A stretch of 64,000 nucleotides of DNA from Anaerolineae bacterium (GTDB lineage: Bacteria > Chloroflexota > Anaerolineae > B4-G1 > SLSP01). A program made the translations under genes and the position numbers. Numbering within the stretch: position 1 is the stretch's first letter; every line of letters starts with the position of its first letter. Of the stretch, positions 1-64,000 are shown one piece after another. Below the pieces are notes generated by a model. It did no database searches. It had not been told where the DNA came from and saw only the letters and a program-made list of their open reading frames with translations. The stretch is taken from the NCBI GenBank assembly GCA_034437215.1, contig DAOTVC010000039.1, positions 35,188 to 99,187 on the forward strand. Reading direction: 5' to 3'.

Positions 1-101
1 CAACGCAGGAAAGGTCTGGTACGCCCCACCGCAGCAGCCATTTGAGCTAGTTTTAGAGCTGCTCACCCCACCACCCGGCGAAACCCAAAAGAGCCCTGCT
101 G

Positions 102-872
102 CTACCAGCTCTTCTCTCCGGGCACCTCAGCCCCGTTCCGGGGCTGCCCCCCGTGCCCCTCACAGAGCACCAGCGAGTCGCCCTGACGGTCGGTGTGCAC
201 GACGTAGAGGGCATCACCCGCCCGGAGCGTGATCCGGTATCCGGGAGTGATGACCATGAGGCAATTGGCACCGGGCGCCGCACATCCCAGGCAGGAGTTG
301 CGCCACTCCACAGATTGCACCTCCACAAGGGTCAAGGACTCCGCCGCAACACCCCGTCGCTCGGCGACCAGGCGCTTCGCAGCCGCGACGACGGATTGCA
401 ACGTCTCGGTAAGGGGGGGCTCCGGAGAGGGACGCGGAGAGAGATCAGGCTCGCACACCACAAAGTGAGCGGGCTCCTCGGCGGTGTGCACCGCGTAACC
501 TTTACCGCCGGCATCTTTCACGACCAGACGCCAACCGGGGGTGATGACCTGAGCGTAGTCCCTTCCGGGTCGGGGACAGCCGAGGGCCGTACTGGACCAC
601 TCCTCTCGTTGGGCCTCGACGAGCCGCAGCTCCTCTGCGGACGTCTCGAGAGCTTCCGCCAGGAGGGGGCGCAGTTGAGCAAAGAGGGCCCCTTCAACCC
701 CCAACGTGGGGGAAGGCGTGGGCAGAGGGGACGCCCTAGCGGGCGTCTGGACGGGCGATAGGGGGCTGGTCAGGGTCTCTGCCTCTCCTTCGGGGGCGGG
801 AGTGGGTAAGACCGGCGGCGTACAGGCAGCCCACGACAACAGTATCAGCAGAATCACAAGTCTAATCCGCAT
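102..872 (-). CDS. Predicted secreted lipoprotein with an internal tandem duplication: two ~75-aa Cys-containing domains (LGCPRPG..VITPGWRLVV..HFVVCE and LGCAAPG..VITPGYRITL..VLCEGHGG) joined by Pro/Thr/Ser-rich linkers
   Basis: ORF track. N-terminal hydrophobic signal followed by Cys (LLSWAAC, lipobox-like). Two repeated domains visible in the translation. No recognisable family. Confidence 0.5.
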   Translation of the reverse strand: MRIRLVILLILLSWAACTPPVLPTPAPEGEAETLTSPLSPVQTPARASPLPTPSPTLGVEGALFAQLRPLLAEALETSAEELRLVEAQREEWSSTALGCPRPGRDYAQVITPGWRLVVKDAGGKGYAVHTAEEPAHFVVCEPDLSPRPSPEPPLTETLQSVVAAAKRLVAERRGVAAESLTLVEVQSVEWRNSCLGCAAPGANCLMVITPGYRITLRAGDALYVVHTDRQGDSLVLCEGHGGQPRNGAEVPGEKSW

Positions 873-1340
873 TCAAACTCCTCCTCGGAAATTAGTCGTA
901 TAGTCTCGCAGTCTGGTAGTCAAGCAGTCATTGCATGCTTGGATGGGGTGGACAAGCACCGGCGTCTCCTTCAAGAGCAGCCTGGGCACGCGAGCGTCCC
1001 GCCCGCCAGGTTGGGGAACAAGGTGTCCGCGTTCCATCGAGAATCCGTCGCAGATCAAAGGTCAACAGCGAACGTCCTCTGCAGACCCGGCGGGTGCGCG
1101 TGAGGAGATCGCCTCTACGAGGAGACACCTATGAAGACGTCAGGGGGGACTTTCGAGTTCCGCACACCTCACGTTTGATCTCCTCCGCGCCCCCACTATA
1201 ATGATGGAGGGGTGTTTCAACCTAGTCGGAAGCGATCCCTCGCTGAAACGTGAGGATCTCACATTTTACGTTTCACCTTTCATGCCTCGGCTTGACTCAG
1301 CGGAGACATACCCTAACGATTGTAAGGGGGACAGAAGATA

Positions 1341-2255
1341 TTGAAAAGGATCAATCCCGTACTCACAAGGCACCTGCGACAGACAACGCACCGGAACAGA
1401 GCCTTCTGGCTGCTGGGGCTCTATCTGCTGGCGATCACGGTGCTGACCGTGCTCTTCGGCGCGCTCATCTTCGTCGCCACCTTAACTCCTCAGGTTGTAA
1501 CCTTCTCCATGTCCGATATCTACGAGACGGGCCGGATGATGTTCACCCTCTCCAGCCTCTTCCTTCTCATCGCAGCGAGCATCCTGGCTCCCATCAATGC
1601 CCTGGGTACCCTCGCCGGTGAGAGGGAGCAGCGCACCCTCGACCTGCTGCGCCTCACCACCCTCCATACCCGTTCCATCGTCCTGGGCAAGGTGGGGGCA
1701 GCGCTGATCAACGGCACCCTCTACATTCTGGCTCCCATTCCGCTGTTGATGATGGGGTATTGGCTCGGGGGGATCTCCGCTCTGGAGCTCGTGCTCACCT
1801 TCGCTTTTCTGGTGATCACCATGCTCTTCTGCACCTCCGTGGCCCTCTTCTTCTCCTCCCTCACCCGCAAGACGATTGCAGCCGTGCTGCTCTTCTACGG
1901 CCTGAGCTTCGCTACCCTGCCCCTTATCGGGATCCTCGCCTTCGTCTTCCAAGCCCTACCCTACCTGCTGTTGGATGGCCCCATCGCCGCCGGCTCTTTC
2001 CCGTTGCAGATCTTCATCGAACATGGCTGGGTGCTCCTGGCAGCGCTCCATCCTTACACGGCGGGTATCGTGAGCTACGCCCTCTGGACGGAAAAGGGGT
2101 CCTGGTTTTTCAACACCTTCTCCCTCTCGGGCCCCTACACCGGCCACCTCGTCACGCTGCCCTCTCCGTGGATCCCCTACTTCGTACTGGTCCTGGTCGT
2201 CTCCTTCTTCCTCCTCCGAAGCGCCTGGCGTCGTCTGGCACGCCCGAAGAGGTAG
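1341..2255 (+). CDS. ABC-2 family transporter permease with multiple transmembrane segments; no ATPase gene adjacent
   Basis: 304-aa polytopic membrane protein with the ABC-2 permease look (LRLTTLHTRSIVLGKVGAALINGTLYIL..). TTG start at 1341 preceded by AAGGGGGA. Confidence 0.5.
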   Translation: MKRINPVLTRHLRQTTHRNRAFWLLGLYLLAITVLTVLFGALIFVATLTPQVVTFSMSDIYETGRMMFTLSSLFLLIAASILAPINALGTLAGEREQRTLDLLRLTTLHTRSIVLGKVGAALINGTLYILAPIPLLMMGYWLGGISALELVLTFAFLVITMLFCTSVALFFSSLTRKTIAAVLLFYGLSFATLPLIGILAFVFQALPYLLLDGPIAAGSFPLQIFIEHGWVLLAALHPYTAGIVSYALWTEKGSWFFNTFSLSGPYTGHLVTLPSPWIPYFVLVLVVSFFLLRSAWRRLARPKR

Positions 2256-2258
2256 AGC

Positions 2259-3749
2259 ATGCGCGAAGAGAGCTTGCAGGCAGAGCAAGCCCGCCTCCTG
2301 GGCGCGCTCCGCAGACACGATGCCGTCGTGGGCCTGGGATGGGGCCTGGTAGCGGCGTTGGCCCTCGAGACGCTGCTGGTCCTCGCCGGTCGGTTGGTGC
2401 CCCTCTGGTACCGCAGCGCTCTCCTCCGGCTCCTCCCGCTCCTTCTCGGCAGCGGGCTCCTTCTCGGTGCCCTTGTCGGGGCTTATGGCAGCCGGCCCCT
2501 CAGCCGCCGCCTTCGTCGTCTGGAGCGAAATCTCGGGCTCGCCGAGCGCCTGATTACCGCTTGGGAACTGGAGCAAGGACGGATCACCGCCCCCCCTTCC
2601 ATGGTCGAAGAACAGCGCCAGGAGACCCTGGAAACTCTGCGAGGGCTGGACGCCGGGCGCACCTTTCCTCTACGACCCGCGCCGGCTGCCCTCCGCACCG
2701 TCCTGGGGCTCGTCCTGCTGCTCGGCGTAGCGCTGGGACTCCCTAACCCTCAGGAGGAGCGCCTCCTGGAACGGCAGGCGCTTCAGGAGGCCCACGAGGA
2801 AACGATCACCGAGATAGAGTCCTTGATCGCGAGTGTGGCACAAGATTCGTTTCTCGACCCCGAAACGCGCGAGGCAGCGCTGGAGGCCCTGGAAGAGGCC
2901 CTCAGCACCCTGGAGGATCCCCAGACTTCGCCCGACGAACAGATGCGGGCCCTGGACGAGGCTGAGGAGACGCTGGCGGACCTCGAAAACGCCGCAGCGG
3001 AGGCCCGCGTCCAGCAGCTCGCGGAAGCTGCCCCCCTCTCCACGGAGGAGGCAGTCCGACAGATGAGCGAGCTCCTGCAGAGGAGAGACCCTCAAGCGGC
3101 GGCGGCCTGGTTGCGGGAGCTGGTCGAGGAGCGCGGCGATCCGCTCACACCGGAGGAGATCCTGGCCCTGGCGGATGCCTTTACCGAGATGGCGCAGGCA
3201 CTTCAAGAGACAGATCCGGCACTCGCCGACCAGTTTCAGGAGATAGCGGAAGAGATCTACTCCGGTGACGCGCAGGAAGCGCGCGCAGCCATCCTGGAGG
3301 CCTCTGAAACGCTGGGAGAGGTAGCGGAGGGTAACGCGTCCAACCGTAGCCTGGAAAGCGCGCAGGCGCGCTTACAGCGCGTCGAGGAATCCCTGGGGGC
3401 TTCCGCCGGTATGCTATCAGAGGGGGAAGTCCCCAGGGGAGCAGACGCCTCCGGCAGCGGGGGCACAGCAGGCGGGGAGGATGCGGGCAGCAGTGCGCCC
3501 TATGGCCCCTCCGAGAGCGCGCGCCTCGAGGGGGAGAGCGGGCAGATCACCTTACCCCGTGAGAGAACAGCCGGGGAAGGGGAGCCGGGCGTAGGCAGCG
3601 CAGGCAGCGCCCGGGTGGACTACACGGAGGCCTACGGCGAGTATGCGGCGGCTGCAGAGGCCGAACTCTCCAGGCGCTCCCTCCCCCCGGCGATGCGGGG
3701 CTACATCCGTGCCTACTTCAGCAGCCTCGAAGAGCAGGGCTCGCAATAA
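2259..3749 (+). CDS. Hypothetical membrane-anchored protein with about three N-terminal TM helices and a long acidic Glu/Ala/Leu-rich predicted coiled-coil C-terminal domain
   Basis: 496-aa ORF starting 4 nt after the permease stop, so likely co-transcribed. Hydrophobic N-terminus, then repeated EEALxxLE-type acidic segments. Confidence 0.5.
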   Translation: MREESLQAEQARLLGALRRHDAVVGLGWGLVAALALETLLVLAGRLVPLWYRSALLRLLPLLLGSGLLLGALVGAYGSRPLSRRLRRLERNLGLAERLITAWELEQGRITAPPSMVEEQRQETLETLRGLDAGRTFPLRPAPAALRTVLGLVLLLGVALGLPNPQEERLLERQALQEAHEETITEIESLIASVAQDSFLDPETREAALEALEEALSTLEDPQTSPDEQMRALDEAEETLADLENAAAEARVQQLAEAAPLSTEEAVRQMSELLQRRDPQAAAAWLRELVEERGDPLTPEEILALADAFTEMAQALQETDPALADQFQEIAEEIYSGDAQEARAAILEASETLGEVAEGNASNRSLESAQARLQRVEESLGASAGMLSEGEVPRGADASGSGGTAGGEDAGSSAPYGPSESARLEGESGQITLPRERTAGEGEPGVGSAGSARVDYTEAYGEYAAAAEAELSRRSLPPAMRGYIRAYFSSLEEQGSQ

Positions 3750-3793
3750 GATTACGCACCACATAGCCTTGGCCAAGGAGATTATTGCAGTTC

Positions 3794-3822
3794 TTGACAA
3801 TCGTCCCGCCCTATGCTAACAT
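3794..3822 (+). promoter_or_regulatory. Sigma70-like promoter candidate TTGACA-N17-TAACAT
   Basis: Read from the sequence: TTGACA at 3794-3799, 17-nt spacer, TAACAT at 3817-3822. Confidence 0.4.
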
Positions 3823-3944
3823 GAAACTTGTTTGGAGATCCCAGTGCAAAACTTAACCGGAGCGACCCAGACCAACAACAATCAGCAGCCGCATCCTCGG
3901 GGAGGATCCGGTTAGCCGAACGCGCGAGCAACACGCGAATTGAA

Positions 3945-3978
3945 CCAGCCTACCGGACCGGAGGCTGGTTTTTCTTTT
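3945..3978 (+). terminator. Intrinsic terminator: CCAGCCT/AGGCTGG stem followed by TTTTTCTTTT
   Basis: Hairpin plus U-tract about 150 nt downstream of the candidate promoter and about 85 nt upstream of glnA. Confidence 0.5.
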
Positions 3979-4061
3979 GGGCTAGGGGTCTGCTCCAGAA
4001 GGAGGTGCAGCCAGGTGAGAAGCAAGGCCCGCGAGGGGTCACGTTGTAAACGGTCAAAATC

Positions 4062-5450
4062 TTGACAGCCAAGCAGACTCATATACCATTCAACCAAGGT
4101 CAGGAGGCAAGCAAAATGTCCATCGACGTAGTGTCCCGTGCCCAAGAAGATCAAGTACACTTTATCAGCTTACAGTTCATCGACATTCTGGGGAACATCA
4201 AGAGCGTGACCATCCCGGTCCAGCAGCTGGAGAACGCCCTTCAAGAGGGAGTCTGGTTTGACGGCTCCTCCATTCAGGGCTTCGCGCGCATCTACGAGAG
4301 CGACCGCGTCCTCGTGCCTGACCCCGGCACCTACCGGGTACTCCCCTGGAGCGCCCCGGAGCGGCGCCGGGCGCGCATCCTCTGTGACGTACACGGCCCG
4401 GACGGGGACCCCGCCGCCAATGACCCGCGTACCGTCCTCAAGCGCGCCGTGGAGCGCGCGGCGCAGCGGGGATACGTCTACAACACCGGGCCGGAGATCG
4501 AGTTCTTTATCTTCGAGAGAGCGGCTCACTCCCCTCTCAGTCCCGTCCCCCACGACGTCGTGGGTTACTTCGATTTCTCGCCGCGGGACAAGGCCCAACA
4601 GGTACGCAGCGAGATCGTCCTGGCACTGCAGGCTCTGGGTATCGAGGTCGAGATGAGCCACCACGAGGTAGCGACGGGCCAACACGAGATCGACTTCCGC
4701 TACGCCGACGCTCTCACCAGCGCCGACAACGCCGTCACCTTCAAGTCCGCCGTAAGGGCCGTCGCCGCCAGCCACGATCTCTACGCCAGTTTCATGCCGA
4801 AGCCTATCTTCGGGATCAACGGCTCGGGCATGCACACCCACCAGAGCTTCGCGGGCCGCGATAACGGACGCAATCTCTTCTACGATGCTCACGACACCCA
4901 CCACCTCTCCTCCCTGGCGCGCTCCTTCGTGGCGGGACAGTTAGCCCACGCCCGGGCCCTCTCCGCCATCGTCGCTCCCACCGTCAACAGCTACAAGCGG
5001 CTCACGCCGGGCTACGAGGCCCCCGTCTACATCTCCTGGGCCCACCGCAACCGCTCCGCCCTCATCCGCGTGCCCTCGGCACGTCCCGGACATGAGGCGG
5101 CGATGCGCGTCGAGCTCCGCTGCCCGGATCCCAGCGCTAACCCCTATCTCGCCTTCACCGCGATGTTGGCGGCCGGGCTGGACGGTATCGAGAAGGAGCT
5201 GAAACCACCGGCGATGGTCAACGAGGACATCTACCATCTGGAGCCGGCCGACCTGGAGGCGCGCGGGATCCAGACGCTGCCCGGCACGCTGGGGGAGGCC
5301 CTGGAGGCCCTGGAGAGAGACGAGGTGCTTCTCGAGGCCCTGGGTGCGCCCATCGTGGAGGCCTTTATGCGGGCTCGCCGGGCCGAGTGGGAGGAGTATC
5401 GCATCCAGGTCACGCCGTGGGAGCTGGAACGCTATTTAGAAACGGCCTGA
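4062..5450 (+). CDS. glnA: Glutamine synthetase type I
   Basis: 462 aa. Beta-grasp motif FDGSSI and ATP-binding region KPIFGINGSGMHTHQS; length typical of GSI. Confidence 0.9.
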   Translation: MTAKQTHIPFNQGQEASKMSIDVVSRAQEDQVHFISLQFIDILGNIKSVTIPVQQLENALQEGVWFDGSSIQGFARIYESDRVLVPDPGTYRVLPWSAPERRRARILCDVHGPDGDPAANDPRTVLKRAVERAAQRGYVYNTGPEIEFFIFERAAHSPLSPVPHDVVGYFDFSPRDKAQQVRSEIVLALQALGIEVEMSHHEVATGQHEIDFRYADALTSADNAVTFKSAVRAVAASHDLYASFMPKPIFGINGSGMHTHQSFAGRDNGRNLFYDAHDTHHLSSLARSFVAGQLAHARALSAIVAPTVNSYKRLTPGYEAPVYISWAHRNRSALIRVPSARPGHEAAMRVELRCPDPSANPYLAFTAMLAAGLDGIEKELKPPAMVNEDIYHLEPADLEARGIQTLPGTLGEALEALERDEVLLEALGAPIVEAFMRARRAEWEEYRIQVTPWELERYLETA

Positions 5451-5470
5451 AGCAGTTACTAGGGGGATGC

Positions 5471-5638
5471 CTGCCGTAGGCGGGGCAATCCCTGCCGTAG
5501 GCGGGGCAATCCCTGCCGTAGGCGGGGCAATCCCTGCCGTAGGCGGGGCAATCCCTGCCGGAGGCGGGGCAATCCCTGCCGTAGGCGGGGCAATCCCTGC
5601 CGGAGGCGGGGCAATCCCTGCCGGAGGCGGGGCAAGCA
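5471..5638. repeat. Tandem direct repeat of a 21-bp unit CTGCCGTAGGCGGGGCAATCC, about 8 copies, some with the T-to-G variant GGAGG. Flanked by the 12-bp inverted repeat GGGATGCCTGCC (5464-5475) ... GGCAGGCATCCC (5641-5652)
   Basis: Counted directly in the sequence. Intergenic between glnA and the NUDIX gene. ORFs 5410..5658(-) and 5467..5787(+) are artefacts of the in-frame 21-bp periodicity. Confidence 0.9.
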
Positions 5639-5668
5639 GGCGGCAGGCATCCCAACAAGGAGGAGCGT

Positions 5669-6124
5669 ATGGAGCCAGAACAGATTCCCGTCCTCTATGC
5701 CGTCGCCGGGGGGGTCGTCTACGACATACAAAAGCGCCAGGTGGTGGTGCTCATCCGCCCCTCCCGGGACGAGATCCGGCTGCCTAAAGGCCATATCCTG
5801 CCCGAGGAGAACCCCGAGCAGGCAGCCCTGAGGGAGATCACCGAGGAGACGGGCTATTCCGATCTGGAGATCGCCCTCACACTCGGAGAGCAGTTGGTCG
5901 TTTTTCCCTTCGGCAAGCACACTATTCGGCGCACGGAGTACTACTACCTGGTCTACCTCCGTTCGGAGCAGCAGGTGGAGCGCCCGCCTGCCGACGAGGA
6001 GGAGTTCTTCCCCATCTGGATCTCTCTGAACGAAGCCCTGGAGCACCTCACCTTTGAGGCCGAGCGCGAGTGGATCCGGCGGGCGCAGGCCTACCTCATA
6101 GAGCGCCGCGAAGATGGCGCGTGA
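5669..6124 (+). CDS. NUDIX hydrolase
   Basis: Nudix box GHILPEENPEQAALREITEETGY (G-x5-E-x7-REUxEExGU). RBS AAGGAGGA upstream. Confidence 0.8.
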   Translation: MEPEQIPVLYAVAGGVVYDIQKRQVVVLIRPSRDEIRLPKGHILPEENPEQAALREITEETGYSDLEIALTLGEQLVVFPFGKHTIRRTEYYYLVYLRSEQQVERPPADEEEFFPIWISLNEALEHLTFEAEREWIRRAQAYLIERREDGA

Positions 6125-6818
6125 ACGACGCGAAGCACTGAAGGCCAAGATCCTGGAGGTCCACCGGCGTCTCGGTGCCGCCTACGGTGAGCCGGAGCGC
6201 GAGGCGGAGAAGGGGGCCGTGGCCCAGCTGGTGAACACCATTCTCAGCCAGAACACCAACGACCGCAACCGCGATCTGGCCTACGATCGCCTGCGTCTAC
6301 GCTTCCCCAGCTGGGAAGCCGTGCGCGACGCGCCCCAGGAGAAGGTGATTGAAGCCATCCGCCCTGCAGGCCTGGCGCCCAGCAAGGGGCCCCGCATCCA
6401 GGAAGCCCTGCGAGAGATCACCCGCACGCAGGGCGAGATCACGCTCGACTTTCTGCGGGACCTGGGCCTTGAGGAGGCCCGGGAGTGGCTCCTCGGCATC
6501 AAGGGGGTCGGCCCCAAAACAGCCGCCATCGTGCTCCTCTTCGCCCTCGCACGGCCCGCCTTTCCGGTGGACACCCACGTGCACCGCGTGAGCCGGCGGC
6601 TGGGACTGATCCCGCAGGACACATCACGGGAGAAAGCCCACACCCTTCTGGAAGGGCTGGTTCCGGAGGCGCTCTACTATCCCTTTCACATCGAGTTGAT
6701 CCGCCACGGGCGGGAAGTCTGCACAGCCCGCAACCCGGAGCACGCCGCGTGTGGTCTACAGGATCTCTGCGACTACTATCAGGAGTTGAAGGTCGATGAA
6801 AGAGCGAACGAGAGTTAA
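6114..6818 (+). CDS. nth: Endonuclease III-like DNA glycosylase of the HhH-GPD family
   Basis: HhH-GPD signature LLGIKGVGPKTAAIVLLFAL..FPVDTHVHRV. C-terminal Cys cluster is incomplete (three Cys). Overlaps the NUDIX gene by 11 bp, so likely an operon. Confidence 0.7.
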   Translation: MARERREALKAKILEVHRRLGAAYGEPEREAEKGAVAQLVNTILSQNTNDRNRDLAYDRLRLRFPSWEAVRDAPQEKVIEAIRPAGLAPSKGPRIQEALREITRTQGEITLDFLRDLGLEEAREWLLGIKGVGPKTAAIVLLFALARPAFPVDTHVHRVSRRLGLIPQDTSREKAHTLLEGLVPEALYYPFHIELIRHGREVCTARNPEHAACGLQDLCDYYQELKVDERANES

Positions 6819-7353
6819 ATTCCCCCTGTTGATCTATCAGACCCTGAGCAAGCGCTGGTTCGTCTCTTCTGTGCTGCTCATCCCTCTGGGCCTGCTGCTC
6901 TGGTGGAGCCAGCGACAGAGTGGCCCCTACGCCTTCGCCATCCTCTTCGTCCCGCTGGCGGGCGTCCTCCTCACTATCTACACGCTGCTGGCGCGCAATG
7001 CCGCCGTCGTCTGCAGCCCCAAGCACTTCACCGTCCGTACGCCGCTCATGCCGGTGGTCTTCTCCTACCGGCGGGTGGAGAATGTACGGCCCCTCGAATT
7101 CGCCGCGGTCTTCCCTCCCCTGGAGGAAAAGGGAGTGCGGCGACGCTTCTACCAGAATCTCTGGGCCAAGACCGCCGTCGTCGTCGATCTCAAGGGCTAT
7201 CCCGTCGCCCTGTGGTGGCTGAAACTCTGGTTCAGCCCCTACCTGCTGCACCCCCAAGAGCGGGCCCTCGTCCTGCTCGTCGAGGAGTGGATGGCCCTCG
7301 TACGCCAGATCGAGATCCGGCGCGCGGCCCTCCAGGAGGGGCGACATTACTGA
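6796..7353 (+). CDS. Hypothetical membrane protein, possibly bacterial PH-domain-like
   Basis: 185-aa ORF with two N-terminal TM helices. Start overlaps the nth 3' end. No confident family. Confidence 0.35.
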   Translation: MKERTRVKFPLLIYQTLSKRWFVSSVLLIPLGLLLWWSQRQSGPYAFAILFVPLAGVLLTIYTLLARNAAVVCSPKHFTVRTPLMPVVFSYRRVENVRPLEFAAVFPPLEEKGVRRRFYQNLWAKTAVVVDLKGYPVALWWLKLWFSPYLLHPQERALVLLVEEWMALVRQIEIRRAALQEGRHY

Positions 7354-7379
7354 AAGCGCCGAGAGGGTCTTTGTTTTTG

Positions 7380-7710
7380 GTTGCTGAAGGGGGCACAAAC
7401 CCAAATTAAACGCATTGGATTTTGGATTCTGTAGGGCATTATCCCAAAATGATAGCGCAAACCCATAACTTATCCACTTTTCCACAGCTTTATCCACAGG
7501 CCAAACCGTAATTGTAGGGGTCACGAGGTCCCAAAGTGGCACTTACAGGGAAAAGGTAATTTGTTATTCACAGTTATTCGTGCAACCTTAAAACTTAGGT
7601 CCTTTTAACACAAAAGGGGCTCCTGGAATTGCACCCCCGGGGCTTTTTTGGTAAAATAGGGGCGTGCCAAGGGATGAAACGCCCTGCGGAACTCCACCAA
7701 GACACTTCCA
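7380..7710. other. Candidate oriC region upstream of dnaA: DnaA boxes TTATCCACT (7470-7478) and TTATCCACA (7490-7498), a degenerate box at 7439-7447, and an AT-rich stretch at 7561-7620
   Basis: Consensus DnaA boxes (TTATCCACA) seen directly. Sits immediately 5' of dnaA in a 360-bp non-coding, lower-GC region. Confidence 0.5.
7629..7657 (+). promoter_or_regulatory. Candidate dnaA promoter TTGCAC-N17-TAAAAT
   Basis: Read from the sequence, about 145 nt upstream of the likely dnaA ATG. Confidence 0.35.
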
Positions 7711-7800
7711 CAGGTGGAGGACGACACACCAATCTTTGCACGAAGTAGCATTATGGAATCGGAGGGTCCTTTTGCGCCCCTCCGCAGCAAGGGGAATTAT

Positions 7801-9144
7801 ATGAATGAGGCAAATTCGCACAAATTATGGCGCGCCACCTTGGGAGAGCTGGAGTTGCAGATGACGCGCGCCACCTTTGACACCTGGCTACGAGACACCC
7901 GTTGTCTGGGTTTGGAAAACGGAGAGACCCTGGTCATCGGTGTCAAGAACGGGTACGCGGTCGAGTGGCTGGAGAACCGCCTTCAACCCATCGTACAGCG
8001 CACCCTGCAGCACATTGCCGGAAAAAGTCTAGAAACACGCTTTGTGGTGTGGGAGGGTAATCGCACCCCGCCCCCGCCACCGCTTCTTCAGGGGGAGAGC
8101 ATGGATGTCGTCACCACTCCGGTTCCCGATCCAGGTCTGAATGAAGAGTATACCTTCCAGGACTACGTCGTGGGGCCGGGCAACCGGTTGGCGCAGGCGG
8201 CCTCCCAGGCCGTCGCCGAGGCACCGGCCCGCGCTTACAACCCCCTCTTCCTCTACGGCGGTGTGGGGTTGGGTAAGACCCATCTCCTCCACGCCATCGG
8301 TCAGATCTCCTACAGGCAGGGTCTGCAAGTCCTCTACATCTCCTCCGAGCAGTTTACCAACGACCTGGTCGAGGCCATCCGCACCCACACCACCGATGCC
8401 TTTCGGGATAAGTACCGCAACGCTGAAGTCCTCCTCGTCGATGACATTCAATTTATCGCCGGCAAAGAGAGCACCCAGGAGGAGTTCTTCCACACCTTCA
8501 ACGCCCTCCGCGATACCGGACACCAGATCGTTCTCAGCAGTGACCGCCCGCCCAAGGCTATGATCACCCTTGAGGAGCGCCTGCGGTCGCGCTTCGAGTG
8601 GGGCCTGATCGTCGACATCCAACCCCCGAATTTCGAGACCCGGTTGGCCATCCTGCGCAAGAAGGCCCATCGGCGCGGCGTGAAGATCTCGGACAGTGTG
8701 CTGGAGTTCATCGCCAGCAACGTCGAGAGCAACATCCGCGAGCTCGAGGGCGCTCTCAACCAGCTCCTGGCGCTCTCACGCCTCACGGGCTTGCCGCTAA
8801 ACCTGGAGACTGCTCAGCAGGCCCTCACCGACCTGCTCCCCAGCCGCCCCACCCTGACGGCCGAGGAGATCATCGAGATGGTCTCTACCTACTACAACCT
8901 CACCGTGGACGAGCTGCGGAGCCCTCGTCGCAGCCGCAGGATCGCCTTTCCCCGCCAGATTGCCATGTACCTGATCCGGGAGGAGACCGATTCCTCCCTG
9001 CCCCAAATCGGAGCGCAGCTGGGCGGCAGAGATCATACGACCATTCTCTACGGCTACGAGCGCATCCGCACCACCCTGGAAGAGGACCCCCAACTGCGAC
9101 GCGAGATCCTGACGCTCAAGTCACGCCTCTACGAACGCAACTAA
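7801..9144 (+). CDS. dnaA: Chromosomal replication initiator protein DnaA
   Basis: AAA+ Walker A GVGLGKTHLL and C-terminal DnaA-box binding domain (RRIAFPRQIAMYL). The ORF track starts at 7714, but the conserved N-terminus begins at MNEANSHKLW (ATG 7801). Confidence 0.9.
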   Translation: MNEANSHKLWRATLGELELQMTRATFDTWLRDTRCLGLENGETLVIGVKNGYAVEWLENRLQPIVQRTLQHIAGKSLETRFVVWEGNRTPPPPPLLQGESMDVVTTPVPDPGLNEEYTFQDYVVGPGNRLAQAASQAVAEAPARAYNPLFLYGGVGLGKTHLLHAIGQISYRQGLQVLYISSEQFTNDLVEAIRTHTTDAFRDKYRNAEVLLVDDIQFIAGKESTQEEFFHTFNALRDTGHQIVLSSDRPPKAMITLEERLRSRFEWGLIVDIQPPNFETRLAILRKKAHRRGVKISDSVLEFIASNVESNIRELEGALNQLLALSRLTGLPLNLETAQQALTDLLPSRPTLTAEEIIEMVSTYYNLTVDELRSPRRSRRIAFPRQIAMYLIREETDSSLPQIGAQLGGRDHTTILYGYERIRTTLEEDPQLRREILTLKSRLYERN

Positions 9145-9152
9145 CGCTTGTA

Positions 9153-9196
9153 CTACCCGCCGGGCCTCCCGATTATGCGGGAGGCCCGGCGGGTAG
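9153..9196 (+). terminator. Perfect 19-bp GC-rich hairpin (CTACCCGCCGGGCCTCCCG / CGGGAGGCCCGGCGGGTAG, loop ATTATG) 9 nt after the dnaA stop; no U-tract
   Basis: Seen in the sequence. Probable factor-independent terminator or RNA-stability element. Confidence 0.4.
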
Positions 9197-9295
9197 ACCG
9201 TACCTGGCATATCGCCAGAGGATGCTGGGCACTTTCTCTGTCCCTCACCCTCGAGTATAATCACCTCCTGATGCTACAAGAAAGGACCTAGATCC

Positions 9296-10828
9296 ATGGT
9301 GTTTCTGGATATCGTTCTGGCGGTCGTTCCGATCTCACTGATCCTCTTCCTCATGCTCGGCCTGCGGTGGAAGAGCTCGCGAGCGGGTCTGGCGGCCTGG
9401 ATTGCCGCCCTTATCGTCGCCGTCCTGCGCTTCGGCGTCGGGGGACGCATCCTCTGGTGGGCTCACGTTCGCGCCCTCTTCCTGGCACTCTACGTTCTCT
9501 ACATCATCTGGGGCGCGCTCCTCTTCTACCGGGTCACGGAAGCGGCAGGCGTGCTGGATGCGATGGGCACGCTGATGCACCGGATGGCGCCGACGCAGGC
9601 TGCCCAGGTGCTGCTGTTGGCCTGGGGACTCACCTCCTTCTTCCAGGGTGTGGGAGGCTTCGGCGTTCCCGTCGCTATCGTGGCGCCGATGATGGTGGGG
9701 CTGGGCTTCTCCATGGCGCAGGCCGTCGTCATCCCCTCCCTGGGCGACACGTGGGCCGTCTCCTTCGGCTCCCTGGGCTCGGCCTTTAACGCCCTGGCGG
9801 CGACCACGGGCGTATCCGAGCCCCTGCTGGCGACCTGGAGCGCCCTCCACATGGGGCTGCTCTGTCTCGTCATGGGCCTCTTCGCTCTATGGGCGGCCGA
9901 CGGGTGGGCTACCGTCCGCGAGGGTTGGCTCCCACTTCTCCTGATGGGCGTGGCCATGGCAGGGATGCAATTCGTCACAGCCCACTACGGCCTCCCTAAC
10001 ATCGCGGCCATGGTGGGAGCGCTGGCGGGCCTCCTCGTCGGCAGTATCTGGGCGCTCCTGCGCTTTCCGGAGGGACGCAGCGTGCTGCATGAGCCGGTTC
10101 TGCTCACCCGGGCCCTGCTGCCCTACGGCTTGCTCCTGGCGCTCATCCTCGTAGCCCGGCTCATCGTCCCGCTGCAGGTCCTGCTGCGCGCCGTCGTGCT
10201 CCAGGTCCCCATTCCCGGGCTTGTCACGGGACGTGGGTGGGTTATCGAGCCGGAGACGGCACGCGCCATCTCGGTCTTCGGGCACACCGGGGCCCTGCTC
10301 ATCTACGCGTCGCTCATCACCTACGGTTGGGCCCGGTACGCGGGATACATCGAGGGGGGACACAAGCGGGAGATTCTGCGCAAGGTGTTGCGCAGCGGCC
10401 TCTCCTCGACGCTCACCATCCTCTCCATGGTCGCGGTGGCCAGCATCATGGACTACGCCGGCATGCTACAGCTCCTCTCGGAGCTGATGGCGGGTGCGGC
10501 AGGACGGCTCTTTCCTCTGGTTTCCCCCTTCATCGGCGCCCTGGGAGGCTTTGTCACGGGCAGCAACTCCAACTCGAACGTCCTCTTCGGCGTCCTCCAG
10601 CGCAACGTGGCCGAGACTCTGCACTACGTCGTCCCGCTGATCCTCGGGGCCCAGAACGCCGGCGCTGCCGTCGGCGCGACCTTCTCGCCCTCCAAAATCC
10701 TGGTGGGGTGCAGTACCGTCGACCTGGACAACTGCGAGGCGATCATCATGCAGCAGCTGCTTGGCTATACCCTGCTGGCCCTGATCATCTTGGCGCTCTT
10801 CACCTGGCTCTTGACGCTGGTATATTGA
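9296..10828 (+). CDS. L-lactate permease (LctP) family transporter
   Basis: 510-aa polytopic protein. Segment FFQGVGGFGVPVAIVAPMMVGLGF resembles the LctP core [24 protein letters not shown]. Confidence 0.6.
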   Translation: MVFLDIVLAVVPISLILFLMLGLRWKSSRAGLAAWIAALIVAVLRFGVGGRILWWAHVRALFLALYVLYIIWGALLFYRVTEAAGVLDAMGTLMHRMAPTQAAQVLLLAWGLTSFFQGVGGFGVPVAIVAPMMVGLGFSMAQAVVIPSLGDTWAVSFGSLGSAFNALAATTGVSEPLLATWSALHMGLLCLVMGLFALWAADGWATVREGWLPLLLMGVAMAGMQFVTAHYGLPNIAAMVGALAGLLVGSIWALLRFPEGRSVLHEPVLLTRALLPYGLLLALILVARLIVPLQVLLRAVVLQVPIPGLVTGRGWVIEPETARAISVFGHTGALLIYASLITYGWARYAGYIEGGHKREILRKVLRSGLSSTLTILSMVAVASIMDYAGMLQLLSELMAGAAGRLFPLVSPFIGALGGFVTGSNSNSNVLFGVLQRNVAETLHYVVPLILGAQNAGAAVGATFSPSKILVGCSTVDLDNCEAIIMQQLLGYTLLALIILALFTWLLTLVY

Positions 10829-10871
10829 GCCTGGGTCGCTAATATTTTTGATTTCGTAACATTTTTGTTCC

Positions 10872-10900
10872 TTGAAGTTATATCCCCTTGTCTGTATAAT
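10872..10900 (+). promoter_or_regulatory. Promoter candidate TTGAAG-N17-TATAAT upstream of the response-regulator gene
   Basis: Read from the sequence. Confidence 0.4.
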
Positions 10901-10951
10901 CAGAGAAGAGAGAAAAAACCGTCCCTCACTATCTAGCGACGAGGAGATGAT

Positions 10952-12088
10952 ATGGCAAGACGCATCTTGATCGCCGATGATGACCTGGAAGCCCTGCGCC
11001 TCATCGGCCTGATGCTGGAGCGCAAGGGGTACGAAATCGTCGCAGCCGCCTCGGGTGAGCAGGCGCTGAAGAAGATCGAGGAGCAGCTGCCCGATCTCAT
11101 CATCCTCGACGTGATGATGCCCGGCGTAGATGGTTACGAGGTGGCTCGACACTTACGGGAGAATCCCAGAACCGCTCCGATCCCCATCCTCTTCTTCACG
11201 GCCAAGAGCTCCATTACCGACAAGATCGCGGGCTTTCAGGCCGGCGGCGACGACTATCTGACGAAGCCCATCCATCCGGCGGAGCTGCTCTCGCGGGTCG
11301 AGGTTCTCCTGCAGCGCAGCGCTCGCCAGACAGTTCCTGAGACGGCCCGGGCCAAGGTCTTTGCCCTACTCCCCGTCAAGGGCGGGGTCGGTAACAGCAC
11401 GCTGGCCCTCAACATGGCCCTACAAATGGCTCAAGTGAAGGAGAAGCGCACGATCCTGGTGGAGTTGGTGGATGGCGGAGGCTCCAGCGCCTCACAACTC
11501 GGCGCCTCCGCCACTCGAGGTCTGCAGTCCCTGGTGGAGAAAGGGCCGCTGGCGCTCAGTTCTGCTGCGGTGGATGCCCAGGCCCTCAAGCACGAGACCG
11601 GGCTGCGCGTTCTGCCTGCCAGCCCGCGACCTGCCGGTCTGGTCCCCGCCATCACTGAGGAGTTCGTCCAGGCCCTGCTGCGCATTCTCCTGACGGAGTA
11701 CGACCACGTGCTCTTTGACCTCTCCCCTACGCTCAACAAGGCCACCACTGAGGTGCTGCACCAGGCTCAGTACGTCATCCTCACCTTCGAACCCACAAAG
11801 ATCGCGCTAGCCCTCGCCCATACCTTCCTGGAGAGCCTGGAGGAGCGGAACATCGGCGCCTACAAGGTCCGCCCTGTCTTCATCCACCGCGCCCCGGCTG
11901 CCGACGCCATCACCCGAGACTCCGTTAAGGCGGAGATCGGTCAGGAGCTCTTAGCCAGCATCCCTCCTGTACCCGACGCCGCTTACGAAAGTTGGTCTGC
12001 GGGACAGCCCATGCTGCTCACGCAACCGCAGAATCTCTTCTCGCAGCAGGTGCGCTTTATCGTTGATCGGCTTTTGGAATCCTCTTAA
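10952..12088 (+). CDS. Response regulator: canonical REC domain fused to a ParA/MinD-like domain with a degenerate Walker A (KGGVGNST in place of KGGxGK[ST])
   Basis: REC residues present (DDD, D in LIILDVMMP, T, K). The C-terminal region has the ParA/MinD fold signature but lacks the P-loop Lys. Confidence 0.7.
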   Translation: MARRILIADDDLEALRLIGLMLERKGYEIVAAASGEQALKKIEEQLPDLIILDVMMPGVDGYEVARHLRENPRTAPIPILFFTAKSSITDKIAGFQAGGDDYLTKPIHPAELLSRVEVLLQRSARQTVPETARAKVFALLPVKGGVGNSTLALNMALQMAQVKEKRTILVELVDGGGSSASQLGASATRGLQSLVEKGPLALSSAAVDAQALKHETGLRVLPASPRPAGLVPAITEEFVQALLRILLTEYDHVLFDLSPTLNKATTEVLHQAQYVILTFEPTKIALALAHTFLESLEERNIGAYKVRPVFIHRAPAADAITRDSVKAEIGQELLASIPPVPDAAYESWSAGQPMLLTQPQNLFSQQVRFIVDRLLESS

Positions 12089-12108
12089 AGAGACTGTTCA
12101 CTGAGCAA

Positions 12109-13350
12109 ATGAAACGTTCGACTCCCGTGTCACCCTTAGATACCTTCCAGAACAGACCTCGAGAGCAGGAACAGGAGCTGCTCGAACAACGGGTCGCCCG
12201 GTTGGAGCAGCTCCTGGCCGTTGGTCGGCGCCTGAACTCTACCCTGGAGATACCGGCGCTCCTGCTGCAGGTCGTCAGCGCGGCGCGAGAGATCACAGGC
12301 GCGGACGCGGCCTCTATCCTGCTCGTGGAGAACGACAAGACGTTGCGTTTTGCTGCCTCCTGCGGCCCCGACGACACCCTCCTCAAAACGACCGAGGTGC
12401 CCATCGACAAAAGCCTCGCGGGATGGGTGGTGCGCAATGCCGAGACCGCCATCGTGGAGGATGCCACCTCCGACCTGCGCGTCTACGTCATCGACGAGGC
12501 CCTGACCACCCGCTCCATCGTGGCGGTTCCGATGCTCTTCGGCGAGCAGGTCATCGGAGTGCTGGAAAGCCTGACCCACCACGAACAGCACCGCTTCAGC
12601 CCTCACGACGTTGAGGCCCTGGAGACCCTGGCCGGTATCGCTGCCGTGGCCGTGCAGAACGCACGCCTCTTCCAACAGAGTGACTGGATCGCTGAGATCG
12701 TTCACGAGATCCGCACCCCCCTCACCTCCATCATGACCTATGCCGACCTTCTCGCCACCCGTCAGTTACAGCCTCACTCGCGCCAGAAGTTCGTGGAGAT
12801 CATCAACCATGAGGCCAACCGGGTCAACGGTCTCATCAACCAATTCCTGGATCTGGCCCGGCTGGAGTCAGGCCGGGTCATCATGAAGCGCACGCCCTTC
12901 TCCCTGGCAGAGGTCATCCGGCTCTCCCGGGATCTCATCCGCCCCCAGGCCGACGAACGGCAGATGTCCCTGGAGGTGGTCGTCCCTCCGGACCTACCCG
13001 AGGTTCTGGGGGACGCCGAACGCATCCAGCAGGTGCTGCTCAACTTTCTCTCCAATGCCGTGAAGTATGCCAATCCAGGCGATCGCATCTCGGTAGCTTG
13101 CGAGGTGGGGGCGGAGGAGCTCATCGTGACGGTCACCGATACGGGGCCCGGCATCGCCAAAGAGCACCAGCAGGGTCTCTTTGAGAAGTTCTCGCGCGTT
13201 CCCGGCAGCGAGGAGCGCGCCGAAGGCTCGGGACTGGGCTTGAACATCGCACGTCAGATCATCCTGGCCCACCAAGGCCGCGTCTGGCTGGAGAGCGAGG
13301 CAGGAGAAGGGAGCACCTTCGCCTTTTCCCTCCCCCTGACCACCGAGTGA
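12109..13350 (+). CDS. GAF-domain sensor histidine kinase
   Basis: GAF region; HisKA H-box EIVHEIRTPLTSI; HATPase_c G-boxes (GSGLGLNIARQI). Confidence 0.8.
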   Translation: MKRSTPVSPLDTFQNRPREQEQELLEQRVARLEQLLAVGRRLNSTLEIPALLLQVVSAAREITGADAASILLVENDKTLRFAASCGPDDTLLKTTEVPIDKSLAGWVVRNAETAIVEDATSDLRVYVIDEALTTRSIVAVPMLFGEQVIGVLESLTHHEQHRFSPHDVEALETLAGIAAVAVQNARLFQQSDWIAEIVHEIRTPLTSIMTYADLLATRQLQPHSRQKFVEIINHEANRVNGLINQFLDLARLESGRVIMKRTPFSLAEVIRLSRDLIRPQADERQMSLEVVVPPDLPEVLGDAERIQQVLLNFLSNAVKYANPGDRISVACEVGAEELIVTVTDTGPGIAKEHQQGLFEKFSRVPGSEERAEGSGLGLNIARQIILAHQGRVWLESEAGEGSTFAFSLPLTTE

Positions 13351-13388
13351 TACTTTACAAACCCACAAAATATGGTATCATTTCTCCG

Positions 13389-13430
13389 CCCTGTGAGTGT
13401 CGTAGGCACTCTCGGGTTTTTTGTGTTTTT
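13389..13430 (+). terminator. Intrinsic terminator (imperfect hairpin plus TTTTTTGTGTTTTT) after the histidine-kinase gene
   Basis: Seen in the sequence. Confidence 0.5.
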
Positions 13431-13466
13431 GAATAGTGTATCTTGCCGTTGGAGGACAAGCAGGCT

Positions 13467-13937
13467 ATGAATCAACACCCTGTATACCTGACGAAAGAAG
13501 GGTACGAGGAGTTAGAGAACGAGCTGGACCACCTGAAGCGTGTACGGCGCCAGAAGGTCGCCGAACGCCTTCACGATGCGCTGAGTGAGGGCGAGCTCAT
13601 CGAGAACGCCGAGCTCGAGGATGCCCGTCGCGAACAGGCCTTCGTCGAAGGACGCATCTACATGTTAGAACAGCAGCTGCGCAACGCCCGGCTCATCGAG
13701 GGTGGTTCGAAAGAGGGTATTATCGGCGTGGGCAGCCACGTGACCGTTGAGGAGGAGGGCTCGGACCATCCGGAGATCTATCACGTGGTCGGCTCCGCCG
13801 AAGCTTCGCCGAAGGACGGCAAGATTTCCAACGAGTCCCCGCTGGGCAGAGCCCTGCTGGGCAAGCGCGTTGGGGAAGAAGCGGTGGTGAAAGCCCCCGA
13901 TGGGAACATCGTCTTCCAGATTCTCGCTGTGCAGTAG
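13467..13937 (+). CDS. greA: Transcription elongation factor GreA
   Basis: N-terminal coiled coil (LTKEGYEELENELDHLK) and C-terminal FKBP-like domain. ATG at 13467 has a GGAGGA RBS. The track start at 13443 is a TTG. Confidence 0.85.
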   Translation: MNQHPVYLTKEGYEELENELDHLKRVRRQKVAERLHDALSEGELIENAELEDARREQAFVEGRIYMLEQQLRNARLIEGGSKEGIIGVGSHVTVEEEGSDHPEIYHVVGSAEASPKDGKISNESPLGRALLGKRVGEEAVVKAPDGNIVFQILAVQ

Positions 13938-13957
13938 CAGCCGTCGACAGCCACCGC

Positions 13958-13990
13958 AAGCCCATACCCGCGTATGGGCTTGTTTGTTGC
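13958..13990 (+). terminator. Intrinsic terminator AAGCCCATA-CCCGCG-TATGGGCTT followed by GTTTGTT
   Basis: Seen in the sequence. Confidence 0.55.
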
Positions 13991-14069
13991 CGGGAGCAAG
14001 CGTTGATTGAGTTGGCGCCGGTGCCCCCACCGCCAAACGAAGTTAGAGTGTCGTGAAAGGGAGAAGCCC

Positions 14070-15581
14070 ATGGAGTTGAACAAACTGGAACAACAGCGGG
14101 TAGCAAAGGTAAATCTGCTGCGCGCAGCAGGGGAGGAGCCCTATCCCCACCGCGCCCACCGCACCCACACCCTCGCCGAAGCCCATGACGCTTACGAGAC
14201 AGTGGAGGGGACCGAGGAGCCCCTGCTTACCGTAACCGTTGCCGGACGCCTCGTCAGCATCCGCACCATGGGCAAGCTCGCCTTCGCCCACGTCGAGGAC
14301 GAGAGCGGCAAGCTCCAGCTCTTCATCCGCCGCAATGACGTGGGCGAGGAGAGCTACGAGCTCTTCAAGAAGGCCTTCGACCTGGGCGATTTCGTCGAGG
14401 CAGCCGGGCAGATGATACGCACACGCACCGGCGAGGTCAGTGTCCGGGTTGAGAAGCTCCGCATGCTATCCAAAGCCATCAGCCCCTTGCCCCTTGCCAA
14501 GGAGTACGAGGATGAGGAGGGGGATGTCACCCGCTACAGTGCCTTCTCCGACATCGAGGAGCGGTATCGCCAGCGGTACGCCGACCTGGCGGTCAATCCT
14601 GAGGTGCGTCACCTCTTCCGCCTTCGATCCCGCACCATCAGCGCGCTACGCTCCTGGCTCGACGAACACGGCTTCTTGGAGGTCGAGACGCCGGTGCTCC
14701 AGCCCGTCTACGGTGGGGCAGCCGCGCGCCCCTTCACCACCTACCACAATCAGCTCAAACAGGAGCTCTATCTCCGCATCTCCTTCGAGCTCTACCTCAA
14801 GCGCCTCCTCGTGGGGATGTTCGAGCGCGTCTACGAAATCGGCCGGGACTTCCGCAACGAAGGAGTCTCCTACAAGCACAACCCCGAGTTCACCCAGCTG
14901 GAGCTCTACGTCGCCTACGCCGATCTCTTCAGTATCATGGAGACGGTCGAAGAGCTCCTCTCCCACACGGCGGGGGCGGTTCTGGGAACCCGGACGATTA
15001 CCTATCAGGGCCAGGAGCTCGATCTTGCGCCCCCCTGGCGCCGCGTAAGCCTGCAAGAGGTCATCCGCGAGGGAACCGGCATCGACTACCGGGAGTTCGC
15101 CACCGCTGCGGCGCTCCGGGCTGAGATGCGCAAGCACGGTTTCCACGCCGACGATAAGGCCAACTGGGGGCAGCTGGTGGACAACCTGCTCTCCCGGGTG
15201 GAACCCGCCCTCATCCAGCCCACCTTCGTCTACGACTATCCTGTGGAGATCTCACCCTTGGCGAAACAGAAGCCCCAAGATCCCACCCACGTGGAGCGCT
15301 TCGAGCTCTTCGTCGGTGGGCTCGAGATGGGCAACGCCTTCACGGAGCTCAACGACCCCTTTGAGCAGGAGGAGCGCTTTCTGCAACAGGGCCGGGCCTA
15401 CGAAGCAGGGGACGAGGAAGCACAGCCCATGGACGAGGACTATCTACAGGCGCTGAAGTACGGGATGCCCCCTAACGGCGGTTTCGGACTGGGCATCGAT
15501 CGTCTGGCGATGCTCTTTACCGATCGTCACTCCATCCGTGAGGTTCTGCTCTACCCGCACCTCAGACCGCGCGAGGAGTAA
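14070..15581 (+). CDS. lysS: Lysyl-tRNA synthetase, class II
   Basis: Anticodon-binding OB fold plus class II core (motifs FRNEG, GGLEMGNAFTEL, GLGIDR). Start at MELNKLEQ with an AGGGAG RBS; the track start at 14007 is upstream. Confidence 0.9.
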   Translation: MELNKLEQQRVAKVNLLRAAGEEPYPHRAHRTHTLAEAHDAYETVEGTEEPLLTVTVAGRLVSIRTMGKLAFAHVEDESGKLQLFIRRNDVGEESYELFKKAFDLGDFVEAAGQMIRTRTGEVSVRVEKLRMLSKAISPLPLAKEYEDEEGDVTRYSAFSDIEERYRQRYADLAVNPEVRHLFRLRSRTISALRSWLDEHGFLEVETPVLQPVYGGAAARPFTTYHNQLKQELYLRISFELYLKRLLVGMFERVYEIGRDFRNEGVSYKHNPEFTQLELYVAYADLFSIMETVEELLSHTAGAVLGTRTITYQGQELDLAPPWRRVSLQEVIREGTGIDYREFATAAALRAEMRKHGFHADDKANWGQLVDNLLSRVEPALIQPTFVYDYPVEISPLAKQKPQDPTHVERFELFVGGLEMGNAFTELNDPFEQEERFLQQGRAYEAGDEEAQPMDEDYLQALKYGMPPNGGFGLGIDRLAMLFTDRHSIREVLLYPHLRPREE

Positions 15582-15595
15582 GCGTCTGTAAGAAA

Positions 15596-15719
15596 ATAAC
15601 TTCCCGACGGTGGGTGCTCGGGGAACGTAGCGAACTGCTGGAAGGGCTGGAGACGCACAGCCCTCAAACGAGTCAGGAGGAGCTCTTTCATCCTGACTCC
15701 AGAGACATCGGGAAGTTAT
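15596..15719. other. Structured non-coding element: outer 12-bp inverted repeat ATAACTTCCCGA/TCGGGAAGTTAT enclosing two or three internal hairpins (AGGGCTG..CAGCCCT; GAGTCAGGA..TCCTGACTC)
   Basis: Seen in the sequence between the convergent lysS and membrane-protein genes. Candidate terminator complex or small RNA. Confidence 0.35.
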
Positions 15720-15797
15720 ACTTTTACGAACCCTAAGCGTACAATCCCCAGAGAGGGCGATCGAGTCGATCGCCCTCTCTGCATAGCAACCGTATCC

Positions 15798-16403
15798 TTA
15801 CGTGCGCGCCCGCCGCCGGCTCTTCCGCACCCGCTTCACGACGAAGACGACAACCAAGACGAGCGCCATCAACCCGGAGACGATGCGAATGAGCGGGGAG
15901 TTGAAGCTCGTACCGATGAGTTGTCCGTGGATGGTCCCCAGAAGGAAGGCCAAGTAGTTGAGCCAGTGGATGATGCGCCAGCTGCGTCCCAGGGAAGCCC
16001 GAAAGAGGGCGGTAAGAGAGGTGATGGCGATGAGCCAGAAGGCCGGGCGCCCTCCGAGAGCCAAAAAGCTGCGTACGGAGGCAAAACTCGGCAGAAAGAC
16101 CGCGACCGTTCCCGACTGCCAGGCAGCACTCACCGCATGCAGGGTCAGAGCCACCAGGGCGGTCACGGAGACGGCGTGGTGCACCTTTACGAAGGAGCGC
16201 CCAAAGTACTGGGTCAACTCCCGCAGATAGAGAGAGGAGAGGCTGGCGAGGAAGACCGCCAGATAACCCAAGAGGGCTCCTATCCGGAGAACCCCCGCCA
16301 ACGTCGACCCGGGAGGGATGAAAAGCACAACGACCACGACGAGGGCCACGGCGAGCAGCCCACTCAAAATCAGAACCCAGGTATTCTTCGGTGTGAGAGC
16401 CAC
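15798..16403 (-). CDS. Six-TM membrane protein, possibly a ferric-reductase-like heme-binding transmembrane domain (MsrQ/YedZ-like)
   Basis: 201 aa, about six TM helices with conserved-looking His pairs (HHAVS, IHWLNY..IHG). No msrP partner nearby. Family call is tentative. Confidence 0.4.
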   Translation of the reverse strand: MALTPKNTWVLILSGLLAVALVVVVVLFIPPGSTLAGVLRIGALLGYLAVFLASLSSLYLRELTQYFGRSFVKVHHAVSVTALVALTLHAVSAAWQSGTVAVFLPSFASVRSFLALGGRPAFWLIAITSLTALFRASLGRSWRIIHWLNYLAFLLGTIHGQLIGTSFNSPLIRIVSGLMALVLVVVFVVKRVRKSRRRART

Positions 16404-16571
16404 GTTAACCTCCTTAAAATAGTCAGATAGTCGTTTAGTCGCCTGGTCGCACAGTCAAAAACAATGCCTGCCTGTCATCCGGAGCGAAGTGAAGGATAAG
16501 GAACCGGACCTGAGCCGTCTACCGGGAGAGTCAACTCCCCCTGGAGATAGTCCACGCATAGGAGGGGCGAG

Positions 16572-17204
16572 TCACAACTCCCCCACCACCTCCGCCTCCA
16601 ACCGTCGGAAGAAGTCCTCCATGTAGCGATGACGCGCTTCGGCCATCTGCCGCCCTGTCTGGGTGTAGAGCCGCTCCCTGAGACGGGAGAGCTTGACGAC
16701 AAACTCGTGCACGGGCGTGTGGGCCACGGGATCGTCCCCCGCCGTCTCCCAGCGCTCCAGATCCACGCTCTCCAGAGGAGCCCAGAGCCGTTGGTTGTGC
16801 GCCCCACCGTAGGCAAAGGCGCGCGCCACGCCCACCGCCCCGATGGCGTCCAGCTTGTCGGCGTCGAAGAGCACCTGCGCCTCCAAGGTCTCCGGTTGGG
16901 GTGCAGTACGGAAGCGGTGCGCGGCAATGGCATGCACGACAGCCTCGACCCAGGCCGGCGGACAGGATGTGAGGAGCAGGGCCGCCCGCTCTGCAGCCAC
17001 GTCGGCGTGATCGCGCCCCTGGTGCTGGGCCTCGGACCGCCCCCAATCGTGCAGCAGGGCCGCCGTCCGCACGATGGAGAGGTCGGCCCCCTCCCGGCGT
17101 GCGATCTGCCCCGCAACGCGCTCGACGCGGAGAATGTGATCGAAATCGTGGACGCTGTCGGCCTCTTCGTAGAGGGCGCGCGCTTGTTCGATGGTCAGAC
17201 GCAT
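16572..17204 (-). CDS. HD-domain metal-dependent phosphohydrolase
   Basis: H..HD motif (HDFDHILRV) and LLHDWG. Confidence 0.7.
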   Translation of the reverse strand: MRLTIEQARALYEEADSVHDFDHILRVERVAGQIARREGADLSIVRTAALLHDWGRSEAQHQGRDHADVAAERAALLLTSCPPAWVEAVVHAIAAHRFRTAPQPETLEAQVLFDADKLDAIGAVGVARAFAYGGAHNQRLWAPLESVDLERWETAGDDPVAHTPVHEFVVKLSRLRERLYTQTGRQMAEARHRYMEDFFRRLEAEVVGEL

Positions 17205-17322
17205 CGACCCCTCCCCTGCCGCCCATTATACAACGAGAGACGGACAGAATAAAGGAGAGTCTTTCACGAAGGGGTTAACGAGGAGCAACCCGCCGGGGAC
17301 AAAGACAGTAGCGCTCGTCGAG

Positions 17323-18450
17323 CTACGGGAGATAGATCAGGGGATTGGTCGGGTAGCCGTTGTAGCGAATCTCGAAGTGCAGATGGGGACCCGTGGAGTA
17401 GCCGGTGCTGCCCATCGCACCGATCACCTGCCCCATCTCCACGACTTCACCCTCGTAGACGAAGATATTGCTGAGGTGCGCGTAGTAGGTCTGGAAGCCG
17501 TTGGTGTGATCCACGACAACCAGATAGCCATACCCTACGTCCGTCCAGCCGGCGAAGACCACGTAACCGGCGTCGGCAGCCACGATGGCAACTCCGGTAG
17601 CATTGGCTACGTCGACAGCACGGTGCCCGTACCAGTAGCCCTGACTGAGGTATCCACCGGCCGGCCAAGAGAAGTTAGCCCCACCGACAGCGCCTTCAGG
17701 CGCCGGACCTTCATAGAGGACGACCTCTCGCTTCTCGTAGGGCTTCGTCCCGCCGGGTATGATCACCTTCGTACCCGGCATCAGATCCCCCCCGTCGGTC
17801 AAGGTGTTGAAGGGGCAGTTCCGAATCTCTGCAGCGGAGGCACTGTACTTCTCAGCCAGGCTCCGCACCGTGTCCTCCTCGGTGACGGCGTGGTAGACCC
17901 CATCCAGCGGTAGGATGACCAGCTCCTGCCCCACCTTGAGAAGATCGGGGGCCTTTTCCATCGCCGGGTTCGACCACATGATGGTCGTCGGCTCCAGCCC
18001 AAAGGCTTCCGCGATCGATTGGGTGGTGTCCCCCGGTTGTATGGTGTAGGTGACGATCTCCAGACGGGGGCGTGGGGGAATGTAGGTGTGCGGCTCTGCC
18101 GCGCGGGCAATCCTGCCCAAGGCGCTGGCTCGATAGTAAGGACGCATCGAACCGGCGAGGGGCTGGGTCTGTTTCTCTGTAACGATCAACGGCTCCAGGG
18201 AGAGGGAGTTGACGGCACCCGAGGCCATACCGATGGGCGCGTCCAACTGCAGACCCCAAAAGGCCAGGAAGGCGGCCAAAATCAGGAGCAGGGCGGCGTG
18301 GGAGCCAAACCTACCCAGGTAGGGGCGTTGACCCCGGTGGTCACCGTTCCAGCGCCAGACGAGAGCCGCAAAAGCAGCAATGGCGTGGGTGATTGCTCGC
18401 CCACGCCACTCGAGGTACTCTTTGGGGCTCTTCACATTAGAGCTGCCCAT
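17323..18450 (-). CDS. Membrane-anchored LysM-domain M23 family metallopeptidase
   Basis: N-terminal TM, LysM repeats (YTIQPGDTTQSIAEAFG..; HAVTEEDTVRSLAEKY..), and M23 motifs HRAVD..GYGYLVVVDH..HLHFEIR. Confidence 0.8.
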   Translation of the reverse strand: MGSSNVKSPKEYLEWRGRAITHAIAAFAALVWRWNGDHRGQRPYLGRFGSHAALLLILAAFLAFWGLQLDAPIGMASGAVNSLSLEPLIVTEKQTQPLAGSMRPYYRASALGRIARAAEPHTYIPPRPRLEIVTYTIQPGDTTQSIAEAFGLEPTTIMWSNPAMEKAPDLLKVGQELVILPLDGVYHAVTEEDTVRSLAEKYSASAAEIRNCPFNTLTDGGDLMPGTKVIIPGGTKPYEKREVVLYEGPAPEGAVGGANFSWPAGGYLSQGYWYGHRAVDVANATGVAIVAADAGYVVFAGWTDVGYGYLVVVDHTNGFQTYYAHLSNIFVYEGEVVEMGQVIGAMGSTGYSTGPHLHFEIRYNGYPTNPLIYLP

Positions 18451-19631
18451 TACCAGAAAAGTTGGGGGTTTTGAGGCACACCGCCGTAACGGATCTCAAA
18501 GTGCAGATGCGGGCCCGTGGACCAACCCGTGGTCCCGCAAGCACCCAGCACGGATCCCTGGGGCACGAGGTCGCCGGCGGTGACCCAGATGGAGTCGAAG
18601 TGGGCGTAACGGCTCGTGTAGCCGTTGCCGTGATCGACGATCACGAGATTCCCATACCCTCCGCTCCAACCCGTGAAGGTCACAATCCCGTTATCCGCCG
18701 CGTAGATGGCGTCCCCCAGGCTGCAGCGGTAGTCCAGGCCGATGTGACGCGGGTTGCGCGGGTCGTGGAAGGTCCAGCCGGAGATGGCGTAGGAGCCCGT
18801 GGGGAGCCCCCACCAGCCATCCGCTCCCGTCATGGCTGCGGTGACGCTGCCGCTGAAGCTGCTGCTGCGAGCCATAGGCAGGACAGGATCGGGCGGGGGC
18901 GCTTCCCACTGGATGGTCTCCCCCACACCGCCGGGCACCACGAGCAGCTGGCCCTCACTCAGGGTCTGGCCTCGATCGATCCCGTTCCACATGTTGTAGA
19001 GGGCCACGGGCTCCACCTCGTACTGCTCGGCGATACTGCGCACACTCTCCCCCGCGGCGACGGTGTGATAGGCGCCGTCGATGGGCGGGATCGCCAAGAC
19101 GAGTCCGGGGTTGATGAGCCAGGGCGCGCCCTGGAGAGGCTCCATGTTGGACCAGACGATGGTCTCCGGAGAGAGATCGAACTTCCAGGCGATATCGTAG
19201 ATGGTATCGCCCATCTGCACCGTGTAGGTGATGACCTCGAGACGCACACGATCGGGGATGGTGGTATGGGGTATGACCTGACGCGAAATCGCCCGCTGGG
19301 CAGGGGACTGCCACGAGCGGACGGCGCCGACGGTCATCAACGTAGGCGTAGCCATAGGTTCTGCAGCAACCTGGGAAGAGGGCGCTGAATCCTCCGCCAC
19401 ACTGATCTGCGTCCATGTAATACGGCCCACAAAGACCAGGAGCAGGACCAGAAAGATGATCCCCAGGTGTGCACTGTACCGCCCTAGCAGAGATGCGACG
19501 GCCTGACGATCACTGCTCAACCGCCAGGCCCACGCTATCGTTTTCGCTAGAACACGCCCAAAGGCGCGGGACAGCGCCCGCGGCGAACCTTGGAACGATG
19601 TTGCTTCAAAAGTCTCTTCGTTCGTATTCAT
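18450..19631 (-). CDS. Membrane-anchored LysM-domain M23 family metallopeptidase; tandem paralog of the previous gene
   Basis: Same architecture (TM, two LysM, M23 with HIGLD..GYGNLVIVDH..HLHFEIR). Confidence 0.8.
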   Translation of the reverse strand: MNTNEETFEATSFQGSPRALSRAFGRVLAKTIAWAWRLSSDRQAVASLLGRYSAHLGIIFLVLLLVFVGRITWTQISVAEDSAPSSQVAAEPMATPTLMTVGAVRSWQSPAQRAISRQVIPHTTIPDRVRLEVITYTVQMGDTIYDIAWKFDLSPETIVWSNMEPLQGAPWLINPGLVLAIPPIDGAYHTVAAGESVRSIAEQYEVEPVALYNMWNGIDRGQTLSEGQLLVVPGGVGETIQWEAPPPDPVLPMARSSSFSGSVTAAMTGADGWWGLPTGSYAISGWTFHDPRNPRHIGLDYRCSLGDAIYAADNGIVTFTGWSGGYGNLVIVDHGNGYTSRYAHFDSIWVTAGDLVPQGSVLGACGTTGWSTGPHLHFEIRYGGVPQNPQLFW

Positions 19632-19801
19632 AATGATATTGCACTCGATGAGTACAACATGTCCATTATAGCACGGGAAAAAAGGGAACGCAACTCCGCA
19701 CCTGACGACTTCCTTACAACCAAAGTGTCGAGCCGCACCTCCACAGCAGAAAGCGGCGGGGCCATCAGTGCCCCGCCGCCTACCACCGTCCGCTCTCAGA
19801 G

Positions 19802-21085
19802 CTACCGGCTGAAGATCTCCTGGGCCAGCAGCCCCTCCTCCTCACGCAGACCGTGCACGTGCACTCTGCGCCCCTGCTCCAGATCCTCGAAGCCGAAGTC
19901 CGGCTCCTCGCGGGAGCGGTAGCGGGTCTCATCCGTCACGCGCACCGAGACGATGCCGTAGCGCGTGCCCAGGCGGAAGCCCTCTCCCTCCATGGAGAGG
20001 ATGAGACCGCCGACCTCGACCCGATCACGCCGGGAGGGCACGCGGACCGCCCACGCCCGGAAGGTGCCATCGGCCTCCCACTCACCACTGCACTGGATGC
20101 GATCCCCGGTCTGCAGGGCTTCGAGATCTCCGCCCTCCTCGCCGGGGACGTAGAACTTCGTCGTCGCATCCGTCTGCACCTCGATCACCTGATCGAGACG
20201 GGTCTGTACCCGGATCATCGACCCTTCGATTCCCAGGACCTCGCCGACCAGAGCAGCTGCTCCGGAAGGGATGACCGCCACGTGGAGGGCAAAGGCTGTG
20301 TCTCCTTCCATACGGGCGCGGATTCCCACGACGGCCCCTACTTCGATGTCCGCAAGAGTCGGCTCTGCGACCTCCGGGACCACGAAGTCCGTCTCGTCGG
20401 TCACGGTAAGGGTCAGCTCTTGCCCCTCACGCCGCTCTACGGTCAGACTGTTCGTCCCTCGGGCAGTCACGGTGCCCCGCAGCTTGCCCTGTCTGGGGCG
20501 CGGGACGGTCACCAGTCGCGCCAGGACGCCCTCGTCCACGGCTTGACCGACCACGACGACGGTCGTTCCCACCTCCAGATCCTCGAGGGTGGGTTCTTCG
20601 AGATCGGGCAAGCGGAAGTGAGTGATCTCGTCCACGCTCACCGCCACCGTCCCCTCCTCCGTCAGGAGCGCCAAGCCCTCACTCCCGATACTCTCCACCT
20701 CCCCTCTGAGGCGGGCGGGTTTGGCGGGACGGACGACGAGAACGCGGGCCCGTAGGCCATCCTCTGTGGGCTTCCCCTGGGCCAGCACGAAGTTACCGAC
20801 CTCCACGTCCTCCAAGCCCGGCGACTCGACCTCGGGGATGACGAAACGGGTGGAACCCTCCACATAGATCGTCCGCTCCCCCCGCTCATGGGTAATCTGA
20901 AGGGAGTCAGCCCCGACGGAGACCACAGTCCCGGCAGCGCGTCCTCCACGGTGTACCCTACTACCCTCGCCCTGGGGACGGAGCTCACTTCCAGGCCCGC
21001 CCGGTGCAGCCACGGCAGGCAGCACCACGAGCAGGCTCAACAACAGGACCCCCACAACACCCATCCATCGAACTTTCATCGTCAT
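19802..21085 (-). CDS. Secreted protein made of about five tandem ~70-aa repeats (..G.V.S.....L.V......V...T.F..PE......LED.EVG..V...G..)
   Basis: Signal peptide, then a repeat visible by eye five times. A downstream 9-bp hairpin GCGGCGGGG..CCCCGCCGC at 19751-19780 may terminate it. Confidence 0.5.
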   Translation of the reverse strand: MTMKVRWMGVVGVLLLSLLVVLPAVAAPGGPGSELRPQGEGSRVHRGGRAAGTVVSVGADSLQITHERGERTIYVEGSTRFVIPEVESPGLEDVEVGNFVLAQGKPTEDGLRARVLVVRPAKPARLRGEVESIGSEGLALLTEEGTVAVSVDEITHFRLPDLEEPTLEDLEVGTTVVVVGQAVDEGVLARLVTVPRPRQGKLRGTVTARGTNSLTVERREGQELTLTVTDETDFVVPEVAEPTLADIEVGAVVGIRARMEGDTAFALHVAVIPSGAAALVGEVLGIEGSMIRVQTRLDQVIEVQTDATTKFYVPGEEGGDLEALQTGDRIQCSGEWEADGTFRAWAVRVPSRRDRVEVGGLILSMEGEGFRLGTRYGIVSVRVTDETRYRSREEPDFGFEDLEQGRRVHVHGLREEEGLLAQEIFSR

Positions 21086-21182
21086 ACCTCCTGAATCAGA
21101 TTGCTTACAGCCTCTAGGATACGGAAGGACGTAAGACGCCTATGGGCAAAGTGTAAAAAAGTTGTAAAAAGGGCGCCTGTCC

Positions 21183-21211
21183 TTGACACTCTCCTCGGGC
21201 GTGCGATAATT
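21183..21211 (+). promoter_or_regulatory. Promoter candidate TTGACA-N17-ATAATT upstream of trxA
   Basis: Read from the sequence. Confidence 0.45.
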
Positions 21212-21289
21212 TGACCAGATAGTAATGGTGAAATTCGTTGCGCGAAACGCGCGGCAAAGTCCACTAACTCAGAGGAAAGCGAGGTAGCT

Positions 21290-21613
21290 ATGTCCAAAGC
21301 GAAAGCCGTAGATGAAACCACCTTCGAATCTGAAGTCCTCAACGCCTCCAAGCCGGTGCTTGTTGATTTCTGGGCCTCCTGGTGCCCCCCCTGTCGTGCT
21401 CTGGCCCCTACCCTGGACGAGCTTGCGGAAGAGGTCGGGGACAAGATGCGGATTGTTAAGGTCAACGTTCAGGAAGTGACGGAGGTACCCCAGCGCTTCA
21501 GCGTCATGAACATCCCCACCCTCATCCTGTTCAAGAACGGAGAAGAGACCTTGCGCCTGGTGGGCAATCGCTCGAAGAAAGCGCTCCTCAAGGAGCTGCA
21601 ACCCTACATCTGA
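21290..21613 (+). CDS. trxA: Thioredoxin
   Basis: 107 aa; active site WCPPC (a variant of WCGPC). Confidence 0.85.
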   Translation: MSKAKAVDETTFESEVLNASKPVLVDFWASWCPPCRALAPTLDELAEEVGDKMRIVKVNVQEVTEVPQRFSVMNIPTLILFKNGEETLRLVGNRSKKALLKELQPYI

Positions 21614-21634
21614 TCCCGCCCCTGGCGAAAGAGA

Positions 21635-21668
21635 AAGCCCACTGGCGTTGCCAGTGGGCTTTTCTGTT
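21635..21668. terminator. Bidirectional intrinsic terminator AAGCCCACTGG-CGTTG-CCAGTGGGCTT with an A-run upstream and a T-run downstream
   Basis: Between the convergent trxA (+) and yabN-like (-) genes. Confidence 0.6.
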
Positions 21669-21682
21669 GGTTCGCAAGAGAA

Positions 21683-23137
21683 CTACTCCGCGAGGGCTCC
21701 CTTCGCCGCATCCCAGAGCTGCAGCAGCTCCTCGACCCCCAGCTCCTCGAGGGGGACCCCACCTTGGCGCGCCGCCTCCTCGACGTGTTGAAAGCGCTGT
21801 GCGAAGCGCGCGTTGGCCTCACGCAGGGCGCTCTCCGGCTCCACCCCCAGCCAGCGCGCCCAGTTGGCGACGGCCAGAAGCAGGTCGCCCATCTCGATGA
21901 AACGCTCTTCAGCATCTCTGGCCGCCTCCAGCTCCCGGATCTCCTCCTCGACCTTGGCCTTCACCGCCTCGAGGGTGGGCCAATCGAAGCCCACATGCTT
22001 GGCCCGGCTGACGTAGGCATAGGCCTGCGCAAGCGCCGGAAGTGTGCGCGGCACGCTCGCCAACAACGAGTGCCCCTCGCGCCCCTGGGTCTCGCGCTCC
22101 TGGCGCTTGAGAGTCTCCCAGTTCAACGAGACCTCCTCGGCATCGGCGACCTCGACCTCACCCCAGACGTGGGGATGGCGGTGTTTGATCTTCTCGTCGA
22201 TGGAGCGAATGACCTCCGCCATCTGGAACTCCCCCAGCTCCGTGGCAATCTGGGCGTGCAGGACGATCTGCAGGAGGAGATCGCCCAGCTCCTCGCGCAA
22301 CGCTTCGGGTTCGTCGCGGTCGATGCTCTCCAGGACCTCGTAGGCCTCCTCGAGGAGATTGGTCCGCAGGCTCTCGTGGGTCTGCTCGCGATCCCACGGG
22401 CACCCTTCGGGGGCGCGGAGGCGTGCGATGGTCTCCTGGAACCCCTCGAAACTGCTGACGCTCCCCAGCGGAGGCACGTAGAGGGAGGTCAGGGCCCCCA
22501 ATGGTTGGCGATCCACCGCGAAGAGGGGCAACCACGCGACCCGCTCGGCAGGTGTGCCCCCGGCATCCACAAGAGCGACCTCGTGGTCATCGGGGTACTG
22601 GTTCATCAGCGTGAGTTTGAGCGCCGAAGCCACCCGCCGGTTGTAGATCTGAGCGATAAGAGCCGGGAGATCGGGGTTGAAGGGGGGGTGGTGGAGATCC
22701 GCCACCGCCAACGCGTCGAGCGTCTGGAGCCCATCGAGAGCGTCCAGACGCAGGGCCGTCAACATGGGCTCGATGAAGCTGAGGCCCGCTACGACACGCA
22801 CCGGCACCTCCGCCTGTTCAGCCCCCCGCAGAATGTGCATCGCCGCGGCCTCCCCCACCAGGGGATGACCGGGGACGCCGTAGACGCACCCCTCTTCGCG
22901 CCGCCCCAGAGTCAGCACCTCCGCGGCGATGGCCCGGTAGACCTCCTGAAAGGAGTCGGCCCTCTCGTAGAGCGCATCGAAGGAGTGTATCCGCAGCCCT
23001 GGCGGCAGGTCGGCCACGACAGGGTGGTGGGTGGTACGCAGCCAGAGCTCGGGGGTTTCCGAGAGCACCTGCCACGCCTCGCGTGTCAGCTGTTCGGGAG
23101 CCCCCGGTCCCAGCCCGACGATGGTGATGGATCCCAT
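21683..23137 (-). CDS. YabN-like bifunctional protein: N-terminal tetrapyrrole (SAM-dependent) methylase-like domain fused to a C-terminal MazG nucleoside-triphosphate pyrophosphohydrolase domain
   Basis: N-terminal MGSITIVGLGPGAPEQLT (methylase family). C-terminal MazG EExxE motifs (EEAYEVLESI..ELGDLLLQIV; ..EIRELEAARDAEERFIEMGDLLLAVAN). Confidence 0.75.
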   Translation of the reverse strand: MGSITIVGLGPGAPEQLTREAWQVLSETPELWLRTTHHPVVADLPPGLRIHSFDALYERADSFQEVYRAIAAEVLTLGRREEGCVYGVPGHPLVGEAAAMHILRGAEQAEVPVRVVAGLSFIEPMLTALRLDALDGLQTLDALAVADLHHPPFNPDLPALIAQIYNRRVASALKLTLMNQYPDDHEVALVDAGGTPAERVAWLPLFAVDRQPLGALTSLYVPPLGSVSSFEGFQETIARLRAPEGCPWDREQTHESLRTNLLEEAYEVLESIDRDEPEALREELGDLLLQIVLHAQIATELGEFQMAEVIRSIDEKIKHRHPHVWGEVEVADAEEVSLNWETLKRQERETQGREGHSLLASVPRTLPALAQAYAYVSRAKHVGFDWPTLEAVKAKVEEEIRELEAARDAEERFIEMGDLLLAVANWARWLGVEPESALREANARFAQRFQHVEEAARQGGVPLEELGVEELLQLWDAAKGALAE

Positions 23138-23161
23138 AATCCCTCCGTCAGCTACAACGCA

Positions 23162-23194
23162 CAGGTAGGCGAGCCGTGCTCGCCTACCTGTGTA
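23162..23194 (-). terminator. Perfect 15-bp hairpin CACAGGTAGGCGAGC-CGT-GCTCGCCTACCTGTG downstream of rpsI
   Basis: Seen in the sequence; no strong U-tract. Confidence 0.4.
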
Positions 23195-23215
23195 CTTTCC
23201 AGACCTAGATAAACT

Positions 23216-23614
23216 CTAGCGCTTCGTGTACTGGGTCGCCTTGCGTGCCCGGCGCAGACCTGGCTTTTTCCGCTCCTTCTCCCGCGCGTCACGGGTCAGA
23301 TAACCCGCACGACGCAAGTCGGAGCGCAGATTCTCGTTGTACTCCACCAAGGCGCGCGCCAGACCCATGCGAATGGCCTCCGACTGCCCGGTGATCCCGC
23401 CACCATTGACGAGCACCGTCATGTCGAACTGACCTGCCGTCTGCGTGACATTGAAGGGGCCCACCACAGCGCTTTGATCCTTGGAACGACCAAAGTAGTC
23501 GGTGTGGACCTTCCCGTTCACCAGAACCTGACCACTGCCACCCGGATAGATGCGCACGCGGGCGGTAGCGCGCTTACGACGGCCCAGTCCCTCATAGTAC
23601 TGCTGTTCTGCCAT
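23216..23614 (-). CDS. rpsI: 30S ribosomal protein S9
   Basis: Ends ..RRARKATQYTKR; typical S9 length. Confidence 0.9.
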   Translation of the reverse strand: MAEQQYYEGLGRRKRATARVRIYPGGSGQVLVNGKVHTDYFGRSKDQSAVVGPFNVTQTAGQFDMTVLVNGGGITGQSEAIRMGLARALVEYNENLRSDLRRAGYLTRDAREKERKKPGLRRARKATQYTKR

Positions 23615-23627
23615 CTACTTCCTCTCC

Positions 23628-24044
23628 TTAAAACTCCAACGGCTTCGGCTGTTGGGCCTCGTGCGGATGCTCCGCGCCCTCGTACACCTTCAGCTTCTTG
23701 AACATCTGGCGTCCCAGGGGACCGCGGGGCAGCATGCCCTTGACAGCGTGCTCGATCACCCGTTCGGGGAAGGTCTCCAGCTGCCGACGCAGCGTGACGG
23801 ACTTCAACCCGCTGGGGTAGCCGGAGGCGCGATGATACATCTTCTGATCCAACTTGCGCCCCGTCACCGCCACCTGCTCGGCGTTGATAACGATCACGTA
23901 ATCCCCTACGTCCACATGGGGAGTGTACATCGGCTTATGCTTCCCTCGCAGAATGCGAGCGATCTCCGTTGCCAGACGCCCGAGGGTCTGCCCTGTGGCG
24001 TCAACGACGTACCACTCCCGCGAGACGTCCTCGGCCTTGGCCAT
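23628..24044 (-). CDS. rplM: 50S ribosomal protein L13
   Basis: Conserved start [25 protein letters not shown]; the track ORF is extended upstream to 24122. Confidence 0.85.
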
Positions 24045-24118
24045 ATAACTCTTGCTTTGTCTCACGTTCTTCACTTTGTAATCACTCCTTAAAAATGAGT
24101 GCTTGCTCGCTTGCCCAC

Positions 24119-24862
24119 TCACGACTTCTGCTCGGCATAACTGACGTCCTCAAGCACAAGCCCCTTGGCAGCCACTGCTGGACCCGCCCGTCGCCGATCC
24201 TGCGATTGCAGAATCTCCACAAACTCGGCTACGCTGAGGGCACCCTTCCCCACGCGCAACAGGGTCCCAACGATCATCCGTACCATGCGATAGAGAAAGG
24301 CGTTGGCCTCGATGGTGAAGCGCAGCCAATCCCCGTCCTCACGCCACACCGCGGCAAAGACCTCGCGTACGGTCTTCTCCCCCTGCGGGGGTGAGCCGAA
24401 AGCGGCAAAGTCCTGCACTCCCCCGAGGGAGCGAGCCGCCCTCTGCATCCTCTCCACGTCGAGGGGACCGTAAAGATGCAGGCTGTAGCGCTCCACCAGC
24501 GGGTTACGTACCGGTGCCCGATAAAGGCTATAGGAGTAGCGCCGTCGCCGCGCGTCAAAACGCGGATGGAAGTCCGGGGGCGCCTCCACGAGCTCCGGCA
24601 CAGAGATCTGTTCCGGAAGCAGGGCGTTCATGCCCCGCTGGAGGTCCGCCAGACTGTGACGCCAGACCGGATCGAAAGCGATGACCTGTCCCAGGGCATG
24701 CACGCCGGCATCGGTACGTCCAGCAGCCAGGATACGGGTGGGAGTAGCGGTTAACTTCTCGATGACGCGCTCCAGATCCGCCTGGATGCTGGGCGCGTTT
24801 GTCTGAAACTGAAATCCGCTGTACCCCGTTCCGTCGTACGCGACGACGGCCTTCACCCGCAC
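24119..24862 (-). CDS. truA: tRNA pseudouridine(38-40) synthase TruA
   Basis: [18 protein letters not shown]..; catalytic Asp region RTDAGVHA. Confidence 0.85.
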
Positions 24863-24877
24863 TACGGCGCTCCGTTA

Positions 24878-25261
24878 CTACTCTACGAGTTCTAAAAGTA
24901 CCATCGGGGCGGCATCACCCTTGCGGCGCCCCAGCTTCAACATCCGGGTGTAACCACCGGGACGCTCCAGGTAGCGCGGTGCGATCTCATCAAAGAGCAC
25001 CTGCACGAGTTCCCGATCCTTTAATTCGGCATCCACGAGACGCCGGGCGTGTACCCCTGCCGAGGGCGTCTCCGCTTCGGCTGCCAGCCCGCGCTTGGCG
25101 CGGGTGATCATCTTCTCCGCGTAGCCCCGGACGGCCTCCGCCTTGGCCCGCGTGGTGCGGATCCGACCGTGGCGAAAGAGAGCTTTCGCCAGGTTGCGGC
25201 GCAGGGCCTTCCGATGGCCCGTGGAACGGCTTAGTTTCTTACCAGCGACGCGATGTCGCAT
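24878..25261 (-). CDS. rplQ: 50S ribosomal protein L17
   Basis: MRHRVAGKKLSRSTGHRKAL.. typical L17. Confidence 0.9.
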   Translation of the reverse strand: MRHRVAGKKLSRSTGHRKALRRNLAKALFRHGRIRTTRAKAEAVRGYAEKMITRAKRGLAAEAETPSAGVHARRLVDAELKDRELVQVLFDEIAPRYLERPGGYTRMLKLGRRKGDAAPMVLLELVE

Positions 25262-25287
25262 CCTTGACCTCCTACAATAACCTGAGG

Positions 25288-26253
25288 CTACGCTTCCTCA
25301 GCCTCTGCATCGTCTTCGGGCCAGAAATCGTGGGCCCGCAGCTGTTCCTCGAGTTCCTCGAGGGACTTCTCACCAAAGTTACGAATGGCAAGCAGGGAAT
25401 CCTCCCCCCGCTTCATCATCTCCAAGACCTCACCCACGTTGGAGATTCCCGTGCGCTTGAGCGCGTTGTAGACCCGCACCCCCAGCCCAAGATCCTCGAT
25501 CGGGGTGGCATAAGCGCGATGCGGAATGTCCTCTTCCTCGGGCTCCGCAACCCCCTCTTCCTCTTCGGGCTCCATCTCCGCACCCGCAACCAAACGCAGG
25601 TGGGTGACGAGAATGCGCGCGGCATCCTTGAGAGCGTCCAAGGGTTGGATGCGCCCGTCGGTCCAGATCTCCATGGATAGACGATCGTAGTTGGTCAGCT
25701 GACCCACCCGCGCCTGCTCGACGCGGAAGGTCACCCGGCGTACGGGATTGAAGATCGCATCCACCGGCAGCATGCCCACAGCCATGCGGCCTCGACCATC
25801 GGCCGGCAGATACCCGCGCCCCTTCTCGACGGTGAACTCAAAGTCCAGCTGCGCCTCGGGATCGTCCACAGTGAAGAGATAGAGATCCGGATTGACAATC
25901 TCTATCTCGGGAGGAGCGATGATATCGCCCGCCGTCACCACGCCCTCACCCTCCACGCGCAGGGTCATGTACTGCGGCCCCTCATCGTTCAGGATCAGAC
26001 GAATCTGCTTCAGTCGCAACATCACCTGGATGACGTCTTCACGCACTCCAGGGATGGCGGTGAACTCGTGGGGAATGTCGACGATGCGCATCCCCGTGAT
26101 CGCGGCTCCCTCCAGGGAGGAGAGCAACGCACGGCGCATGGAATTTCCCAACGTGACTCCATACCCACCCTCCAGCGGTCCGATCACATAGCGACCATAC
26201 TGTTGGGTATTGACATCAACTTCTACCTTAGGTAGAACTGGCGCTGCTAACAC
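25288..26253 (-). CDS. rpoA: DNA-directed RNA polymerase alpha subunit
   Basis: N-terminal domain (..GYGVTLGNSMRRALLSSLEGAAITG) and C-terminal domain. Confidence 0.9.
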   Translation of the reverse strand: MLAAPVLPKVEVDVNTQQYGRYVIGPLEGGYGVTLGNSMRRALLSSLEGAAITGMRIVDIPHEFTAIPGVREDVIQVMLRLKQIRLILNDEGPQYMTLRVEGEGVVTAGDIIAPPEIEIVNPDLYLFTVDDPEAQLDFEFTVEKGRGYLPADGRGRMAVGMLPVDAIFNPVRRVTFRVEQARVGQLTNYDRLSMEIWTDGRIQPLDALKDAARILVTHLRLVAGAEMEPEEEEGVAEPEEEDIPHRAYATPIEDLGLGVRVYNALKRTGISNVGEVLEMMKRGEDSLLAIRNFGEKSLEELEEQLRAHDFWPEDDAEAEEA

Positions 26254-26269
26254 GTCGCCTCCCGTTCAC

Positions 26270-26911
26270 TTAGCGTGAGTAGAACTCAACAATCAACTGC
26301 TCCTGCACCGGCACTTCAATCTCCTGGCGCTCGGGCAACGAGAGCATGCGACCTGCCAAGTGTTCCTCATCGTAGAAATCCAACCAGGACGGTACCGTGC
26401 GCTTACCCAGCAGCTCCTTGCGCTCCTTAAAGTACTTCAGACGTCGACTTTCAGGGCGCACCGCTACGGCATCCCCTGGACGCACGGAGAAAGACGGAAT
26501 GTTAGTCTTGCGACCGTTCACGGTGATGTGTCCATGCTGCACCAGCTGGCGCGCTTGAGAACGCGAATCGGCCAGCCCCAGCCGGTAAACGACATTATCC
26601 AGACGGGACTCCAGCAGCCGTAACAGATTCTCACCGGTCAACCCTGCGAGGCGTTCGGCCTCATGGAAGTAACGGCGGAACTGGCGCTCCAGAATCCCAT
26701 AGATGCGGCGTGCCTTCTGCTTCTCACGCAGCTGAATTGAGTAGTTCGAAGCCCGGCGCCGGCGGAAGGAGGCCTCCCGACCATGCTGCCCCGGCGGGTA
26801 GGAACGCTTCTCGAACGGGCACTTATCCGTGTAGCACTTCTCGCCCTTCAAGAAGAGCTTCATTCCTTCGCGACGGCACAGCTTGCACGCAGGCCCTACA
26901 TATCTTGCCAT
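26270..26911 (-). CDS. rpsD: 30S ribosomal protein S4
   Basis: [16 protein letters not shown].. start with an AGGAGG RBS; the track ORF is extended to 26965. Confidence 0.9.
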
Positions 26912-26934
26912 GAATTCCTCCTGCTTCTTTAACC

Positions 26935-27342
26935 TTATACCCGGCGCTTCTTGGGCGGGCGGCAACCGTTATGGGGAATGGGGGTCCTGTCCACGATGGA
27001 ACGCACCCGCAGCCCCGTCCCCGCGATGGCGCGGAGCGCTGCTTCCCGACCCGGACCGGCGCCCTTCACGAAGATATCCACTTCCTGAAGGCCGTCGTTG
27101 GACATCGCATCGTCGATCACCCGCTCGGCAGCGAGCCGGGCGGCGAAGGGCGTGCTCTTGCGCGTCCCCTTGAAGCCCATGGTTCCGGCGCTGCCCCAAC
27201 GAATGACGTTGCCCACGGGATCCGTCACCGAGATGATGGTGTTGTTGAATGTAGTATGAATATAGATCTGCCCGCGCGGCACATTGCGCTTCACACGACG
27301 CGGTGCTCTGCTACGCCGAGTACTGCCACGACGTTTAGCCAT
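26935..27342 (-). CDS. rpsK: 30S ribosomal protein S11
   Basis: Typical S11 sequence. Confidence 0.9.
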
Positions 27343-27368
27343 AAATCCTCCTCAACTCCTGAATGACC

Positions 27369-27758
27369 TTACTTCTTCTTAGAACCGCGCCGGCGACCAC
27401 GTCCCGGCACCGTCCTGCGAGGACCGCGCCGTGTACGGGCGTTAGTGCGGGTGCGCTGACCGCGCACCGGCAGGTTGCGGCGGTGCCGCAGTCCACGATA
27501 GCTGCCAATCTCGATCAGCCGCTTGATGTTCATCTGAACCTCACGGCGGAGATCACCCTCGACCGTCAGTTCCCGGTCGATGATCTCACGCAGGGCGGCG
27601 ACCTCGCTCTCCGACAAGTCGCGAATGCGCTTGTCGGGATCGATCTGCGCCTGCTCCAGAAGCTCGTTGCTCGTCGAGCGCCCAATCCCATAGATGTAGG
27701 TCAGCCCAACCTCAACACGCTTATCGCGAGGTAGATCTACACCTGCAATACGTGCCAT
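27369..27758 (-). CDS. rpsM: 30S ribosomal protein S13
   Basis: [26 protein letters not shown].. Confidence 0.9.
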
Positions 27759-27777
27759 AGTCTCCCTAACTCCTTAC

Positions 27778-27891
27778 TTAGCCCTGTCGCTGTTTGTGCT
27801 TGGGATTTTCGCAAATCACCCGCACAACCCCGCGCCGCCGAATGATCTTGCACTTCGGACAACGTCGCTTGACAGATGGTGATACCTTCAT
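27778..27891 (-). CDS. rpmJ: 50S ribosomal protein L36, zinc-ribbon (C+) form
   Basis: Not in the ORF track because it is short. Manual reverse-strand translation gives [37 protein letters not shown]. Confidence 0.85.
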
Positions 27892-28002
27892 GATTCCAAC
27901 CTCCTCACTTCTTGCTCTTCCAACCGGCACTCAAACCTGGCACTAGGCCAAGGATCAATGATACCGCATTTCACGCTGTTTGCAAGTTTAACCAACCGGC
28001 CC

Positions 28003-29307
28003 CTACCGCAGGAAACCCTCGTAGTGACGCATCAGCAACTGCGCCTCCAACTGGCGCATGGTATCCACGACCACACCCACGACGATGAGCAAGCCCGAGC
28101 TGCCGATCAGCATCGCGTTGGTATCCATCACCTGGCTGACCACCAAGGGCAGCACGGCGACGAAGCCCAGGAAGAGGGCCCCCGCCAACGTAATGCGGCG
28201 GTAAACGTTGTTGATGAAGATCTCGGTCTTCTTGCCCGGCCGCACGCCGGGGATGAAGCCCCCCTGGCGCTGCAGATTCTCAGGGAGATTCTGCTGCTGG
28301 ACCATGACGTCGGTGTAGAAGTAGGTGAAGCCGACGACGGCGGCGAAGTAGAGGGGGATGTACCAGGGATTGGCACCGCCGAAAAAGCCCATCACGCTCG
28401 TGGCGACGTTCTGCACCGCCGGATTGCTGTTGTTGACGAAGAATTGCGCGATCACCGCCGGGAAGGAGAGAATGGACTGGGCAAAGATCAAGGGGATCAT
28501 GCCCGCGGTGTTCACCTTCAACGGAATGTAGGTGCTCCCCCCGCCGTAGACCTTCATACCCCGTACCCGCTTGCCATACTGGACCCGGATGCGCCGCTCC
28601 CCCTCCTGGACGTAGACGATGACGATCATCGTCAAGACCATGATGAGAAGGAAGATGAAGAGGCCGAGAACGGGATTATCGCCGCCCAGGATCTGCAGGA
28701 TGTTCGTCGGTACCCGGGAGACGATGCCTCCGAAGATGATGAGGGAGAGGCCGTTCCCGATCCCCTGCTCGGTGATCAACTCACCCAGCCAGACGGCGAA
28801 CATCGTCCCCGCCGTCATCGTCAAGAGGACGGTGATCGAGGAGAGGATCTGTCCCTGCCGGAACCCAAAGTTCGGCAGGATGCCGTACTGCACGGCCAGG
28901 GACTGGGCCAGGCCGAAGGAGTAGAGCAGCGCCAGCGGGACCGTCACGAAGAAGACCCACTGATTCATCTTGCGCTGCCCCTCCTCGCCTTCCTCCTTCA
29001 GCATCTGCTCCAGCTTCGGAAAGATAGGGAGCAGGAGCTGCAGGACGATCTGAGCCGTCACGTAGGGTGAGACGCCTGCGGCCAGGACGGAGAAGTTAGC
29101 GATTGCCCCACCGGACAGCATATCCAGCAGCCCGACAAACTCACCCGTCGGGGTCTCCCGCGTCAAGAGCTGTTCCAACGCCGCCCGGTTCACGCCCGGC
29201 ACCGGAATATTGGACGCCAAGCGGAAGATCACCAGGATCAAGAGCGTGTACAACAGCCGACGACGCAGGTCGGGCAGCTTCAGCGCATTACGCAGGGCTT
29301 CAATCAT
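28003..29307 (-). CDS. secY: Preprotein translocase subunit SecY
   Basis: 434 aa, 10 TM, typical SecY N-terminus. Confidence 0.9.
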   Translation of the reverse strand: MIEALRNALKLPDLRRRLLYTLLILVIFRLASNIPVPGVNRAALEQLLTRETPTGEFVGLLDMLSGGAIANFSVLAAGVSPYVTAQIVLQLLLPIFPKLEQMLKEEGEEGQRKMNQWVFFVTVPLALLYSFGLAQSLAVQYGILPNFGFRQGQILSSITVLLTMTAGTMFAVWLGELITEQGIGNGLSLIIFGGIVSRVPTNILQILGGDNPVLGLFIFLLIMVLTMIVIVYVQEGERRIRVQYGKRVRGMKVYGGGSTYIPLKVNTAGMIPLIFAQSILSFPAVIAQFFVNNSNPAVQNVATSVMGFFGGANPWYIPLYFAAVVGFTYFYTDVMVQQQNLPENLQRQGGFIPGVRPGKKTEIFINNVYRRITLAGALFLGFVAVLPLVVSQVMDTNAMLIGSSGLLIVVGVVVDTMRQLEAQLLMRHYEGFLR

Positions 29308-29334
29308 TGTGTCTCCTCCATCGCTTAGGAATCG

Positions 29335-29817
29335 CTAGCGGGTGCGATGCCCGCCCCGTTCCCAGGGCAGCAACTCTACCTGACCGCCAGCACTCTCAAT
29401 CTTCTCACGCGCACCCTTGGAGATGCGATGTGTCTGCACCGTCAGTGGCTGGTCGAGTTCGCCCCGGCCCAACACCACGATCAGATCGGTCGCGTGCTTG
29501 ATCAGTCCGGCCTTCACGAGGGCCTCCGGTGTGACGACGCCGCCGGCTGCGAAACGCTCGGCCAGCTGATCCACGTTCACGGGATGGAACTCGAGCTTCC
29601 ACGGATTGAAGAAACCGGTACCGCGGACGAAGGGCAGCTTCCGCACGAGAGGCAGCTGGCCACCCTCGAAGTAAGGGCGCACCCCGCCGCCGCTGCGCGC
29701 GTTCTGACCCTTGGTACCCCGACCGGCGGTCTTACCCTGTCCGGCAGCGATACCGCGTCCCACGCGACGCTTATTCTTCTTGGACCCTTGAGCGGGTCTA
29801 AGTTCATGTAACTTCAC
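29335..29817 (-). CDS. rplO: 50S ribosomal protein L15
   Basis: Conserved start (V)KLHELRPAQGSKKNKRRVGRG at a GTG with a GGAGG RBS 5 nt upstream; the track start at 29829 is a TTG. Confidence 0.85.
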   Translation of the reverse strand: MKLHELRPAQGSKKNKRRVGRGIAAGQGKTAGRGTKGQNARSGGGVRPYFEGGQLPLVRKLPFVRGTGFFNPWKLEFHPVNVDQLAERFAAGGVVTPEALVKAGLIKHATDLIVVLGRGELDQPLTVQTHRISKGAREKIESAGGQVELLPWERGGHRTR

Positions 29818-29834
29818 CGTAGCCTCCAACTCTC

Positions 29835-30029
29835 TTATGCCTCTGCTTCGATCTCTTCAACTGCGACCAGGTGGGCGACCTTCTCGAGCATGCCCCGTAC
29901 CGCCGCGTTGTCGGGCTGTACGATCACCTGATTCAGTTTGCGCAAGCCCAGGGCCTGGACCGTGCGCTTCTGGCGCCCGGACCGCCCGATGGGGCTGTGA
30001 ATGAGCTTGATCTGCAATTCTTTGGCCAT
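29835..30029 (-). CDS. rpmD: 50S ribosomal protein L30
   Basis: [15 protein letters not shown]..; start overlaps the rpsE stop (ATGATGG). Confidence 0.85.
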
Positions 30030-30562
30030 CATACCTCCTCGCGACGCCAGAAGGGCATGACGTGCGCCTCGGGCACGCCGCGGTCACGCGCCACGTCTTC
30101 GACACGGCGCAGGTTGCGCAGGGCGTCCATGGCGGCCTGTGCTACGTTGACCTTCGTGGCGCTGCCCAACGACTTGGTCAGGACGTCCCGCACGCCGGCG
30201 GCCTCCAAAATGGCCCGGACGGCGCCCCCGGCGATAACACCGGTGCCCGGCGTAGCCGGGCGCAAGAAGACCCGCGCGCCACTGCACTCTCCCACCACCT
30301 CGTGAGGCAGTGTGGTGCCTTCCAGCGAGATCGAGGTCATGTTGCGTCGAGCGCGATCCGTCGCCTTGCCGATCGCTTCGGGAACCTTAGGAGCCTTGCC
30401 GATGCCCAGCCCCACCTGTCCCTTATTGTCCCCCACCACCGCCACGACGCGGAAGTGGAAGGTGCGACCGCCCTTGACGACCTTCGCCACCCGAGCGATA
30501 TCCACTACACGTTCATCCAGTTCTTCTTCCACATTACGTGGATTGCGTTCTCTACGTGCCAT
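30029..30562 (-). CDS. rpsE: 30S ribosomal protein S5
   Basis: Typical S5. Confidence 0.9.
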
Positions 30563-30598
30563 CTTTTCTCCTGTCGGCTTGATCTACAGCACCCGGCG

Positions 30599-30967
30599 TC
30601 AGAACTCCAGGCCAGTCTTACGAGCAGCCTCAGCCAACGCTTTAATCCGCCCATGGAACTTGTACCCAGCGCGGTCAAAGACGACCTGACGAACACCCTT
30701 GTCCAGGGCCCGTTCTGCTACTGCCCGTCCCACGACTTCAGCCTGTTCCGTCTTCGACTTGCCAGCAACTTGATCGCGAATATCGGTGTCAATCGTAGAC
30801 GCCGACGCCAAGGTGTGGCCGACGGTATCGTCGATAATTTGAGCATACATATGATTCAAGCTGCGAAAGACGTTCAGACGTGGACGTTCAGGCGTACCCA
30901 CCACGCGTTTGCGTACGTGAGCGCGACGCCGTTCACGGGCTTGTCTGCGATTCACTTCTGGTTTCAT
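30599..30967 (-). CDS. rplR: 50S ribosomal protein L18
   Basis: Typical L18. Confidence 0.9.
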
Positions 30968-31016
30968 AATTCTTTTACCTCTTCTTCAAACCCTCAGTCT
31001 CACGCGTGTAAGACAC

Positions 31017-31562
31017 TCAGATGGCCTTACCGGCCTTGCCGGCCTTACGGCGGATGCGCTCGCCTACGTAGCGAATGCCCTTGCCCAGGTAGGGCTCGAC
31101 CGGGCGCCAACCACGAATCTCGGCAGCCAACTGGCCGACGACCTGCTTATCCAGCCCCTCCACCACGATAGTGTTCGCGCGCGGATTGACCACAAAGTTC
31201 ACGTCGGCAGGCGGCTCAATCTCTACGGGATGAGAATAACCAAGGTGCATCACCAGCGTGTTCCCCTCCAGCTCGGCACGGTAACCCGTACCGCGGATCT
31301 CCAGGGCCTTGCTGTATCCCTCGGTTACGCCAACGACCATATTGTTGATCAGCGCGCGGGTGAGACCGTGCAGCGCCTTGACCTGACGGCTCTCGTCGGC
31401 ACGGTCAACGTGCACGACGCCGTCTTCCTGGGTGATAACCATGTGAGCATCGAACTCCTGCGTCAACTCACCCTTAGGGCCACGCACAGTCACCCGGCTC
31501 CCGTCAATCTGTACCTCTACGCCGTCCGGAACCGGGATCGGCATATATCCAATTCTAGACAC
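31017..31562 (-). CDS. rplF: 50S ribosomal protein L6
   Basis: Conserved start (V)SRIGYMPIPVP at a GTG with AGGAGGA upstream; the track ORF is extended to 31640. Confidence 0.85.
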   Translation of the reverse strand: MSRIGYMPIPVPDGVEVQIDGSRVTVRGPKGELTQEFDAHMVITQEDGVVHVDRADESRQVKALHGLTRALINNMVVGVTEGYSKALEIRGTGYRAELEGNTLVMHLGYSHPVEIEPPADVNFVVNPRANTIVVEGLDKQVVGQLAAEIRGWRPVEPYLGKGIRYVGERIRRKAGKAGKAI

Positions 31563-31614
31563 TCTAATCCTCCTACGGTAGCCTTTTAGCCGTCGTTCGA
31601 CCGCTCCGGCTACA

Positions 31615-32016
31615 CTACCAGACGTAGCAGACGATCTCACCGCCGACGCGCAGCCGACGGGCCTGCTGTCCGGTCAGGACACCCTTGGGGGTGGAGAGGA
31701 TAGCGATCCCCATGCCACTACGAACCCAAGGAATATCCTTAACCTGGGTGTACAGGCGCCGTCCCGGCTTGCTCACCCGCTTCAGCTCACTGATCACGGA
31801 GCGCTGGAACTTCCCCTCGCCCACGTACTTCAACTTGACGAGCAGGGCGGACTGCGGCTGCTCCTCCACCACCTTGAAATCCTCAATGTACCCTTCGTCC
31901 TTCAGAATCTTCGCAATCGCGACCTTCATGCTCGACGAGGGCATGGAGACGACGTCGTGTCGTGCCATGATACCATTGCGGATTCGAGTCAGCATATCAG
32001 CTATTGGGTCTGTCAT
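31615..32016 (-). CDS. rpsH: 30S ribosomal protein S8
   Basis: Start [15 protein letters not shown]; the track ORF is extended to 32079. Confidence 0.85.
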
Positions 32017-32026
32017 TCTCTCCACC

Positions 32027-32209
32027 TCACCAGCTGGACTTGACCAGACCGGGAATCTTTCCCTCGAGGGCCAACTCACGAATACAGATTCGGCAGAGGC
32101 CGAACCGGCGGTAGTACCCTCGGGGGCGACCGCAACGACGACAGCGGTTGCGCACGCGCACCTTGTACTTACGTCGCGTCTCCCGAATCGGCATAGATGT
32201 CTTAGCCAT
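32027..32209 (-). CDS. rpsZ: 30S ribosomal protein S14 type Z, zinc-binding 61-aa form
   Basis: [20 protein letters not shown] Cys4 motif. Confidence 0.9.
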
Positions 32210-32233
32210 AACTTATCTTTCTCCTTGTCCGAC

Positions 32234-32773
32234 CTACGCCCGACGGAAGGGCATACCCAACAGCTCCAGGAGCCGCCGCCCTTCTTCGTCGGTTTCGGCT
32301 GTCGTTGCGATGCTCACCTCAAAGCCCCGGACCTTGTCGATACTGTCGTAGTCGATCTCGGGGAACAGCAACTGCTCCCGCAGCCCCAGCGTGTAGTTCC
32401 CACGCCCGTCCAGCTTGTCCCCTACGCCGCGGAAGTCGCGGGTACGGGGCAGAGCGACGTTCATCAGCCGGTCCAGGAAGGCCCACATGCGCTCACCGCG
32501 CAGGGTCACCTTCACACCAATGGCCCGCCCCTCGCGCAGCTTGAAGCTGGCGATGGACTTGCGCGCCTTGGTCACCACAGGTTGCTGGCCCGCAATCGTC
32601 GCCATGTCGCGCGTCGCGTGCTCGACGGCCTTGGGATTATCCAACGCCTCCCCGAGCCCCACGTTCAGCACCACCTTGCGGATGCGGGGCACCTGCATCA
32701 CATTGTCGTAACCGAACTCCTTCATCAGGGTCGGAACGATCTCTTTCTCATAACGTCTCTTCAGATCAGGCAT
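32234..32773 (-). CDS. rplE: 50S ribosomal protein L5
   Basis: Typical L5. Confidence 0.9.
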
Positions 32774-32785
32774 CCTTCACACCTC

Positions 32786-33109
32786 CTAGTCGATGGTCTC
32801 GCCGCACTGTTTGCAGAGCCGCACCTTCGTGCCGTCCTCGCGCGTCGTATAACCGACCCGCGTGGCCTCATTGCACTCCGGGCAGACCAACATGACGTTG
32901 GAAATATGAATCGGAGCCTCGAACTGAATCCGCCCTGCCTGCGTCTGCGAGCGACCGGCCCGCACGGGGCGCTGGTGCTTCGTAACGACGTTGACCTTGG
33001 AGACCACAACGCGGTCTTCCTTGGGCAGGACACGCAGGACGGTATTGCGGGCGCCAATATCGTCGCCGGCAATCACTTCAACCGTGTCACCTTTTCTGAT
33101 CCGATTCAT
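32786..33109 (-). CDS. rplX: 50S ribosomal protein L24 (KOW domain) with a C-terminal Cys4 motif (CPEC..CKQC)
   Basis: [22 protein letters not shown] start. The C-terminal region aligns with E. coli ..[23 protein letters not shown] but carries four Cys. Confidence 0.85.
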
Positions 33110-33131
33110 TCTTCTACCACCTCGGCACCCC

Positions 33132-33503
33132 TCAAAGCACTTCCGGTGCCAATGAAATAATCTTCATGTATCCCTTGTCACGGAGCTCGCGGGCCACCGG
33201 CCCAAAGATGCGGGTTCCGCGCGGGTTGATTCCCGTACTGTCCAGAATCACAGCTGCGTTATCATCAAAACGGATATAAGAGCCATCCGGACGGCGGTAC
33301 TCCTTAGCCACCCGTACGATCACGGCCCGAACAATCTCACCCTTCTTGACGGACGAAGTCGGCGTGGCCGACTTCACCGTCGCAACGATGCGGTCGCCCA
33401 CGGAGCCGTACTTCCGTCTTGAACCACCCATGACCTGAATGCAGAGCAGCTCTTGTGCTCCCGTATTGTCTGCCACCTTGAGGCGCGTCTCGGATTGAAT
33501 CAT
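33132..33503 (-). CDS. rplN: 50S ribosomal protein L14
   Basis: [16 protein letters not shown].. Confidence 0.9.
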
Positions 33504-33512
33504 CGTTCCTCC

Positions 33513-33764
33513 TTACGCAGCCCGCTCCAGGACCTCTTCGACAGCCCAGCGCTTGCGGCGGCTCAGGGGACGCGACTCCACAATCTGTACGCGATCACCC
33601 AGACGGCAGGCATTCTCCTCGTCGTGCGCCATGTACTTCGTGGCGTCCCGCACCACCTTCTTGTAGAGCGGGTGACGATAGGTGCGCTCCACGCGCACGA
33701 CCACTGTCTTGTCCATCTTGTCGCTGGTCACAACACCGACCAGACGCTTGCGCCGCTCTTTCAT
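33513..33764 (-). CDS. rpsQ: 30S ribosomal protein S17
   Basis: Typical S17. Confidence 0.9.
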
Positions 33765-33979
33765 GCCGCGCCTCCTTTCTCGTGCTGCGCCTGCAGCTCC
33801 CGCTCGCGCAGAATAGTTAGAATACGAGCGATGTCCTTGCGCACAGCCGTGATGGCGTTCTTGTCAATCAGACTGCCTGCATACCACTGCTGCCGCAGGT
33901 TGAAGAGCTCGCGCCGAGTCTCCTGGAGACGATGCTGCAGTTCTTCCGTTGTAAATTCGCGTAGTTTGTTCGCTTGCAT
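33761..33979 (-). CDS. rpmC: 50S ribosomal protein L29
   Basis: Typical L29. Confidence 0.85.
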
Positions 33980-33982
33980 CGC

Positions 33983-34414
33983 TTACTCTCCCGCCGCTTC
34001 GCCCGGCTCCAGGCGACGCAGCACCTGGGTTCTGATCGGCAGCTTGTGCGAAGCCAGACGCAGAGCTTCCAGCGCCACCTCTTCCGAAACACCCGCCACC
34101 TCGAACATGACGCGACCGGGGCGCACGACGGCGACCCACTGCTCAACCATGCCCTTGCCCTTACCCATGCGGGATTCGGCGGGCTTGGCGGTGACCGGCT
34201 TGTCGGGGAAGATTCGAATCCAGTACTTCCCCCGGCGCTTCATGTAGCGCACGATGGCCCGGCGCGCCGCCTCGATCTGGCGAGCGGTGATCCACGAGGG
34301 CTCCAGCGCCTGCAGTCCGAAATCACCAAAACTGACCTCGGTCCCGCGGCTCTCCTTGCCCTTCATGCGCCCGCGATGTTGTCTGCGGTACTTTACCCGC
34401 TTCGGCATTAACAT
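33983..34414 (-). CDS. rplP: 50S ribosomal protein L16
   Basis: [16 protein letters not shown].. Confidence 0.9.
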
Positions 34415-34441
34415 AACAATTCCTCCTCCACCTAACGTCGG

Positions 34442-35125
34442 CTAGCGGGCGGACGACTCTTCAGCCGTCTGTCCGGGCAGGATCTCGCCCCTGTACACCC
34501 AGACCTTCACGCCGATGCGTCCATAGGTGGTGCGCGCCTCTTCCTGCGCATAGTCGATGTCAGCGCGCAGGGTCTGCAGCGGAACGCGCCCTTCGCGCAT
34601 CCAATCGCGGCGGGACATCTCCGAACCGCCCAGCCGCCCACTGCACATCACCTTGATGCCCTCGGCACCCGCCCGCATCGCCTGCCGCACCGCGCGCTTC
34701 ATCGCCCGGCTGTGATAGATACGCCGCTCCAGCTGGGAGACGATGTTCTCGGCGATCAGCTTCGCGTCCAGGTCGGGCTGCTCCACTTCCTTCACGTCCA
34801 CGTGAACGCGCTTGCCACCGGTCAGCTCCTCGAGCTGCTTGCGCAGCGCCTTGACGTTCTCGCCCTTGCGCCCGATGACGACACCCGGCCGGGAGGTCCA
34901 GATCTCGATGGAGACCTGATTGGGCGGGAAACGCTCGATCTCCACCCGGGAGATGGAAGACTGCCCGTCCTTCGAGCGCTTCTTCATCTCCGAGTAGATC
35001 AGGTTGCGAACGTGCCGGTCCTCATTCAAGAGATCGGCGTAGGTCCGGCCTTCGGCGTACCACCGTGACTTCCAGTCCCGAATAACCTTTAAACGAAATC
35101 CATAAGGATGAACTTTACGACCCAA
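34442..35125 (-). CDS. rpsC: 30S ribosomal protein S3
   Basis: [24 protein letters not shown].. with a KH domain. Confidence 0.9.
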
Positions 35126-35139
35126 AATTGGCCTCCTTT

Positions 35140-35505
35140 TTACTCAACGCGTTCTTCAAGAACGACGGTGATGTGGGACGAGCGCTTACGGATGGGGCGA
35201 TACCGACCGCGGCTTCCCCATCGCACGCGCCAACCCTTACCGGGCATCACGCCCGGTCCCTCGTCGGCGTAGAGCTCCACGATGTAGAGGCTGTCCGAGT
35301 CCAGGCCCTTCTCCTCGGCATTGGCGATCGCCGAGCGAATGACCTTCCGGACCGGTAGTGCCGCTGCGTGGGGCATCTCGTCCAGCAGAATAATAGCCTG
35401 CTGAGCGTTCATCCCCCGGAAGGGCGGTAAAACCCGCCGCACCTTGCGCGGAGTCATCGGAATGTGTTTGGCTTGTGCACGTACCTGTTCTTCCATGCGC
35501 GCCAC
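35140..35505 (-). CDS. rplV: 50S ribosomal protein L22
   Basis: ..[32 protein letters not shown]. Confidence 0.85.
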
Positions 35506-35787
35506 CTACAACACCCTTCCCTTTTTCTCTCGCATCACGTGCCCCCGGAAGGTCCGCGTCGGCGCAAACTCTCCCAGCCGATGACCTACCATGTTCTCGG
35601 TGATGTAGATGGGTACGTGCCGCCGCCCATCGTGGACGGCGAGGGTGTGCCCCACCATCTGGGGGAAGATGACCGAGGCCCGTGACCAGGTGCGGATGAC
35701 CCGCTTCTGACCGGTCCGGTTCATCTCTTCGACCTTCTCCAACAACTTCGGGGCGATATACGGCCCCTTCTTCAACGAACGGGACAT
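35506..35787 (-). CDS. rpsS: 30S ribosomal protein S19
   Basis: [16 protein letters not shown].. Confidence 0.9.
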
Positions 35788-35799
35788 CTCTGCCTCCTC

Positions 35800-36645
35800 T
35801 TACTTGCGCCCGCGACCGGCCTTGCGCCGCCGGACAATGTACTTATCGGTCGCCTTATTCCTGCGGGTCTTGCGCCCCAAGGTGTACCAACCCCACGGCG
35901 ACTTGGGCCCGGGCAGCCCGATGGGCGACCGGCCCTCACCACCACCGTGCGGGTGGTCGCGCGGGGACATGGCCGAACCGCGAACGGTAGGCCGCCAACC
36001 CAGCCAGCGCTTGCGCCCAGCCTTACCCAACTTCACGTTGGCATGCTCGACGTTGCCCACCTGACCGATAGTTGCCATACACTCCTTGCGCACCAGACGC
36101 ATCTCCGTGCTGGGGAGACGGAGGGTGACGTAGTCCCCTTCCTTGGCGAGCACCTGGGCAGCCGCACCGGCGGCCCGCACCATCTGCCCACCCCGTCCCG
36201 GATAGAGCTCCACGTTGTGCACCATGGTACCCAGAGGAATGTTCTGCAACGGCGTCGCATTCCCCACACTCACCTCGACCGACTCGGTGTCGCTGACGAC
36301 GGTGTCGCCCACCTTCAGGCCCAAGGGGGCCAGAATGTAGCGCTTCTCGCCATCGGCGTAGTGCAAGAGCGCGATCCGTCCCGAACGGTTGGGATCGTAC
36401 TCGATGGATGCCACACGGGCCGGCACACCGTGCTTGTCCCGCTGGAAGTCGATGACGCGATACTTGCGTCGATGACCACCCCCGCGATGGCGCACGGTAA
36501 TGCGCCCGTAGACGTTCCGACCGGCCCGCTTGCTCAGCGGCTTGACCAGGCTCTTCTCCGGCTCGGTGCGCGTAATCTCCTCAAACGTGTGCCCGGTCAT
36601 CCAACGCCGACCGGGTGACGTCGGCTTAAACTTTTTCATTGCCAT
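35800..36645 (-). CDS. rplB: 50S ribosomal protein L2
   Basis: ..[11 protein letters not shown].. typical L2. Confidence 0.9.
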
Positions 36646-36650
36646 GGTTC

Positions 36651-36938
36651 TTACGCCTCCAAAGCCTCTATGCGCTGGCCGGAAGCGAGGGTGACGATGG
36701 CCTTCTTCCAGACGGGCCGGCGGACCATGACCCGCCGCCCTCGCATCTTGGAGGCCTTAGCCGGCATCACCATCACGTTGACGTTCTCCACATCCACGTC
36801 GTAGATCTCCTCGACCGCGCGCTTAATCTCTGACTTATTGGCATGGAGATTCACCTCGAAGGTGTACTTCCCCAGCCACTTCTGCGACTCCGTCTTCTCT
36901 GTAATGAGCGGGCGTACAATCACATCGTAGATATTCAT
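36651..36938 (-). CDS. rplW: 50S ribosomal protein L23
   Basis: [16 protein letters not shown].. Confidence 0.9.
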
Positions 36939-37603
36939 GATTGCTCCTCAACCTCGGGCTCCGCCTCTGCCACACCCTGCTTGCCCAGAAGGGACACAAT
37001 GGTGTCCAGCGCCGCGACCGGGGCGACGATGTAGTCGGCGCCCAGCAGATCCCGCACGTTCAAGTAGTCGGCGCGTAGAATCTGCACCGTGGGGATGTTC
37101 CGCACGGCCCGTTCGAGGATCTCGTCACGCTCGGGCAACAGAATCAACACCTTGCCCTCGCTCACGTTCAAATTGTTCAGCGTCTGGACGATCTCCCGGG
37201 TCTTGGGCGCTGCCATCTGCAGCTCGTCGAGCCACACGATCTCATCGGCGGCCATCTTCACCGAAAGGGCGGAGCGGACCGCGGCCCGATGCATCTTGCG
37301 GGGCATCTTCTTGGTATAGCTGCGGGGCAGGGGGCCGTGAGCAATCCCACCACCGACAAAGATGGGGGCATTGCGGCTGCCGTGACGCGCCCGTCCCGTG
37401 CCCTTCTGCCGGTACCACTTCGACTTAGAACGGTTATTCTCACTTCGAGTCTTCGTGCTGTGTGTCCCCTGTCGCCCGTTGGCCAGCTGGCGTACCAGCG
37501 CCTGGTGCATCAAGGGCACGTTCACGGGAGCCTCGAAGATGTCCGGGCGCAGCTCGATCTCCTCGACCGTCTCGCCCTGCATATTCCGCACAGGAACGCG
37601 CAT
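36935..37603 (-). CDS. rplD: 50S ribosomal protein L4
   Basis: Start MRVPVRNMQGETVEEIEL with a GGGAGG RBS; the track ORF is extended to 37732 and overlaps rplC. Confidence 0.85.
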   Translation of the reverse strand: MRVPVRNMQGETVEEIELRPDIFEAPVNVPLMHQALVRQLANGRQGTHSTKTRSENNRSKSKWYRQKGTGRARHGSRNAPIFVGGGIAHGPLPRSYTKKMPRKMHRAAVRSALSVKMAADEIVWLDELQMAAPKTREIVQTLNNLNVSEGKVLILLPERDEILERAVRNIPTVQILRADYLNVRDLLGADYIVAPVAALDTIVSLLGKQGVAEAEPEVEEQS

Positions 37604-37604
37604 C

Positions 37605-38255
37605 TTACCTACCTCCCTTGCGCACCCGCTGCTTCCGGGCCAACTGCACCTCGACCAACCCTCCGTTGGGTCCGGGCACGCTGCCCTTGACCGCCAGAAG
37701 ATTGCGCTCCGGATCAACGAGCACGACCTCAACGTTCTGCGATGTCACACGCCGCACACCCATGTGCCCGGGCATGCGCATCCCTTTCCAGACCCGACCG
37801 GGTGAAGCGCTGGCCCCGATGGAGCCGGGCGCGCGCTGGCGGTCGGACTGACCGTGGGTCTTGGGACCACCGGCAAAACCGTGGCGCTTCACCACGCCGG
37901 CGAACCCCCGGCCCTTCGATGTCCCTACGACGTCGACGCGCTCACCGGGCTCGAAGATATCGGCCTTGAGCTCCTGGCCGACCTCGTACTCGTCGTCCTC
38001 GCGGACACGCATCTCGCGGAGGTGCCGCAGAGGCGGTACGCCCGCACGATCGAGGTGACCCCGCTGCCCACCCGTAAGGTGTTTCTCCTTAGCCACTTCA
38101 AATCCCAGCTGAACGGCGCGATAGCCATCTTTCTCGGCTGTTTTTACCTGCGTGATGTAGCAGGGACCGACCTCAATTACGGTCACCGGTACCACCTCGC
38201 CGTTCTCTTGAATCACCTGGGTCATCCCAGCCTTACGACCTAAAATGCCTTTCAT
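37605..38255 (-). CDS. rplC: 50S ribosomal protein L3
   Basis: [15 protein letters not shown].. Confidence 0.9.
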
Positions 38256-38434
38256 CCTTCTTTATGCCTCCTGGGGACTGCCGGCGCTCCAGGCGCCACA
38301 TCATCCCTGCTCTTTTGCCCACGATCACCCCCCCGGTCCCTGCCCCATTGGTACAGGCACCAGGGGGGTGGTGGTTCAATCTCTGTTAACCAGCGGTCCC
38401 AATGACCGCATGGCCTATGATGCGAGACGAGAGC

Positions 38435-38743
38435 TTAGAGCTTGATCTCGATATCAACCCCTGCCGGCATGTTGAGCCGCATCAGGGTGTCGATGGTCTT
38501 CGAATCCGGCTCCACTATATCGATCAGCCGCTTGTGTGTGCGGATCTCGAAGTGCTCGTGGCTGTCCTTATCGATGAAGGTGGAGCGCCGCACCGTGAAA
38601 CGCTCGAGCTTGGTCGGCAAGGGCACCGGCCCCACAACGCGGGCCCCCGTGCGCTCTGCCGACTCGACGATACGCCGAGCGGATTCGTCCAAAATTCGAT
38701 GATCGTACCCTTTGAGCCGAATGCGAATACGTTGTTTACTCAT
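38435..38743 (-). CDS. rpsJ: 30S ribosomal protein S10
   Basis: [19 protein letters not shown].. Confidence 0.9.
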
Positions 38744-38770
38744 AGACCACCTAGCTATATGCTGCCGGAA

Positions 38771-39988
38771 CTAGTCCAGCACCTTAGTAATGACCCCAGC
38801 GCCTACGGTCAGACCACCCTCGCGGATGGCGAAGCGGGACCCGGCCTCGAGAGCCACAGGCTCGATGAGCTCGATGGTCATCTCGGTGCGGTCACCCGGC
38901 ATCACCATCTCCACGCCCTCGGGCAGCTCAACGGAGCCGGTGATGTCCATCGTGTTGATGTAGAACTGCGGCTTGTAGCCACTGAAGAAGGGGTTGTGAC
39001 GCCCACCCTCGTCGCGGCGCAGGATGTAGACCTCGCTCTCGAACTTGCGCTTGGCGTGAATGGAGCCGGGCTTCGCAACCACGATACCCCGACCCACCTC
39101 GTCCTTGCCCACACCGCGCAGGAGCAGACCGGCGTTGTCGCCGGCCACGACCTTGTCCAGAATCTTGTGGAACATCTCCATGGAGGTGACCACCGTCTTG
39201 CGGGGCTTCTCTTCGAGACCCACCAGCTCCACCTCGGTGTTGGGGGTGAGCGTACCACGCTCCACGCGTCCGGTCACGACCGTACCGCGCCCCTTGATGG
39301 AGAAGACGTCCTCGATGGGCATCAGGAAAGGCTTGTCCTCCTCGCGCTCCGGCGTGGGGATGTACTCGTCCACGACACGCATCAGCTCCCAGATCGGAGC
39401 GTAGCACTCGTCCTCGGGATCATCGCTCTCACAGTTCAGCGCCTGGAGGGCGGAACCGCGGACGATGGGCGTCTCGTCGCCGGGGAACCCGTAGGTGCTG
39501 AGCAGCTCACGGATCTCCAGCTCGACCAGCTCCAGGAGCTCGGGGTCGTCCATCAGATCGACCTTGTTCAGGAAGACGACGATGGCCGGAACCTCTACCT
39601 GGCGGGCCAACAGGATGTGCTCGCGCGTCTGGGGCATCGGGCCGTCGACGGCGGAGACCACCAGAATGGCCCCGTCCATCTGCGCGGCACCGGTGATCAT
39701 GTTCTTGATGTAGTCACGGTGACCGGGGCAGTCGACGTGCGCGTAGTGGCGGTTCTCCGTCTCGTACTCGACGTGCGAGATGGCGACCGTCAGAATCTTG
39801 GTGGCGTCGCGCCGGAACATCTTGGCGTCGGCCTTGGCCACGTCGTCGTACCCGCGGTAGTTCGACCAACCCTTGGTCGCCAGCGTCTTGGTGATCGCGG
39901 CGGTCAAGGTCGTCTTGCCGTGGTCGATATGACCGATAGTTCCCACGTTCACGTGGGGCTTCGTGCGTTCAAACTTCTCCTTACCCAT
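38771..39988 (-). CDS. tuf: Translation elongation factor Tu
   Basis: [18 protein letters not shown] motifs; 405 aa. Confidence 0.95.
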
Positions 39989-40029
39989 TACTTCCCTCTC
40001 CTTTTGTCGTGATGATTTCGCTTCACTCT

Positions 40030-42108
40030 TTAGGATGATCGGCCATACACGATGGCTGCCATCTGTCCGGACTCCACCGGTTCATAGTGGTGGAACTCCA
40101 TCGTAAAGGTGCCCCGACCTTGAGTAGCACTCCGTAGGTCGGTAGCATATCCAAACATCTGGGCCAGCGGGGCAAACGCCCGCACGGCCTGAACATTGCC
40201 AGCCCGAGGCTCCATCGCCTGGATATCGGCGCCTCTGGCATTGAGGTCGCCCAGAACATCCCCGAGATAAACCTCAGGCACAACCGCCTCCACATTCATG
40301 ATGGGCTCCAGGAGCACCGGGCTTGCGGTCTCCACCGCCTGCCGGAAAGCCTGGGCGGCAGCTGCGCGAAAGGCCATCTCCGTCGAGAGCGTCGGGTCGG
40401 CCTCCGCATCCACCAGCTCGATCTCGAGCCCTACCAGCGGATATCCCGCCAGGAATCCGCTCTCCAACGATTCCACCACGCCGGCCCGGATCGCCTCCAG
40501 ATAGTGGGCGGGGAGCTTACCGTCGCGCAGAGCGCTCTCGAAGTGCGTATCCCGTCCCACAGCCGCCGGACGAACCGTCAGGTTCACGCGGGCGTACTGC
40601 GGTTTACCCGCCAGGATCCGATCGAAGACAATGTCGATCGAAGCCGGCTCGGTAACCGTCTCCTTGTACGCCACGCGCGGACGTCCTACGTTAGCCTGCA
40701 CCCGGAACTCGCGTAACATGCGATCCACCAGTATCTCCAGGTGCAGCTCGCCCATGCCGGCGATGATAGTCTGACCCGTAGCCTCATCTATCCGTACCCG
40801 GAAGGTGGGGTCCTCCTCCGCCAGCCGATCCAGAGCCTCGTTGAGGCGCTCCTGATCGGCGATCGTCCGCGGCTCCACCGCCACGAAGATCACCGGCTCC
40901 GGGAAGCGAATGCTCTCCAGGACGATGGGCGCGTTGATGGCGCTCAGGGTATCCCCCGTGAAACTCGTCTTGAGCCCCACGGTAGCCCCGATATCACCGG
41001 CCTGCAGCTCCTCCACCTCTTCCCGGTGGTCGGCGAACATCCGCAGCAGCCGGGAGATCCGCTCCCGGGCTCCCTTGGTGGCGTTATAGACCACCCCACC
41101 CTGGCGAATCACGCCCGAGTAGACGCGGAAGTAAGCCAACCGGCCCGCGTAGGGGTCAGCAGCAATTTTAAAGATCAAGGCAGCCAGCGGCGCTTCAGGG
41201 TCCGCCGGTCGCTCCTCCACACCCTTCTTGGTCTCGCCCTCCACCGGTGGAATATCCAACGGCGAAGGCAGATAGTGCACGATCGCATTCAACAGAGGCT
41301 GGACGCCCTTGTTGCGCAGAGCCGATCCGCAGAGCACCGGTTGCACCGCGCCGGCGATCGTCGCGCGACGCAGCGCGGCGCGCAGGTCGGCCACCGGCAG
41401 CTCCTCACCCTCCAGGTAGAGGAGCATCAGATCGTCATCGGTCTCCACGATGGCCTCGATCATCGCCTCGCGGGCGATCTCGGCCTCCGCCAGGACCTCC
41501 TCCGGAATCGGAACGAACTTGGACTGCGCGCCCAGTTCGTCCGGCCAGACGATGCCCTGCCATTCCAGGAGATCCACGGCCCCCCGGAAGTCGGCCTCGG
41601 CACCGATGGGCCACTGAATGGGGATGGGGTGGGCGCCCAACCGCTCACGCAGCGTCTCGACCGCGCGGGCGAAATCGGCCCCCAGCTTGTCCATCTTGTT
41701 GATGAAGGCGACGAGCGGAACGCCGAAGGATTTGGCCTGTCGCCAGACCGTCTCCGACTGCGGCTCTACCCCCGCCATCCCATCAAAGACCACGATCCCG
41801 CCGTCCAAAACGCGCAGACTGCGCTGCACTTCGGCGGTGAAGTCGATGTGCCCCGGGGTGTCGACGATGTTGATCTGGTGATCCTGCCAGAAGCAGGTCA
41901 CGGCTGCGGAGGTGATGGTAATGCCCCGCTCACGCTCCTGGACCATCCAGTCGGTCACGGTGGTCCCTTCGTCGACGTTACCCAGGCGGTGGGTGCGACC
42001 GGTGTAGTAGAGAATGCGTTCGGTCGTCGTCGTCTTGCCCGCATCGATGTGGGCGATGATGCCGATGTTGCGAATATTCTCGAGTGAATGTACTTTAGAC
42101 TTAGGCAT
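40030..42108 (-). CDS. fusA: Translation elongation factor G
   Basis: [12 protein letters not shown].. GTPase plus domains II-V; 692 aa. Confidence 0.95.
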
Positions 42109-42208
42109 AGTCGCTCAGTCGTTGGGTCTGCCCGTCGTTTAGCCTGCGTATCGTAGCTGCCATAGCTGCTCTCCGACCGGGCACCTAAACCACCGGGCGA
42201 CTAGATGA

Positions 42209-42679
42209 CTACCAGCGCAGATGCGCGAAGGCGCGGTTCGCTTCGGCCATCTTGAGGGTATCTTCGCGCCGCTTGACCGCAGAACCGGCCCCTTGGGCAG
42301 CGTCCATCAATTCGGCCGCCAGCTTCTCCACCATCCCCCGCCCGTGGCGCTTACGAGCGGCCTCGAGCAACCAGCGGATGGCCAGCGAGACCTGCCGGTA
42401 GGCCGTAACCTCGACGGGAATCTGATAGGTGGACCCCCCAACCCGGCGGGGCTTCACCTCGACGGGCGGCGAGACATTACGAATCGCCGACTCAAAGATC
42501 TCCAACGCCGGCTTCTTCATCCGCGCCTCGGCCAGCTCCATCGCATCGTACATGGTCTGGCGGGCAATACTCTTCTTGCCGCCGCGCATCATGCGATTGA
42601 TGAACTTCTGCACCAAAACGCTATTGTATCTGACATCGGGCGCGATCTCGCGCTTGGAAGGACGGTACCTTCTGGGCAT
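42209..42679 (-). CDS. rpsG: 30S ribosomal protein S7
   Basis: Typical S7. Confidence 0.9.
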   Translation of the reverse strand: MPRRYRPSKREIAPDVRYNSVLVQKFINRMMRGGKKSIARQTMYDAMELAEARMKKPALEIFESAIRNVSPPVEVKPRRVGGSTYQIPVEVTAYRQVSLAIRWLLEAARKRHGRGMVEKLAAELMDAAQGAGSAVKRREDTLKMAEANRAFAHLRW

Positions 42680-42696
42680 CTATCTTTCCTCTCTCG

Positions 42697-43110
42697 TTAG
42701 GACTTCTTGGTTCCGTACTTGGAACGCCGCTGCTCACGCCCCTCAACACCGGTAGTGTCCAGGGTCCCGCGCACGATGTGATAACGCACACCGGGCAGAT
42801 CCTTTACACGACCACCCCGCACGAGCACCACGGAGTGCTCCTGAAGGTTATGGCCCTCACCGGGGATGTAAGCCGTGACCTCCACACGATTCGAGAGACG
42901 CACGCGCGCGATCTTCCGCAAGGCCGAGTTCGGCTTCTTGGGGGTGGTGGTCCGCACGATCGTGCAGACGCCCCGCTTCTGCGGATTCCCGCCCTCAACG
43001 CGCACCCGCTTGCCCTTCAACGTATTGTAGTTGTAGAGCAGCGCGGGAGACTTGGACTTGCTCTCCTTGCGTTTTCGTCCCTTACGCACCAACTGATTAA
43101 TCGTAGGCAC
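42697..43110 (-). CDS. rpsL: 30S ribosomal protein S12
   Basis: [22 protein letters not shown].. Confidence 0.9.
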
Positions 43111-43270
43111 TTATCTTCCTCCTAATAACTCCACTGAAGAAGGCCATCGAGAAACATTGATGGCCTCTTCGTTGCGACCTTATTCAGATTTTAACGGGCG
43201 ACAGGGTATCTGGCTGTCACCCTCTTGCGAAAGCACATTCTACCATGAAAGCGAAAAACGTCAACTGCAG

Positions 43271-43312
43271 CTAACAAAAAGGGTGTGGCTGTAAAAGATC
43301 GCAGCCACACCC
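43271..43312 (-). terminator. Intrinsic terminator downstream of rpoB: 11-bp stem GGGTGTGGCTG/CAGCCACACCC followed on the minus strand by a U-tract (plus-strand AAAAAG at 43275-43280)
   Basis: Seen in the sequence between the rpoB stop and the rpsL promoter region. Confidence 0.55.
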
Positions 43313-43333
43313 TACCTCTCAACTCCCGGGCGC

Positions 43334-46300
43334 CTACCGTCGCTCGGGCGCCAATCCCAGCAGGCCCATACCCAACTTGGGCGTCTGAGCCTGCCGCTCC
43401 TCCCGCCCAAAGCGCAAGACGTCGCCCGAGTCGGTGATGGCTTCCACCGCGAGGGCCAGACTCTGCAGCTCCTTGACGAGCACCTTGAAGGAGGCCGGAA
43501 TCCCCGGCTCCTCGATGGGCAGGCCCTTGACGATGGACTCGTAGGCCTTTACCCGCCCCTGCACATCGTCCGATTTGATGGTCAGCATCTCCTGCAGGGT
43601 GTAGGCGGCCCCGTAGGCCTCCAACGCCCAGACCTCCATCTCACCGAAGCGCTGCCCACCGAACTGGGCCTTACCGCCCAACGGCTGCTGCGTCACCAGG
43701 GAGTAGGGGCCGGTCGAACGCGTGTGCACCTTGTCCTCCACCAGGTGGGCCAACTTGAGCATGTAGATAATGCCCACAGTCACCGGTTGGTCGAAGGGGC
43801 GTCCCGTCTTGCCGTCATACAACATCATCTTGCCCAGCGTGGGCAGGGAAGAGTTGTGCTGCAGGCTGTAACTGGTCGCCGTGTGGACGATCTCTTCGTC
43901 GGAGAGCCCCTCGGTGGACATCCCCTGCTCCTCCATCCAGAGCTTCAGACAGACCACCTGGGCCTGCTCGTCCACGGCGTCGCGCTGCGCCCGCGGGCGG
44001 TCGTCGTCCTCGAAGGTTAACACGCTGTCGGGATCGTACCCCAACTCCCGCAACCACTCGCGCAGCACCGAGCGCCGGGCATAGGTGCGATCGTCCCGCA
44101 GGCGATCAATGTCGTAGTCCAGCTGGGAGAGCCAGGCAGCGACGTAGATCAAGCGGGCTTCGTCATCGTCGCGCAGCTGCTCCAGATCGAAGTTCTGGGC
44201 CTTGAGCCAGGTCCACGCGCGCTCCAGGGCCTCTTCCCAGGCACGGTCGATGAGCCAGGCGCGCGCCATCTCGGCGGCGATCTCCTGCTCGTTCGCCCCG
44301 TCGAAGACCGGGGTGATGGTGCGGAAGCCCAGACGCTCCGCCGCCCACCCCAAGTGGGTCTCCAGCACCTGACCGATATTCATACGACCGGGTACGCCCA
44401 GGGGGTTGAGGATGATGTCGATGGTCCGCCCGTCGTCGAGGAAGGGCATGTCCTCCACCGGCACGACCTGGGAGATGACACCCTTGTTGCCGTGGCGCCC
44501 GGCCATCTTGTCGCCCTCGGTGATCTTGCGCCGCTGGGCCACGCTCACCCGCACGACCTTCTCCACACCCGCGGGCAGGTCTCGATACTCTTCGCGGTCA
44601 AAGACCTTGACGTCCACGACCTTGCCGTGGGCCCCGTGAGGCATACGCAGGCTCGTGTCCTTCACATCCCGCAGCTTCTCTCCGAAGATGGCGCGCAGGA
44701 GCTTCTCCTCGGGCGTGAGCTCCTTCTCGCCCTTCGGCGTGATCTTGCCCACCAGAATGTCCAGGGGCCCGACCTCGGCCCCCACGCGGATGACCCCCTC
44801 TTCGTCGAGGTCACGCAGGGCGTCGTCAGAGACGTTGGGAATCTCCCGAGTGACCTCCTCGGGTCCCAGCTTCGTATCGCGGGCCGTCAGCTCGTGCTTC
44901 TCGATGTGAACCGAGGTGAACTGGTCGTCGCGCACCAGATCCTTGCTGAGGAGAATGGCGTCCTCGTAGTTGCCCCCCTCCCACGACATGAAGGCGACGA
45001 GCACGTTCTGGCCCAGGGCCAGGTTGCCCCCCTCCGTCGAGGAGCTGTCGGCGAGCACCGTCCCCTTCTGCACCCGCTGTCCCCGGCGCACCACGGGACG
45101 CTGGTCCACGCAGGTGCTCTGGTTGGAGCGTTGATACTTCCGCAGCTCGTAGCTCTCCAGATTACCGTCGTCCCCCAATACGACGATCTCGTATCCGGAG
45201 ACGCCGATGACCACACCCGACTTACGGGCGCTGATGACGAGCCCGGAGTTCGCCGCTGCCGGACCCTCCATCCCAGTCCCCACGAGCGGGGCCTCGGGCT
45301 GAATGAGGGGCACGGCCTGGCGCTGCATGTTCGAGCCCATGAGAGCGCGGTTGGCGTCGTCGTGCTCCAGGAAGGGGATGAGAGAGGCGGAGATGCCGAC
45401 GATCTGAATGGGAGCTACGTCGACGAAGTCGATGCGCTCGGGTGTGGTGAAGATGAACTGGTCACCCCGCCGGGCAGCGATGCGCCGCAGGCGGAAGTAG
45501 CCCTCTTCGTCGAGCAGGGTGTTGGCCTGGGCGATGACGTAGGGCTCCTCCTTGTCCGCCGAGAGGTAGATGACCTCGCCCGTTACGCGAGGTTGAATCC
45601 GCACCGGATCCTTCAGCGGCAGCGCCGCAATCCGCTCGGCGAGTTCCCGGTCGATCTGCGTGCCCGCCGCCGCGACGACGTCCCCGCTCTCCGGGTCCTC
45701 AAGATCGTCCCGCAGCGTCTCGCCGACCAGCTGCTCGGCGATGTTGGGCACCACACGGATGACCTTCCGGTAGGGGGTCTCGATGAAGCCCAAGTCATTG
45801 ATGCGCGCGTAGGAGCCCAGGCGACCGATGAGGCCAATGTTCGGACCCTCGGGGGTCTCGATGGGGCAGATACGCCCGTAGTGGCTGTGGTGCACGTCGC
45901 GGACGTCGAAGCCGGCGCGCTCACGGCGCAGACCACCGGGGCCCAACGCCGACAGCGTGCGCTTATGGGTGAGGCTGGAGAGCGGGTTGGTCTGCTCCAT
46001 AAACTGTGAGAGCTGGCTGGAGCCGAAGAACTCGCGGATGGAAGCGACCACCGGGCGGATGTTGATGAGGCTGACGGGGGTCGGGGACTCGTCGCGGATA
46101 CTCATCCGCTCCTTGACCACCCGCTCCATCCGCACCAGACCCACACGCACCTTGGCCTGGACCAGCTCCCCGACGGTCTTCACCCGGCGGTTGCCCAGGT
46201 GGTCCATGTCGTCGGGGCCGGCGACGCCGTTGTTGATGTGGATCATACGCCGCGTCAGATTGACGAGGTCTTCCTTCGTGATGGTCCGCACCGCCATGGG

Positions 46301-47236
46301 CACGTTCAAGCCCATGCGCTGGTTCAGCTTGTAGCGCCCCACCCGCTGCAGGTTGTAGCGCTGGGAGTCGAAGAGCTGGGAGATCATGTACTCCTGAGCA
46401 TTCTCGAGGGTGGGCGGATCGCCGGGGCGCATGCGCCGGTAGAACTCGATGAGCGCCTCTTCGGCGACGGTGCGGTTGTTCTTGGGATCCCAGGTCGGCT
46501 CCTGGCGGATGGTGGTGGCGACCCAGGGGTGATCGGGATCGTTGTCGGCTTCCTCGAAGAGCTGGAAGAGCTCCTCGTCCGTCCCCTCCACGAGCACGTC
46601 ACTGTGCAGCTCGTCATCGACGGCAGCCAGGGCGCGCAGGAAGATGGTGATGGGGATGGTGCGTTTGCGGTTGAAGCGCAGGGTGAGGTAGCCGGACTTC
46701 CGGGTCTCGAACTCCATCCAGGCTCCCCGATCGGGGATGAGCTTGGCGGTCGCCAGACGGCGTCCCCCCTCTTCGTCCATCCCGAAGTAGACACCCGGCG
46801 AGCGAATGAGCTGGCTGACGACGACGCGCTCCGTCCCGTTAATGATAAAGGTGGCGTTCTCGGTCATCAGGGGCAGATCCCCCAGGAAGATCTCCTGCTG
46901 GACGATCTCGCTCGTCTCCCGGTTCACCAGGGCCACGTCCACGTAGAGAGGCACGGCGTAGGTTAGATCGCGGTTTAAGCACTCTTCACGGGAGTGCTTG
47001 GGCTCTCCAAAACGATAGGAGAGATCGAAGTCGGCCTCGCGGGCCCTCTTGCCCGGCAGATAGAGGCTCAACAGGCCGTTGTAGCTCTCGATGGGTGAAA
47101 TTTCGTCAAAGAGGTTCTGCAGCCCCTCTTCCTGCAACCAGTGATAAGATTGTAACTGAACTTCGACAAGACCGGGTAGCGGCAAAGCGCTAGAAATGCG
47201 TGCGTACGACTTTACTCCCAGGTCAGTTGTTGTCAT
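43334..47236 (-). CDS. rpoB: DNA-directed RNA polymerase beta subunit; rpoC is not adjacent
   Basis: 1300 aa with the conserved beta-subunit regions. The next gene downstream is rpsL, not rpoC. Confidence 0.95.
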
Positions 47237-47440
47237 CCTTAATCCTCTCCTCTTGGAGTTCTCCAGAAATCCCCCGCCGGATTCTGTGGACCAATGCGCA
47301 GCTTTACTTTAAACGCCAAACGGAAGCGAGGAAAATGCCCGCTTCTCGTTGTAATCCTGTCTGTAGCGATATCTCAAGCGATTGAGTATTATACCATGTC
47401 TCCTGCAGGCGTCAAAGGGGCTTTGGATATTCAAGCAGGA

Positions 47441-47596
47441 CTGCCCTGGAAAAACTCCTTCCAACACGGAGAACACCGAGAAAACCAAGGAGATAGTGAA
47501 ACATCTTTATAAAAAGCGCTCTTGTGCCTGATTTTATGAAGTCCGATTTAAAAAATCTCCGTGCCCTCTGTGGTAAAAAGGCTTTTTTCAGCAGAG
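47441..47596. mobile_element. MITE-like ~156-bp palindromic element, copy 1, flanked by a perfect 10-bp direct repeat TCAAGCAGGA (47431-47440 and 47597-47606)
   Basis: Seen in the sequence. Terminal inverted repeats (CTGCCCTGGAAAAA.. / ..TTTTTTCAGCAGAG) and internal ACGGAGA / TCTCCGT symmetry. Homologous copies at 49606-49762 and 63197-63330. Confidence 0.55.
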
Positions 47597-47643
47597 TCAA
47601 GCAGGAATTTTGGATATCCCGGAGCAGGAAGCCCTGTAGGCCC

Positions 47644-48354
47644 TCAAGCAAGCGCGCTGTCCGGCCGGCGCTCCGGAGACCCGGGGGCCGGTGCAGTCCC
47701 GTCCCCCGCCTCCAGCTGCGCGACGTCACCGGCGTAGGCACCCCGGTAGGAGGGGGGCAACAGGCGCGCGATGCGCACCATAATCCGCTGGGTGGCCACC
47801 GCCAGCTCCTCGGAGCGCAACCGCCCCTCTTTCTCCAGGCGGAAGGGCTCCCCGAAGACCACCCGCACCTTCATCCGCTGCAACCGTCGAAGGCGCGACC
47901 CCATCTGCTCCGTACCCGTGATGGCGACGGGCAGGAGGGGCACGTGAGCGTGGGCCGCCAGGAAGGCCACCCCGGGCTTTCCCGGCTGCAGGGAGGCCGT
48001 TCTCGAACGTGTGCCCTCCGGCGCCAGCCCCAACACCTTGCCCTCCTCGAGGAGCTGCAAGGCCTGCATCAGCGCGCTGCGGTCGAACTCGGAGCGCCGC
48101 ACCCAGATGGGATCGGTCATCTTCAAGAACCAGTGGAAGAAGGGGTAGGATTTATACTTTTCCGCCACCATCCCGTAGACCCGTCGGGGACAGGCGATGC
48201 CGAGCAGGGGCGTGTCCAGCCGGCTGATATGATTCGTCGCCAGAATCAGCCCCCCCTCGGAGGGCACGTTCTCCGCCCCCACGACCTCGATGCGCGCAAG
48301 CAGACGAAAGAGCAGCGCGACGGCCTTCTGCAATCTACGAAAGCTGGTATCCAT
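47644..48354 (-). CDS. plsC: 1-acyl-sn-glycerol-3-phosphate acyltransferase (PlsC family)
   Basis: Acyltransferase HxxxxD motif (NHISRLD) and PEGTRS motif. Confidence 0.75.
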   Translation of the reverse strand: MDTSFRRLQKAVALLFRLLARIEVVGAENVPSEGGLILATNHISRLDTPLLGIACPRRVYGMVAEKYKSYPFFHWFLKMTDPIWVRRSEFDRSALMQALQLLEEGKVLGLAPEGTRSRTASLQPGKPGVAFLAAHAHVPLLPVAITGTEQMGSRLRRLQRMKVRVVFGEPFRLEKEGRLRSEELAVATQRIMVRIARLLPPSYRGAYAGDVAQLEAGDGTAPAPGSPERRPDSALA

Positions 48355-48423
48355 TTTCCCTCACGTGCGGCAGTCTGCTGGTCGGTTCCACATCCCCAAG
48401 GCCCCTGCGGTATCCCACTTCTC

Positions 48424-49452
48424 TCACCCGGTCGTGCCCCAGGTCAGGACGGCATAGTCAGCCGGCTCGATGCCCCCCTTGGGCGTCAGCAGGACGGTGA
48501 AAGCAGCGCTCTCCCCGGAGGCGAGCGCCTGCTCCGCTGCCAACACCGCCTCCCGGTAGGCGATGACCTGGCCCTCCGCATCGTAGAGGGTGACGACGAC
48601 GGTCACGGGGCTCACAGGGGAGGGTGTGTCGTTGAGCACCCGACCGGCCACGCGGTACTGGGGGCCCGAGACCCCCGCCTGCAACTCGAGCAGGGTGAGG
48701 GGGACGAAGCCGGCGGTGATCGCACTGATCAGCTCCGCCCGCCGCAGGCTCACGCGCGCCTCCGCCGCTCCGGGCGGGGGGCTCTCGAAGAGCAGTGCGA
48801 AGGGCGCCCGCTTCCCCGGAGACAGATAGTCGGCGGCAGCCAGCGTGTTCTCGGTCACGAGGGGCGTTCCCCCGGCATCCAGCAGCGTCACCTGCACCTG
48901 CAGATTCGTGACGGGATTGGCCGTGGCGTTGACCACCTCGCCCATGCACCAGAGCCCTCCCACCGCCGTCGGGTAGAGCCCCACCCCCGAGGCCTCCAGG
49001 GGTATGGGCGTCGGTGTGGGTAACAAGAGATTATCGATGGGAAGAGGAGCAGCGACCTCCGCTTCCTCCTCGGTCGAGCGCAAGGGGATGACGAGGGACT
49101 GCCCGATGCTCAAGGCGTTCGGATCGTCGATCCCGTTGGCCGCCTGCAGGTCCTCCACGGCCACCCCATACTCGAAAGCGATGCCGAAGAGGGTGTCCCC
49201 CGACTCCACGATGTGCATGACGGGCGTCGGCGAGGGGGAGGGCGTGAAGGTGGGCGTGGGCAGAATGGGCGTCCTGAAGGACTCGGGATCAGCGGTAGGT
49301 GGACGCTGGGGGGCATTGGGCGCCAGGGCCTCGGTCGCCGTAGGGGAGGGCAGGGGCGTGAGAACGGTACCACAGCCGGACGCCAGAAGCAGCATCGCTA
49401 ACAGCGCCAACCGGCTCCTCACCCCGCTCATCCCTCTGCCTTGGCCTCTCAC
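48424..49452 (-). CDS. Secreted lipoprotein with one LysM domain and C-terminal repeated beta-rich domains
   Basis: Signal and lipobox LLASGC; LysM (HIVESGDTLFGIAFEYGVAVEDL..); the remainder is hypothetical. Confidence 0.6.
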   Translation of the reverse strand: MRGQGRGMSGVRSRLALLAMLLLASGCGTVLTPLPSPTATEALAPNAPQRPPTADPESFRTPILPTPTFTPSPSPTPVMHIVESGDTLFGIAFEYGVAVEDLQAANGIDDPNALSIGQSLVIPLRSTEEEAEVAAPLPIDNLLLPTPTPIPLEASGVGLYPTAVGGLWCMGEVVNATANPVTNLQVQVTLLDAGGTPLVTENTLAAADYLSPGKRAPFALLFESPPPGAAEARVSLRRAELISAITAGFVPLTLLELQAGVSGPQYRVAGRVLNDTPSPVSPVTVVVTLYDAEGQVIAYREAVLAAEQALASGESAAFTVLLTPKGGIEPADYAVLTWGTTG

Positions 49453-49537
49453 AGAGGAGAATTATAACACAGACTTCGTGAAAAACCAGTCATACAAATC
49501 TCAAACTTGTATACCCCCACTTGAGCCAGACCAAGGC

Positions 49538-49590
49538 GTGAAACGTGAACTGTGAGCCCCTCACGTTTCACGCTGTACGTTTCAGCCAGG
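49538..49590. promoter_or_regulatory. Palindromic element GTGAAACGTGA-N12-TCACGTTTCAC upstream of the LysM lipoprotein gene promoter; same motif family as the site at 1237-1275
   Basis: 11-bp perfect inverted arms seen in the sequence, about 45 nt upstream of a candidate extended -10 (TGTTATAAT, minus strand) for the 48424..49452 gene. Confidence 0.35.
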
Positions 49591-49605
49591 GGTAGCTCAT
49601 AACTG

Positions 49606-49762
49606 ACTGCCCTGAAAAAACTTCTTCCACCACGGAGAACACTGAGAAAATCAAGGAGATAGTGAAATATTTTTATAAAAACGCTCTGTTTCCTGATTTT
49701 ATGAAGGTCAATTTTAAAAAAATCTCCGTGCCCTCTGTGGTAAAAAGGCTTTTTTCAGCAGA
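49606..49762. mobile_element. MITE-like element, copy 2, flanked by TCATAACTGA / TCATAACTGG (9 of 10 bp target-site duplication)
   Basis: About 85% identical to copy 1 with the same termini. Confidence 0.55.
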
Positions 49763-50066
49763 GTCATAACTGGAGGGGAACCCTAGTGTTTTGTCAAGTG
49801 TCAATTGATGAACGTGCATGGCGTCTTATCAGCCGGGGTAACTCGACTGCAGTCGCTATCCGAGGCGCTAACGCACCGCACGCCGACCTACGTCGACGCG
49901 AGTTCCGTCCACGCAGGTGGACGGTCGGCCAACGGCCCCGGTAGAGTACTTCAGTGCTCGTTTGTGGCTGTTTATCAAATCAGGTTTGACAAACCACTAG
50001 AGTGATCAGCGACTGGAACGTGCCTCGCATCAGATGTGAGAAAACACGGGCACCAGGCGGCTGCTG

Positions 50067-51065
50067 CTAGCTCTCGGCGCTCTCGGCCTCCGCGATGATG
50101 TCCCCCTGACGCAGGGCCTCCCGGGAGATCTCGAAACGCGGCTGTACCTTTCGCCAGAGGTAGAGCCCGCCCAGCACCAACCAGGGCACCCCCAGAGCGC
50201 CCAGCAGGAAAGCGGGGTGGGGCAGATGGGGCGCGCCCGAGAAGCGGTCGAGGTTGAAGAGGATGAGGACGATGGCCGTCCAGACCGTGAGGAAGTTGGG
50301 GATGGCATCCCCGGAGTGAATGGCCCCCAGACCGGGCGTGCGCTTCTTGGTCAGGGGCCAGAAGAGGTTGCTGCCCATGTAACCGCTCTGATCTTCGATC
50401 ACGTGGCCTGCAAAGCCCAGCCCCATCACGATCCCCGCCCACCTCCCCAGGAGCAGGGCTGCGACGAGCCCCAGCAGCAGGGCGACGACGAGGCTGTGGG
50501 TCCAGCGCCGGTGCCAGTCGAGGAAGTGGACGTAGAGCTTACCCTCCTCACGGGCGAAGCGAAAGGAGGGCCCGCTGAAGATGTTGATCTTGTACTCGGA
50601 GCTGTAGGTGTGGACGAGGGGCACGTCGAGCTTGCGCCGGGCCTCCGCGACCCCCTCGGGCTCCGTACCCGCGTAGGGCACCTGGCCGGTGTTGACCAGC
50701 GGCCCTACCCGCACGGCCACCTCACCGGCCTCGGGGTCGAAACGGATGGCGTACTCCCGCCAGAGATCCGGCCCCAGCCGGATGGTGTGCGCCATCACGT
50801 TCTGCGGTCGTCCCGACGCGTAGGCCTCCTGCATGGCAGCGACGAGAGCGTCGGCGATGGCCTCGGGGTCGGGGTCCGCTTCCGCCTCGATCTCCAGGTC
50901 GTACCTCTCGAAGTAGCGGGCGAACTTGAAGTCGAGGGTGTCGGGCAGGATCCCGCCGACGCCGCCCAGCATGGGCAAGAGAGCGCCGTCGGCTCCCGCT
51001 GCGACCACCTCGGGAAAGAAGGTCGCCAGCGCCACGCCCGTGATGAAGTGCGAGATACCTTTCAT
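50067..51065 (-). CDS. Membrane protein, possibly a DUF457/YdjM-type membrane-bound metal-dependent hydrolase carrying a ~140-aa soluble insertion
   Basis: N-terminal HFITGVALA.. and C-terminal H..D..LFWPL-type segments; family assignment is tentative. Confidence 0.35.
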   Translation of the reverse strand: MKGISHFITGVALATFFPEVVAAGADGALLPMLGGVGGILPDTLDFKFARYFERYDLEIEAEADPDPEAIADALVAAMQEAYASGRPQNVMAHTIRLGPDLWREYAIRFDPEAGEVAVRVGPLVNTGQVPYAGTEPEGVAEARRKLDVPLVHTYSSEYKINIFSGPSFRFAREEGKLYVHFLDWHRRWTHSLVVALLLGLVAALLLGRWAGIVMGLGFAGHVIEDQSGYMGSNLFWPLTKKRTPGLGAIHSGDAIPNFLTVWTAIVLILFNLDRFSGAPHLPHPAFLLGALGVPWLVLGGLYLWRKVQPRFEISREALRQGDIIAEAESAES

Positions 51066-51215
51066 GAGTTCATACCCCTTTCGAGAGTATTACCGCGAGA
51101 AGGAGCCAGGGATCAGGGATGAGGAGTCAAGATAGGAACACCGGCCTGACCTGTAGGCCCGTTGAAAATAGTCTGTCTGTATTTTAGCAACCCTAGCAAG
51201 CACACCCTCCAGCTC

Positions 51216-52628
51216 TCAGTGCTGGCGCCGCAGGTTCATCGGGTAGCGGCTGCGCAGACGCCCCCCACCCCGCTTCCCCCACCCGAGCGGCAAACCGTCG
51301 ACGGTGACGAGGACGTGGCCCGCGAGCCCTTCGTCGGGCCAGAAGCCGCCCCGCAGGAACTTGGCGATCCGCGGGTCGTCGGGCGCCAGGGAGATCGTAG
51401 TGGTCGCCTCCGAGGGCCGCAGCGCCATCGCCAGGGCGTGATTGGGCTCCACGCGTCCGTGGCGCAGGCTCGCCACCCACCAGCCGGGTCGCAGCACCCG
51501 CAGCCCCTCCCAGTAAGAGGGGGCCAGCGGCACGACGTAGAGCTGGTCGTCGGAGCTCAAGACCAGCCCCGCCTCCGGGGGCGCGCCCTGCAGGGCGGGT
51601 CCCACCCACTCCCGGTAGAGATTCAACACCCGTCCGGGCACCTCGTTGGCCTCCCACTGCAGCGGTAGAGGCCCGGCAGGCTCACCCCGCCGGTGGAGCA
51701 GCGCGTAGAAGTGCCCGTGTCCGGGCCCCCGGTGGGGCCAGAAGCGCCCCGCACCCCGCAGGGTCTCCGGCGCCCCCACCCACTCGGGGTGCCCGGGATA
51801 GAGTCCCGGGAGATCGGGGAGAGTCGCCACCTCGAAGTCGGGATGGGCAGCGAGAAAGGCGGCGACGGTGCCCTCGTTCTCCTCCGGGGAGAAGGTACAG
51901 GTGCCGTAGAGGAGGCGTCCGCCCGGACGGACGAGGGGCGCGGCTTGATCCAGAATCCCCTGCTGGCGGTGCGAGTAGGTTTTCACCGTTTCCCCGCTCC
52001 AGTCGGCGAGGGAGCGTGGGTCGCGCGCGAAGGTCCCCTCCCCCGAACAGGGTGCGTCCACGAGCGCCGCGTCGAAGAGCCCGGCCCACCGCTCCGCCAG
52101 GCGGTCGGGGTACTCGTTGGTGATCAGAGCCTGGGTCACCCCCATCCGCTCGACGTTCATCGCCAACACCGAAGCCCGGTGGCGGTGTACCTCGTTGGCC
52201 ACGAGCACGCCCTGGTTTTCCATCCGCGCTGCGAGGTGGGTGGCCTTGCCGCCGGGGGCTGCGGTCAGATCGATCACCCACTCGCCGGGCCGGGGCTGCA
52301 GCAAGCAGGCGGCGGCCATCGCGCTGGGGTCCTGGACGTAGTAGAGCCCGGCGGTGTGGTAGGGGTGGCGGCCCACCGCCTCCTCGTCCTCGGGGAACCA
52401 GCGCCCTTCAGCGCACCAGGGCACCGGCTCCGTCTCCCAGGGGAGACGGGCGAGCAGCTCGGGGAGCGCTCCCCGAGCTGCATTCAGACGGAGGCCGACG
52501 TCCCGCCGGGCCAGGGCCGCCAGGAAGGGTTCGAGCTCCCCGGCGCCCAGCCATGCGGCCATCCGCTCGCGGAAAGCCGCAGGCCAATCAGGCTGCCCCT
52601 CAACCCCATTCACATCCCCACCCCGCAA
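51216..52628 (-). CDS. 16S rRNA (cytosine-C5) methyltransferase of the RsmB/RsmF (NOL1/NOP2/Sun) family
   Basis: SAM-binding DLTAAPGGKAT and catalytic DAPCSGEG motifs; 470 aa suggests RsmF-like. Confidence 0.8.
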   Translation of the reverse strand: MRGGDVNGVEGQPDWPAAFRERMAAWLGAGELEPFLAALARRDVGLRLNAARGALPELLARLPWETEPVPWCAEGRWFPEDEEAVGRHPYHTAGLYYVQDPSAMAAACLLQPRPGEWVIDLTAAPGGKATHLAARMENQGVLVANEVHRHRASVLAMNVERMGVTQALITNEYPDRLAERWAGLFDAALVDAPCSGEGTFARDPRSLADWSGETVKTYSHRQQGILDQAAPLVRPGGRLLYGTCTFSPEENEGTVAAFLAAHPDFEVATLPDLPGLYPGHPEWVGAPETLRGAGRFWPHRGPGHGHFYALLHRRGEPAGPLPLQWEANEVPGRVLNLYREWVGPALQGAPPEAGLVLSSDDQLYVVPLAPSYWEGLRVLRPGWWVASLRHGRVEPNHALAMALRPSEATTTISLAPDDPRIAKFLRGGFWPDEGLAGHVLVTVDGLPLGWGKRGGGRLRSRYPMNLRRQH

Positions 52629-52705
52629 TCGATGAACGTCCTCTTCAGCAAGGATCTCGCTCTTGCATCAGGCATTACACAGTACGAGATATGCAATAGT
52701 CCGCC

Positions 52706-53959
52706 CTACTCCTTCTCGTAGGGTTGGCCGTCGGCGGCGGGCGCCCGCGTGCGCCCCACCACCCCGGCCAGGACGATCATCGTCACCAGGTAGGGGGCCA
52801 TGAGCAGGAACTGCGACGGGATCGGCACCTGCATGATGGCCAACTTCGTCTGCAGGGAGTCGGCAAAGCCGAAGATCAGGGAGGCTCCGAAGGCCCCGAT
52901 GGGATTCCAATTGCCGAAGATCATCGCAGCCAGGCCGATGAAGCCCTTGCCCGCCGTCATCAGCTCGTCGAAGCGGGCCACGGAGCTGAGAACCAGGTAG
53001 GCGCCGCCCAAGCCGCCCACGACGCCCCCGAGGATGACGTTGAGGTAGCGCATCTGAAAGACGTCGATGCCCAGGGTGTCGGCGGCGCGGGGATGCTCCC
53101 CGACGGCGCGGGTGCGCAACCCCCACCGCGTGTAGAAGAGCGCCACGTAGATGGTGAAGACCAGAATGATGGTGAGATAGACGGGGATGGTGCTTCTGAA
53201 AAGCACCGATCCGATGACGGGAATGCGGCTGAGAAGGGGGAGAGAGAGTCCGCTAAAGGTGGCGGGGCTGTTGAGAGCCGCGTTCTGCTGAAGATAGCGG
53301 GAGCTGAAGTAGCTGGTGAGCCCCGTCGCCAGGATGTTGATAGCCGTACCCGCGATGATCTGATCGACCTTGTAACGGATGGCGAGCACCGCTAACATGG
53401 CCCCCATCAACCCACCGGCGAGGAGGGCCGCGATCAGGCCGACCCAGACGTTGTCGCTCACACTGCCGATCAGCGCCGAGATAAAGGCGCCCGTGAGCAT
53501 CATCCCCTCGATGCCGATGTTGACGACGCCACTGCGCTCGCAGAGAATACCGCTCAGCGCAGCCAGGACGATGGGGATGGAGCGCAGCAGGGTGGACTGC
53601 AACATCCCGGTGACGTTCATCGACCTGCCCCGGGCCGCCCAGGTCAGAAAGGCCAGGATGAAGAAGAAAGCCACGAAGCCCAGAGCGAGGTTTTGCCGCT
53701 TAAAACCCCTGGCCAATTGCCAGACTCCCAGCGCTCCGTTGATAAACGCCATAACAGAGAGGAAGAGACGGGTATTGAAAGTGAGATCCCCAATCAAGAG
53801 AACGTCGCCCCGGGCGCCCCAGGTGAAGGTGGTCTCCAGATCGGCAGGTGTGCTGGCTACGAAGAGCAACAAGATGGCCAGGGCTGCCACAATGAAGGTA
53901 ATGCCCAGGCCGATGCGCCTGCCGGTTCCACGTTTTTCGATAACGATTTGTTGTTCCAT
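52706..53959 (-). CDS. ABC transporter permease for the BMP/nucleoside-type system
   Basis: Polytopic permease in an operon with the BMP substrate-binding proteins. Confidence 0.75.
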   Translation of the reverse strand: MEQQIVIEKRGTGRRIGLGITFIVAALAILLLFVASTPADLETTFTWGARGDVLLIGDLTFNTRLFLSVMAFINGALGVWQLARGFKRQNLALGFVAFFFILAFLTWAARGRSMNVTGMLQSTLLRSIPIVLAALSGILCERSGVVNIGIEGMMLTGAFISALIGSVSDNVWVGLIAALLAGGLMGAMLAVLAIRYKVDQIIAGTAINILATGLTSYFSSRYLQQNAALNSPATFSGLSLPLLSRIPVIGSVLFRSTIPVYLTIILVFTIYVALFYTRWGLRTRAVGEHPRAADTLGIDVFQMRYLNVILGGVVGGLGGAYLVLSSVARFDELMTAGKGFIGLAAMIFGNWNPIGAFGASLIFGFADSLQTKLAIMQVPIPSQFLLMAPYLVTMIVLAGVVGRTRAPAADGQPYEKE

Positions 53960-53974
53960 GTCATTCTCCTGCCT

Positions 53975-55168
53975 TTAGCCCCAACCCCGGGTCAACACTA
54001 ACTCCTGCTCCTTCTCCACACGGACCCGGTAGAGGGTCCGGATGATGGCGGGAGCAGCGACGAAGACGATGATAAGCCCCTGCAGGATGGAGGTGATATC
54101 GATGGGGATTTTCGCGACGCCCTGCATGTTGGTGGCGCCCGCCCGCAGGGCACCAAAGAGGAGCGACGCGAGCACCACGCCCAGAGGGTGGCTCTTCCCC
54201 AAGAGGGCCAGGGCAATGGCGTCGAAGCCGTACCCTGCATAGAAAGCGTTGGGCATGAAGCGAATGACGCCGAGAATATCCGCCGGAGCAGCCAACCCCG
54301 CCAAGCCTCCGCTGATGAGCATCGTCACCAGGATGATCTTCGGAACGTTGATGCCTGCGTAGCGCGCGGCGTCGGGGCTCTGGCCGACGGTGCGGATCTC
54401 GTAGCCCAGGGTGGTCTTGAAGAGCAGCCACCAGACGAAAGCGGCGGCCACCAGGGCCAGAATAAAACCGGCGTTCAAGCGGATGGTGGAGTCGGAGGGG
54501 AAGAACTGGGGCAGATAGGCGGAGGGCTGCACCTGAGGGCTGACCGGGCGGTAGCCCTCGCGGGCCATCGGCCCGCCCACGTCCAGCATGAACTCCGCCA
54601 GCCGGTAAGCGATGTAGTTCATCATGATGGAGTTGATGACCTCGTGCGCCCCGGTCTTGGCTTTAAGCACGCCCACGATGCCCGCCCAGACCGCTCCGCC
54701 CGCGATGCCGGCCAGCAGGGCCAGGGGCAGGTGCACAATCATGGGCAGTCCCGTGAGGCTGTAGCCGACGTAGACGCTGGTGAGCCCGGCGACGAAGTAC
54801 TGGCCCTCGGCGCCGATGTTGAAGAGTCCGCCCTGAAAGCCGAAGGCCACCGCCAGTCCGGCAAAGATGTAGGGGGTGGCGATGCGCAGCGTCTCGGTGA
54901 TGTGGTAGAGATCGCCGAAGGCTCCCACGGCGAAGGCGCCGTACGCCAGGGAGATCACCTCCCAGGCGCGCCGGAGCCCCGCGCCTATCCCCTCGCCGAA
55001 GGCGGCGATGACCGTATCGTCGGTGATGATAATCAAAAGCGCGCCCAAAATCAGCGCCGTGACGATGGCCAGAACCGGAATCAAGAGGCTCTGCAGCGTA
55101 CCCCGGGATAGCTCCCACCGGGATGCGTCCTTGCGTTCTTCCCGTTCTCGTCTCTCGTTGTCGTTCAT
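53975..55168 (-). CDS. ABC transporter permease for the BMP/nucleoside-type system
   Basis: Polytopic permease; the 4-nt overlap with the ATPase gene indicates translational coupling. Confidence 0.75.
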   Translation of the reverse strand: MNDNERREREERKDASRWELSRGTLQSLLIPVLAIVTALILGALLIIITDDTVIAAFGEGIGAGLRRAWEVISLAYGAFAVGAFGDLYHITETLRIATPYIFAGLAVAFGFQGGLFNIGAEGQYFVAGLTSVYVGYSLTGLPMIVHLPLALLAGIAGGAVWAGIVGVLKAKTGAHEVINSIMMNYIAYRLAEFMLDVGGPMAREGYRPVSPQVQPSAYLPQFFPSDSTIRLNAGFILALVAAAFVWWLLFKTTLGYEIRTVGQSPDAARYAGINVPKIILVTMLISGGLAGLAAPADILGVIRFMPNAFYAGYGFDAIALALLGKSHPLGVVLASLLFGALRAGATNMQGVAKIPIDITSILQGLIIVFVAAPAIIRTLYRVRVEKEQELVLTRGWG

Positions 55169-56724
55169 AGTGTCTCTCCCGGCTCGATGATGATGTCCCT
55201 TTCGGCTTCTTCCCGAGAACGCACGCCGGCCATCAGCAGTCCGATCTTCTCCTTGGTCGCCTCCTCGGCGGGCACCACGTCCATAATCTCGCCCTCGTAT
55301 ATGACGATGATGCGGTCAGTCAGCCCCAGGACCTCGTCCAGCTCGGCGGAGACGACGAAGACGGCGGCGCCCTCGTCGCGCTTCTTCACCAGCTGTGAGT
55401 GGATGTACTCGATGGAGCCCACGTCGAGGCCGCGGGTAGGCTGCGAAGCGATGACCAGCTTCACCTCCCGGCTCAGCTCGCGGGCCACGATCACCTTCTG
55501 CTGATTCCCACCGGAGAGATTGCTCACCGGTGTCAGGATGTCCGGGGTCCGGATGTCATACTCCCCGACGAGCCGTTCGGCGCGCTCCGCGACGGCGCCC
55601 TGCTGCATCACCGGCCCCCGCGCGATGGGCGGCAGATAGTAGGTGTTCAGAATCAGGTTGTCGGCGACGGAGTAGCCCAGCACCAGCCCGTTACGCTGGC
55701 GATCCTCGGGGATGTGCGCCGTCCCCGCCTCGGTGATCACGCGCGGCGAGCGGTTGGTGACCGCCTGGCCCAGAATCTCGATGGAGCCGCCCGCCACCCC
55801 ACGCAGACCGGTGAGAGCCTCCACGAGCTCGGTCTGTCCGTTGCCCTGGACGCCCGCCACGCCCACGATCTCACCGGCGTGCACCTCGAAGGAGATGCCC
55901 TTCAGGGCGACCTCGCCGTGCTCGCCCAGCACCTGCAGATCGTCCACGTCCAGGATGATCTCGTCGGGATGGGCCTCCTCCTTCGAGACCTCCAGGAGAA
56001 CTTCGCGGCCCACCATCATGGCGGCCAGATCCTTCTCACTGCTCTCCTCGGGCGTCGTCTCCCCCACCTGCTTGCCCCCTCGCAGAACGACGATGCGATC
56101 CGCCAGGGCCAGGACCTCCTTCAGCTTGTGGGAGATGAAGATGACCGACTTGCCCTGCGAGACCAGCGACTCGATGACCTCGAAGAGCCCCTCCACCTCC
56201 TGGGGGGTCAGGACCGCCGTCGGCTCATCGAGGATCAGAATGTCGGCGTTGCGGTAGAGGAGCTTGATGATCTCTACCCGCTGCTGCAACCCCACGGGGA
56301 GATCGCCCACCAGGGCTCGGGGATCGACCTGCAGCCCGTACCGCTCGGAGATCTCGCGAATCCTCTCCGCTGCTGCCTTCCGATCCAAAAAGACGCCGTT
56401 CTTGAGGGACTCCATCCCCAACATCACGTTCTCCGTCACGGTGAAGACGGGGACGAGCATGAAGTGCTGGTGCACCATGCCGATACCCAGGTCGATGGCG
56501 TCGTTGGAGTCCTCGATGGTGACCTTCTCACCACGGACGTAGATCTCGCCCTCGTCGGGCGCGTAGAGGCCGTAGAGCACGTTCATCAACGTGGTCTTGC
56601 CGGCTCCGTTCTCCCCCAAAAGCGCGACCACCTCCCCTTCGTGCAGCGTGAGATCGACGTGATCGTTGGCCAGCACGCCCGGGAAGCGTTTGGTGATGTC
56701 CTTCAGTTCCAGAACCGGGGGCAT
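55165..56724 (-). CDS. ABC transporter ATP-binding protein with two fused ATPase domains
   Basis: Two Walker A motifs (GENGAGKTT; GVQGNGQTE) and two LSGG signatures; 519 aa. Confidence 0.85.
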   Translation of the reverse strand: MPPVLELKDITKRFPGVLANDHVDLTLHEGEVVALLGENGAGKTTLMNVLYGLYAPDEGEIYVRGEKVTIEDSNDAIDLGIGMVHQHFMLVPVFTVTENVMLGMESLKNGVFLDRKAAAERIREISERYGLQVDPRALVGDLPVGLQQRVEIIKLLYRNADILILDEPTAVLTPQEVEGLFEVIESLVSQGKSVIFISHKLKEVLALADRIVVLRGGKQVGETTPEESSEKDLAAMMVGREVLLEVSKEEAHPDEIILDVDDLQVLGEHGEVALKGISFEVHAGEIVGVAGVQGNGQTELVEALTGLRGVAGGSIEILGQAVTNRSPRVITEAGTAHIPEDRQRNGLVLGYSVADNLILNTYYLPPIARGPVMQQGAVAERAERLVGEYDIRTPDILTPVSNLSGGNQQKVIVARELSREVKLVIASQPTRGLDVGSIEYIHSQLVKKRDEGAAVFVVSAELDEVLGLTDRIIVIYEGEIMDVVPAEEATKEKIGLLMAGVRSREEAERDIIIEPGETL

Positions 56725-56861
56725 ACCTCCTCCTTGAAACTTGTCGGCTATGAATCAGGAATGATGCAAGGTGGGATGCGTAGCGCGTGACCCACGGCCA
56801 CACACTACGCATCCCTTTTCTCACGAAACTCGGGTAGGTGCGCTATGCACACCAGATCTTT

Positions 56862-57959
56862 CTACTGGCTGGACCCCAGATAGGTGTCCCAGCCGGTGTC
56901 GATCTCGCCGTCGATGATGCTCTGGCGAATGTTCTCCACCTCGCCCATCACCTCCTCGGCGACCACACCCTCAGTGACGGGGGCGATGCCCACGCCGTCG
57001 TTCTCCAGCGTGCCGATGTAGGGCGCCTGCCCCTCGAAGTTCTCGAAGTCGGGCTCCAACATCAGGGCGATGGTATCGTAGACGGCGTTGTCCATCCACT
57101 TCACCACGCTGGTCAGGACGATGTCGGCGTACTCGGGAGCGCTGAAGGTCCAGTCGGTGTCCACACCGATGATCCAGGCGTCGCCCTGCTCCTGCACGGC
57201 CTGCGCGGAGCCCAGCCCCACGGGACCGGCGACGGGCATGATGACGTCGGCGCCCTCGGACAGGAACTCCTCGGCCACCCGGCGCCCATCGGAGGTGGAC
57301 TCGAAGTTGCCGACGAAGACGCCGTCCGCCTCTGCGGTGCTCCACCCTAACAGCTCCACGTCGGCGTCGTGCTGCTCGTTGTAGTACTCGACGCCCGACT
57401 GGAAGCCGACCATGAAGATGGTCACGGTGGGGATCTTGATCCCGCCGTAGGTGGCGACGATGCCGGTCTGGGTCGCGGCTGCGGCCAGGTATCCGGCCAG
57501 GAAGCCGGCCTCGTCGGTGGCAAAGCTCAGACCCCGGACGTTCAGGTATTGACCGCCGTAGTCGTAGTCGACGATGGCAAACATCGTCTCGGGGTTCTGC
57601 TGGGCAAACTCCTCGGTGGCGTCAGCGAGCAGGAAGCCGACGGTGACGATCAGATCGGTCTCCTGCCGGAGCAGCTGGTTGATGTTCGTAGCATAGTCGG
57701 TCTGCTGCTGGGACTCCAGCACCGTGCCCTCGACGTTCAGCTCCTCCCTGGCGCGTTCAACGCCCCGCCAGGAAGTCTGGTTGAAGGAGCGGTCGTCCAC
57801 GCCGCCGATGTCGGTGACCATGCCGACGAGGAGAGTCGGCTCCTCCGGCGTCTCCTCGGTGGGCGCCTCCGTCGGAGTCGCTTCGTCTCCCCCACAGGCG
57901 GTCAGCAGCATGCTGACCACGACGAACAGACTCAGTAACATCCACAAACTCTTACGCAT
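56862..57959 (-). CDS. BMP-family (PnrA-like) ABC substrate-binding lipoprotein
   Basis: Lipobox LLTAC; BMP-family sequence. ATG at 57959 has an AGGAGGG RBS; the track ORF is extended to 58022. Confidence 0.8.
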   Translation of the reverse strand: MRKSLWMLLSLFVVVSMLLTACGGDEATPTEAPTEETPEEPTLLVGMVTDIGGVDDRSFNQTSWRGVERAREELNVEGTVLESQQQTDYATNINQLLRQETDLIVTVGFLLADATEEFAQQNPETMFAIVDYDYGGQYLNVRGLSFATDEAGFLAGYLAAAATQTGIVATYGGIKIPTVTIFMVGFQSGVEYYNEQHDADVELLGWSTAEADGVFVGNFESTSDGRRVAEEFLSEGADVIMPVAGPVGLGSAQAVQEQGDAWIIGVDTDWTFSAPEYADIVLTSVVKWMDNAVYDTIALMLEPDFENFEGQAPYIGTLENDGVGIAPVTEGVVAEEVMGEVENIRQSIIDGEIDTGWDTYLGSSQ

Positions 57960-58261
57960 TGGTATCCCTCCTGCTAAAGTTAACAATCGTACCGACCGCC
58001 AGATTCTCCTCTGCTTTCGCACACCTCCTTAGATTAGGAACTGGGACTTGTTGGTCAGTGGGCCCGGAGGATCCGCAGGTACCAAGTGGGACGCGGTCCC
58101 TGGGCGCCTCTACCTTCAATTATACTCCAGCCGCTTGAGGGTCGCAATTGGCGCCCCCAGGTGGGGGCGCTTCAGGGACAACAACAGACGAGGACGGAAG
58201 GTGGGCACAAGTAAGGAGGGGGTGGATCACCACCCCCTCCTTGAATGGGTACGAGAAGTGC

Positions 58262-60373
58262 TTACTCGCTCAGGCCGGCCAGGTAGGCGCTCCAACCGGT
58301 TTCAATGTCCCCGGCGATGATGCCCTGCTTGACCTGCTCGATCTCGTCCAGCACCTCGGCAGAGACGGCGCCGCTGGCGACGGGGGCGATGCCCACACCG
58401 CTGTTCTGCAGCGTGCCCAGGTAGGTCTCCCCACCGAAGCTCGAGAAGTTCTCGCGGGCCACCTTCTTAATAGTGTCGAAGACTGCCACGTTCATGTTCT
58501 TGAGGACGCTGGTGAGGATGATCTCCTCGTACTCACCCGCGCTCACCGCCCAGTCGGTGTCCACGCCGATGATCCAGGCGTCACCCGCCTCTTTCACCGC
58601 CTGCGCGGAGCCCAGCCCCACGGGACCGGCGACGGGCATGATGACGTCGGCGCCCTCGGCCAGGAACTCCTCGGCCACCCGGCGCCCGTCGTCCGTCGAC
58701 TCGAAGTTGCCGACGAAGACGCCGTTGTTCTCGGCGGTGTTCCAGCCCAGAACCTCGACGTCGGCGTCGTACTGCTCGTTGTAGTAGGCCACACCGGCCT
58801 CAAAACCCACCATGAAGATGGTCACGGGCGGGATATTGATGCCCCCGAAGGTAGCCACCCGGCCCGTCTGCGTGGCCGCCGCCGCCGCGTAGCCGGCGAG
58901 GAAGCCCGCCTGATCGGTGGCAAAGGTCAGCCCGCGCACGTTCTCGATGGGGGGATCGTAGGCGAAATCGACGATGGCGAAGTTGGTATCGGGGTTGTCC
59001 TGCGCGAACTGTGCCGTGTCGTCGGCCAGCAGGAAGCCCACGGTCACGATGAGATCGGTATCCTGCTGCAGGTACTGGGTGAGGTTGGTGGCGTAGTCCG
59101 TCTGCTGCTGGGACTCCAGGTAGGAGCCCTCGACGTTCAGCTCGGTTATGGCCCGGACGATGCCCTGCCAGGCCGTCGCGTTGAAGGACTTGTCGTCGAT
59201 GCCGCCGATGTCGGTCACCATCCCGACGGAGATCTCGCGGTACTCGGGCTCCGCGGGGGCCACCCCCAGGGACTCGAGGTAGGCGCCCCAACCCGTTGCC
59301 AGCTCACCGGCGATAATCTGCCCCTTGATCTGCTCCAGCTCCTGGCGCAGATCAGCGTCGATGGTGCCCTCAGCAACCGCGGCGATACCCACGCCGTTGT
59401 TCTCCAGCGTGCCCAGGTAGGGCTCCCCGCCGAAGTCGGTGAAGCCGGGGGCGGCCACCCTCTCGATGGTGTCGAAGACCGCCACGTCCATGTTCTTGAG
59501 GACGCTGGTGAAGATGACGTCCTCGTACTCGGGCGCGCTCACCGCCCAGTCGGTGTCCACGCCGATGATCCAGGCGTCACCCGCCTCTTTCACCGCCTGC
59601 GCGGAGCCCAGCCCCACGGGACCGGCGACGGGCATGATGATGTCGGCGCCCTCGGCCAGGAACTCCTCGGCCACCCGACGCCCGTCGTCCGTCGACTCGA
59701 AGTTGCCGACGAAGACCCCGTTGTTCTCGGCGGTGTTCCAGCCCAGAACCTCGACGTCGGCGTCGTGCTGCTCATTGTAGTAGGCCACACCGGCCTCAAA
59801 ACCCACCATGAAGATGGTCACGGGCGGGATATTGATGCCCCCGAAGGTAGCCACCTTGCCCGTCTGCGTGGCCGCTGCCGCCGCGTAGCCGGCGAGGAAA
59901 CCCGCCTCGTCGGTGGCGAAGGTCAGCCCGCGCACGTTGGGGTAAGCGCCGCCGTAGGAGTAGTCGACGATGGCGAAGTTGACATCGGGGTTGGATTCCG
60001 CGAACTGCGCCGTGTCGTCGGCCAGCAGGAAGCCCACGGTCACGATGAGGTTGGCGTCCTGCTGCACGTACTGGGTGATGTTGGTGGCATAGTCCGTCTG
60101 CTGCTGGGACTCCAGGTAGGAGCCCTCGACGTTCAGCTCCTCGATGGCGCGCTCGATGCCCTGCCAGGCCGTCGCGTTGAAGGATTTGTCGTCGATACCG
60201 CCGATGTCGGTCACCATGCCGACGAGGAGAGTCGGCTCCTCCGGCGTCTCCTCGGTGGGCTCCTCCGTTACCGGCGGCTCCGTCGGTTCGGGCACCGGCG
60301 TGGGCCGGCAGGCACCCAGCAACATCGAGACGACGAGCACCAGGCTCAACAGTAACCAAAACTTCTTCTGCAT
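58262..60373 (-). CDS. Fused tandem-duplicated BMP-family substrate-binding lipoprotein (two complete BMP domains, 703 aa)
   Basis: Lipobox LLGAC. The two halves are about 90% identical to each other and to the downstream single substrate-binding protein. Confidence 0.8.
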   Translation of the reverse strand: MQKKFWLLLSLVLVVSMLLGACRPTPVPEPTEPPVTEEPTEETPEEPTLLVGMVTDIGGIDDKSFNATAWQGIERAIEELNVEGSYLESQQQTDYATNITQYVQQDANLIVTVGFLLADDTAQFAESNPDVNFAIVDYSYGGAYPNVRGLTFATDEAGFLAGYAAAAATQTGKVATFGGINIPPVTIFMVGFEAGVAYYNEQHDADVEVLGWNTAENNGVFVGNFESTDDGRRVAEEFLAEGADIIMPVAGPVGLGSAQAVKEAGDAWIIGVDTDWAVSAPEYEDVIFTSVLKNMDVAVFDTIERVAAPGFTDFGGEPYLGTLENNGVGIAAVAEGTIDADLRQELEQIKGQIIAGELATGWGAYLESLGVAPAEPEYREISVGMVTDIGGIDDKSFNATAWQGIVRAITELNVEGSYLESQQQTDYATNLTQYLQQDTDLIVTVGFLLADDTAQFAQDNPDTNFAIVDFAYDPPIENVRGLTFATDQAGFLAGYAAAAATQTGRVATFGGINIPPVTIFMVGFEAGVAYYNEQYDADVEVLGWNTAENNGVFVGNFESTDDGRRVAEEFLAEGADVIMPVAGPVGLGSAQAVKEAGDAWIIGVDTDWAVSAGEYEEIILTSVLKNMNVAVFDTIKKVARENFSSFGGETYLGTLQNSGVGIAPVASGAVSAEVLDEIEQVKQGIIAGDIETGWSAYLAGLSE

Positions 60374-60519
60374 TGATCTCCTCCTAAATAGTTGGAAATT
60401 GGGGTTTAAAGGTTTGGGTGGTAGTCATTGACCTCTCTGTTGGATGAAATTCTACCTCCTCTGAAGAAGATTGTGGGGTCGAACACCAGACGCCGGATGT
60501 GGCTTGAACATCCTCTCCG

Positions 60520-60548
60520 ATTATACCGCTAGAGTGCCGCCGGGACAA
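60520..60548 (-). promoter_or_regulatory. Promoter of the BMP operon: TTGTCC-N17-TATAAT on the minus strand, followed by a ~150-nt 5' UTR and AGGAGGA RBS
   Basis: Read from the reverse complement. Confidence 0.45.
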
Positions 60549-60603
60549 TCGCCCGCCGGCATCCGCTGTCGCCCAAGTGGCGTGCAGGGGTGACGGGTAA
60601 CGC

Positions 60604-60638
60604 GTCCCGGTGCCGGCGGCATCGGCCGGCACCGGGAC
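60604..60638 (-). terminator. 13-bp perfect GC hairpin GTCCCGGTGCCGG..CCGGCACCGGGAC just downstream of the clpC stop
   Basis: Seen in the sequence; no U-tract. Confidence 0.4.
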
Positions 60639-60647
60639 GACACTCAA

Positions 60648-63131
60648 CTACTCCTCGACGAGCGGCTCCGCGACCTCGGCCTCGACACTCCCGGGCACGT
60701 CCTCCGACTTCTCGAAGGTCAACTCGCCCTCCACCTCGTCGATGAGGATCACGTCTCCGGCCGTGAAGCCATCGCCCAACAGGCTGACGCTCAGGGGGCT
60801 TTCGACGTAACGCTGGATGGCACGGCGCAGGGGACGGGCACCGAATTGGCTGTCATACCCCTGCTCGGCAAGCCAACGCTTCGCCTCGGACGTCAGGCTG
60901 ACCCGCAGGTCAAACTCCGCGAGACGCTCCTTCACCTCGAGCATCTGCAGGTCGACGATCTGCTCGACGTCCTCCACCGAGAGGTGGTTGAAGACGATGA
61001 TCTCGTCGACGCGGTTGATGAACTCGGGCCGGAAGGTCCGCTTCAACTCCGAGAGCATCCGGCGCCGCGTCTCCTCCTCCTGAGCGTCCCCGGCCTGCAC
61101 GAAGCCGATGGCCCCGCCCTGTCGCAGGTACTCGGTCCCCACGTTGGAGGTCATAATGACCACGGTGTTGCGGAAGTCCACCGTGCGCCCCTGTCCGTCG
61201 GTGAGGCGCCCCTCGTCGAGGATCTGCAGCAGGGCGTTCCAGATGTCGGCGTGGGCCTTCTCGATCTCGTCGAAGAGCACCACCTGGTAGGGGCGGCGCC
61301 GCACCGACTCGGTGAGCTGCCCCCCCTGATCGTAGCCCACGTAACCCGGAGGCGCTCCGAAGAGCCGGGAGACGGTGTGCCCCTCGCGGTACTCGCTCAT
61401 GTCCACCCGCAGCAGGGCGTCCTCGTCGTCGAAGAGGAAGGCCGCCAGCGCCTTGGCCGTCTCGGTCTTCCCCACACCGGAAGCGCCCAGAAAGAGGAAG
61501 GAGCCGATGGGGCGGCGGGGATCCTTCAGACCGGCACGGGCGCGGCGGATGGCGTCGGCGATGGCCTGGATGGCCTCGTCCTGCCCGATGATCCGCTCCT
61601 GAACGGCCTCCTCCATGCGCAGCAGCTTCTTGGCCTCCGCCTCCAGCACCTGCGCCACGGGGATCCCCGTCCAGGCGGAGACGACGTCGGCGATGTCCTC
61701 AGCCTCGACGGTCTCGTCCAACTGGTGGCTCTCCAGCCACTCCTCCCGCTTCTTGCCGAAGACCTGTTCCAGCCGCAGGCGCTGGGTCTTGATGTCGGCA
61801 GCGCGCTCGTAGTCCCGCGTGTTCCCGGCGGACTCCTCCTCCTTGCGCAGCTTATTGATCTCCGCCTCCATCCGCTTGAGGTCAGGGGGCAGGGTGAAGA
61901 GCGCCACGCGCAACTTCGCCGCCGCCTCGTCCATCAAATCGATGGCCTTATCGGGGAGATGGCGGTCGGTGACGTAGCGGTGAGAGAGGCGGGCCGCCGC
62001 TGCCAGAGCGGCGTCGGAGATGCGCACCTTGTGGTGGGCCTCGTAGCGGTCGCGCAGCCCCTTCAGCATCTGGATGGTGTCCTCCACCGAGGGTTGCTCC
62101 ACGAAGACGGGCGCGAAACGGCGTTCGAGAGCGCCGTCCTTCTCGATGTACTGCCGGTACTCGTCCAGCGTCGTCGCGCCGAGAGCCTGCAACTCCCCAC
62201 GGGCCAGGGCGGGCTTGATCATGTTGGAGGCGTCGAGCGCGCCGGCGGCGTTGCCCGCACCGACCACCGTATGCAGCTCGTCAATGAAGAGGATGATCTC
62301 CCCCTCGGCGCGCTGCACCTCCTCCAGAATCCCCTTCAGACGCTCCTCGAACTCACCCCGGAAGCGGGTCCCGGCGACCAGGGCCCCCAGGTCCAGCTGC
62401 ACGAGGAGCTTGCCCTTCAGAATCTCGGGTACGTCGTCGGTGGCGACGTGCTGCGCCAGCCCCTCGACGATGGCCGTCTTCCCCACGCCCGGCTCGCCGA
62501 TGAGCACGGGGTTGTTCTTCGTGCGCCGCACGAGGATCTGGATCACCCGCTGGATCTCGGCGTCCCGCCCGATGACCGGATCGAGCTTCTGCTCGCGGGC
62601 CATCTGGGTCAGGTCACGGCTGTACTTCTCGAGAATGCGGTAGCCGGACTCCGCACGGGGCGTCGTCACATGCTGCCCCCCGCGCATCTCCTGAATGGCC
62701 TCGAGGGCCAGGTCGCGGGTCACGCCGTACTCCTGGAAGAGCCGGGCGACGGAGGTATTGCGCTCGTGCAAGATGGCGAGGAAGAGATGTTCGGTGGAGA
62801 TGTACTCGTCCTTGAGCTTGTTCGCCTCCTCCTGGGCCAGATCCAGCACCCGCTTGACCCGCGGGGTGATGAAGACCTGCTGACCGCCCCGGGCGCCGTA
62901 GATGCCGGGGCGCACGTTCTCGCGCAGCAGCTTGTCCAGCTCCGTGGCCAACTCCGTGGGCTCGGCGCCCATATCGCGGAGCAGCTCGGAGACCGTGCCC
63001 TCGGGCTGTTGGATGAGCGCCAGCAGGAGGTGCTCCACGTCCACCTGGCTGTGACCGTACCGGGTCATCAGCTCCACGGCCTGCTGCGCTGCCTGCTGGG
63101 CGCGTTCGGTAAATCGATCAAAACGCATCAT
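60648..63131 (-). CDS. clpC: ATP-dependent Clp protease ATP-binding subunit, ClpC-type (two AAA+ modules, short middle domain, Clp_N repeats)
   Basis: Two Walker A motifs (GEPGVGKT; GASGVGKT). 827 aa with a short inter-domain linker, so ClpC rather than ClpB. Confidence 0.85.
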
Positions 63132-63196
63132 GCTTCTTAACCTCTCAACGGGGACGCCCGTCCCCCTCTGCTGCTGACTATTTATAAGGTAAGGAC

Positions 63197-63330
63197 GGCT
63201 CTTCTGAAGAAAGCTCTCTTACCACGGAGATCACGGAGATTTTTGAAGTTTAACTTTCATAAGAATCTCCATGATTTTCTCAGTATTCTCTGTGTCCTCC
63301 GTGGTGAAATAGAGTTCTTTCAGTAGAGCC
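63197..63330. mobile_element. MITE-like element, copy 3: shorter (~134 bp) derivative in the opposite orientation, flanked by a 6-bp direct repeat AAGGAC
   Basis: The reverse complement aligns with copies 1 and 2 (CACCACGGAG..ATCTCCGTG..), with an internal deletion of about 35 bp. Confidence 0.45.
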
Positions 63331-63339
63331 AAGGACAGG

Positions 63340-64000
63340 TTACAGCGCGAAGGATTTGAGAGCCTCACGGGCCGCTGCCTGTTCGGCACTCCGCTTGCTC
63401 GCTCCTACCCCCTCACCGATGACCCGCTCCTCGATGAGCACCTGAGCCGTAAAGACCTTGGCGTGGTCCGGCCCCTCTTCCTTGATAATTTGGTAGGTGG
63501 GCGTGATCCCCGTCTCGGCCTGGGCCCACTCCTGAAAGCGGGACTTGGCATCCACGTAGGAGCGCGCCTCCAGAATCGTCTCCGCTTCGCGCGCGAACCA
63601 GGCAGCCACGCGCTCCCAGACCACCTCCAATGAACTGTCGAGGTAGAGGGCGCCGACGGTCGCCTCCAGCGCATCGCACAGGTTTGCCGGTCGTTCCCGC
63701 CCACCCCCCTCCTCCTCACCGTGACCCAATCGCAGCGCGGCACCGATGTCCAGCTCTTGCGCGAGGCGGGCGAGGGTCTGGGTACGTACCAGGGTGGCCC
63801 GCAGGCGGGTGAGAGGTCCCTCGGAGAAGTCGGGGAACTCGCTGTAGAGCCAGGCGGCGACGAGAAAGTCCAGCACCGCATCTCCCAGGAACTCCAACCG
63901 TTGGTTGTGATGCTCCTCGCCCCCCTCCTCGGGGTGCTCGTGCGCGTAGGAAGGGTGGGTGAGGGCCAGACGGAGCAACGCCGGATTTTGAAAGGTGTAG
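63340..64000 (-). CDS. rnc: Ribonuclease III; its N-terminus runs past the window end
   Basis: ..FQNPALLRLALTHPSY..NQRLEFLGDAVLDFLV.. RNase III signature and C-terminal dsRBD. The reading frame continues to position 64000. Confidence 0.85.
   Translation of the reverse strand, partial: YTFQNPALLRLALTHPSYAHEHPEEGGEEHHNQRLEFLGDAVLDFLVAAWLYSEFPDFSEGPLTRLRATLVRTQTLARLAQELDIGAALRLGHGEEEGGGRERPANLCDALEATVGALYLDSSLEVVWERVAAWFAREAETILEARSYVDAKSRFQEWAQAETGITPTYQIIKEEGPDHAKVFTAQVLIEERVIGEGVGASKRSAEQAAAREALKSFAL

Follow-up and report, generated by a model that had tools for sequence, protein, structure and literature searches.

REP/BIME elements and the heptanucleotide repeats STRR and TAACTGA have both been known for a long time but are poorly understood. 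The REP/BIME elements of Enterobacteria and Pseudomonas are short imperfect extragenic palindromes that vary between related genomes and are usually species-specific, with many copies per genome at the 3' ends of genes and within operons, and they form mosaics with other short modules. They carry a 5' GTAG motif beside the hairpin, their partners are RAYT (Y1, IS200/IS605-like) transposases that are typically flanked by REPs, and REP hairpins stabilise the upstream mRNA. MITEs, such as Correia elements and ERIC, are units of about 100 bp in intergenic DNA or 5' UTRs that can form a long imperfect hairpin, and show insertion polymorphism between relatives. Units of seven nucleotides are also found in chromosomal parS, which is TGTTNCACGTGAAACA with the half-site GTTTCAC / GTGAAAC, and in phage P1 parS, where the box A heptamer is ATTTCAC. 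The omega/ParB protein of pSM19035, a ribbon-helix-helix (RHH) protein, recognizes WATCACW heptads that follow one another without a gap, direct or inverted, each bound by one dimer, in arrays of 7–10 strictly contiguous units that overlap plasmid-gene promoters and adjoin the omega gene (PMC9499535). STRR and TAACTGA are direct repeats of one exact heptamer, in short intergenic arrays of 2–6 units mostly just upstream of start codons, with STRR known from cyanobacteria and TAACTGA found in Beggiatoaceae, Cyanobacteria and Bacteroidetes, and one inverted repeat was reported among the 170 sets of a survey of heptanucleotide repeats (PMC4679880).

The window, by which is meant the whole 64-kb stretch of DNA that was analysed, contains TGAAACGT-N16-ACGTTTCA twice with 0 mismatches, at 1244–1275 and 49539–49570, where 0.10 occurrences are expected even at ≤3 mismatches. 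TCACGTTTC is present three times against 0.23 expected and ACGTTTCA six times against 0.94, and the recurrence of the palindrome in the window exceeds chance. This palindrome had been pointed out in an earlier note, and the sequences quoted there are found in the window with coordinates that are off by 5–10 bases; GCTGAAACGTGAGGATCTCACATTTTACGTTTCACC is located at 1242–1277 instead of 1237–1272, and CCTCACGTTTGATCTCC at 1167–1183 instead of 1157–1173. The inverted repeat at the second site is longer than was claimed, with perfect arms of 13 bp (Table 1), and a third ACGTTTCA is found 14 nt beyond it. An 11-mer, TTTCACGCTGT, is present at 27967–27977 as described, but downstream and not upstream of secY: rpmJ lies on one side of it and the stop codon of secY, at 28003 on the minus strand, on the other, and neither a palindrome nor a heptad array surrounds it. 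Comparing a 50-bp region with 64 kb should yield about one 11-mer coincidence of this kind by chance, and the match near secY is one of these, standing in isolation. The sixth ACGTTTCA, at 12110, is also isolated, overlaps the ATG of an ORF and was treated as chance, and no further period-7 TCAC arrays were found across the 64-kb window beyond the two loci.

Table 1. Coordinates of the two copies of the heptad element and of the neighbouring promoters in the window.
Feature	Position	Strand	Sequence or basis
Copy 1 (L1), heptad array	1243..1283	+	CTGAAAC, GTGAG-GAT-CTCAC, ATTTTAC GTTTCAC CTTTCAT
Copy 1, 8-bp arms TGAAACGT / ACGTTTCA	1244–1251 and 1268–1275	+	
Block of about 113 bp carrying copy 1	1203..1316	+	Alignment of the window with L003
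Sigma-70-type promoter of the ABC-2 permease operon	1175..1202	+	TTGATC-16-TATAAT, 10/12 consensus matches
Copy 2 (L2), heptad array	49538..49585	-	On the + strand: GTGAAAC GTGAACT, GTGAG-CCC-CTCAC, GTTTCAC GCTGTAC GTTTCAG
Copy 2, perfect 13-bp inverted repeat GCGTGAAACGTGA / TCACGTTTCACGC	49536–49548 and 49561–49573		
Copy 2, full homology with copy 1	49509..49597	-	Local BLAST and alignment
Extended -10 box of the LysM lipoprotein gene	49461..49469	-	TGTTATAAT; context, outside the repeat

The two sites align along the direction of the downstream gene, the ABC-2 permease gene on the plus strand and the LysM lipoprotein gene on the minus strand, and they do so in the interior as well as in the arms. 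The homology extends over about 85 bp (1231–1311 against 49597–49509), with an identity of 64% overall and 88% over a 33-bp core, and the aligned cores are TGAAACGTGAGGATCTCACATTTTACGTTTCAC for copy 1 and TGAAACGTGAGGGGCTCACAGTTCACGTTTCAC for copy 2. Since an alignment of about 85 bp includes the interior, the sites are two copies of one element and not two independent operators. Both have the same orientation to the downstream gene, at distances of 66 and about 87–108 nt from the start codon. TRF reports no period-7 array at copy 1 or at copy 2. The distal end of the copy 2 homology adjoins an unrelated AT-rich repeat starting near 49600, and 497 bp of other repeats separate copy 2 from the preceding gene. 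On the other side, the -10 box of the LysM lipoprotein gene follows about 70 bp downstream of the copy.

The orthologous loci of relatives indicate how the copies came to their positions. In the permease locus the order lipoprotein, divergent permease, ~500-aa protein and glnA is common to the relatives, and in the closest of them (L003 and L004, 77% amino acid identity) the TTGATC-16-TATAAT promoter is kept base for base. Their promoter, CACGTTTGATCTCCTC.GCGCCCCCACTATAAT, runs directly into ATTGTAAGG..., which is the ribosome-binding site, and the block of about 113 bp with the palindrome is missing (window 1203–1316). In the window, this block separates the -10 box of the permease gene from its ribosome-binding site. 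More distant permease orthologues (L005–L010) carry no array either. For the LysM locus the closest relative is L066, with 93% amino acid identity in the YdjM-like gene next door, and it retains the LysM promoter block AGTTTGA.ATTTGTATG.CTGGTTTTT.ACGA.GTCTGTGTTATAATTCTCC; copy 2 is missing directly upstream of it, with the homology to the window beginning at AGTTTGA.ATTTG, at about 49506, and the element is absent from L067 and L069 too. As both elements are absent while the promoters are kept in the closest relatives, the two copies appear to be lineage-specific insertions beside promoters that are conserved without them, where insertion in the lineage of the window is preferred to deletion in the relatives by parsimony. 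CCTCACGTTTGATCTCC, which had been taken for a further half-site, is the -35 region of the permease promoter, outside the repeat, and this promoter is kept in the relative that has no palindrome.

The edges of the copy 1 block carry an imperfect 7-bp direct repeat (6/7), TAATGAT at 1199–1205 and TAACGAT at 1314–1320, where L003 has a single TAATCAT, and apart from the core no exact terminal inverted repeats of at least 6 nt are found in the insertion. As judged from the sequence, the 5' UTR of the permease, about 20 nt long without copy 1, should reach about 135 nt with it and gain a stable hairpin, which may dampen expression. The 41-nt core of copy 1 is predicted to fold as RNA at -11 kcal/mol (z = -3.3) and the core of copy 2 at -22.1 kcal/mol (z = -3.0); for the entire ~113-bp block the prediction is -37.4 kcal/mol (z = -2.2), with ends that pair weakly. 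Terminator prediction flagged copy 1 but not copy 2: at the centre of copy 1 a stem of 5 bp precedes ATTTTACGTT, and the two together may resemble a weak terminator. A possible second promoter inside the insertion, TTGACT-16-TAACGA, was noted by eye and rejected, the -10 box matching at 2/6 positions. The local effects of both copies on their neighbours in the window are probably incidental.

Scans of sequence collections show about 40 independent intergenic sites with the same architecture in Chloroflexota, and a variant in Chitinophagaceae. Over all sites it can be written in a 7-nt register as (GTGAnnC)1–4, GTGAG-loop(2–6 nt)-CTCAC, (GnnTCAC)1–4, each heptad having five fixed and two free positions, with GTTTCAC, GCATCAC, GTCTCAC and CTTTCAC as common units and with heptad arms that are frequently unequal in length. 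The element consists of a core of about 45–60 bp within a unit of 85–115 bp. With one genome per species as the target, the core pattern matched at 14 loci, six of them in Chloroflexota and five in Chitinophagaceae or Sphingobacteriales, and just two of the 14 resemble chance matches within genes. A strict pattern searched on the species-representative genomes recovered neither of the window copies. In metagenomes a heptad-aware pattern gave 40 loci, 31 of them unique. Additional in-phase heptads beyond the search pattern are present in 12/14 of the genome matches and in about 26/31 of the unique metagenome sites, and as heptads outside the pattern are not forced by it they constitute independent evidence for the family.

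Several loci hold more than one copy. Within the fetched loci a relaxed detector, for which 0.2 matches per 64 kb are expected under the null, found four copies in 4.9 kb of L039, three in L058 and two in each of four other loci; the window itself has two copies in 64 kb. One metagenome supplied nine array-bearing contigs, and in metagenome Ga0256835 the copies have a 62-nt core in common that is joined mosaically to differing conserved flanking modules. Further tandem repeats with a 7-nt unit, among them (GTGAGTT)n, (CTATCGT)n and (CCGTCGT)n, abound on the array-bearing contigs as well. A comparison of the window with Rfam 15 at the gathering score gave no match, 11 array-bearing loci searched at E ≤ 1 gave spurious sub-threshold microRNA matches alone, and a full-text literature search for the heptad strings returned human microRNA primers alone, so that no description of the heptad-array architecture was found in Rfam or the searchable literature. 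A scan of viral contigs gave two matches, neither of them carrying arrays, and BLAST against plasmids found a direct (GAAACGT)x4 in an unannotated region of Klebsiella plasmids, which is without the inverted architecture and without an adjacent partition gene.

The genes next to the family sites have little in common. All-against-all BLASTP of 71 flanking ORFs showed no recurring neighbour family, and a Pfam scan of the genes that have an array on either side identified KAS, FabH, an ECF sigma factor, PRAI, GGT and adenosine kinase but no transposase. Across about 430 kb of loci with arrays, the ORFs flanking about 45 sites include no RAYT gene, nor did the surroundings of the family sites reveal a gene for mobilisation, a protein that could be the reader or an autonomous parent element. 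For 16 sites both neighbours could be resolved, with six convergent, three divergent and seven tandem pairs, hence more than one third of the resolved sites are found in convergent spacers without a promoter. In L012 the array is located between the substrate-binding-protein gene and the permease gene of one operon. Among flanks with long or Pfam-confirmed ORFs, 29 face the 3' end and 16 the 5' end of a gene, a weak bias (p = 0.07), where the gene calls in foreign loci are crude longest-ORF approximations and ORF ends at arrays are partly built in. Stops in all three frames are contained in 23/31 elements on the plus strand and 17/31 on the minus strand, compared with 6% of random windows; since GTGAnnC includes a TGA and 7 = 1 (mod 3), ORFs end at the arrays by construction.

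In our view the palindrome at both sites belongs to a small dispersed element of intergenic DNA, similar to REP elements and to heptanucleotide repeats, and is not an operator, with a probability of roughly 55%. The alternative of a second family of small repeats, which had been named in the earlier note beside the operator, agrees well with the homology of about 85 bp shared by the copies and with a multi-copy family built of heptads in many genomes. In the host lineages the element would spread by copy-and-insert, in the manner of REPs or MITEs, and the heptad would be the recognition unit of a putative trans-acting protein that reads double-stranded or hairpin DNA, possibly with one subunit per heptad if the ribbon-helix-helix omega/ParB and its WATCACW unit are taken as a model. 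The putative reader might be the mobilising enzyme or an architectural protein of the host. The like orientation of both copies and their similar distance to a start codon are a coincidence that the repeat model leaves unexplained.

The same coincidence speaks for an operator through which a dimeric or tetrameric transcription factor co-regulates cell-envelope genes, which, with a dimeric factor, was the main proposal of the earlier note, since both sites are located upstream of envelope-associated genes (the ABC-2 permease gene with the divergent lipoprotein gene, and the LysM lipoprotein gene), have an identical spacing of the two half-sites and, at copy 2, hold three copies of the half-site. 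The absence of the motif from orthologous promoters had been regarded beforehand as an argument against such an operator, and the comparison, when it was run, showed it to be absent in the closest relatives although the promoters are kept. The two sites also have no geometry in common, as copy 1 is downstream of its promoter and copy 2 upstream of the -10 box, and the presumed half-site at 1167–1183 belongs to a promoter. In the wider family the members flank unrelated housekeeping genes, 6/16 of the resolved sites being convergent, the spacing at the centre varies and the number of heptads differs between the two sides. A control site of a cell-envelope regulon is therefore very unlikely, and we hardly credit an operator of this kind. 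An element acting at the RNA level, as a terminator, an attenuator or a stabiliser of 3' ends, with copy 1 as an attenuator in the 5' UTR of the permease operon, is unlikely; in its favour, the predicted folds are stabler than those of shuffled sequences (z from -2.2 to -3.3), copy 1 is flagged as terminator-like, the loop varies in length as hairpin loops do, there is a modest excess of sites just past stop codons, convergent pairs included, and the L012 site lies inside an operon. Against this, the alignment of 31 sites gives no covariation (score 0.129 vs 0.129 shuffled), in a test where the inner 10–12 pairs are preset by the search pattern; 72.0% of the cells pair compared with 72.5 ± 0.9% when the partners are shuffled among sequences. 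The free heptad positions are complementary in 8/19 cases where 7.0 ± 1.5 are expected, GTGAAAC is frequently opposed by the non-complementary GCATCAC, and there is no excess of G-U pairs in the orientation of the transcript (G-U 41 vs A-C 44). No consistent U-tract or T-run is present in the family, TTT being found within each heptad alone, there is no Rfam match, and copy 2 is located upstream of a predicted promoter and separated from the preceding gene by other repeats. The pairing potential is fully explained by the heptad consensus, with no compensatory change, and is a by-product of the symmetric arrangement of one conserved heptad; recognition of every unit on DNA by a protein would produce this pattern.

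Such a protein does not have to be connected with mobility, and the arrays could be a non-mobile chromosomal platform for a putative heptad reader, omega/RHH-like or ParB-HTH-like, that organises the nucleoid or acts as a transcription roadblock at gene ends, a reading to which we give a small chance. It would account for five of the seven heptad positions being kept across phyla while the flanks are not, for the variable heptad number and the asymmetric arrays and for pairing that is explained by the consensus alone; in addition the GCATCAC variant holds the ATCAC core of the omega heptad, and GTTTCAC is the half-site of chromosomal parS. However, the sites have no linked gene for a candidate protein and are not kept at orthologous positions, and copies in one organism have long flanks in common, as duplicated DNA would have. 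The arrangement is also not that of parS, and the window has no parS-like 16-mer within 3 mismatches, while the variable spacing at the centre breaks the contiguity that omega requires (PMC9499535). A further reading, heptanucleotide simple-sequence repeats produced by replication slippage, in the manner of STRR or TAACTGA, with no specific reader and an incidental palindrome, is in line with the abundance of other 7-nt tandem repeats on the array-bearing contigs and with heptanucleotide repeats being reported as the commonest long class of simple-sequence repeats, which has been attributed to slippage (PMC4679880). It is improbable, as it leaves unexplained the invariant GTGAG-loop-CTCAC centre, the inverted symmetry at about 40 independent sites, the heptad consensus common to different phyla and the two free positions in otherwise fixed units, and TRF finds no period-7 array at either of the window sites. 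A bolder and quite unlikely idea is that the GTGAnnC arrays are gene-boundary elements common to Chloroflexota and Bacteroidota. A putative reader would polymerise on the inverted arrays and, together with the three-frame stops on both strands, block read-through transcription and translation in both directions and so insulate the neighbouring genes, and the window copies would be recent acquisitions re-wiring two envelope genes.

For a dispersed repeat, the closest known systems are the REP/BIME elements in behaviour, and the heptanucleotide repeats STRR and TAACTGA in unit structure. Like REP/BIME elements, the copies are short imperfect extragenic palindromes that vary between related genomes, are found at gene 3' ends and within operons, form mosaics with other short modules and may be numerous, the copy number being high in some organisms (L039) and 2 per 64 kb in the window. 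They differ from REPs in being built of phased 7-bp units with two free positions, in having no GTAG head in the 31-site alignment and in a heptad consensus that recurs across phyla. The 7-nt period, the intergenic location, the short arrays, the patchy occurrence over distant phyla including Bacteroidota and the presence of other heptamer repeats in the same genomes are shared with STRR and TAACTGA (PMC4679880), but the heptad element is inverted about a fixed GTGAG-loop-CTCAC, has two free positions in each unit and is not start-codon-proximal. The heptad family combines both kinds, with a fixed palindromic centre and flanking phased 7-bp units.

Other systems resemble the element in single traits. 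The arrays of omega/ParB(pSM19035) also have contiguous 7-bp units, direct and inverted and in variable number, with a unit core (A/T)TCAC that resembles GCATCAC and GTTTCAC, and one dimer per heptad would explain conservation without covariation (PMC9499535). Unlike them, the heptad element has 2–8 units split by a variable centre, is chromosomal and mostly outside promoters, no linked RHH gene was found, and its main unit GTTTCAC misses WATCACW. GTTTCAC / GTGAAAC is exactly the half-site of parS and a near match to P1 box A; parS has its two half-sites directly adjoining and head to head (GTTTCAC-GTGAAAC), whereas here they are in tandem and reversed, GTGAAAC...GTTTCAC across a spacer, and the sites exist in multiple copies, with nothing to place them near the origin. 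The element resembles MITEs in its size of about 100 bp, its insertion into intergenic DNA or a 5' UTR, the polymorphism of that insertion between relatives, the long imperfect hairpin and the possible 7-bp target duplication at copy 1, but clear terminal inverted repeats are missing, the repeat on its flanks is imperfect, it has no known parent IS, and across genomes the central heptad core alone is conserved and not the ends. Integron attC sites, considered for their 7-bp cores and position at ORF 3' ends, were rejected on the housekeeping neighbours, the many convergent sites and the unfit core sequences.

For the window the result removes a tempting but wrong prediction of a regulon, and copy 1 explains why the 5' UTR of the permease is about 113 nt longer than in the relatives. 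The interest of the sites is moderate as a repeat family and low as a regulatory feature of the window. A shared consensus without covariation of the RNA type points to a conserved protein reader, and the identification of such a protein, be it a transposase or a host factor, would open an experimental route to how repeats of this kind spread, and would show what role they have at gene boundaries in lineages known mostly from metagenomes.

Every heptad unit GTGAnnC of the dispersed intergenic repeat (GTGAnnC)n-GTGAG-loop-CTCAC-(GnnTCAC)n includes the triplet TGA and has a length of 7 nt, equal to 1 (mod 3), and the heptad elements therefore tend to place stop codons in all three frames. This is found on the + strand in 23 and on the - strand in 17 of the 31 unique metagenome sites in the alignment, as compared to about 6% of random windows. 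The property is family-wide and can be exemplified by the window copies at 1243–1283 and 49538–49585. By construction the heptad element acts as a two-way translational stop, and ORF-based context analyses are skewed by its stop codons.

The LysM lipoprotein ORF on the minus strand, downstream of the second window copy (L2), has a mechanically called GTG start at 49452, with only 8 nt between it and the predicted -10 box. A more plausible start is the ATG at 49431 (-), which follows GGCAGAGGG and is kept in the relative L066; translation from there would imply a very short leader. L2 is directly adjoined by one copy of a distinct AT-rich repeat of about 165 bp, with three window copies of 78–90% identity, bordered by the inverted ends CCACGGAGAACAC... 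and ...TCTCCGTGCCCTCTGTGG. An element resembling it is located in the corresponding intergenic region of the relative L069 (~5190–5340). The lipoprotein-permease intergenic region holds a second window-specific block of ~140–150 bp (~890–1030), present in only one copy within the window, carried by both same-species MAG contigs (L001 and L002) and missing from the relative L003. A tandem repeat with a 21-bp unit (5470–5635, 7.9 copies, 97% match) falls within the ORF 5459–6148 (-), and would encode a predicted protein repeat of 7 residues.

In the Ga0256835 metagenome organism the heptad variants on both arms follow a translational, not mirror, order (a b c / a' b' c'), with GTGATGC GTAAGAC GTGAAAC in the left arm and GCATCAC GTCTTCAC GTTTCAC in the right; if the arms folded as a simple hairpin, the innermost and outermost units would thus be mismatched. 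These copies also include one unit of 8 nt.

Coordinates of repeat copies in the fetched loci (L numbers) and the window
Feature	Locus	Position	Strand
Ga0256835 copy, translational arm order	L039	4519–4572	
Same	L059	1024–1077	
Same	L062	1295–1348	
Same	L031	2400–2453	
Same	L042	~2750–2802	
Other heptanucleotide tandem repeats	L058	8787–8835	
Same	L040	~1290–1330 and 5540–5570	
Same	L036	1385–1420	
Same	L039	~90–150 and 4600–4700	
AT-rich repeat, copy 1	window	47439–47599	+
AT-rich repeat, copy 2	window	49605–49766	+
AT-rich repeat, copy 3	window	63199–63323	-

A direct run (GAAACGT)x4 is found in L073 (CP037443.1, 97521–97548) and three other ~110-kb Klebsiella plasmids, in a 1.6-kb gap without annotation, alongside the tandem repeats (AAAACCTT)n, (GTCAAAACCCAAA)n and others. 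The inverted architecture is absent from this run, and no partition gene was found adjoining it on these plasmids. Contigs with heptad elements carry further 7-nt tandem repeats, namely (GTGAGTT)n, (CTATCGT)n, (CCGTCGT)n and (CNGACCT)n, which suggests that the array-bearing genomes have a general proneness to, or selection for, repeats of 7 nt.

Follow-up and report, generated by a model that had tools for sequence, protein, structure and literature searches.

A predicted leader-peptide attenuator with consecutive asparagine and glutamine codons upstream of the glutamine synthetase gene glnA in Anaerolineae

Analyzing a stretch of 64,000 nucleotides of Anaerolineae DNA (the window), we focused on the region upstream of glnA. 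The glnA product, with the Pfam domains Gln-synt_N and Gln-synt_C (E 2.5e-136), is a type I glutamine synthetase and is 100% identical to P0001, an NCBI protein named 'MAG: type I glutamate--ammonia ligase [Anaerolineales bacterium]'. The neighbors of glnA encode an ABC-2 permease, a 496-aa protein, a NUDIX protein, and EndoIII. Pfam and NCBIfam searches of 20 window ORFs returned housekeeping genes only, and gatCAB, glnS, asnS, PII, and amtB were not found among them. ARAGORN placed one tRNA, an implausible 91-nt tRNA-Gly, within glnA.

Upstream of glnA lie a promoter (P1), a short ORF, a leader hairpin, a weak spacer hairpin, an intrinsic terminator, and a second, proximal promoter (P2), whose coordinates are collected in Table 1. 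P1 is present just as the original prediction described it, TTGACA-N17-TAACAT at 3794-3822, and has an extended -10 element besides. It reaches a consensus score of 10/12, with TG at 3814-3815, in a promoter scan that found two promoter-like sites in 3 kb where 0.4 were expected, and transcription from it is predicted to start at about 3829-3830. The promoter is almost unchanged in the close relatives L161 and L164, and the same pattern, TTGACA-N17-TGnTAnnAT, also precedes the corresponding units in other loci (L081, L001, L002, L004, L006, L007, L011, L012, L017, and L030).

Folding of the leader bore out most of what had been predicted for it. The structured RNA of about 150 nt, folded as the 153 nt from 3828, has an energy of -49.9 kcal/mol (z -2.15) and hairpin loops of 3 and 7 nt. 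The ATCCTC-GGG-GAGGAT stem-loop (3893-3907) is there as well, as the core of a larger hairpin spanning 3882-3919 (-16.6 kcal/mol, z -2.17). The intrinsic terminator at 3942-3978, which ends about 140 nt 5' of the glnA ATG, is strong: its hairpin (3942-3971) has an energy of -19.1 kcal/mol and a z of -5.97, matched by 0/200 shuffles, and it was also picked up by a terminator scan. The CGCG hairpin, although present at 3921-3937, is weak (z -0.4), broken in L161, and paired in just 58% of the cells of an alignment of 11 sequences of the window's subtype (alignment A2); it is probably dispensable.

Table 1. Features of the glnA upstream region, in window coordinates.
Feature	Positions	Strand	Description
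P1, leader promoter	3794..3822	+	-35 TTGACA 3794-3799, 17-nt spacer, extended -10 TGcTAACAT 3814-3822
Shine-Dalgarno GGAGA of the leader ORF	3834..3838	+	5 nt 5' of the start; invariant in L161 and L164
Leader peptide ORF	3844..3915	+	GTG 3844 to TAG 3913-3915; 23 codons plus stop; MQNLTGATQTNNNQQPHPRGGSG followed by the stop
Regulatory codon run	3874..3888	+	AAC AAC AAT CAG CAG (Asn-Asn-Asn-Gln-Gln)
Segment 1, 5' arm of the leader hairpin (anti-antiterminator)	3882..3898	+	shares nucleotides with both Gln codons and with those for Pro-His-Pro
Segment 2, 3' arm of the leader hairpin	3902..3919	+	contains CCGG 3908-3911 and the stop TAG 3913-3915
Weak spacer hairpin	3921..3937	+	CGCG(CG)AGCAACACGCG; -4.0 kcal/mol, z -0.4
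Segment 3, 5' arm of the terminator	3942..3956	+	GAACCAGCCTACCGG; 3948-3957 can pair with 3907-3916
Segment 4, 3' arm of the terminator and T tract	3958..3978	+	3' arm to 3971; T tract TTTTTCTTTT (3969-3978)
Purine-rich box resembling an extended Shine-Dalgarno	3999..4007	+	AAGGAGGTG; between the terminator and P2
P2, proximal glnA promoter	4062..4089	+	TTGACA-N16-TACCAT; score 10/12
glnA	4102..5450	+	Shine-Dalgarno AGGAGG 4102-4107, ATG 4116, TGA 5448-5450; 444 aa

Three options had been offered for this region, namely a small RNA, a leader or attenuator, and a riboswitch. The attenuator option holds up and the ligand-binding RNA is not backed, and what had been overlooked is the ORF, whose product reads MQNLTGATQT-NNNQQ-PHPRGGSG. 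Judged from the sequences compared, the leader region is best read as a leader peptide gene of 23 codons plus a terminator rather than as a ligand-binding RNA. The closest relatives (L161-L165), with GlnA identities of 92-93%, are informative here. The GTG start of the window aligns with an ATG in L161, L162, L164, and L165. In alignment A1, the window has NNNQQ as its codon run where L164 has QNNQQ and L161 has NQNQQ, and these exchanges of Asn and Gln codons at the same positions need two-nucleotide changes. Farther downstream, the hairpin loop of L161 lacks 1 nt, a deletion that turns the C-terminus from GSG-stop into GPVR-stop and displaces the stop codon by 6 nt. Despite this frameshift the nucleotides TCCGGTT are intact, which points to the RNA and the stop position, not the peptide, as what is constrained. 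Selection thus appears to act on the Gln/Asn codons, on the RNA of segment 2, and on the site where translation stops, and not on the peptide tail. Such a pattern is characteristic of a leader peptide with a regulatory role; it is not that of a functional micropeptide or of an RNA that binds a ligand.

Extending the comparison to glnA loci from genomes and metagenomes, we found 23 equivalent units at the same position upstream of glnA in Anaerolineae contigs, a set that includes a few near-duplicates and whose members are phylogenetically non-independent. In the clade with the closest GlnA proteins, a unit is almost always present at the matching site; a feature kept in place in related genomes is not one that arose by chance. 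The ORFs of the relatives have 20-33 codons, a Shine-Dalgarno sequence, an ATG start, and a stop, and usually a Pro codon directly after the run, which comprises 3-9 Gln codons (QQQ to Q9), often with Asn codons before them. Across the 23 leaders, Gln accounts for 19.1% and Asn for 9.5% of the residues, compared with 4.5% and 1.8% in two window proteins, and Pro for 10.1%. Conservation is poor at the N-terminus but holds for the codon run and for where the stop falls. Run and stop are a fixed distance apart, 4 codons for one of the subtypes and 8-10 codons for the two others, and the sequence after the run differs among subtypes (PHPRGGSG, PMPC, PIPPPGSV, and SPSSQGVE). In all of the units measured (19/19), the stop codon is followed after 18-39 nt by a terminator that has a T tract and an energy of -18 to -24 kcal/mol. 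Moreover, two complete units stand in tandem at L004, L005, L011, and L169.

The association with glnA is highly specific. We scanned about 1.02 Mb, that is, all loci and the window on both strands, for small ORFs with a run of at least three Gln or Asn codons including at least two Gln, a stop no more than 12 codons away, and a strong terminator no farther than 75 nt. There were 36 matches: 35 precede glnA on its own strand, and the remaining one is elsewhere. The window holds a single copy of the unit. Among the loci compared, the unit is absent at Thermoflexus-type glnA loci, which have aspS directly upstream, and at the more distant bacterial and archaeal glnA loci.

The arms of the leader hairpin and of the terminator are arranged such that they compete. 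In alternative folds, segment 2 pairs with either segment 1 or segment 3, and the pair lists of the window RNA show that nucleotides 3907-3916 are common to both helices. To represent a stalled ribosome, we masked everything up to 12 nt beyond the Gln codon in the A site. In these masked folds, a ribosome with its A site at 3883-3888 would cover segment 1, and the antiterminator fold obtained with the ribosome masked on the Gln codons, in which 3907-3916 pair with 3948-3957, has an energy of -18.7 kcal/mol. Moving the mask to the stop codon hides segment 2 and frees the 5' arm of the terminator. Three-state folding of this kind is shared by 19/19 units despite their differing sequences: the naked RNA forms the 1:2 hairpin and the terminator, a ribosome on the Gln run leads segment 2 to pair with the 5' arm of the terminator, and a ribosome at the stop leaves that arm free.

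Both arrangements were examined in alignment A2. Of the cells of the naked structure, 76.5% are paired, compared with 37-48% when the structure is slid along the alignment, and its covariation score is 0.261 compared with 0.167 after shuffling (0/500 shuffles). For the antiterminator, 78% of the cells are paired, compared with 16-54% when slid. The antiterminator pair 3912:3952 covaries (UA 3, GC 2, AU 1, CG 1, and GU 1), and the CCGG:CCGG core of this helix is invariant and hence carries no covariation information; its upstream half, CCGG 3908-3911, is the same in 11 sequences, including one that is frameshifted. Measured against dinucleotide shuffles in 18 units, the duplex energies average z -1.55 for helix 1:2 and z -1.10 for helix 2:3, a signal that is significant collectively only; the window's own antiterminator is not above shuffles (z -0.5; z -1.14 with 30/200 shuffles). 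At equilibrium, the terminator has a probability of about 0.9-1.0 whatever the position of the ribosome, which makes equilibrium probabilities uninformative, and we used truncated, co-transcriptional folds instead. Since the terminator always wins at equilibrium, the model proposed below relies on co-transcriptional kinetics. Attenuation of trp is likewise kinetic.

Between the terminator and glnA, the original prediction had placed a second promoter with its TTGACA at 4043. A promoter-like site (P2) is indeed present in this interval, but its TTGACA is at 4062-4067, not at 4043. In the close relatives, P2 and its spacer are invariant, and a P2-like site lies 47-55 nt before the glnA ATG in 14/20 loci; in the same promoter search of 20 loci, none was detected at L001, L006, L013, and L093. 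The conserved P2 between the terminator and glnA implies that read-through is not required for glnA, and, as far as the sequence tells, what the attenuator most likely contributes is additional glnA transcription from P1 that starvation induces. At the four loci where P2 was not detected, glnA would depend on read-through. The 5' UTR of the read-through transcript (3972-4135) has no significant structure (z -0.53), and on this fold pairing of the U tract with the glnA Shine-Dalgarno sequence is unsupported. This spacer also holds the purine-rich box listed in Table 1, which is kept as AGAGGGGGTGAGGC in L161 and L164; similar purine boxes are seen in L001, L002, L008, L010, L012, and L170. The small ORFs that follow the box at 3999-4007 are not conserved.

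Sequence and computation together provide an ORF, a codon run, a terminator, mutually exclusive pairings, conservation, and an exclusive link to glnA. On this basis, we consider it likely that the unit is a ribosome-mediated (leader-peptide) attenuator for the amide amino acids. RNA initiated at P1 would first present the 23-codon ORF with its five consecutive Asn/Gln codons. With an ample supply of Gln-tRNA(Gln) and Asn-tRNA(Asn), the ribosome would reach the stop at 3913-3915 and cover segment 2, upon which the terminator at 3942-3978 would form and the RNA would end at about 150 nt. When glutamine is scarce, the ribosome would stall at the Asn/Gln codons and cover segment 1; the freed segment 2, CCGGUUAGC, would then pair with the 5' arm of the terminator, GCCUACCGG, and block the terminator, and the polymerase would pass through P2 into glnA, raising the expression of glutamine synthetase. 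In an RNA that is not translated, the 1:2 and 3:4 hairpins would both form and lead to termination. The sign of this regulation is sensible, with low glutamine giving more glutamine synthetase. We infer that the ORF is translated, that ribosomes stall on it, that ribosome and polymerase are coupled, and that read-through contributes alongside P2; transcription-translation coupling is not known to us from Chloroflexota and is assumed here for the host. The terminated RNA or the peptide might act in trans as well.

The mixture of the two codon types could be understood from the way in which the amide groups are supplied. Both GatCAB and asparagine synthetase take the amide group from glutamine. 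Like Gln codons, Asn codons may report glutamine, through the dependence of charging on the amide donor. We put forward only tentatively, as a possibility about which we are doubtful, a more specific proposal: that the attenuator senses the amide-donor pool via Gln-tRNA(Gln) and Asn-tRNA(Asn), each of them made through amidation by GatCAB (indirect aminoacylation), and that it is a main regulator of glutamine synthetase by nitrogen status in this Chloroflexota lineage. If both tRNAs are amidated by GatCAB, the interchangeability of Asn and Gln codons would be explained, and tuning to tRNA transamidation would be seen in an attenuator for the first time.

Other explanations of the same features have to be weighed against the predicted attenuator. 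One is that the unit is an independent small gene that works in trans through its RNA of about 150 nt, through the 23-aa peptide, or through both, as a small RNA, a dual-function RNA, or a micropeptide modulating glutamine synthetase, with a constitutive terminator and glnA transcribed only from P2. P1 and the strong terminator do delimit a discrete transcript, and the conserved P2 sits between that terminator and glnA. There is also precedent for such products, since rnTrpL and peTrpL, which are released by an attenuator, act in trans and the nitrogen-related sRNA154 of Methanosarcina bears a small ORF (PMC12612679). However, outside the Gln/Asn run the peptide is unconserved, its run varies from 3 to 9 codons, and its C-terminus is frameshifted in a relative, which is not how a functional peptide behaves. 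The stop lies exactly inside segment 2 at a fixed spacing from the run, a geometry difficult to account for unless attenuation acts in cis, and the Gln/Asn codon logic also speaks against this reading. The unit is moreover tied to glnA in 35/36 pattern matches, and no P2 was detected at several loci. We therefore regard a free-standing gene as unlikely. The idea of a chance ORF, with a terminator that merely ends or insulates the upstream gene (2259-3749), can draw on the finding that this gene has no other terminator before 3942, but it is scarcely credible when promoter, Shine-Dalgarno sequence, start, Gln/Asn run, and stop are kept in 23 units of diverse contigs and 35/36 matches to the pattern are at glnA. 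Loss of the ORF with retention of the terminator is the opposite of what the relatives show.

Control of the terminator without translation, through a ligand or protein bound by the RNA (as for a glutamine riboswitch, a T-box-like element, or an ANTAR-type system), would also account for hairpins followed by a terminator 5' of glnA. Glutamine riboswitches exist in other phyla, and the sister Anaerolineae L174, L175, and L178 pair an ANTAR regulator with a terminator-bearing glnA leader. What is conserved here, however, tracks codons, namely the Asn/Gln exchanges, the varying copy number of CAG, and the conserved start and stop, and no complex fold is conserved besides the two alternative helices; this reading is very unlikely. 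The original prediction had seen no consensus of a glutamine riboswitch, and the Rfam check agrees. A cmscan of the whole window at gathering thresholds gave no match, and between 3700 and 4150, with E up to 10, it gave only SNORD88 and traJ-II on the minus strand, both at chance level. Rejected on these searches were glutamine riboswitches (glnA RNA and glutamine-II/Downstream-peptide), a T-box leader (no match at E up to 10), and the known leader families. ANTAR antitermination was set aside for the window, where no ANTAR gene lies beside glnA and the loops of 3 and 7 nt are not paired hexaloops. Finally, the nascent peptide (..QQPxP..) could itself arrest the ribosome and, in the exit tunnel, sense free glutamine or the status of elongation factor P instead of tRNA charging. 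In most units the run is followed by Pro, and the motif P-x-P is common. Yet a stall induced by glutamine gives the wrong sign, with more glutamine leading to more glutamine synthetase, the sequence 3' of the run varies among subtypes, and the CCG after the run belongs to helix 1:2, so that its conservation is explained by RNA pairing. An arrest peptide is highly improbable on these grounds, and a ribosome that reads Asn and Gln codons in a leader-peptide attenuator is the interpretation that we carry forward.

Glutamine synthetase is the entry point of nitrogen assimilation, and its known controls include NtrC, GlnR/TnrA, NtcA, PII, adenylylation, and small RNAs, as well as a glutamine riboswitch in cyanobacteria. 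In open-access full text, we found no report of a leader with Gln or Asn codons or of leader-peptide attenuation at glnA. We rate as new in this unit its amino-acid specificity, target gene, and phylum, together with the mixed Asn/Gln codons, the tandem units, and the internal promoter. If the attenuator is confirmed, transcription of glutamine synthetase would be set by the ribosome's supply of amide-amino-acid tRNAs, and attenuation would extend to an amino acid for which we found no described example. It would also reach a little-studied, mostly uncultured phylum, implying that transcription and translation are coupled there, with an architecture that combines two kinds of regulatory codons, tandem units, and an internal promoter. 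In addition, a conserved intergenic element of Anaerolineae genomes is now annotated, and it is a candidate for a compact glutamine-responsive part.

Comparison with known systems shows which elements of this architecture are shared. Within Anaerolineae, L174, L175, and L178 likewise appear to control glnA at a terminator in its 5' leader, but with a GAF histidine kinase and an ANTAR response regulator and with no leader ORF or Gln/Asn run; our reading of these loci as ANTAR-type antitermination is based on gene context. Glutamine riboswitches (glnA RNA and glutamine-II) of cyanobacteria and marine bacteria also sense glutamine by an RNA in cis for glutamine synthetase, but they bind free glutamine without translation, whereas the glnA unit would be read through codons. 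The rnTrpL/peTrpL system resembles the unit in that termination in the leader gives a separate RNA, about 110-150 nt long, that carries a small ORF (PMC12612679); its products act in trans, which is only a possibility for the glnA unit. Closer in kind are attenuator candidates such as the Cys-codon uORF at cysS in Rhodobacterales (uORFC-8-2) and the Ile/Leu/Val uORF at ilvB in Corynebacterium (PMC8632094, PMC11109978). Like the glnA unit, they come from comparative genomics and have conserved start and stop codons, tandem codons in the first stem, and a terminator stem, but they concern other amino acids, genes, and phyla and have no sequence or structure homology to it.

The closest parallel is with the classical attenuators of Escherichia coli and Salmonella (trpL, hisL, pheL, leuL, thrL, and ilvL). 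The glnA unit differs from them in that Gln and Asn codons are interchangeable, the target is glnA, the host belongs to Chloroflexota (Anaerolineae), a separate conserved promoter lies before the gene, and some genomes have tandem attenuators, and the two share no common sequence family. They are alike in having a short leader ORF with a run of regulatory codons, exclusive 1:2, 2:3, and 3:4 helices (predicted ones in the glnA unit), a stop in segment 2, and a terminator before a biosynthetic gene. In the classical systems, starvation leads to stalling and stalling to read-through, and the same logic is proposed for the glnA unit.

Between the terminator of the leader unit and P2, the proximal glnA promoter, lies a conserved purine-rich box that resembles an extended Shine-Dalgarno sequence. 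Its sequence is AAGGAGGTG in the window, whereas relatives have AGAGGGGGTGAGGC or AAGGAGGTGATG; it is found in L161 (at ~1350-1375 of that glnA locus from a close relative) and at the equivalent site of the related loci L164, L081, L008, L010, L170, and L001. A start-stop mini-ORF lies 3' of the box, as ATG TAA in L161 and L164 and as ATG TGA in L081; its ATG is missing from the window because of a deletion. On the read-through transcript the box might serve for ribosome loading or as a stand-by site; alternatively, it might be bound by a protein.

Conservation is also unusually high across P2 and the 5' untranslated region (UTR), both here and at the corresponding site of 14 of 20 related loci. 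This promoter follows the pattern TTGACA-N16/17-TATACT or TACCAT, then TAGCCAAGGACAGGAGG, and its spacer is likewise conserved among close relatives. This conservation hints that a further regulator may bind in this region.

Features of the glnA region in the window
Feature	Position	Strand
Purine-rich box	3999-4007	
P2 and 5' UTR	4062-4115	
tRNA-Gly(ccc) call	4347-4437	-
dnaA	7714-9144	+

Synteny with relatives covers, in this order, a 496-aa unknown protein, the leader, glnA, and the NUDIX and endonuclease III genes. Beyond the latter two, dnaA lies ~2.3 kb downstream of glnA in the window, and thus the glnA locus may be near the replication origin. The 91-nt tRNA-Gly(ccc) called by ARAGORN antisense within the glnA coding region is almost certainly a false positive.

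Leader architecture varies among the related loci. Five of them with a single leader terminator (L006, L013, L093, L172, and L176) carry, ~20-70 nt past it, a second small ORF that reads MRCRTSSKNENV.. or MYWRTSSKNENVR* and lacks a Gln run, with GC-rich palindromic repeats between this ORF and glnA. The ORF may be what is left of a second attenuator unit that has decayed. In the subtype with four codons from run to stop (unit a of the tandem loci L004 and L005, together with L006, L013, and L093), the leader ATG is only a few nucleotides past the -10 hexamer, TGTGCTAAGAT(A)ATG, and therefore these leader mRNAs may be leaderless or almost so.

In three loci of other Anaerolineae (positions 1-1200 of L174, L175, and L178), whose GlnA is 76-77% identical, genes for a GAF-domain histidine kinase and an ANTAR-domain response regulator are found upstream of glnA; the 5' leader that comes next contains a hairpin resembling a terminator (AAGCCCTTCGGG...CCCGGAGGGCTTTTGTCG). 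Judged by gene context, this arrangement looks like protein-dependent antitermination at glnA, replacing the Gln-codon leader.

Follow-up and report, generated by a model that had tools for sequence, protein, structure and literature searches.

A 21-nt tandem array between glnA and a NUDIX hydrolase gene of an Anaerolineae bacterium: a probable young minisatellite inside a conserved intercistronic stem-loop

In the colibactin island, the activity of the clbR promoter depends on the repeat number of an 8-bp tandem repeat, the clbR-clbB VNTR (PMC10924459). The 7-nt repeat of the hmw genes in Haemophilus influenzae forms a long hairpin in the 5'-UTR that is cut by RNase III, and expression is inverse to repeat number (PMC12721329). 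Other intergenic repeats are dispersed over the genome. REP and BIME elements, known from enterobacteria and pseudomonads, are GC-rich and imperfectly palindromic, measure 21-65 nt, are often clustered and affect the stability of the upstream mRNA, and MIRUs are units of 40-100 bp found at about 40-50 loci, with small ORFs that overlap the neighbouring genes at their ends (PMC3184786). BrickBuilt, a 23-nt tandem minisatellite of Porphyromonas gingivalis, is always intergenic and has a leader and a tail ending in small inverted repeats (PMC4596501).

In this study, a 21-nt tandem array was analyzed in a 64-kb stretch of DNA, hereafter the window, and compared with the same site in ten related lineages (labeled L021 and so on). 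The locus contains the following features.

4116-5450, + strand: glnA, type I glutamine synthetase, 444 aa (TIGR00653, 544 bits against a cut-off of 429)
5451-5668, + strand: glnA-NUDIX spacer, 218 nt, equal to an ancestral spacer of about 71 nt plus 7 x 21 nt
5464-5476, + strand: left arm of the ancestral hairpin, GGGATGCCTGCCG, 13 nt, 100% complementary to the right arm, with homologues in L021 and L023
5470-5637, + strand: tandem array, 8 x 21 nt, with units starting at 5470, 5491, 5512, 5533, 5554, 5575, 5596 and 5617
5641-5653, + strand: right arm of the ancestral hairpin, CGGCAGGCATCCC, kept in L021 and L023 with compensatory changes
5657-5665, + strand: Shine-Dalgarno sequence of the NUDIX gene, AAGGAGGAG, read from the sequence and beginning 4 nt past the hairpin
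5669-6124, + strand: NUDIX hydrolase, 151 aa (PF00293; no NCBIfam model above cut-off)
6114-6818, + strand: endonuclease-III-family HhH-GPD DNA glycosylase (PF00730), overlapping the NUDIX gene by 11 nt
6796-7353, + strand: conserved 185-aa protein without family match, overlapping the glycosylase gene by 23 nt and last in the apparent operon

The glnA gene starts at ATG 4116; the mechanical ORF begins at TTG 4062, and the exact 444-aa product is annotated in a conspecific MAG. The original prediction had named the downstream genes a NUDIX-nth operon. The PF00293 and PF00730 matches agree with these identities at the family level, but the 'nth' gene scores under the curated nth cut-off; the best NCBIfam matches of the glycosylase, NF053634 and TIGR01083, both lie under their cut-offs. 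Three ORFs span the repeat (5467-5787 on the + strand, 5410-5658 and 5459-6148 on the - strand). They had been explained as artefacts of the 21-nt period, and rightly so: none has a family match in NCBIfam, and none is possible in array-less relatives. The + strand ORF starts 17 nt past the glnA stop, out of frame with both neighbours, and runs into the NUDIX gene.

Tandem Repeats Finder reported a period of 21, 7.9 copies, 97% matches, 0% indels and a score of 311 at 5470-5635, the runner-up array within the window scoring 75. The repeat unit, CCTGCCGKAGGCGGGGCAATC, runs head-to-tail for 7.9 copies from 5470 to 5637. A search with the unit CCTGCCGTAGGCGGGGCAATC gave eight in-register tandem matches with 0, 0, 0, 0, 1, 0, 1 and 2 mismatches, where shuffles expect 0.00. 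The eight-fold repeat of the original prediction is thus real, and so is the T/G polymorphism that it described between units: the variable base reads T T T T G T G G in order, and the G in units 5, 7 and 8 turns GTAGG into GGAGG. Unit 8 ends in CAAGC, so the array consists of seven clean copies and one slightly divergent terminal copy. All eight units are direct, and the sole inverted piece is the single right arm. The start-to-start spacing equals the unit length of 21, which leaves no spacers; the array has the head-to-tail, spacer-less units of 10-100 nt that a VNTR or minisatellite shows, and a CRISPR array, with its unique spacers between repeats, was rejected.

The array lies between the glnA stop (5448-5450) and the ribosome-binding site of the NUDIX gene, whose ATG is at 5669, as originally placed. 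The bracketing inverted repeat, previously given as 12 bp, is real and perfect. Its length is 13 nt, however, and its left arm does not stand outside the array, because unit 1 begins with the last 7 nt of this arm. The pair GGGATGCCTGCCG/CGGCAGGCATCCC has no second occurrence within the window, and the sequence 3' of the stem is AACAAGGAGG.

Compared with the described systems, the array is similar to the clbR-clbB VNTR in its perfect head-to-tail short units, its short intergenic spacer, its formation by slippage, its variation between close strains and its ability, in principle, to alter the expression of a neighbour. Unlike that VNTR, it has a self-complementary unit of 21 nt, lies between co-oriented genes instead of in a divergent promoter region, and contains no promoter element. 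One half of a conserved hairpin can be identified as its source, and its variation is known from the unit sequence. The hmw repeat likewise yields a long stem-loop in an untranslated region (a putative one here) directly upstream of a gene, and would be the best functional analogue if the array tuned expression. In hmw, however, the repeats form the left arm and pair with a separate G-rich right arm, whereas the units here, of 21 instead of 7 nt, are predicted to pair either internally or with one another, with an older 13-bp stem closing them all.

The elements of the other known families are related to the array more loosely. Like REP and BIME elements, the hairpin and the array are GC-rich palindromes between genes that are probably co-transcribed, and both may act on mRNA. 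REPs occur in hundreds per genome and alternate in orientation in BIMEs, whereas the array is a direct tandem at one locus and was generated locally; this class was rejected because no dispersed copies were found in the 64-kb window or in public scans and no alternating orientation is seen. MIRUs, which are strain-variable and GC-rich with internal inverted repeats, also place tandem units in the intercistronic spacer of an operon-like gene pair. They were rejected in view of the 21-nt unit, the one locus seen and the out-of-frame array ORF. BrickBuilt shares spacer-less tandem units of about 21-23 nt, short inverted-repeat ends and an intergenic position, but has 19 copies in each genome and is considered mobile, whereas the inverted repeat here is the ancestral hairpin, found at the same site in array-less relatives.

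The origin of the array is readable from these relatives. In eight of the ten lineages, glnA lies directly upstream of the NUDIX, glycosylase and 185-aa genes (and dnaA); the gene order is kept in all of these, and dnaA follows wherever the contig extends that far. The 185-aa gene is syntenic in most relatives and uncalled in L031, and glnA is absent upstream in L030 and L031. None of the ten lineages carries a tandem repeat at this site, as judged from their spacers and, for L034 and L040, from Tandem Repeats Finder. The three closest lineages, with NUDIX proteins 68-87% identical, have spacers of 60-73 nt with one GC-rich hairpin each. In the two closest (L021 and L023, 86-87%), the hairpin arms are homologous to the inverted repeat of the window, and the window spacer, collapsed to one unit, measures 71 nt and aligns with theirs column by column. 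Since 218 nt equals 71 nt plus 7 x 21 nt and the relatives have a single hairpin, the array arose in place. An equivalent GAGGAGGAG/GGAGG element is found at the corresponding position of the relatives' spacers.

Two compensatory pair changes were observed among the three close lineages: A-U to C-G, and C-G to U.G to U-A. Pair counts were limited to these lineages and more distant hairpins were judged from individual folds, because MAFFT sets the L028 stem one column out of register. In L028, L029, L032 and L040 the stems are entirely different, and yet each spacer folds well below its shuffles where tested (z -3.0 to -6.8). The hairpin of the short-spacer lineages has 12-19 bp and ends 14-27 nt upstream of the NUDIX start codon; the strongest hairpin of the long-spacer lineages L034 and L040 lies near the glnA stop, far from the NUDIX start. 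The hairpin is prone to indels in relatives too: a 13-nt apical indel separates L025 and L027 from L023, L024 and L026, all of which encode an identical NUDIX protein. The conservation of the structure across changing sequences indicates that the single hairpin is under selection. With the same position, compensatory changes and G.U pairs that favour the + strand, presumably the transcribed one, it has the properties of a conserved intercistronic RNA stem-loop, a functional class here and not a curated family.

The folding potential is specific to RNA of one strand. The + strand RNA folds to -148.3 kcal/mol (z -6.4 against shuffles), whereas the - strand gives a z of -1.4. This asymmetry is due to a U.G pair in each unit; the L021 stem has a U.G pair too. 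As + strand RNA, the unit can form the hairpin CCCUGCC-GKA-GGCGGGG with 7 bp, one of them G.U, at -11.9 kcal/mol against -8.7 for the - strand. In the RNA minimum-free-energy fold, the 13-bp inverted repeat closes the entire array, which bears out the earlier idea that the whole could form one stem-loop, and the Shine-Dalgarno sequence stays outside the stem. The predicted stability increases linearly with copy number, by about -15 kcal/mol per added unit. DNA folds of the two strands are unremarkable (z -1.9 and +0.1), and neither a cruciform nor slipped DNA was retained as a special feature because the DNA folds no better than shuffles. A G-quadruplex built from the GGGG that recurs every 21 nt would have 17-nt loops, far above the usual limit, and would compete with the stable hairpins.

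Consensus scans of 5000-6200 found neither a promoter-like site nor an intrinsic terminator, so the label of promoter region given to the array by the original prediction lacks a basis. In both the window and L021, the region upstream of the hairpin also lacks promoter-like sites, with the final 350-500 nt of glnA included. The hairpins of the window and its relatives are not followed by a U-tract and are therefore not canonical intrinsic terminators. Rfam searches were negative both for 3500-8000, at E<=1, and for the whole window, at gathering score.

The proposal to look for the unit elsewhere was followed on the window and on public contigs, and it turned up the array and no related copies. 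Within the 64-kb window, no further copy exists with <=3 mismatches, which led to the rejection of a dispersed repeat family. Exact-pattern scans of genome, metagenome and viral contigs returned either nothing or isolated single matches whose flanks were unrelated and whose variable base was A or C; the genome collection evidently lacks the source species, whose genome was covered as the window. Viral contigs gave no match to the unit, and neither did 72,556 plasmids (blastn).

The array varies within the species. In a MAG that is 99.92-99.96% identical and in a Logan assembly, the contigs end inside the array; those of the MAG reach at least 3.6 units on its left and 2.7 on its right. Exact-protein look-ups with NUDIX and glnA also returned contigs that all terminate within the array. 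Where the window has G in the last unit or units, the MAG (in the last two units) and the Logan assembly have T, and these T/G changes account for two of the five differences between near-identical assemblies across 6.5 kb. The independent contig breaks and the T-for-G differences indicate that the array is real and variable within the species, the variation between strains being one of unit sequence, that is, of the T/G composition of the last units.

We consider it probable, at roughly 60%, that the array is a young, species-specific minisatellite that formed in place when replication slippage or unequal exchange expanded a conserved intercistronic stem-loop from within. Slippage, already named by the original prediction, is accepted as its natural source. 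The ancestral state, a glnA-NUDIX spacer of about 70 nt with one GC-rich hairpin, is still present in the closest relatives, and a 21-nt segment comprising the inner 7 nt of the left arm and the loop was amplified to eight copies in this species. The right arm stayed single, and the old 13-bp stem thus still encloses the whole array. Given the absence of promoter and terminator consensus and the co-orientation with both genes, the spacer is most likely transcribed with glnA, as the + strand. Its RNA may fold as a rod of high stability (-142 kcal/mol) or as eight 7-bp hairpins in a row, and would act as the single hairpin does, as an intercistronic RNA structure. A putative role is to protect the 3' end of the glnA message and/or to reduce or process the read-through that reaches the NUDIX-glycosylase-185aa operon. 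Each added unit would contribute about -15 kcal/mol to this putative barrier. The expansion itself was probably close to neutral.

Alternatively, the array could be a tuning or contingency locus, in which slippage changes of 21-nt units alter the RNA leader in length or stability, heritably and reversibly set NUDIX-glycosylase expression, and the expansion was selected. Because no promoter consensus lies between the array and the ATG, every transcript entering NUDIX from upstream must cross the array. The predicted stability is linear in copy number, the array differs between 99.9%-identical genomes, and the hmw repeat (PMC12721329) and the clbR-clbB VNTR (PMC10924459) are precedents. However, the differences shown between strains are T/G changes between units, and the array occurs in one of 11 lineages with no recurrent expansion seen at the site. 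Furthermore, the downstream genes are housekeeping-type enzymes, whereas typical contingency loci concern surface or restriction genes, and 21-nt units mutate much more slowly than 1-8-nt repeats. Such tuning is regarded as unlikely. A simple-sequence contingency locus, with a 1-8-nt unit in a promoter spacer or a reading frame, was rejected, as the unit has 21 nt and lies, with no promoter consensus, outside the supported frames. It is highly unlikely that the array is a heritable, length-variable RNA valve on read-through from glnA, a nitrogen-regulated gene with strong expression, into an operon for nucleotide sanitising and base-excision repair, with NUDIX and an EndoIII-family glycosylase, beside the replication origin, the unit number tuning repair capacity and hence the mutation rate within a population. 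Such a valve would amount to an hmw-like 5'-UTR/RNase III mechanism built from a 21-nt hairpin unit and acting on housekeeping repair genes of a free-living Chloroflexota bacterium.

The position of the hairpin bears on a further reading, in which hairpin and array form the 5' leader of a separate NUDIX-operon transcript, as a 5' stabiliser or a modulator of Shine-Dalgarno access, and not a 3' element of glnA. The hairpin is 14-27 nt before the NUDIX ATG in all short-spacer lineages, and L030, which lacks glnA, has one just before the NUDIX ribosome-binding site, 14 nt from the ATG, so the structure could belong to a NUDIX leader. In L031, also without glnA, a structured leader comes after a TTGACA-16-TATACT promoter, a TATAAT lies immediately 5' of the L032 hairpin, and the G variants place GGAGG, the Shine-Dalgarno core, in the unit loop. 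Against this, promoter-like sites are missing upstream of the hairpin in the window and in L021, the strongest hairpin follows soon after the glnA stop in every glnA-containing relative (far from NUDIX in L034 and L040), and the stem excludes the Shine-Dalgarno sequence; a leader role is regarded as unlikely. The iteron of the original prediction, or an operator-like array, would serve cooperative protein binding, perhaps tied to the nearby dnaA/oriC. The 21-bp period is typical of iterons, which are direct repeats of 17-22 bp beside an initiator gene or origin and conserved with it, and, as two helical turns, it makes all units face the same way on the helix; there is a short dyad in every unit, and a DnaA-box cluster (7470-7572) lies 1.8 kb away. 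The idea was not sustained and is very improbable: the array is absent in all ten relatives, including those with dnaA seen downstream of the operon, the unit contains no DnaA box or similar sequence, no plasmid or viral contig matches it, no species-specific initiator or regulator gene is adjacent, and the structural signal is confined to + strand RNA and absent in DNA. The architecture resembles BrickBuilt (PMC4596501) and could denote a small mobile element of the MITE type that holds a minisatellite between 13-nt terminal inverted repeats, yet these repeats are the hairpin arms at the orthologous site of the array-less L021 and L023, which means that there is no empty site. As no target-site duplication or flanking direct repeat surrounds the element, and no second copy of the ends or the unit exists within 64 kb nor of the unit in public scans, this is extremely improbable. 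Tandem repeats are classically misassembled, and open frames cross this one on both strands, so that the array might be supposed to be misassembled, or to encode a heptad repeat (PAVGGAI) of a real protein. Both are scarcely credible, because, on either side of the array, the contigs of two independent datasets run out in the same units, and because the ORFs match no family, cross the well-supported NUDIX gene in another frame and would be impossible in relatives with 60-73-nt spacers.

Expanded in place, the array is an ordinary bacterial intergenic minisatellite of an uncultured Anaerolineales genome, and its origin can be traced clearly. The ancestral hairpin, the amplified arm and loop, and the retained closing stem are all readable from the relatives, and the case illustrates the growth of a tandem array out of a structured intercistronic RNA element. 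If the copy number varies and changes NUDIX/glycosylase read-through, the repeat-length RNA regulation known from hmw would extend to longer units and to environmental bacteria. In practice, short-read assemblies of the species break at the array, which accounts for a gap between contigs some 2 kb upstream of dnaA; the array could also be of use as a strain marker. In the hairpins of the relatives, the loop motif GGCGAGG(G) is common to L021, L023 and L028 despite the different stem of L028, which hints at a possible sequence-specific recognition outside what the stem-loop model explains.

The array between glnA and the NUDIX gene is a real feature: an intergenic minisatellite that can be shown to derive from one half of a conserved RNA hairpin. 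Window positions 5200-5900 and the dnaA region downstream are arranged as follows.

5448-5450: glnA stop codon
5451-5668: glnA-NUDIX spacer, 218 nt
5464-5476: left arm of the inverted repeat, GGGATGCCTGCCG
5470-5637: eight units of CCTGCCGTAGGCGGGGCAATC
5641-5653: right arm of the inverted repeat, CGGCAGGCATCCC
5657-5665: AAGGAGGAG, ribosome-binding site of the NUDIX gene
5669: ATG of the NUDIX gene (151-aa product)
7470-7572: DnaA-box cluster ahead of dnaA
7714-9144: dnaA, downstream of the 185-aa gene

In Tandem Repeats Finder one array of the 64-kb window stood out with a score of 311 (5470-5635; period 21; 7.9 copies; 97% matches, without indels); the runner-up scored 75. The unit matched eight times in perfect register, with no match expected in shuffled sequence; units 5, 7 and 8 carry G instead of T, and unit 8 terminates in CAAGC. 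The 21-bp x 8 repeat with T/G variants, originally described as lying between the glnA stop and the NUDIX ribosome-binding site, was thus recovered there, and it falls within the definition of a minisatellite. The inverted repeat is also present, perfect and without another occurrence in the window; however, it spans 13 nt rather than the 12 originally described, and its left arm overlaps the start of unit 1 by 7 nt instead of bracketing the array exactly. The unit order T T T T G T G G points to duplication of a two-unit (42-nt) block in at least one step, or to conversion between units. With the T-to-G change (units 5554-5574, 5596-5616 and 5617-5637), GTAGG becomes GGAGG, which places a Shine-Dalgarno core at the loop of the hairpin that each unit can form.

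NUDIX homologues were traced to their contigs, and the comparison covered ten lineages (59-87% identical). They keep the gene order NUDIX-glycosylase-185aa(-dnaA), although the 185-aa gene was not called in contig L031, and glnA lies directly upstream in 8 of the 10. A tandem repeat was found in none of the ten orthologous spacers, which were read directly, with Tandem Repeats Finder for the long spacers of L034 and L040. In the three closest lineages, represented by contigs L021, L023 and L028, the spacer of 60-73 nt is made up of one GC-rich hairpin and, after it, the ribosome-binding site. The hairpin arms are as follows.

L021: GGCTGTCTGCCG...CGGCAGGCAGCC
L023: GGATGTCTGCCGCCGGC...GCCGGCGGCAGACATCC
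L028: GGAAGCCGATCCCGAC...GTCGGGATCGGCTTCC

By sequence comparison, the inverted repeat of the window is plainly homologous to the arms of L021 and L023. Cut to one unit, the window spacer is 71 nt long and aligns base for base with both (218 = 71 + 7 x 21). Two stem pairs change in a compensatory manner among the window, L021 and L023 (A-U to C-G; C-G to U.G to U-A). The stems of L028, L029, L032 and L040 are unrelated in sequence, yet each spacer forms a strong hairpin, and the relatives' hairpins fold better than shuffles (z -3.0 to -6.8 where tested). The compensatory pairs and the persistence of hairpins despite unrelated stems indicate that the single hairpin is a structure conserved by selection, and that the array is a state derived in one species. 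The loop motif GGCGAGG(G) is common to L021 (~1641-1647), L023 (~1919-1926) and L028 (~3954-3961), although the L028 stem is completely different; the window form, GGCGGGG, occurs at 5479-5487 and in every unit. Its retention across different stems hints at sequence-specific recognition of the loop.

The array very probably originated in place at this hairpin. Amplification took in the loop and the innermost 7 nt of the left arm and left the right arm in single copy, so that the intercistronic hairpin expanded into a 168-nt array with its closing stem retained. The self-complementarity of the unit is derived as well: the corresponding segments of L021 and L023, GTCTGCC and GGCGAGG, would pair at only 4 of 7 positions. 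The expansion is probably the nearly neutral outcome of slippage in hairpin-forming DNA, and would reinforce the RNA structure. In a second species the hairpin is also an indel hot spot, as contigs that share one NUDIX protein sequence (P0003) are distinguished by a 13-nt indel in its apical part. Two forms, an 18-bp stem with a 5-nt loop versus a 12-bp stem with a CCGG loop, separate L025 (370-429) and L027 from L023 (1889-1961), L024 and L026; both are present in one JGI metagenome, 3300001815.

An exact-protein look-up found two near-identical datasets, the MAG GCA_046541445.1 and the Logan assembly SRR19844289 (99.92-99.97% identity to the window). The left MAG contig stops inside the array after the left flank and 3.6 units, the right one begins within the array and covers 2.7 units up to the right arm, and the Logan contig likewise starts within it; therefore, short-read assemblers fail at the array, an expected outcome where a tandem repeat exceeds the k-mer length. 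This explains the assembly gap ~2 kb upstream of dnaA. MAG contig L007 (5427-5502) has exactly 76 nt of pure array (21 + 55) at its end, and L005 (1-55) opens with 55 nt of it. A de Bruijn assembler using k = 55 is expected to leave this pattern on passing through the repeat cycle once, which implies a MAG array of at least about 4 units. The array composition differs between these near-identical genomes: the last unit(s) read GTAGG in the MAG and Logan data versus GGAGG in the window. The variant T is not borrowed from another unit, because the unique CAAGCAGG junction is ~12 nt away from it. Over 6.5 kb there are five differences, and two of them fall inside a 57-nt stretch of array.

The + strand RNA around the spacer (241 nt) is predicted to fold at -148.3 kcal/mol (z -6.4; 0 of 200 shuffles as good) into a rod of 7-bp helices closed by the 13-bp ancestral stem, in line with the original prediction that the enclosing repeats could close the whole array as one stem-loop. 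The - strand RNA reached only z -1.4, and single-stranded DNA folds of both strands were no better than shuffles (z -1.9 and +0.1); the folding potential is thus strong and specific to + strand RNA. The unit hairpin CCCUGCC-GKA-GGCGGGG is worth -11.9 kcal/mol on the + strand versus -8.7 on the other, where its U.G pair becomes a C/A mismatch. Eight local hairpins in a string total -92.8 kcal/mol versus -142.3 for the rod, and each extra unit adds ~-15 kcal/mol; which form is adopted in vivo would depend on folding kinetics.

The hairpin is most likely transcribed from glnA, since the spacer is co-oriented with both genes and lacks a promoter consensus, and since in relatives the NUDIX start codon follows the hairpin by only ~15 nt. 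The hairpin would then act as an intercistronic RNA structure: a barrier to 3' exonucleases and/or a site of RNase III cleavage or of partial, non-canonical termination. In each case, abundant glnA mRNA would be uncoupled from the downstream repair-type operon. We propose this role tentatively, at slightly under even odds; together with the in-place origin, it is given a probability of about 0.6. The main alternative within this class places the hairpin in the leader of the NUDIX operon. Contigs L030 (2291-2500) and L031 (2177-2500) have no glnA between a 506/510-aa protein and NUDIX (spacer 210-324 nt), so glnA presence at the locus is variable in the clade; L030 nevertheless has a hairpin 14 nt before the NUDIX start, and L031 has a near-consensus TTGACA-16-TATACT promoter (2314-2341) followed by a structured leader. 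No sigma-70-like promoter or hairpin-plus-U-tract terminator was found in window 5000-6200, at odds with the promoter region originally proposed, nor at the glnA-NUDIX junction of L021, which has the single hairpin. Copy number might also tune downstream expression, a less likely reading for which the repeat hairpin in the 5'-UTR of Haemophilus hmw, processed by RNase III, is a good precedent (PMC12721329). The reconstruction of the array's origin is clean, and no surprising biology is demonstrated.

Other readings fared less well. Open frames spanning the array have no family match and cannot be conserved, so a coding repeat was rejected and the frames are artefactual, as predicted. A MITE was rejected because its 'terminal inverted repeats' already exist as hairpin arms at the orthologous site; moreover, target duplication, multiplicity and an empty site are lacking, and a second copy was not found in the window or in the public scans. 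The suggested protein-binding iteron lost ground: the array is neither associated with an initiator nor conserved alongside one, the unit contains no DnaA box, and no similarity was found among 72,556 plasmids. Rfam assigned the array to no RNA family, and a viral-contig scan did not match the unit. Copies of the unit elsewhere were not borne out either, as public genome and metagenome scans gave only isolated single matches that look like chance (A or C at the variable base, unrelated flanks). The closest kinds are intergenic VNTRs/minisatellites, the hmw repeat hairpin, REP/BIME, MIRU and the BrickBuilt MITE minisatellite (PMC4596501). REP/BIME elements are reported to affect mRNA stability from a similar position in enterobacteria (PMC3184786), a role resembling that proposed for the hairpin, but the array lacks their dispersal and alternating orientation. 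It differs from MIRU in unit size and overlapping ORFs, from contingency SSRs in unit size and promoter or ORF location, from intrinsic terminators in lacking a U-tract, and from CRISPR in lacking spacers.

The NCBI name attached to the identical NUDIX protein gives the host as an uncultured Anaerolineales bacterium. The glnA product passes the curated cut-off of the type I glutamine synthetase model; its annotated ATG is at 4116, and a mechanical ORF begins at TTG 4062. Upstream, ~365 nt (3750-4115) hold only short mechanical ORFs without a supported gene and no Rfam match, glutamine-riboswitch families included. ARAGORN called a 91-nt tRNA-Gly(ccc) at 4347-4437 (-), antisense within glnA, almost certainly a false positive because Rfam sees no tRNA there. 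The next gene has a NUDIX domain, but its substrate is not assignable because no specific NCBIfam model passes its cut-off. It is followed by an HhH-GPD glycosylase of the endonuclease III family, below the nth cut-off, and a conserved 185-aa protein without a family match; overlaps of 11 and 23 nt suggest that the three form a coupled operon. No GC-skew switch is visible at 4-kb resolution, but the DnaA-box cluster is probably part of oriC: four DnaA-box-like 9-mers (TTATCCACT, TTTTCCACA, TTATCCACA, TTATTCACA) lie in a stretch of ~100 nt inside the 360-nt dnaA upstream spacer, and the window holds 11 such 9-mers versus 4.7 expected.

What the first reader, a model, noticed from the sequence alone, without database searches (positions are those of the whole stretch)
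10952..13350. Response regulator fused to a ParA/MinD-like domain with an inactivated P-loop, paired with a GAF histidine kinase
The REC domain has all phosphorylation residues. The C-terminal ParA/MinD fold has KGGVGNST instead of the deviant Walker A KGGxGK[ST], so it has lost the catalytic Lys and is probably a pseudo-ATPase. Output would then be protein-protein interaction or localisation rather than DNA binding. The architecture resembles CpaE/TadZ-type proteins but here it is coupled to a cytoplasmic GAF sensor kinase, and there is no pilus locus nearby. This could be a phosphorylation-controlled positioning or scaffold switch.
Basis: partly seen in the sequence, partly recalled or inferred. 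Interest (0 to 1): 0.55.

Follow-up and report, generated by a model that had tools for sequence, protein, structure and literature searches.

The report
Phospho-switched TadZ-like regulator with GAF kinase
This is a two-gene signalling module of an Anaerolineales (Chloroflexota) bacterium: a cytoplasmic GAF sensor kinase and a response regulator whose output is a TadZ/CpaE-type, lysine-less ParA/MinD-like domain rather than a DNA-binding domain. It belongs to a very large, annotated but uncharacterised Chloroflexota family that was not found next to pilus genes in any locus examined.

Summary
ORF 10952-12088 encodes a canonical receiver (D9, D10, D53, T83, K105) fused to a ParA/MinD-fold domain (Pfam AAA_31) with Walker A KGGVGNST. 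ORF 12109-13350 encodes a soluble GAF-HisKA-HATPase kinase.

The missing P-loop lysine is neither an artefact nor a strain defect. None of 120 orthologues (45-79% identity) has GK[ST]. The motif fits the published TadZ consensus K/RGGxGx[S/T]. The best structural matches are 3ea0 and 3fkq (E. rectale TadZ).

The architecture is common. About 580 clusters at 50% identity match the C-domain at E<=1e-10, and nearly all of the best 150 combine a DDD[TS]K receiver with a lysine-less Walker A. The named ones are all Chloroflexota.

Pairing with the GAF kinase holds in 13 of the 15 loci held as DNA, often with a Sir2 gene between. No tad/cpa gene occurs in any of them, nor among the called genes of one further locus. 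More distant control relatives do sit next to cpaF-tadB-tadC.

Best reading: phosphorylation of D53 drives receiver dimerisation. This switches the hydrolysis-poor TadZ-like domain into a partner-binding scaffold. The target is unknown. It is a new variant of a known kind and of moderate interest.

The parts
10872..10900 (+). Sigma-70-like promoter candidate (TTGAAG-17-TATAAT) in the 123-nt gap upstream of the regulator gene. A GAGGAG ribosome-binding site lies at 10941-10946.
   Evidence: Consensus scan and sequence. This is a consensus match only.
10952..12088 (+). Response regulator gene (378 aa): receiver domain fused to a TadZ/CpaE-like ParA/MinD-fold domain.
   Evidence: The AlphaFold2 model has pLDDT 91.4. 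An identical protein occurs in an NCBI Anaerolineales MAG.
10964..11299 (+). Receiver (REC) domain, residues 5-116. The phospho-acceptor D53 is the codon at 11108-11110. D9, D10, T83, Y102 and K105 are present. K91, D100, D101, E111, R115 and R122 on the alpha4-beta5-alpha5 face are conserved.
   Evidence: Pfam E 2.9e-31. Conservation in 58 orthologues. 44-47% identity and target-normalised TM 0.92-0.97 to OmpR/PhoB-family receiver-only structures.
11354..12079 (+). TadZ/CpaE-like ParA/MinD-fold domain, residues 135-376.
   Evidence: AAA_31 E 1.2e-13. phmmer to 3ea0 E 8e-12. Foldseek 3ea0 TMt 0.88 and 3fkq E 2.8e-13. The best NCBIfam model is TIGR03815 CpaE_hom_Actino/Ssd at 58 bits, below its cut-off of 154.
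11378..11401 (+). Atypical Walker A, K143-GGVG-N148-ST. The signature Lys is kept and the P-loop Lys is replaced by Asn.
   Evidence: Sequence. In 58 orthologues K143, G144, G145 and G147 are invariant and position 148 is T (34) or N (24), never K. It matches the TadZ consensus K/RGGxGx[S/T].
11462..11464 (+). E171 codon. This is a Glu at the first switch-I acidic position (Asp in canonical ParA/MinD). The second, catalytic Asp position (residue 173) is not conserved.
   Evidence: E in 57 of 58 orthologues. Residue 173 varies (R, Q, H, T, K, V). Canonical relatives show LVDxD/N.
11717..11719 (+). D256 codon, the Walker B aspartate. It is invariant.
12109..13350 (+). Soluble sensor histidine kinase gene (413 aa). 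GAF is at residues 47-184 (12247-12660), HisKA at 190-255 (12676-12873) with H199 at 12703-12705, and HATPase_c at 301-411 (13009-13341).
   Evidence: Pfam. Motif positions and hydropathy. A kinase orthologue is adjacent in 13 of the 15 loci held as DNA.
13395..13421 (+). Terminator-like hairpin plus T-run after the kinase gene. A promoter-like site for greA lies at 13354-13381.
   Evidence: Consensus match only.

Best explanation
The two genes form a bicistronic two-component system of an Anaerolineales bacterium.

The soluble kinase senses a cytoplasmic ligand or state through its GAF domain. It autophosphorylates on H199 and transfers the phosphoryl group to D53 of the regulator.

The regulator has no DNA-binding output. 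Its output is a TadZ/CpaE-type ParA/MinD-fold domain. This domain keeps the signature Lys, the glycines, the Ser/Thr and the Walker B Asp. It lacks the P-loop Lys and the catalytic switch-I Asp. It probably still binds nucleotide but cannot run an ATP-hydrolysis cycle.

I infer that the on/off switch has moved from ATP turnover to the receiver. Phosphorylation would drive OmpR/PhoB-like alpha4-beta5-alpha5 dimerisation of the receiver. That would bring two TadZ-like domains together or release them, and so create or remove a binding surface for a partner protein. The partner could be an envelope or division machine, or possibly the Tad pilus ATPase encoded elsewhere.

Shown: gene structure, domains, motifs, fold, family-wide conservation, conserved kinase pairing, and absence of tad genes at the locus.

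Inferred: phosphotransfer, nucleotide binding without hydrolysis, dimerisation switching, and scaffold output. The target is unknown.
For: - Domains and motifs.
- Receiver catalytic residues and the residues at positions 91, 100, 101, 111, 115 and 122 are conserved in 58 orthologues.
- The receiver is closest to PhoB, RpaB, VicR and MicA receivers.
- The C-domain is closest in sequence and structure to 3ea0 and to TadZ 3fkq, ahead of FlhG, MinD and Soj.
- The motif equals the published TadZ consensus.
- The lysine-less state holds in 120 of 120 orthologues, in nearly all of the best 150 representatives at 50% clustering, and in all 119 newly returned members of the broader family.
- The GAF kinase is adjacent or within three genes in 13 of the 15 loci held as DNA, down to 33% regulator identity.
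- The 20-nt spacing, the upstream promoter-like site and the downstream terminator-like site fit an operon.
- No CpaF, TadB, TadC or RcpC homologue occurs in the window or in 14 related loci. The same approach finds tad loci around more distant relatives L089, L090, L097 and L100.
Against: - There is no experimental or co-evolutionary evidence for any partner.
- AlphaFold2 gave a monomer only, with pTM 0.68, so the orientation between the domains is uncertain.
- ATP binding by a domain that lacks the P-loop Lys rests on analogy with E. rectale TadZ. That comes from my own knowledge, because the paper was not readable here.
- One orthologue (L004) has lost the kinase, and L009 has a different kinase beside it. 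The pairing is therefore not obligatory.
- A role in Tad pili encoded elsewhere cannot be excluded, because only 64 kb of the genome was available.
Confidence: 0.55

Rival explanations
1. It is this organism's working TadZ/CpaE, encoded away from the tad genes. It recruits or positions the Tad (Flp) pilus machinery, and the GAF kinase gates pilus assembly.
For: - The Walker A and the fold are TadZ-type.
- JGI names several family members 'pilus assembly protein CpaE'.
- Anaerolineales express a Tad pilus cluster (PMC4877987).
- Receiver-bearing CpaE proteins do exist inside tad loci (L090).
Against: - The Anaerolineales tad cluster is reported to carry its own cpaE (pilA-cpaB-cpaE-cpaF-tadB-tadC).
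- None of the 15 loci held as DNA has a tad gene within 8-10 kb, nor do the called genes of the P0302 locus. More distant relatives in L089, L090, L097 and L100 are directly next to cpaF.
- The tad-locus receiver-type example (L090) keeps a canonical GKT, unlike this family.
Confidence: 0.17
2. It is a MinD/ParA/Ssd-like positioning ATPase for septation or chromosome segregation in the filamentous cell. It is placed near oriC and dnaA and modulated by phosphorylation.
For: - The gene lies 3.4 kb from a DnaA-box cluster and from dnaA.
- The dnaA-lctP-RR-HK-greA-lysS synteny is conserved in seven loci.
- The best NCBIfam model is the Ssd 'septum site-determining' CpaE homologue.
- Neighbours in the broader family include ftsK, mutL and LysM/M23 cell-wall enzymes.
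Against: - The P-loop Lys and the catalytic switch-I Asp that ParA/MinD patterning cycles need are absent across the whole family.
- No parB, minC or minE partner gene is nearby.
- Linkage to dnaA is limited to one subgroup and is absent in L004, L006-L009 and L086-L088.
- The TIGR03815 score is far below its cut-off (58 against 154 bits).
Confidence: 0.15
3. The C-terminal domain is a decaying, functionless remnant, or the Asn is a sequencing or strain-specific variant. The protein would then act only as a phosphate sink or single-domain regulator.
For: Loss of the canonical P-loop Lys, taken in isolation.
Against: - The domain is conserved over its full length in thousands of proteins, with invariant K143, G144, G145, G147, N154 and D256.
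- The model is confident (pLDDT 91).
- The same motif occurs in 120 of 120 orthologues.
Confidence: 0.02

Closest known systems
TadZ / CpaE pilus-localisation proteins (E. rectale TadZ, PDB 3fkq; Aggregatibacter TadZ; Caulobacter CpaE)
   Same: - Two-domain layout: an N-terminal receiver-fold domain plus a C-terminal ParA/MinD-fold domain.
- Atypical Walker A K/RGGxGx[S/T] without the P-loop Lys.
- 3fkq aligns over both domains in Foldseek (E 2.8e-13).
   Different: - TadZ has an atypical receiver without phospho-acceptor residues (example P0387 with HFEAD). This protein has a fully canonical receiver and an adjacent kinase.
- TadZ and CpaE are encoded next to cpaF/tadA inside tad loci (L089). 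This family was not (0 of 15 loci held as DNA).
- Sequence identity to 3fkq is only 14%.
Chlorobium tepidum 'ParA family ATPase', PDB 3ea0
   Same: - It is the best sequence and structure match to the C-domain: phmmer E 8e-12, Foldseek TMt 0.88, 23-24% identity.
- It also lacks the P-loop Lys (KGGDGGS).
   Different: - The solved chain is a single domain with no receiver.
- Its function is uncharacterised and its genomic context was not checked here.
Receiver-type CpaE inside monoderm-type tad loci (example P0256, locus L090)
   Same: Canonical receiver (DDDSK) fused to an AAA_31/ParA domain of about 400 aa.
   Different: - P0256 keeps a canonical KGGVGKTT P-loop and LVDLN switch I.
- It sits between rcpC/cpaB and cpaF-tadB-tadC.
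- Its C-domain is only 28% identical to this one.
Actinobacterial Ssd / CpaE homologue (NCBIfam TIGR03815)
   Same: It is the best NCBIfam model for the C-domain (E 7.7e-16).
   Different: The score of 58 bits is far below the family cut-off of 154, so this protein is not a member.
MinD, Soj/ParA, FlhG/FleN
   Same: Same fold (Foldseek TMt 0.71-0.81). The signature Lys and the Walker B Asp are kept.
   Different: - No GK[ST] Lys and no catalytic switch-I Asp.
- A receiver is fused at the N-terminus.
- There are no MinC/MinE, ParB or flagellar partners nearby.

Membership tests
Two-component response regulator (REC, PF00072) | Receiver fold with the acidic pocket (DD), phospho-acceptor Asp, Thr/Ser and Lys | tested here: met
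   Pfam E 2.9e-31. D9, D10, D53, T83 and K105 are present and are invariant or nearly invariant in 58 orthologues.
Two-component response regulator (REC, PF00072) | A cognate histidine kinase is encoded alongside | tested here: met
   A GAF-HisKA-HATPase kinase lies 20 nt downstream. The pairing is conserved in 13 of the 15 loci held as DNA.
Two-component response regulator (REC, PF00072) | Actual phosphotransfer to the Asp | not testable with these tools
   Needs biochemistry.
ParA/MinD (deviant Walker A) ATPases | ParA/MinD alpha/beta fold | tested here: met
   AAA_31 scores above its cut-off. Foldseek TMt 0.71-0.88 to 3ea0, MinD, Soj and FlhG.
ParA/MinD (deviant Walker A) ATPases | Deviant Walker A xKGGxGK[ST] with both lysines | tested here: not met
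   The motif is KGGVGNST. Only the signature Lys is kept, and position 148 is N or T in all orthologues.
ParA/MinD (deviant Walker A) ATPases | Switch I with two acidic residues (DxD), including the catalytic Asp | tested here: not met
   The sequence is LVELVDG. E171 is conserved, and the second position (173) is variable.
ParA/MinD (deviant Walker A) ATPases | Walker B Asp | tested here: met
   D256 is invariant.
TadZ/CpaE | Atypical Walker A-like motif K/RGGxGx[S/T] | tested here: met
   KGGVGNS matches the consensus quoted in bioRxiv 10.64898/2026.07.08.737194.
TadZ/CpaE | The N-terminal domain is an atypical receiver (ARD) that lacks phosphorylation residues | tested here: not met
   The receiver here is canonical. 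The tad-locus CpaE P0387 has HFEAD at the five key positions.
TadZ/CpaE | Encoded within a tad/cpa locus next to the CpaF/TadA ATPase | tested here: not met
   No T2SSE, T2SSF, Flp, TadE or RcpC gene occurs in the 64-kb window or in 14 related loci. Positive controls are L089, L090, L097 and L100.
TadZ/CpaE | Structural similarity to the solved TadZ | tested here: met
   3fkq aligns over both domains at E 2.8e-13. The domain orientation differs (rmsd 13.8).
TadZ/CpaE | Polar localisation and requirement for pilus biogenesis | not testable with these tools
   Needs cell biology.
Ssd / CpaE_hom_Actino (TIGR03815) | Score above the curated cut-off | tested here: not met
   58.1 bits against a cut-off of 154.45.
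HisKA-type sensor histidine kinase | H-box His, the N, G1 and G2 boxes, and a sensor domain | tested here: met
   H199, N at 316, DTGPGI at 344 and GSGLGL at 373. GAF, HisKA and HATPase_c all score above their Pfam cut-offs.

The most novel reading that the evidence does not exclude
This Chloroflexota-wide family may be a ParA/MinD-type positioning or scaffold module in which the ATP-hydrolysis timer has been replaced by a phosphorylation switch. A cytoplasmic GAF kinase would operate that switch. In many members an operon-encoded Sir2 deacetylase would add lysine deacetylation. The module would link metabolic state directly to the placement or assembly of a cell-envelope or division machine in filamentous Anaerolineae, independently of Tad pili.
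Probability: 0.2. Interest if true: 0.65.

Novelty: new variant of a known kind. Interest (0 to 1): 0.4.

Why it matters
Response regulators with a non-DNA-binding ParA/MinD-type output are listed in censuses but are almost unstudied. The characterised TadZ/CpaE proteins have dead receivers and no kinase.

This family offers the opposite case. It has a live receiver, a dedicated soluble kinase and a hydrolysis-crippled ParA-like domain. It is conserved in thousands of Chloroflexota sequences and sits in housekeeping neighbourhoods.

If the switch model is right, it would show how a ParA/MinD scaffold can be driven by phosphorylation instead of ATP turnover. It would also give an entry point into the poorly known cell biology of filamentous Anaerolineae, which are abundant in digesters and activated sludge.

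If it merely tunes Tad pili, it is a modest addition to pilus regulation.

Tried and rejected
It gave only four full-length relatives (L006-L009) and did not recover the source genome. The rest of the genome could therefore not be searched for a tad cluster or a paralogue.
- The exact protein P0001 is not in the contig index.
- The C-domain alignment A3 was too divergent for a metagenome scan.
- The AFDB Foldseek library was unavailable.
- The TadZ structure paper (Xu et al. 2012, PMC3272108) is not held. Statements about ATP binding and low ATPase activity of TadZ therefore rest on my own knowledge.
- Five literature searches for a characterised phosphorylatable receiver-CpaE/ParA regulator found nothing relevant, and a sixth returned no paper. 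One more query was rejected for syntax.
- Rejected: sequencing or strain artefact, because of the conservation.
- Rejected: membership of Ssd/TIGR03815, because the score is far below the cut-off.
- Rejected: a canonical MinD/ParA cycle, because the catalytic residues are missing.
- Not resolved: whether the greA-linked subgroup (no Sir2) and the Sir2-containing subgroup (33-43% identity) are orthologues in different lineages or paralogues in the same genome.
Full report
**1. Observation**

The window holds two co-directional ORFs exactly where the finding places them. ORF 10952-12088 is 378 aa and ORF 12109-13350 is 413 aa, and they are 20 nt apart. Both have the high GC3 and low GC2 typical of real genes in this 62% G+C sequence.

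Pfam finds Response_reg (residues 5-116, E 2.9e-31) and AAA_31 (135-297, E 1.2e-13) in the first protein. ParA/NUBPL and CbiA hit it below their thresholds. The second protein has GAF_2, HisKA and HATPase_c, all above threshold.

The receiver carries D9, D10, D53, T83, Y102 and K105. The Walker A reads K143-GGVG-N148-ST. The kinase has H199 and the N, G1 and G2 boxes, and no segment hydrophobic enough for a membrane helix.

A promoter-like site (10872-10900) and a GAGGAG ribosome-binding site precede the regulator gene. A terminator-like hairpin (13395-13411) follows the kinase gene. This fits a bicistronic operon, although these are consensus matches only.

**2. Surroundings**

The rest of the window is housekeeping:
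- glnA, a NUDIX gene, endonuclease III, dnaA (7714-9144) and a lactate permease lie upstream.
- greA, lysS, an HD protein and two LysM-M23 peptidases lie downstream.
- Further on come the ribosomal-protein, secY and rpoA cluster, EF-Tu, EF-G, rpoB, rsmF, a Bmp-type ABC transporter, a ClpB/ClpC-like ATPase and RNase III.

Four DnaA-box-like sites cluster at 7470-7572, just upstream of dnaA. No tad/cpa gene is present, either by Pfam or by tblastn with CpaF, TadB, TadC and RcpC seeds. No second copy of either gene occurs in the window. A near-identical protein is named 'MAG: response regulator [Anaerolineales bacterium]' at NCBI.

**3. Is the lysine-less P-loop real and conserved?**

Yes. The 120 best database homologues are 45-79% identical and full length. 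Those that carry a name come from Anaerolineae or Thermoflexia MAGs. All have [NTA] at the P-loop Lys position and none has GK[ST].

In an alignment of 58 of them, K143, G144, G145, G147, N154 and D256 are invariant. Position 148 is T (34) or N (24). E171 replaces the first switch-I Asp, and the second, catalytic position is not conserved.

The receiver residues D9, D10, D53, T83, Y102 and K105 are invariant or nearly so. The residues K/R91, D100, D101, E111, R115 and R122 are also conserved. From my own knowledge, these form the alpha4-beta5-alpha5 dimer salt bridges of OmpR/PhoB-family receivers. The receiver aligns without gaps to the PhoB model, positions 1-133.

**4. What kind of ParA/MinD domain is it?**

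By sequence the C-domain is closest to PDB 3ea0, a Chlorobium 'ParA family ATPase' that is itself KGGDGGS (E 8e-12). Soj, ParA, FlhG and MinD follow.

The AlphaFold2 model is confident (pLDDT 91.4), with only the linker at 128-131 disordered. Foldseek against the PDB ranks 3ea0 first (TMt 0.88). E. rectale TadZ 3fkq comes next and aligns over both domains. FlhG, FleN, MinD and Soj score TMt 0.71-0.81.

The best NCBIfam model is the actinobacterial CpaE homologue Ssd (TIGR03815). At 58 bits against a cut-off of 154, the protein is not a member.

**5. How common is the architecture?**

An exhaustive phmmer search of the C-domain against 1.84 billion cluster representatives found these numbers:

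| E-value threshold | Proteins |
|---|---|
| <= 1e-3 | 4893 |
| <= 1e-10 | 581 |
| <= 1e-30 | 11 |

Among the best 150, almost every full-length protein combines a DDD[TS]K receiver with KGGxG[TNVA][ST][ST]. Only a handful have GK[ST] or GR, or a non-canonical N-terminal domain.

A profile of 50 of the more distant members retrieved more than 7500 proteins. All named ones are from Chloroflexota (Anaerolineae, Aggregatilinea). They are annotated 'response regulator', 'CpaE' or 'OmpR family', and all are lysine-less. The fusion is therefore abundant and already annotated, but I found no paper that characterises it.

**6. Genomic context across the family**

Close orthologues (41-51% identity in the C-domain or the whole protein) in L001, L005 and L091-L094 keep the order lctP - regulator - GAF kinase - greA. 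Where the DNA reaches far enough (L001, L005, L091-L093) they also keep dnaA upstream and lysS and the HD gene downstream. L004 keeps regulator-greA-lysS but has lost the kinase and the dnaA linkage.

More distant members (33-43% identity) show these arrangements:
- regulator - Sir2 - GAF kinase (L006, L007, L086, L087);
- regulator - endonuclease V - Sir2 - GAF kinase (L088);
- regulator - GAF kinase (L008).

Their neighbours include mutL, secDF, ftsK and tilS, and L086 and L087 have a second, divergent PAS or GAF kinase upstream.

L009 has a MASE3 kinase beside it instead. The P0302 locus was listed without DNA. It shows only endonuclease V next to the regulator and a distant hybrid kinase.

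In total, the GAF kinase is adjacent or within three genes in 13 of the 15 loci held as DNA. tblastn with tad seeds finds no tad gene in any of them, and none is among the called genes of the P0302 locus.

**7. Controls**

The same context approach readily finds tad loci around more distant relatives.
- Desulfarculus baarsii CpaE (P0387) has the N-terminal residues HFEAD and the motif KGGVGVSH. It lies in flp-A24-tadE-rcpC-secretin-tadG-cpaE-cpaF-tadB-tadC.
- P0256 has a canonical receiver (DDDSK) and a canonical KGGVGKTT. It lies in tadE-...-rcpC-cpaE-cpaF-tadB-tadC.
- L097 and L100 are next to cpaF-tadB-tadC.

Xia et al. 2016 report that Anaerolineales carry a conserved pilA-cpaB-cpaE-cpaF-tadB-tadC cluster, which means a cpaE of its own (PMC4877987). 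The protein studied here is therefore most likely a separate, orphan branch of the TadZ/CpaE clade and not the pilus-locus TadZ.

**8. Mechanism**

These points are shown:
- a canonical, phosphorylatable receiver;
- a dedicated soluble GAF kinase;
- a ParA/MinD fold that keeps the signature Lys, the Ser/Thr and the Walker B Asp;
- loss of the P-loop Lys and of the catalytic switch-I Asp.

The rest is inferred. Like TadZ, the domain probably binds nucleotide but barely hydrolyses it. This rests on my own knowledge of Xu et al. 2012. It cannot then use ATP turnover as a timer. Receiver phosphorylation would instead drive OmpR/PhoB-like dimerisation, control pairing of the TadZ-like domains, and so control binding of an unknown partner.

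The conserved Sir2 gene in many operons suggests a second input through lysine deacetylation. From my own knowledge, E. coli CobB acts on CheY and RcsB in this way. This is speculation.

**9. Rivals**

| Rival | Confidence | Main argument against |
|---|---|---|
| Remote TadZ for Tad pili | 0.17 | No linkage to tad genes, and the tad cluster has its own cpaE |
| MinD/ParA/Ssd-like division or segregation factor near oriC | 0.15 | Missing catalytic residues, no partner genes, and dnaA linkage in one subgroup only |
| Decayed domain or artefact | 0.02 | Refuted by conservation |

**10. Verdict**

However, the 'inactivated P-loop' is the TadZ/CpaE signature, and the architecture is widespread in Chloroflexota and already annotated.

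Three things are distinctive. The receiver is live, the GAF kinase pairing is conserved, and the family is consistently separate from tad loci.

I rate it a new variant of a known kind, with interest 0.4.

Noticed in passing
L006:3334-4110, L007:11155-11934, L086:11200-12024, L087:11170-11937, L088:12080-12835: In the more distant members of the family, a Sir2-family NAD-dependent deacetylase gene sits between the regulator and the GAF kinase, often with overlapping stop and start codons. It is absent from the window's subgroup. This suggests lysine (de)acetylation as a second input into the system.
   Followed up: partly
L088:11170-11874 and the P0302 locus: An endonuclease V gene directly follows the regulator in two family loci. 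No explanation.
   Followed up: no
window 7470-7572: Four DnaA-box-like 9-mers (one exact TTATCCACA and three with one mismatch) lie within about 100 nt just upstream of dnaA. The whole window has 11 matches, against 4.7 expected. This is probably oriC or the dnaA autoregulatory region, about 3.4 kb from the regulator gene.
   Followed up: partly
window 7714-9144: The longest dnaA ORF (476 aa, GTG start) is about 27-29 aa longer than the called orthologues (447-449 aa in L001 and L005). The true start is probably the internal Met before 'NEANSHKLW'.
   Followed up: no
L004:11152-11599: One orthologue (45% identity) has lost the GAF kinase. Only a 447-nt gap separates the regulator from greA, and the upstream dnaA-lctP block is replaced by unrelated genes.
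   Followed up: partly
L090:8001-9233: A CpaE with a canonical receiver (DDDSK) and a canonical KGGVGKTT P-loop sits inside a secretin-less tad locus (tadE-rcpC-cpaE-cpaF-tadB-tadC), next to a DegS/HisKA_3 kinase and a GerE-type regulator. Phosphorylatable CpaE proteins therefore do exist in tad loci.
   Followed up: partly
window 17323-19631 (-): Two tandem paralogous LysM-Peptidase_M23 genes (375 and 393 aa, about 38% identical to each other) are conserved in the same position in L001 and L004. L005 has only one.
   Followed up: no
window 56862-60373 (-): A 703-aa protein with two matched stretches to the Bmp/PnrA substrate-binding model lies next to a single-domain Bmp protein and an ABC transporter (two permeases and a double ATPase).
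   Followed up: no
window 2259-3749 (+) and 6796-7353 (+): Two ORFs (496 and 185 aa) have no Pfam match but are conserved in synteny in L001 (47% and 49% identity).
   Followed up: no
PDB 3t6k: The best solved match to the receiver domain is Caur_3799 from Chloroflexus aurantiacus (E 5e-33, 136-aa chain). I did not check whether it is the receiver of a related fusion protein.
   Followed up: no
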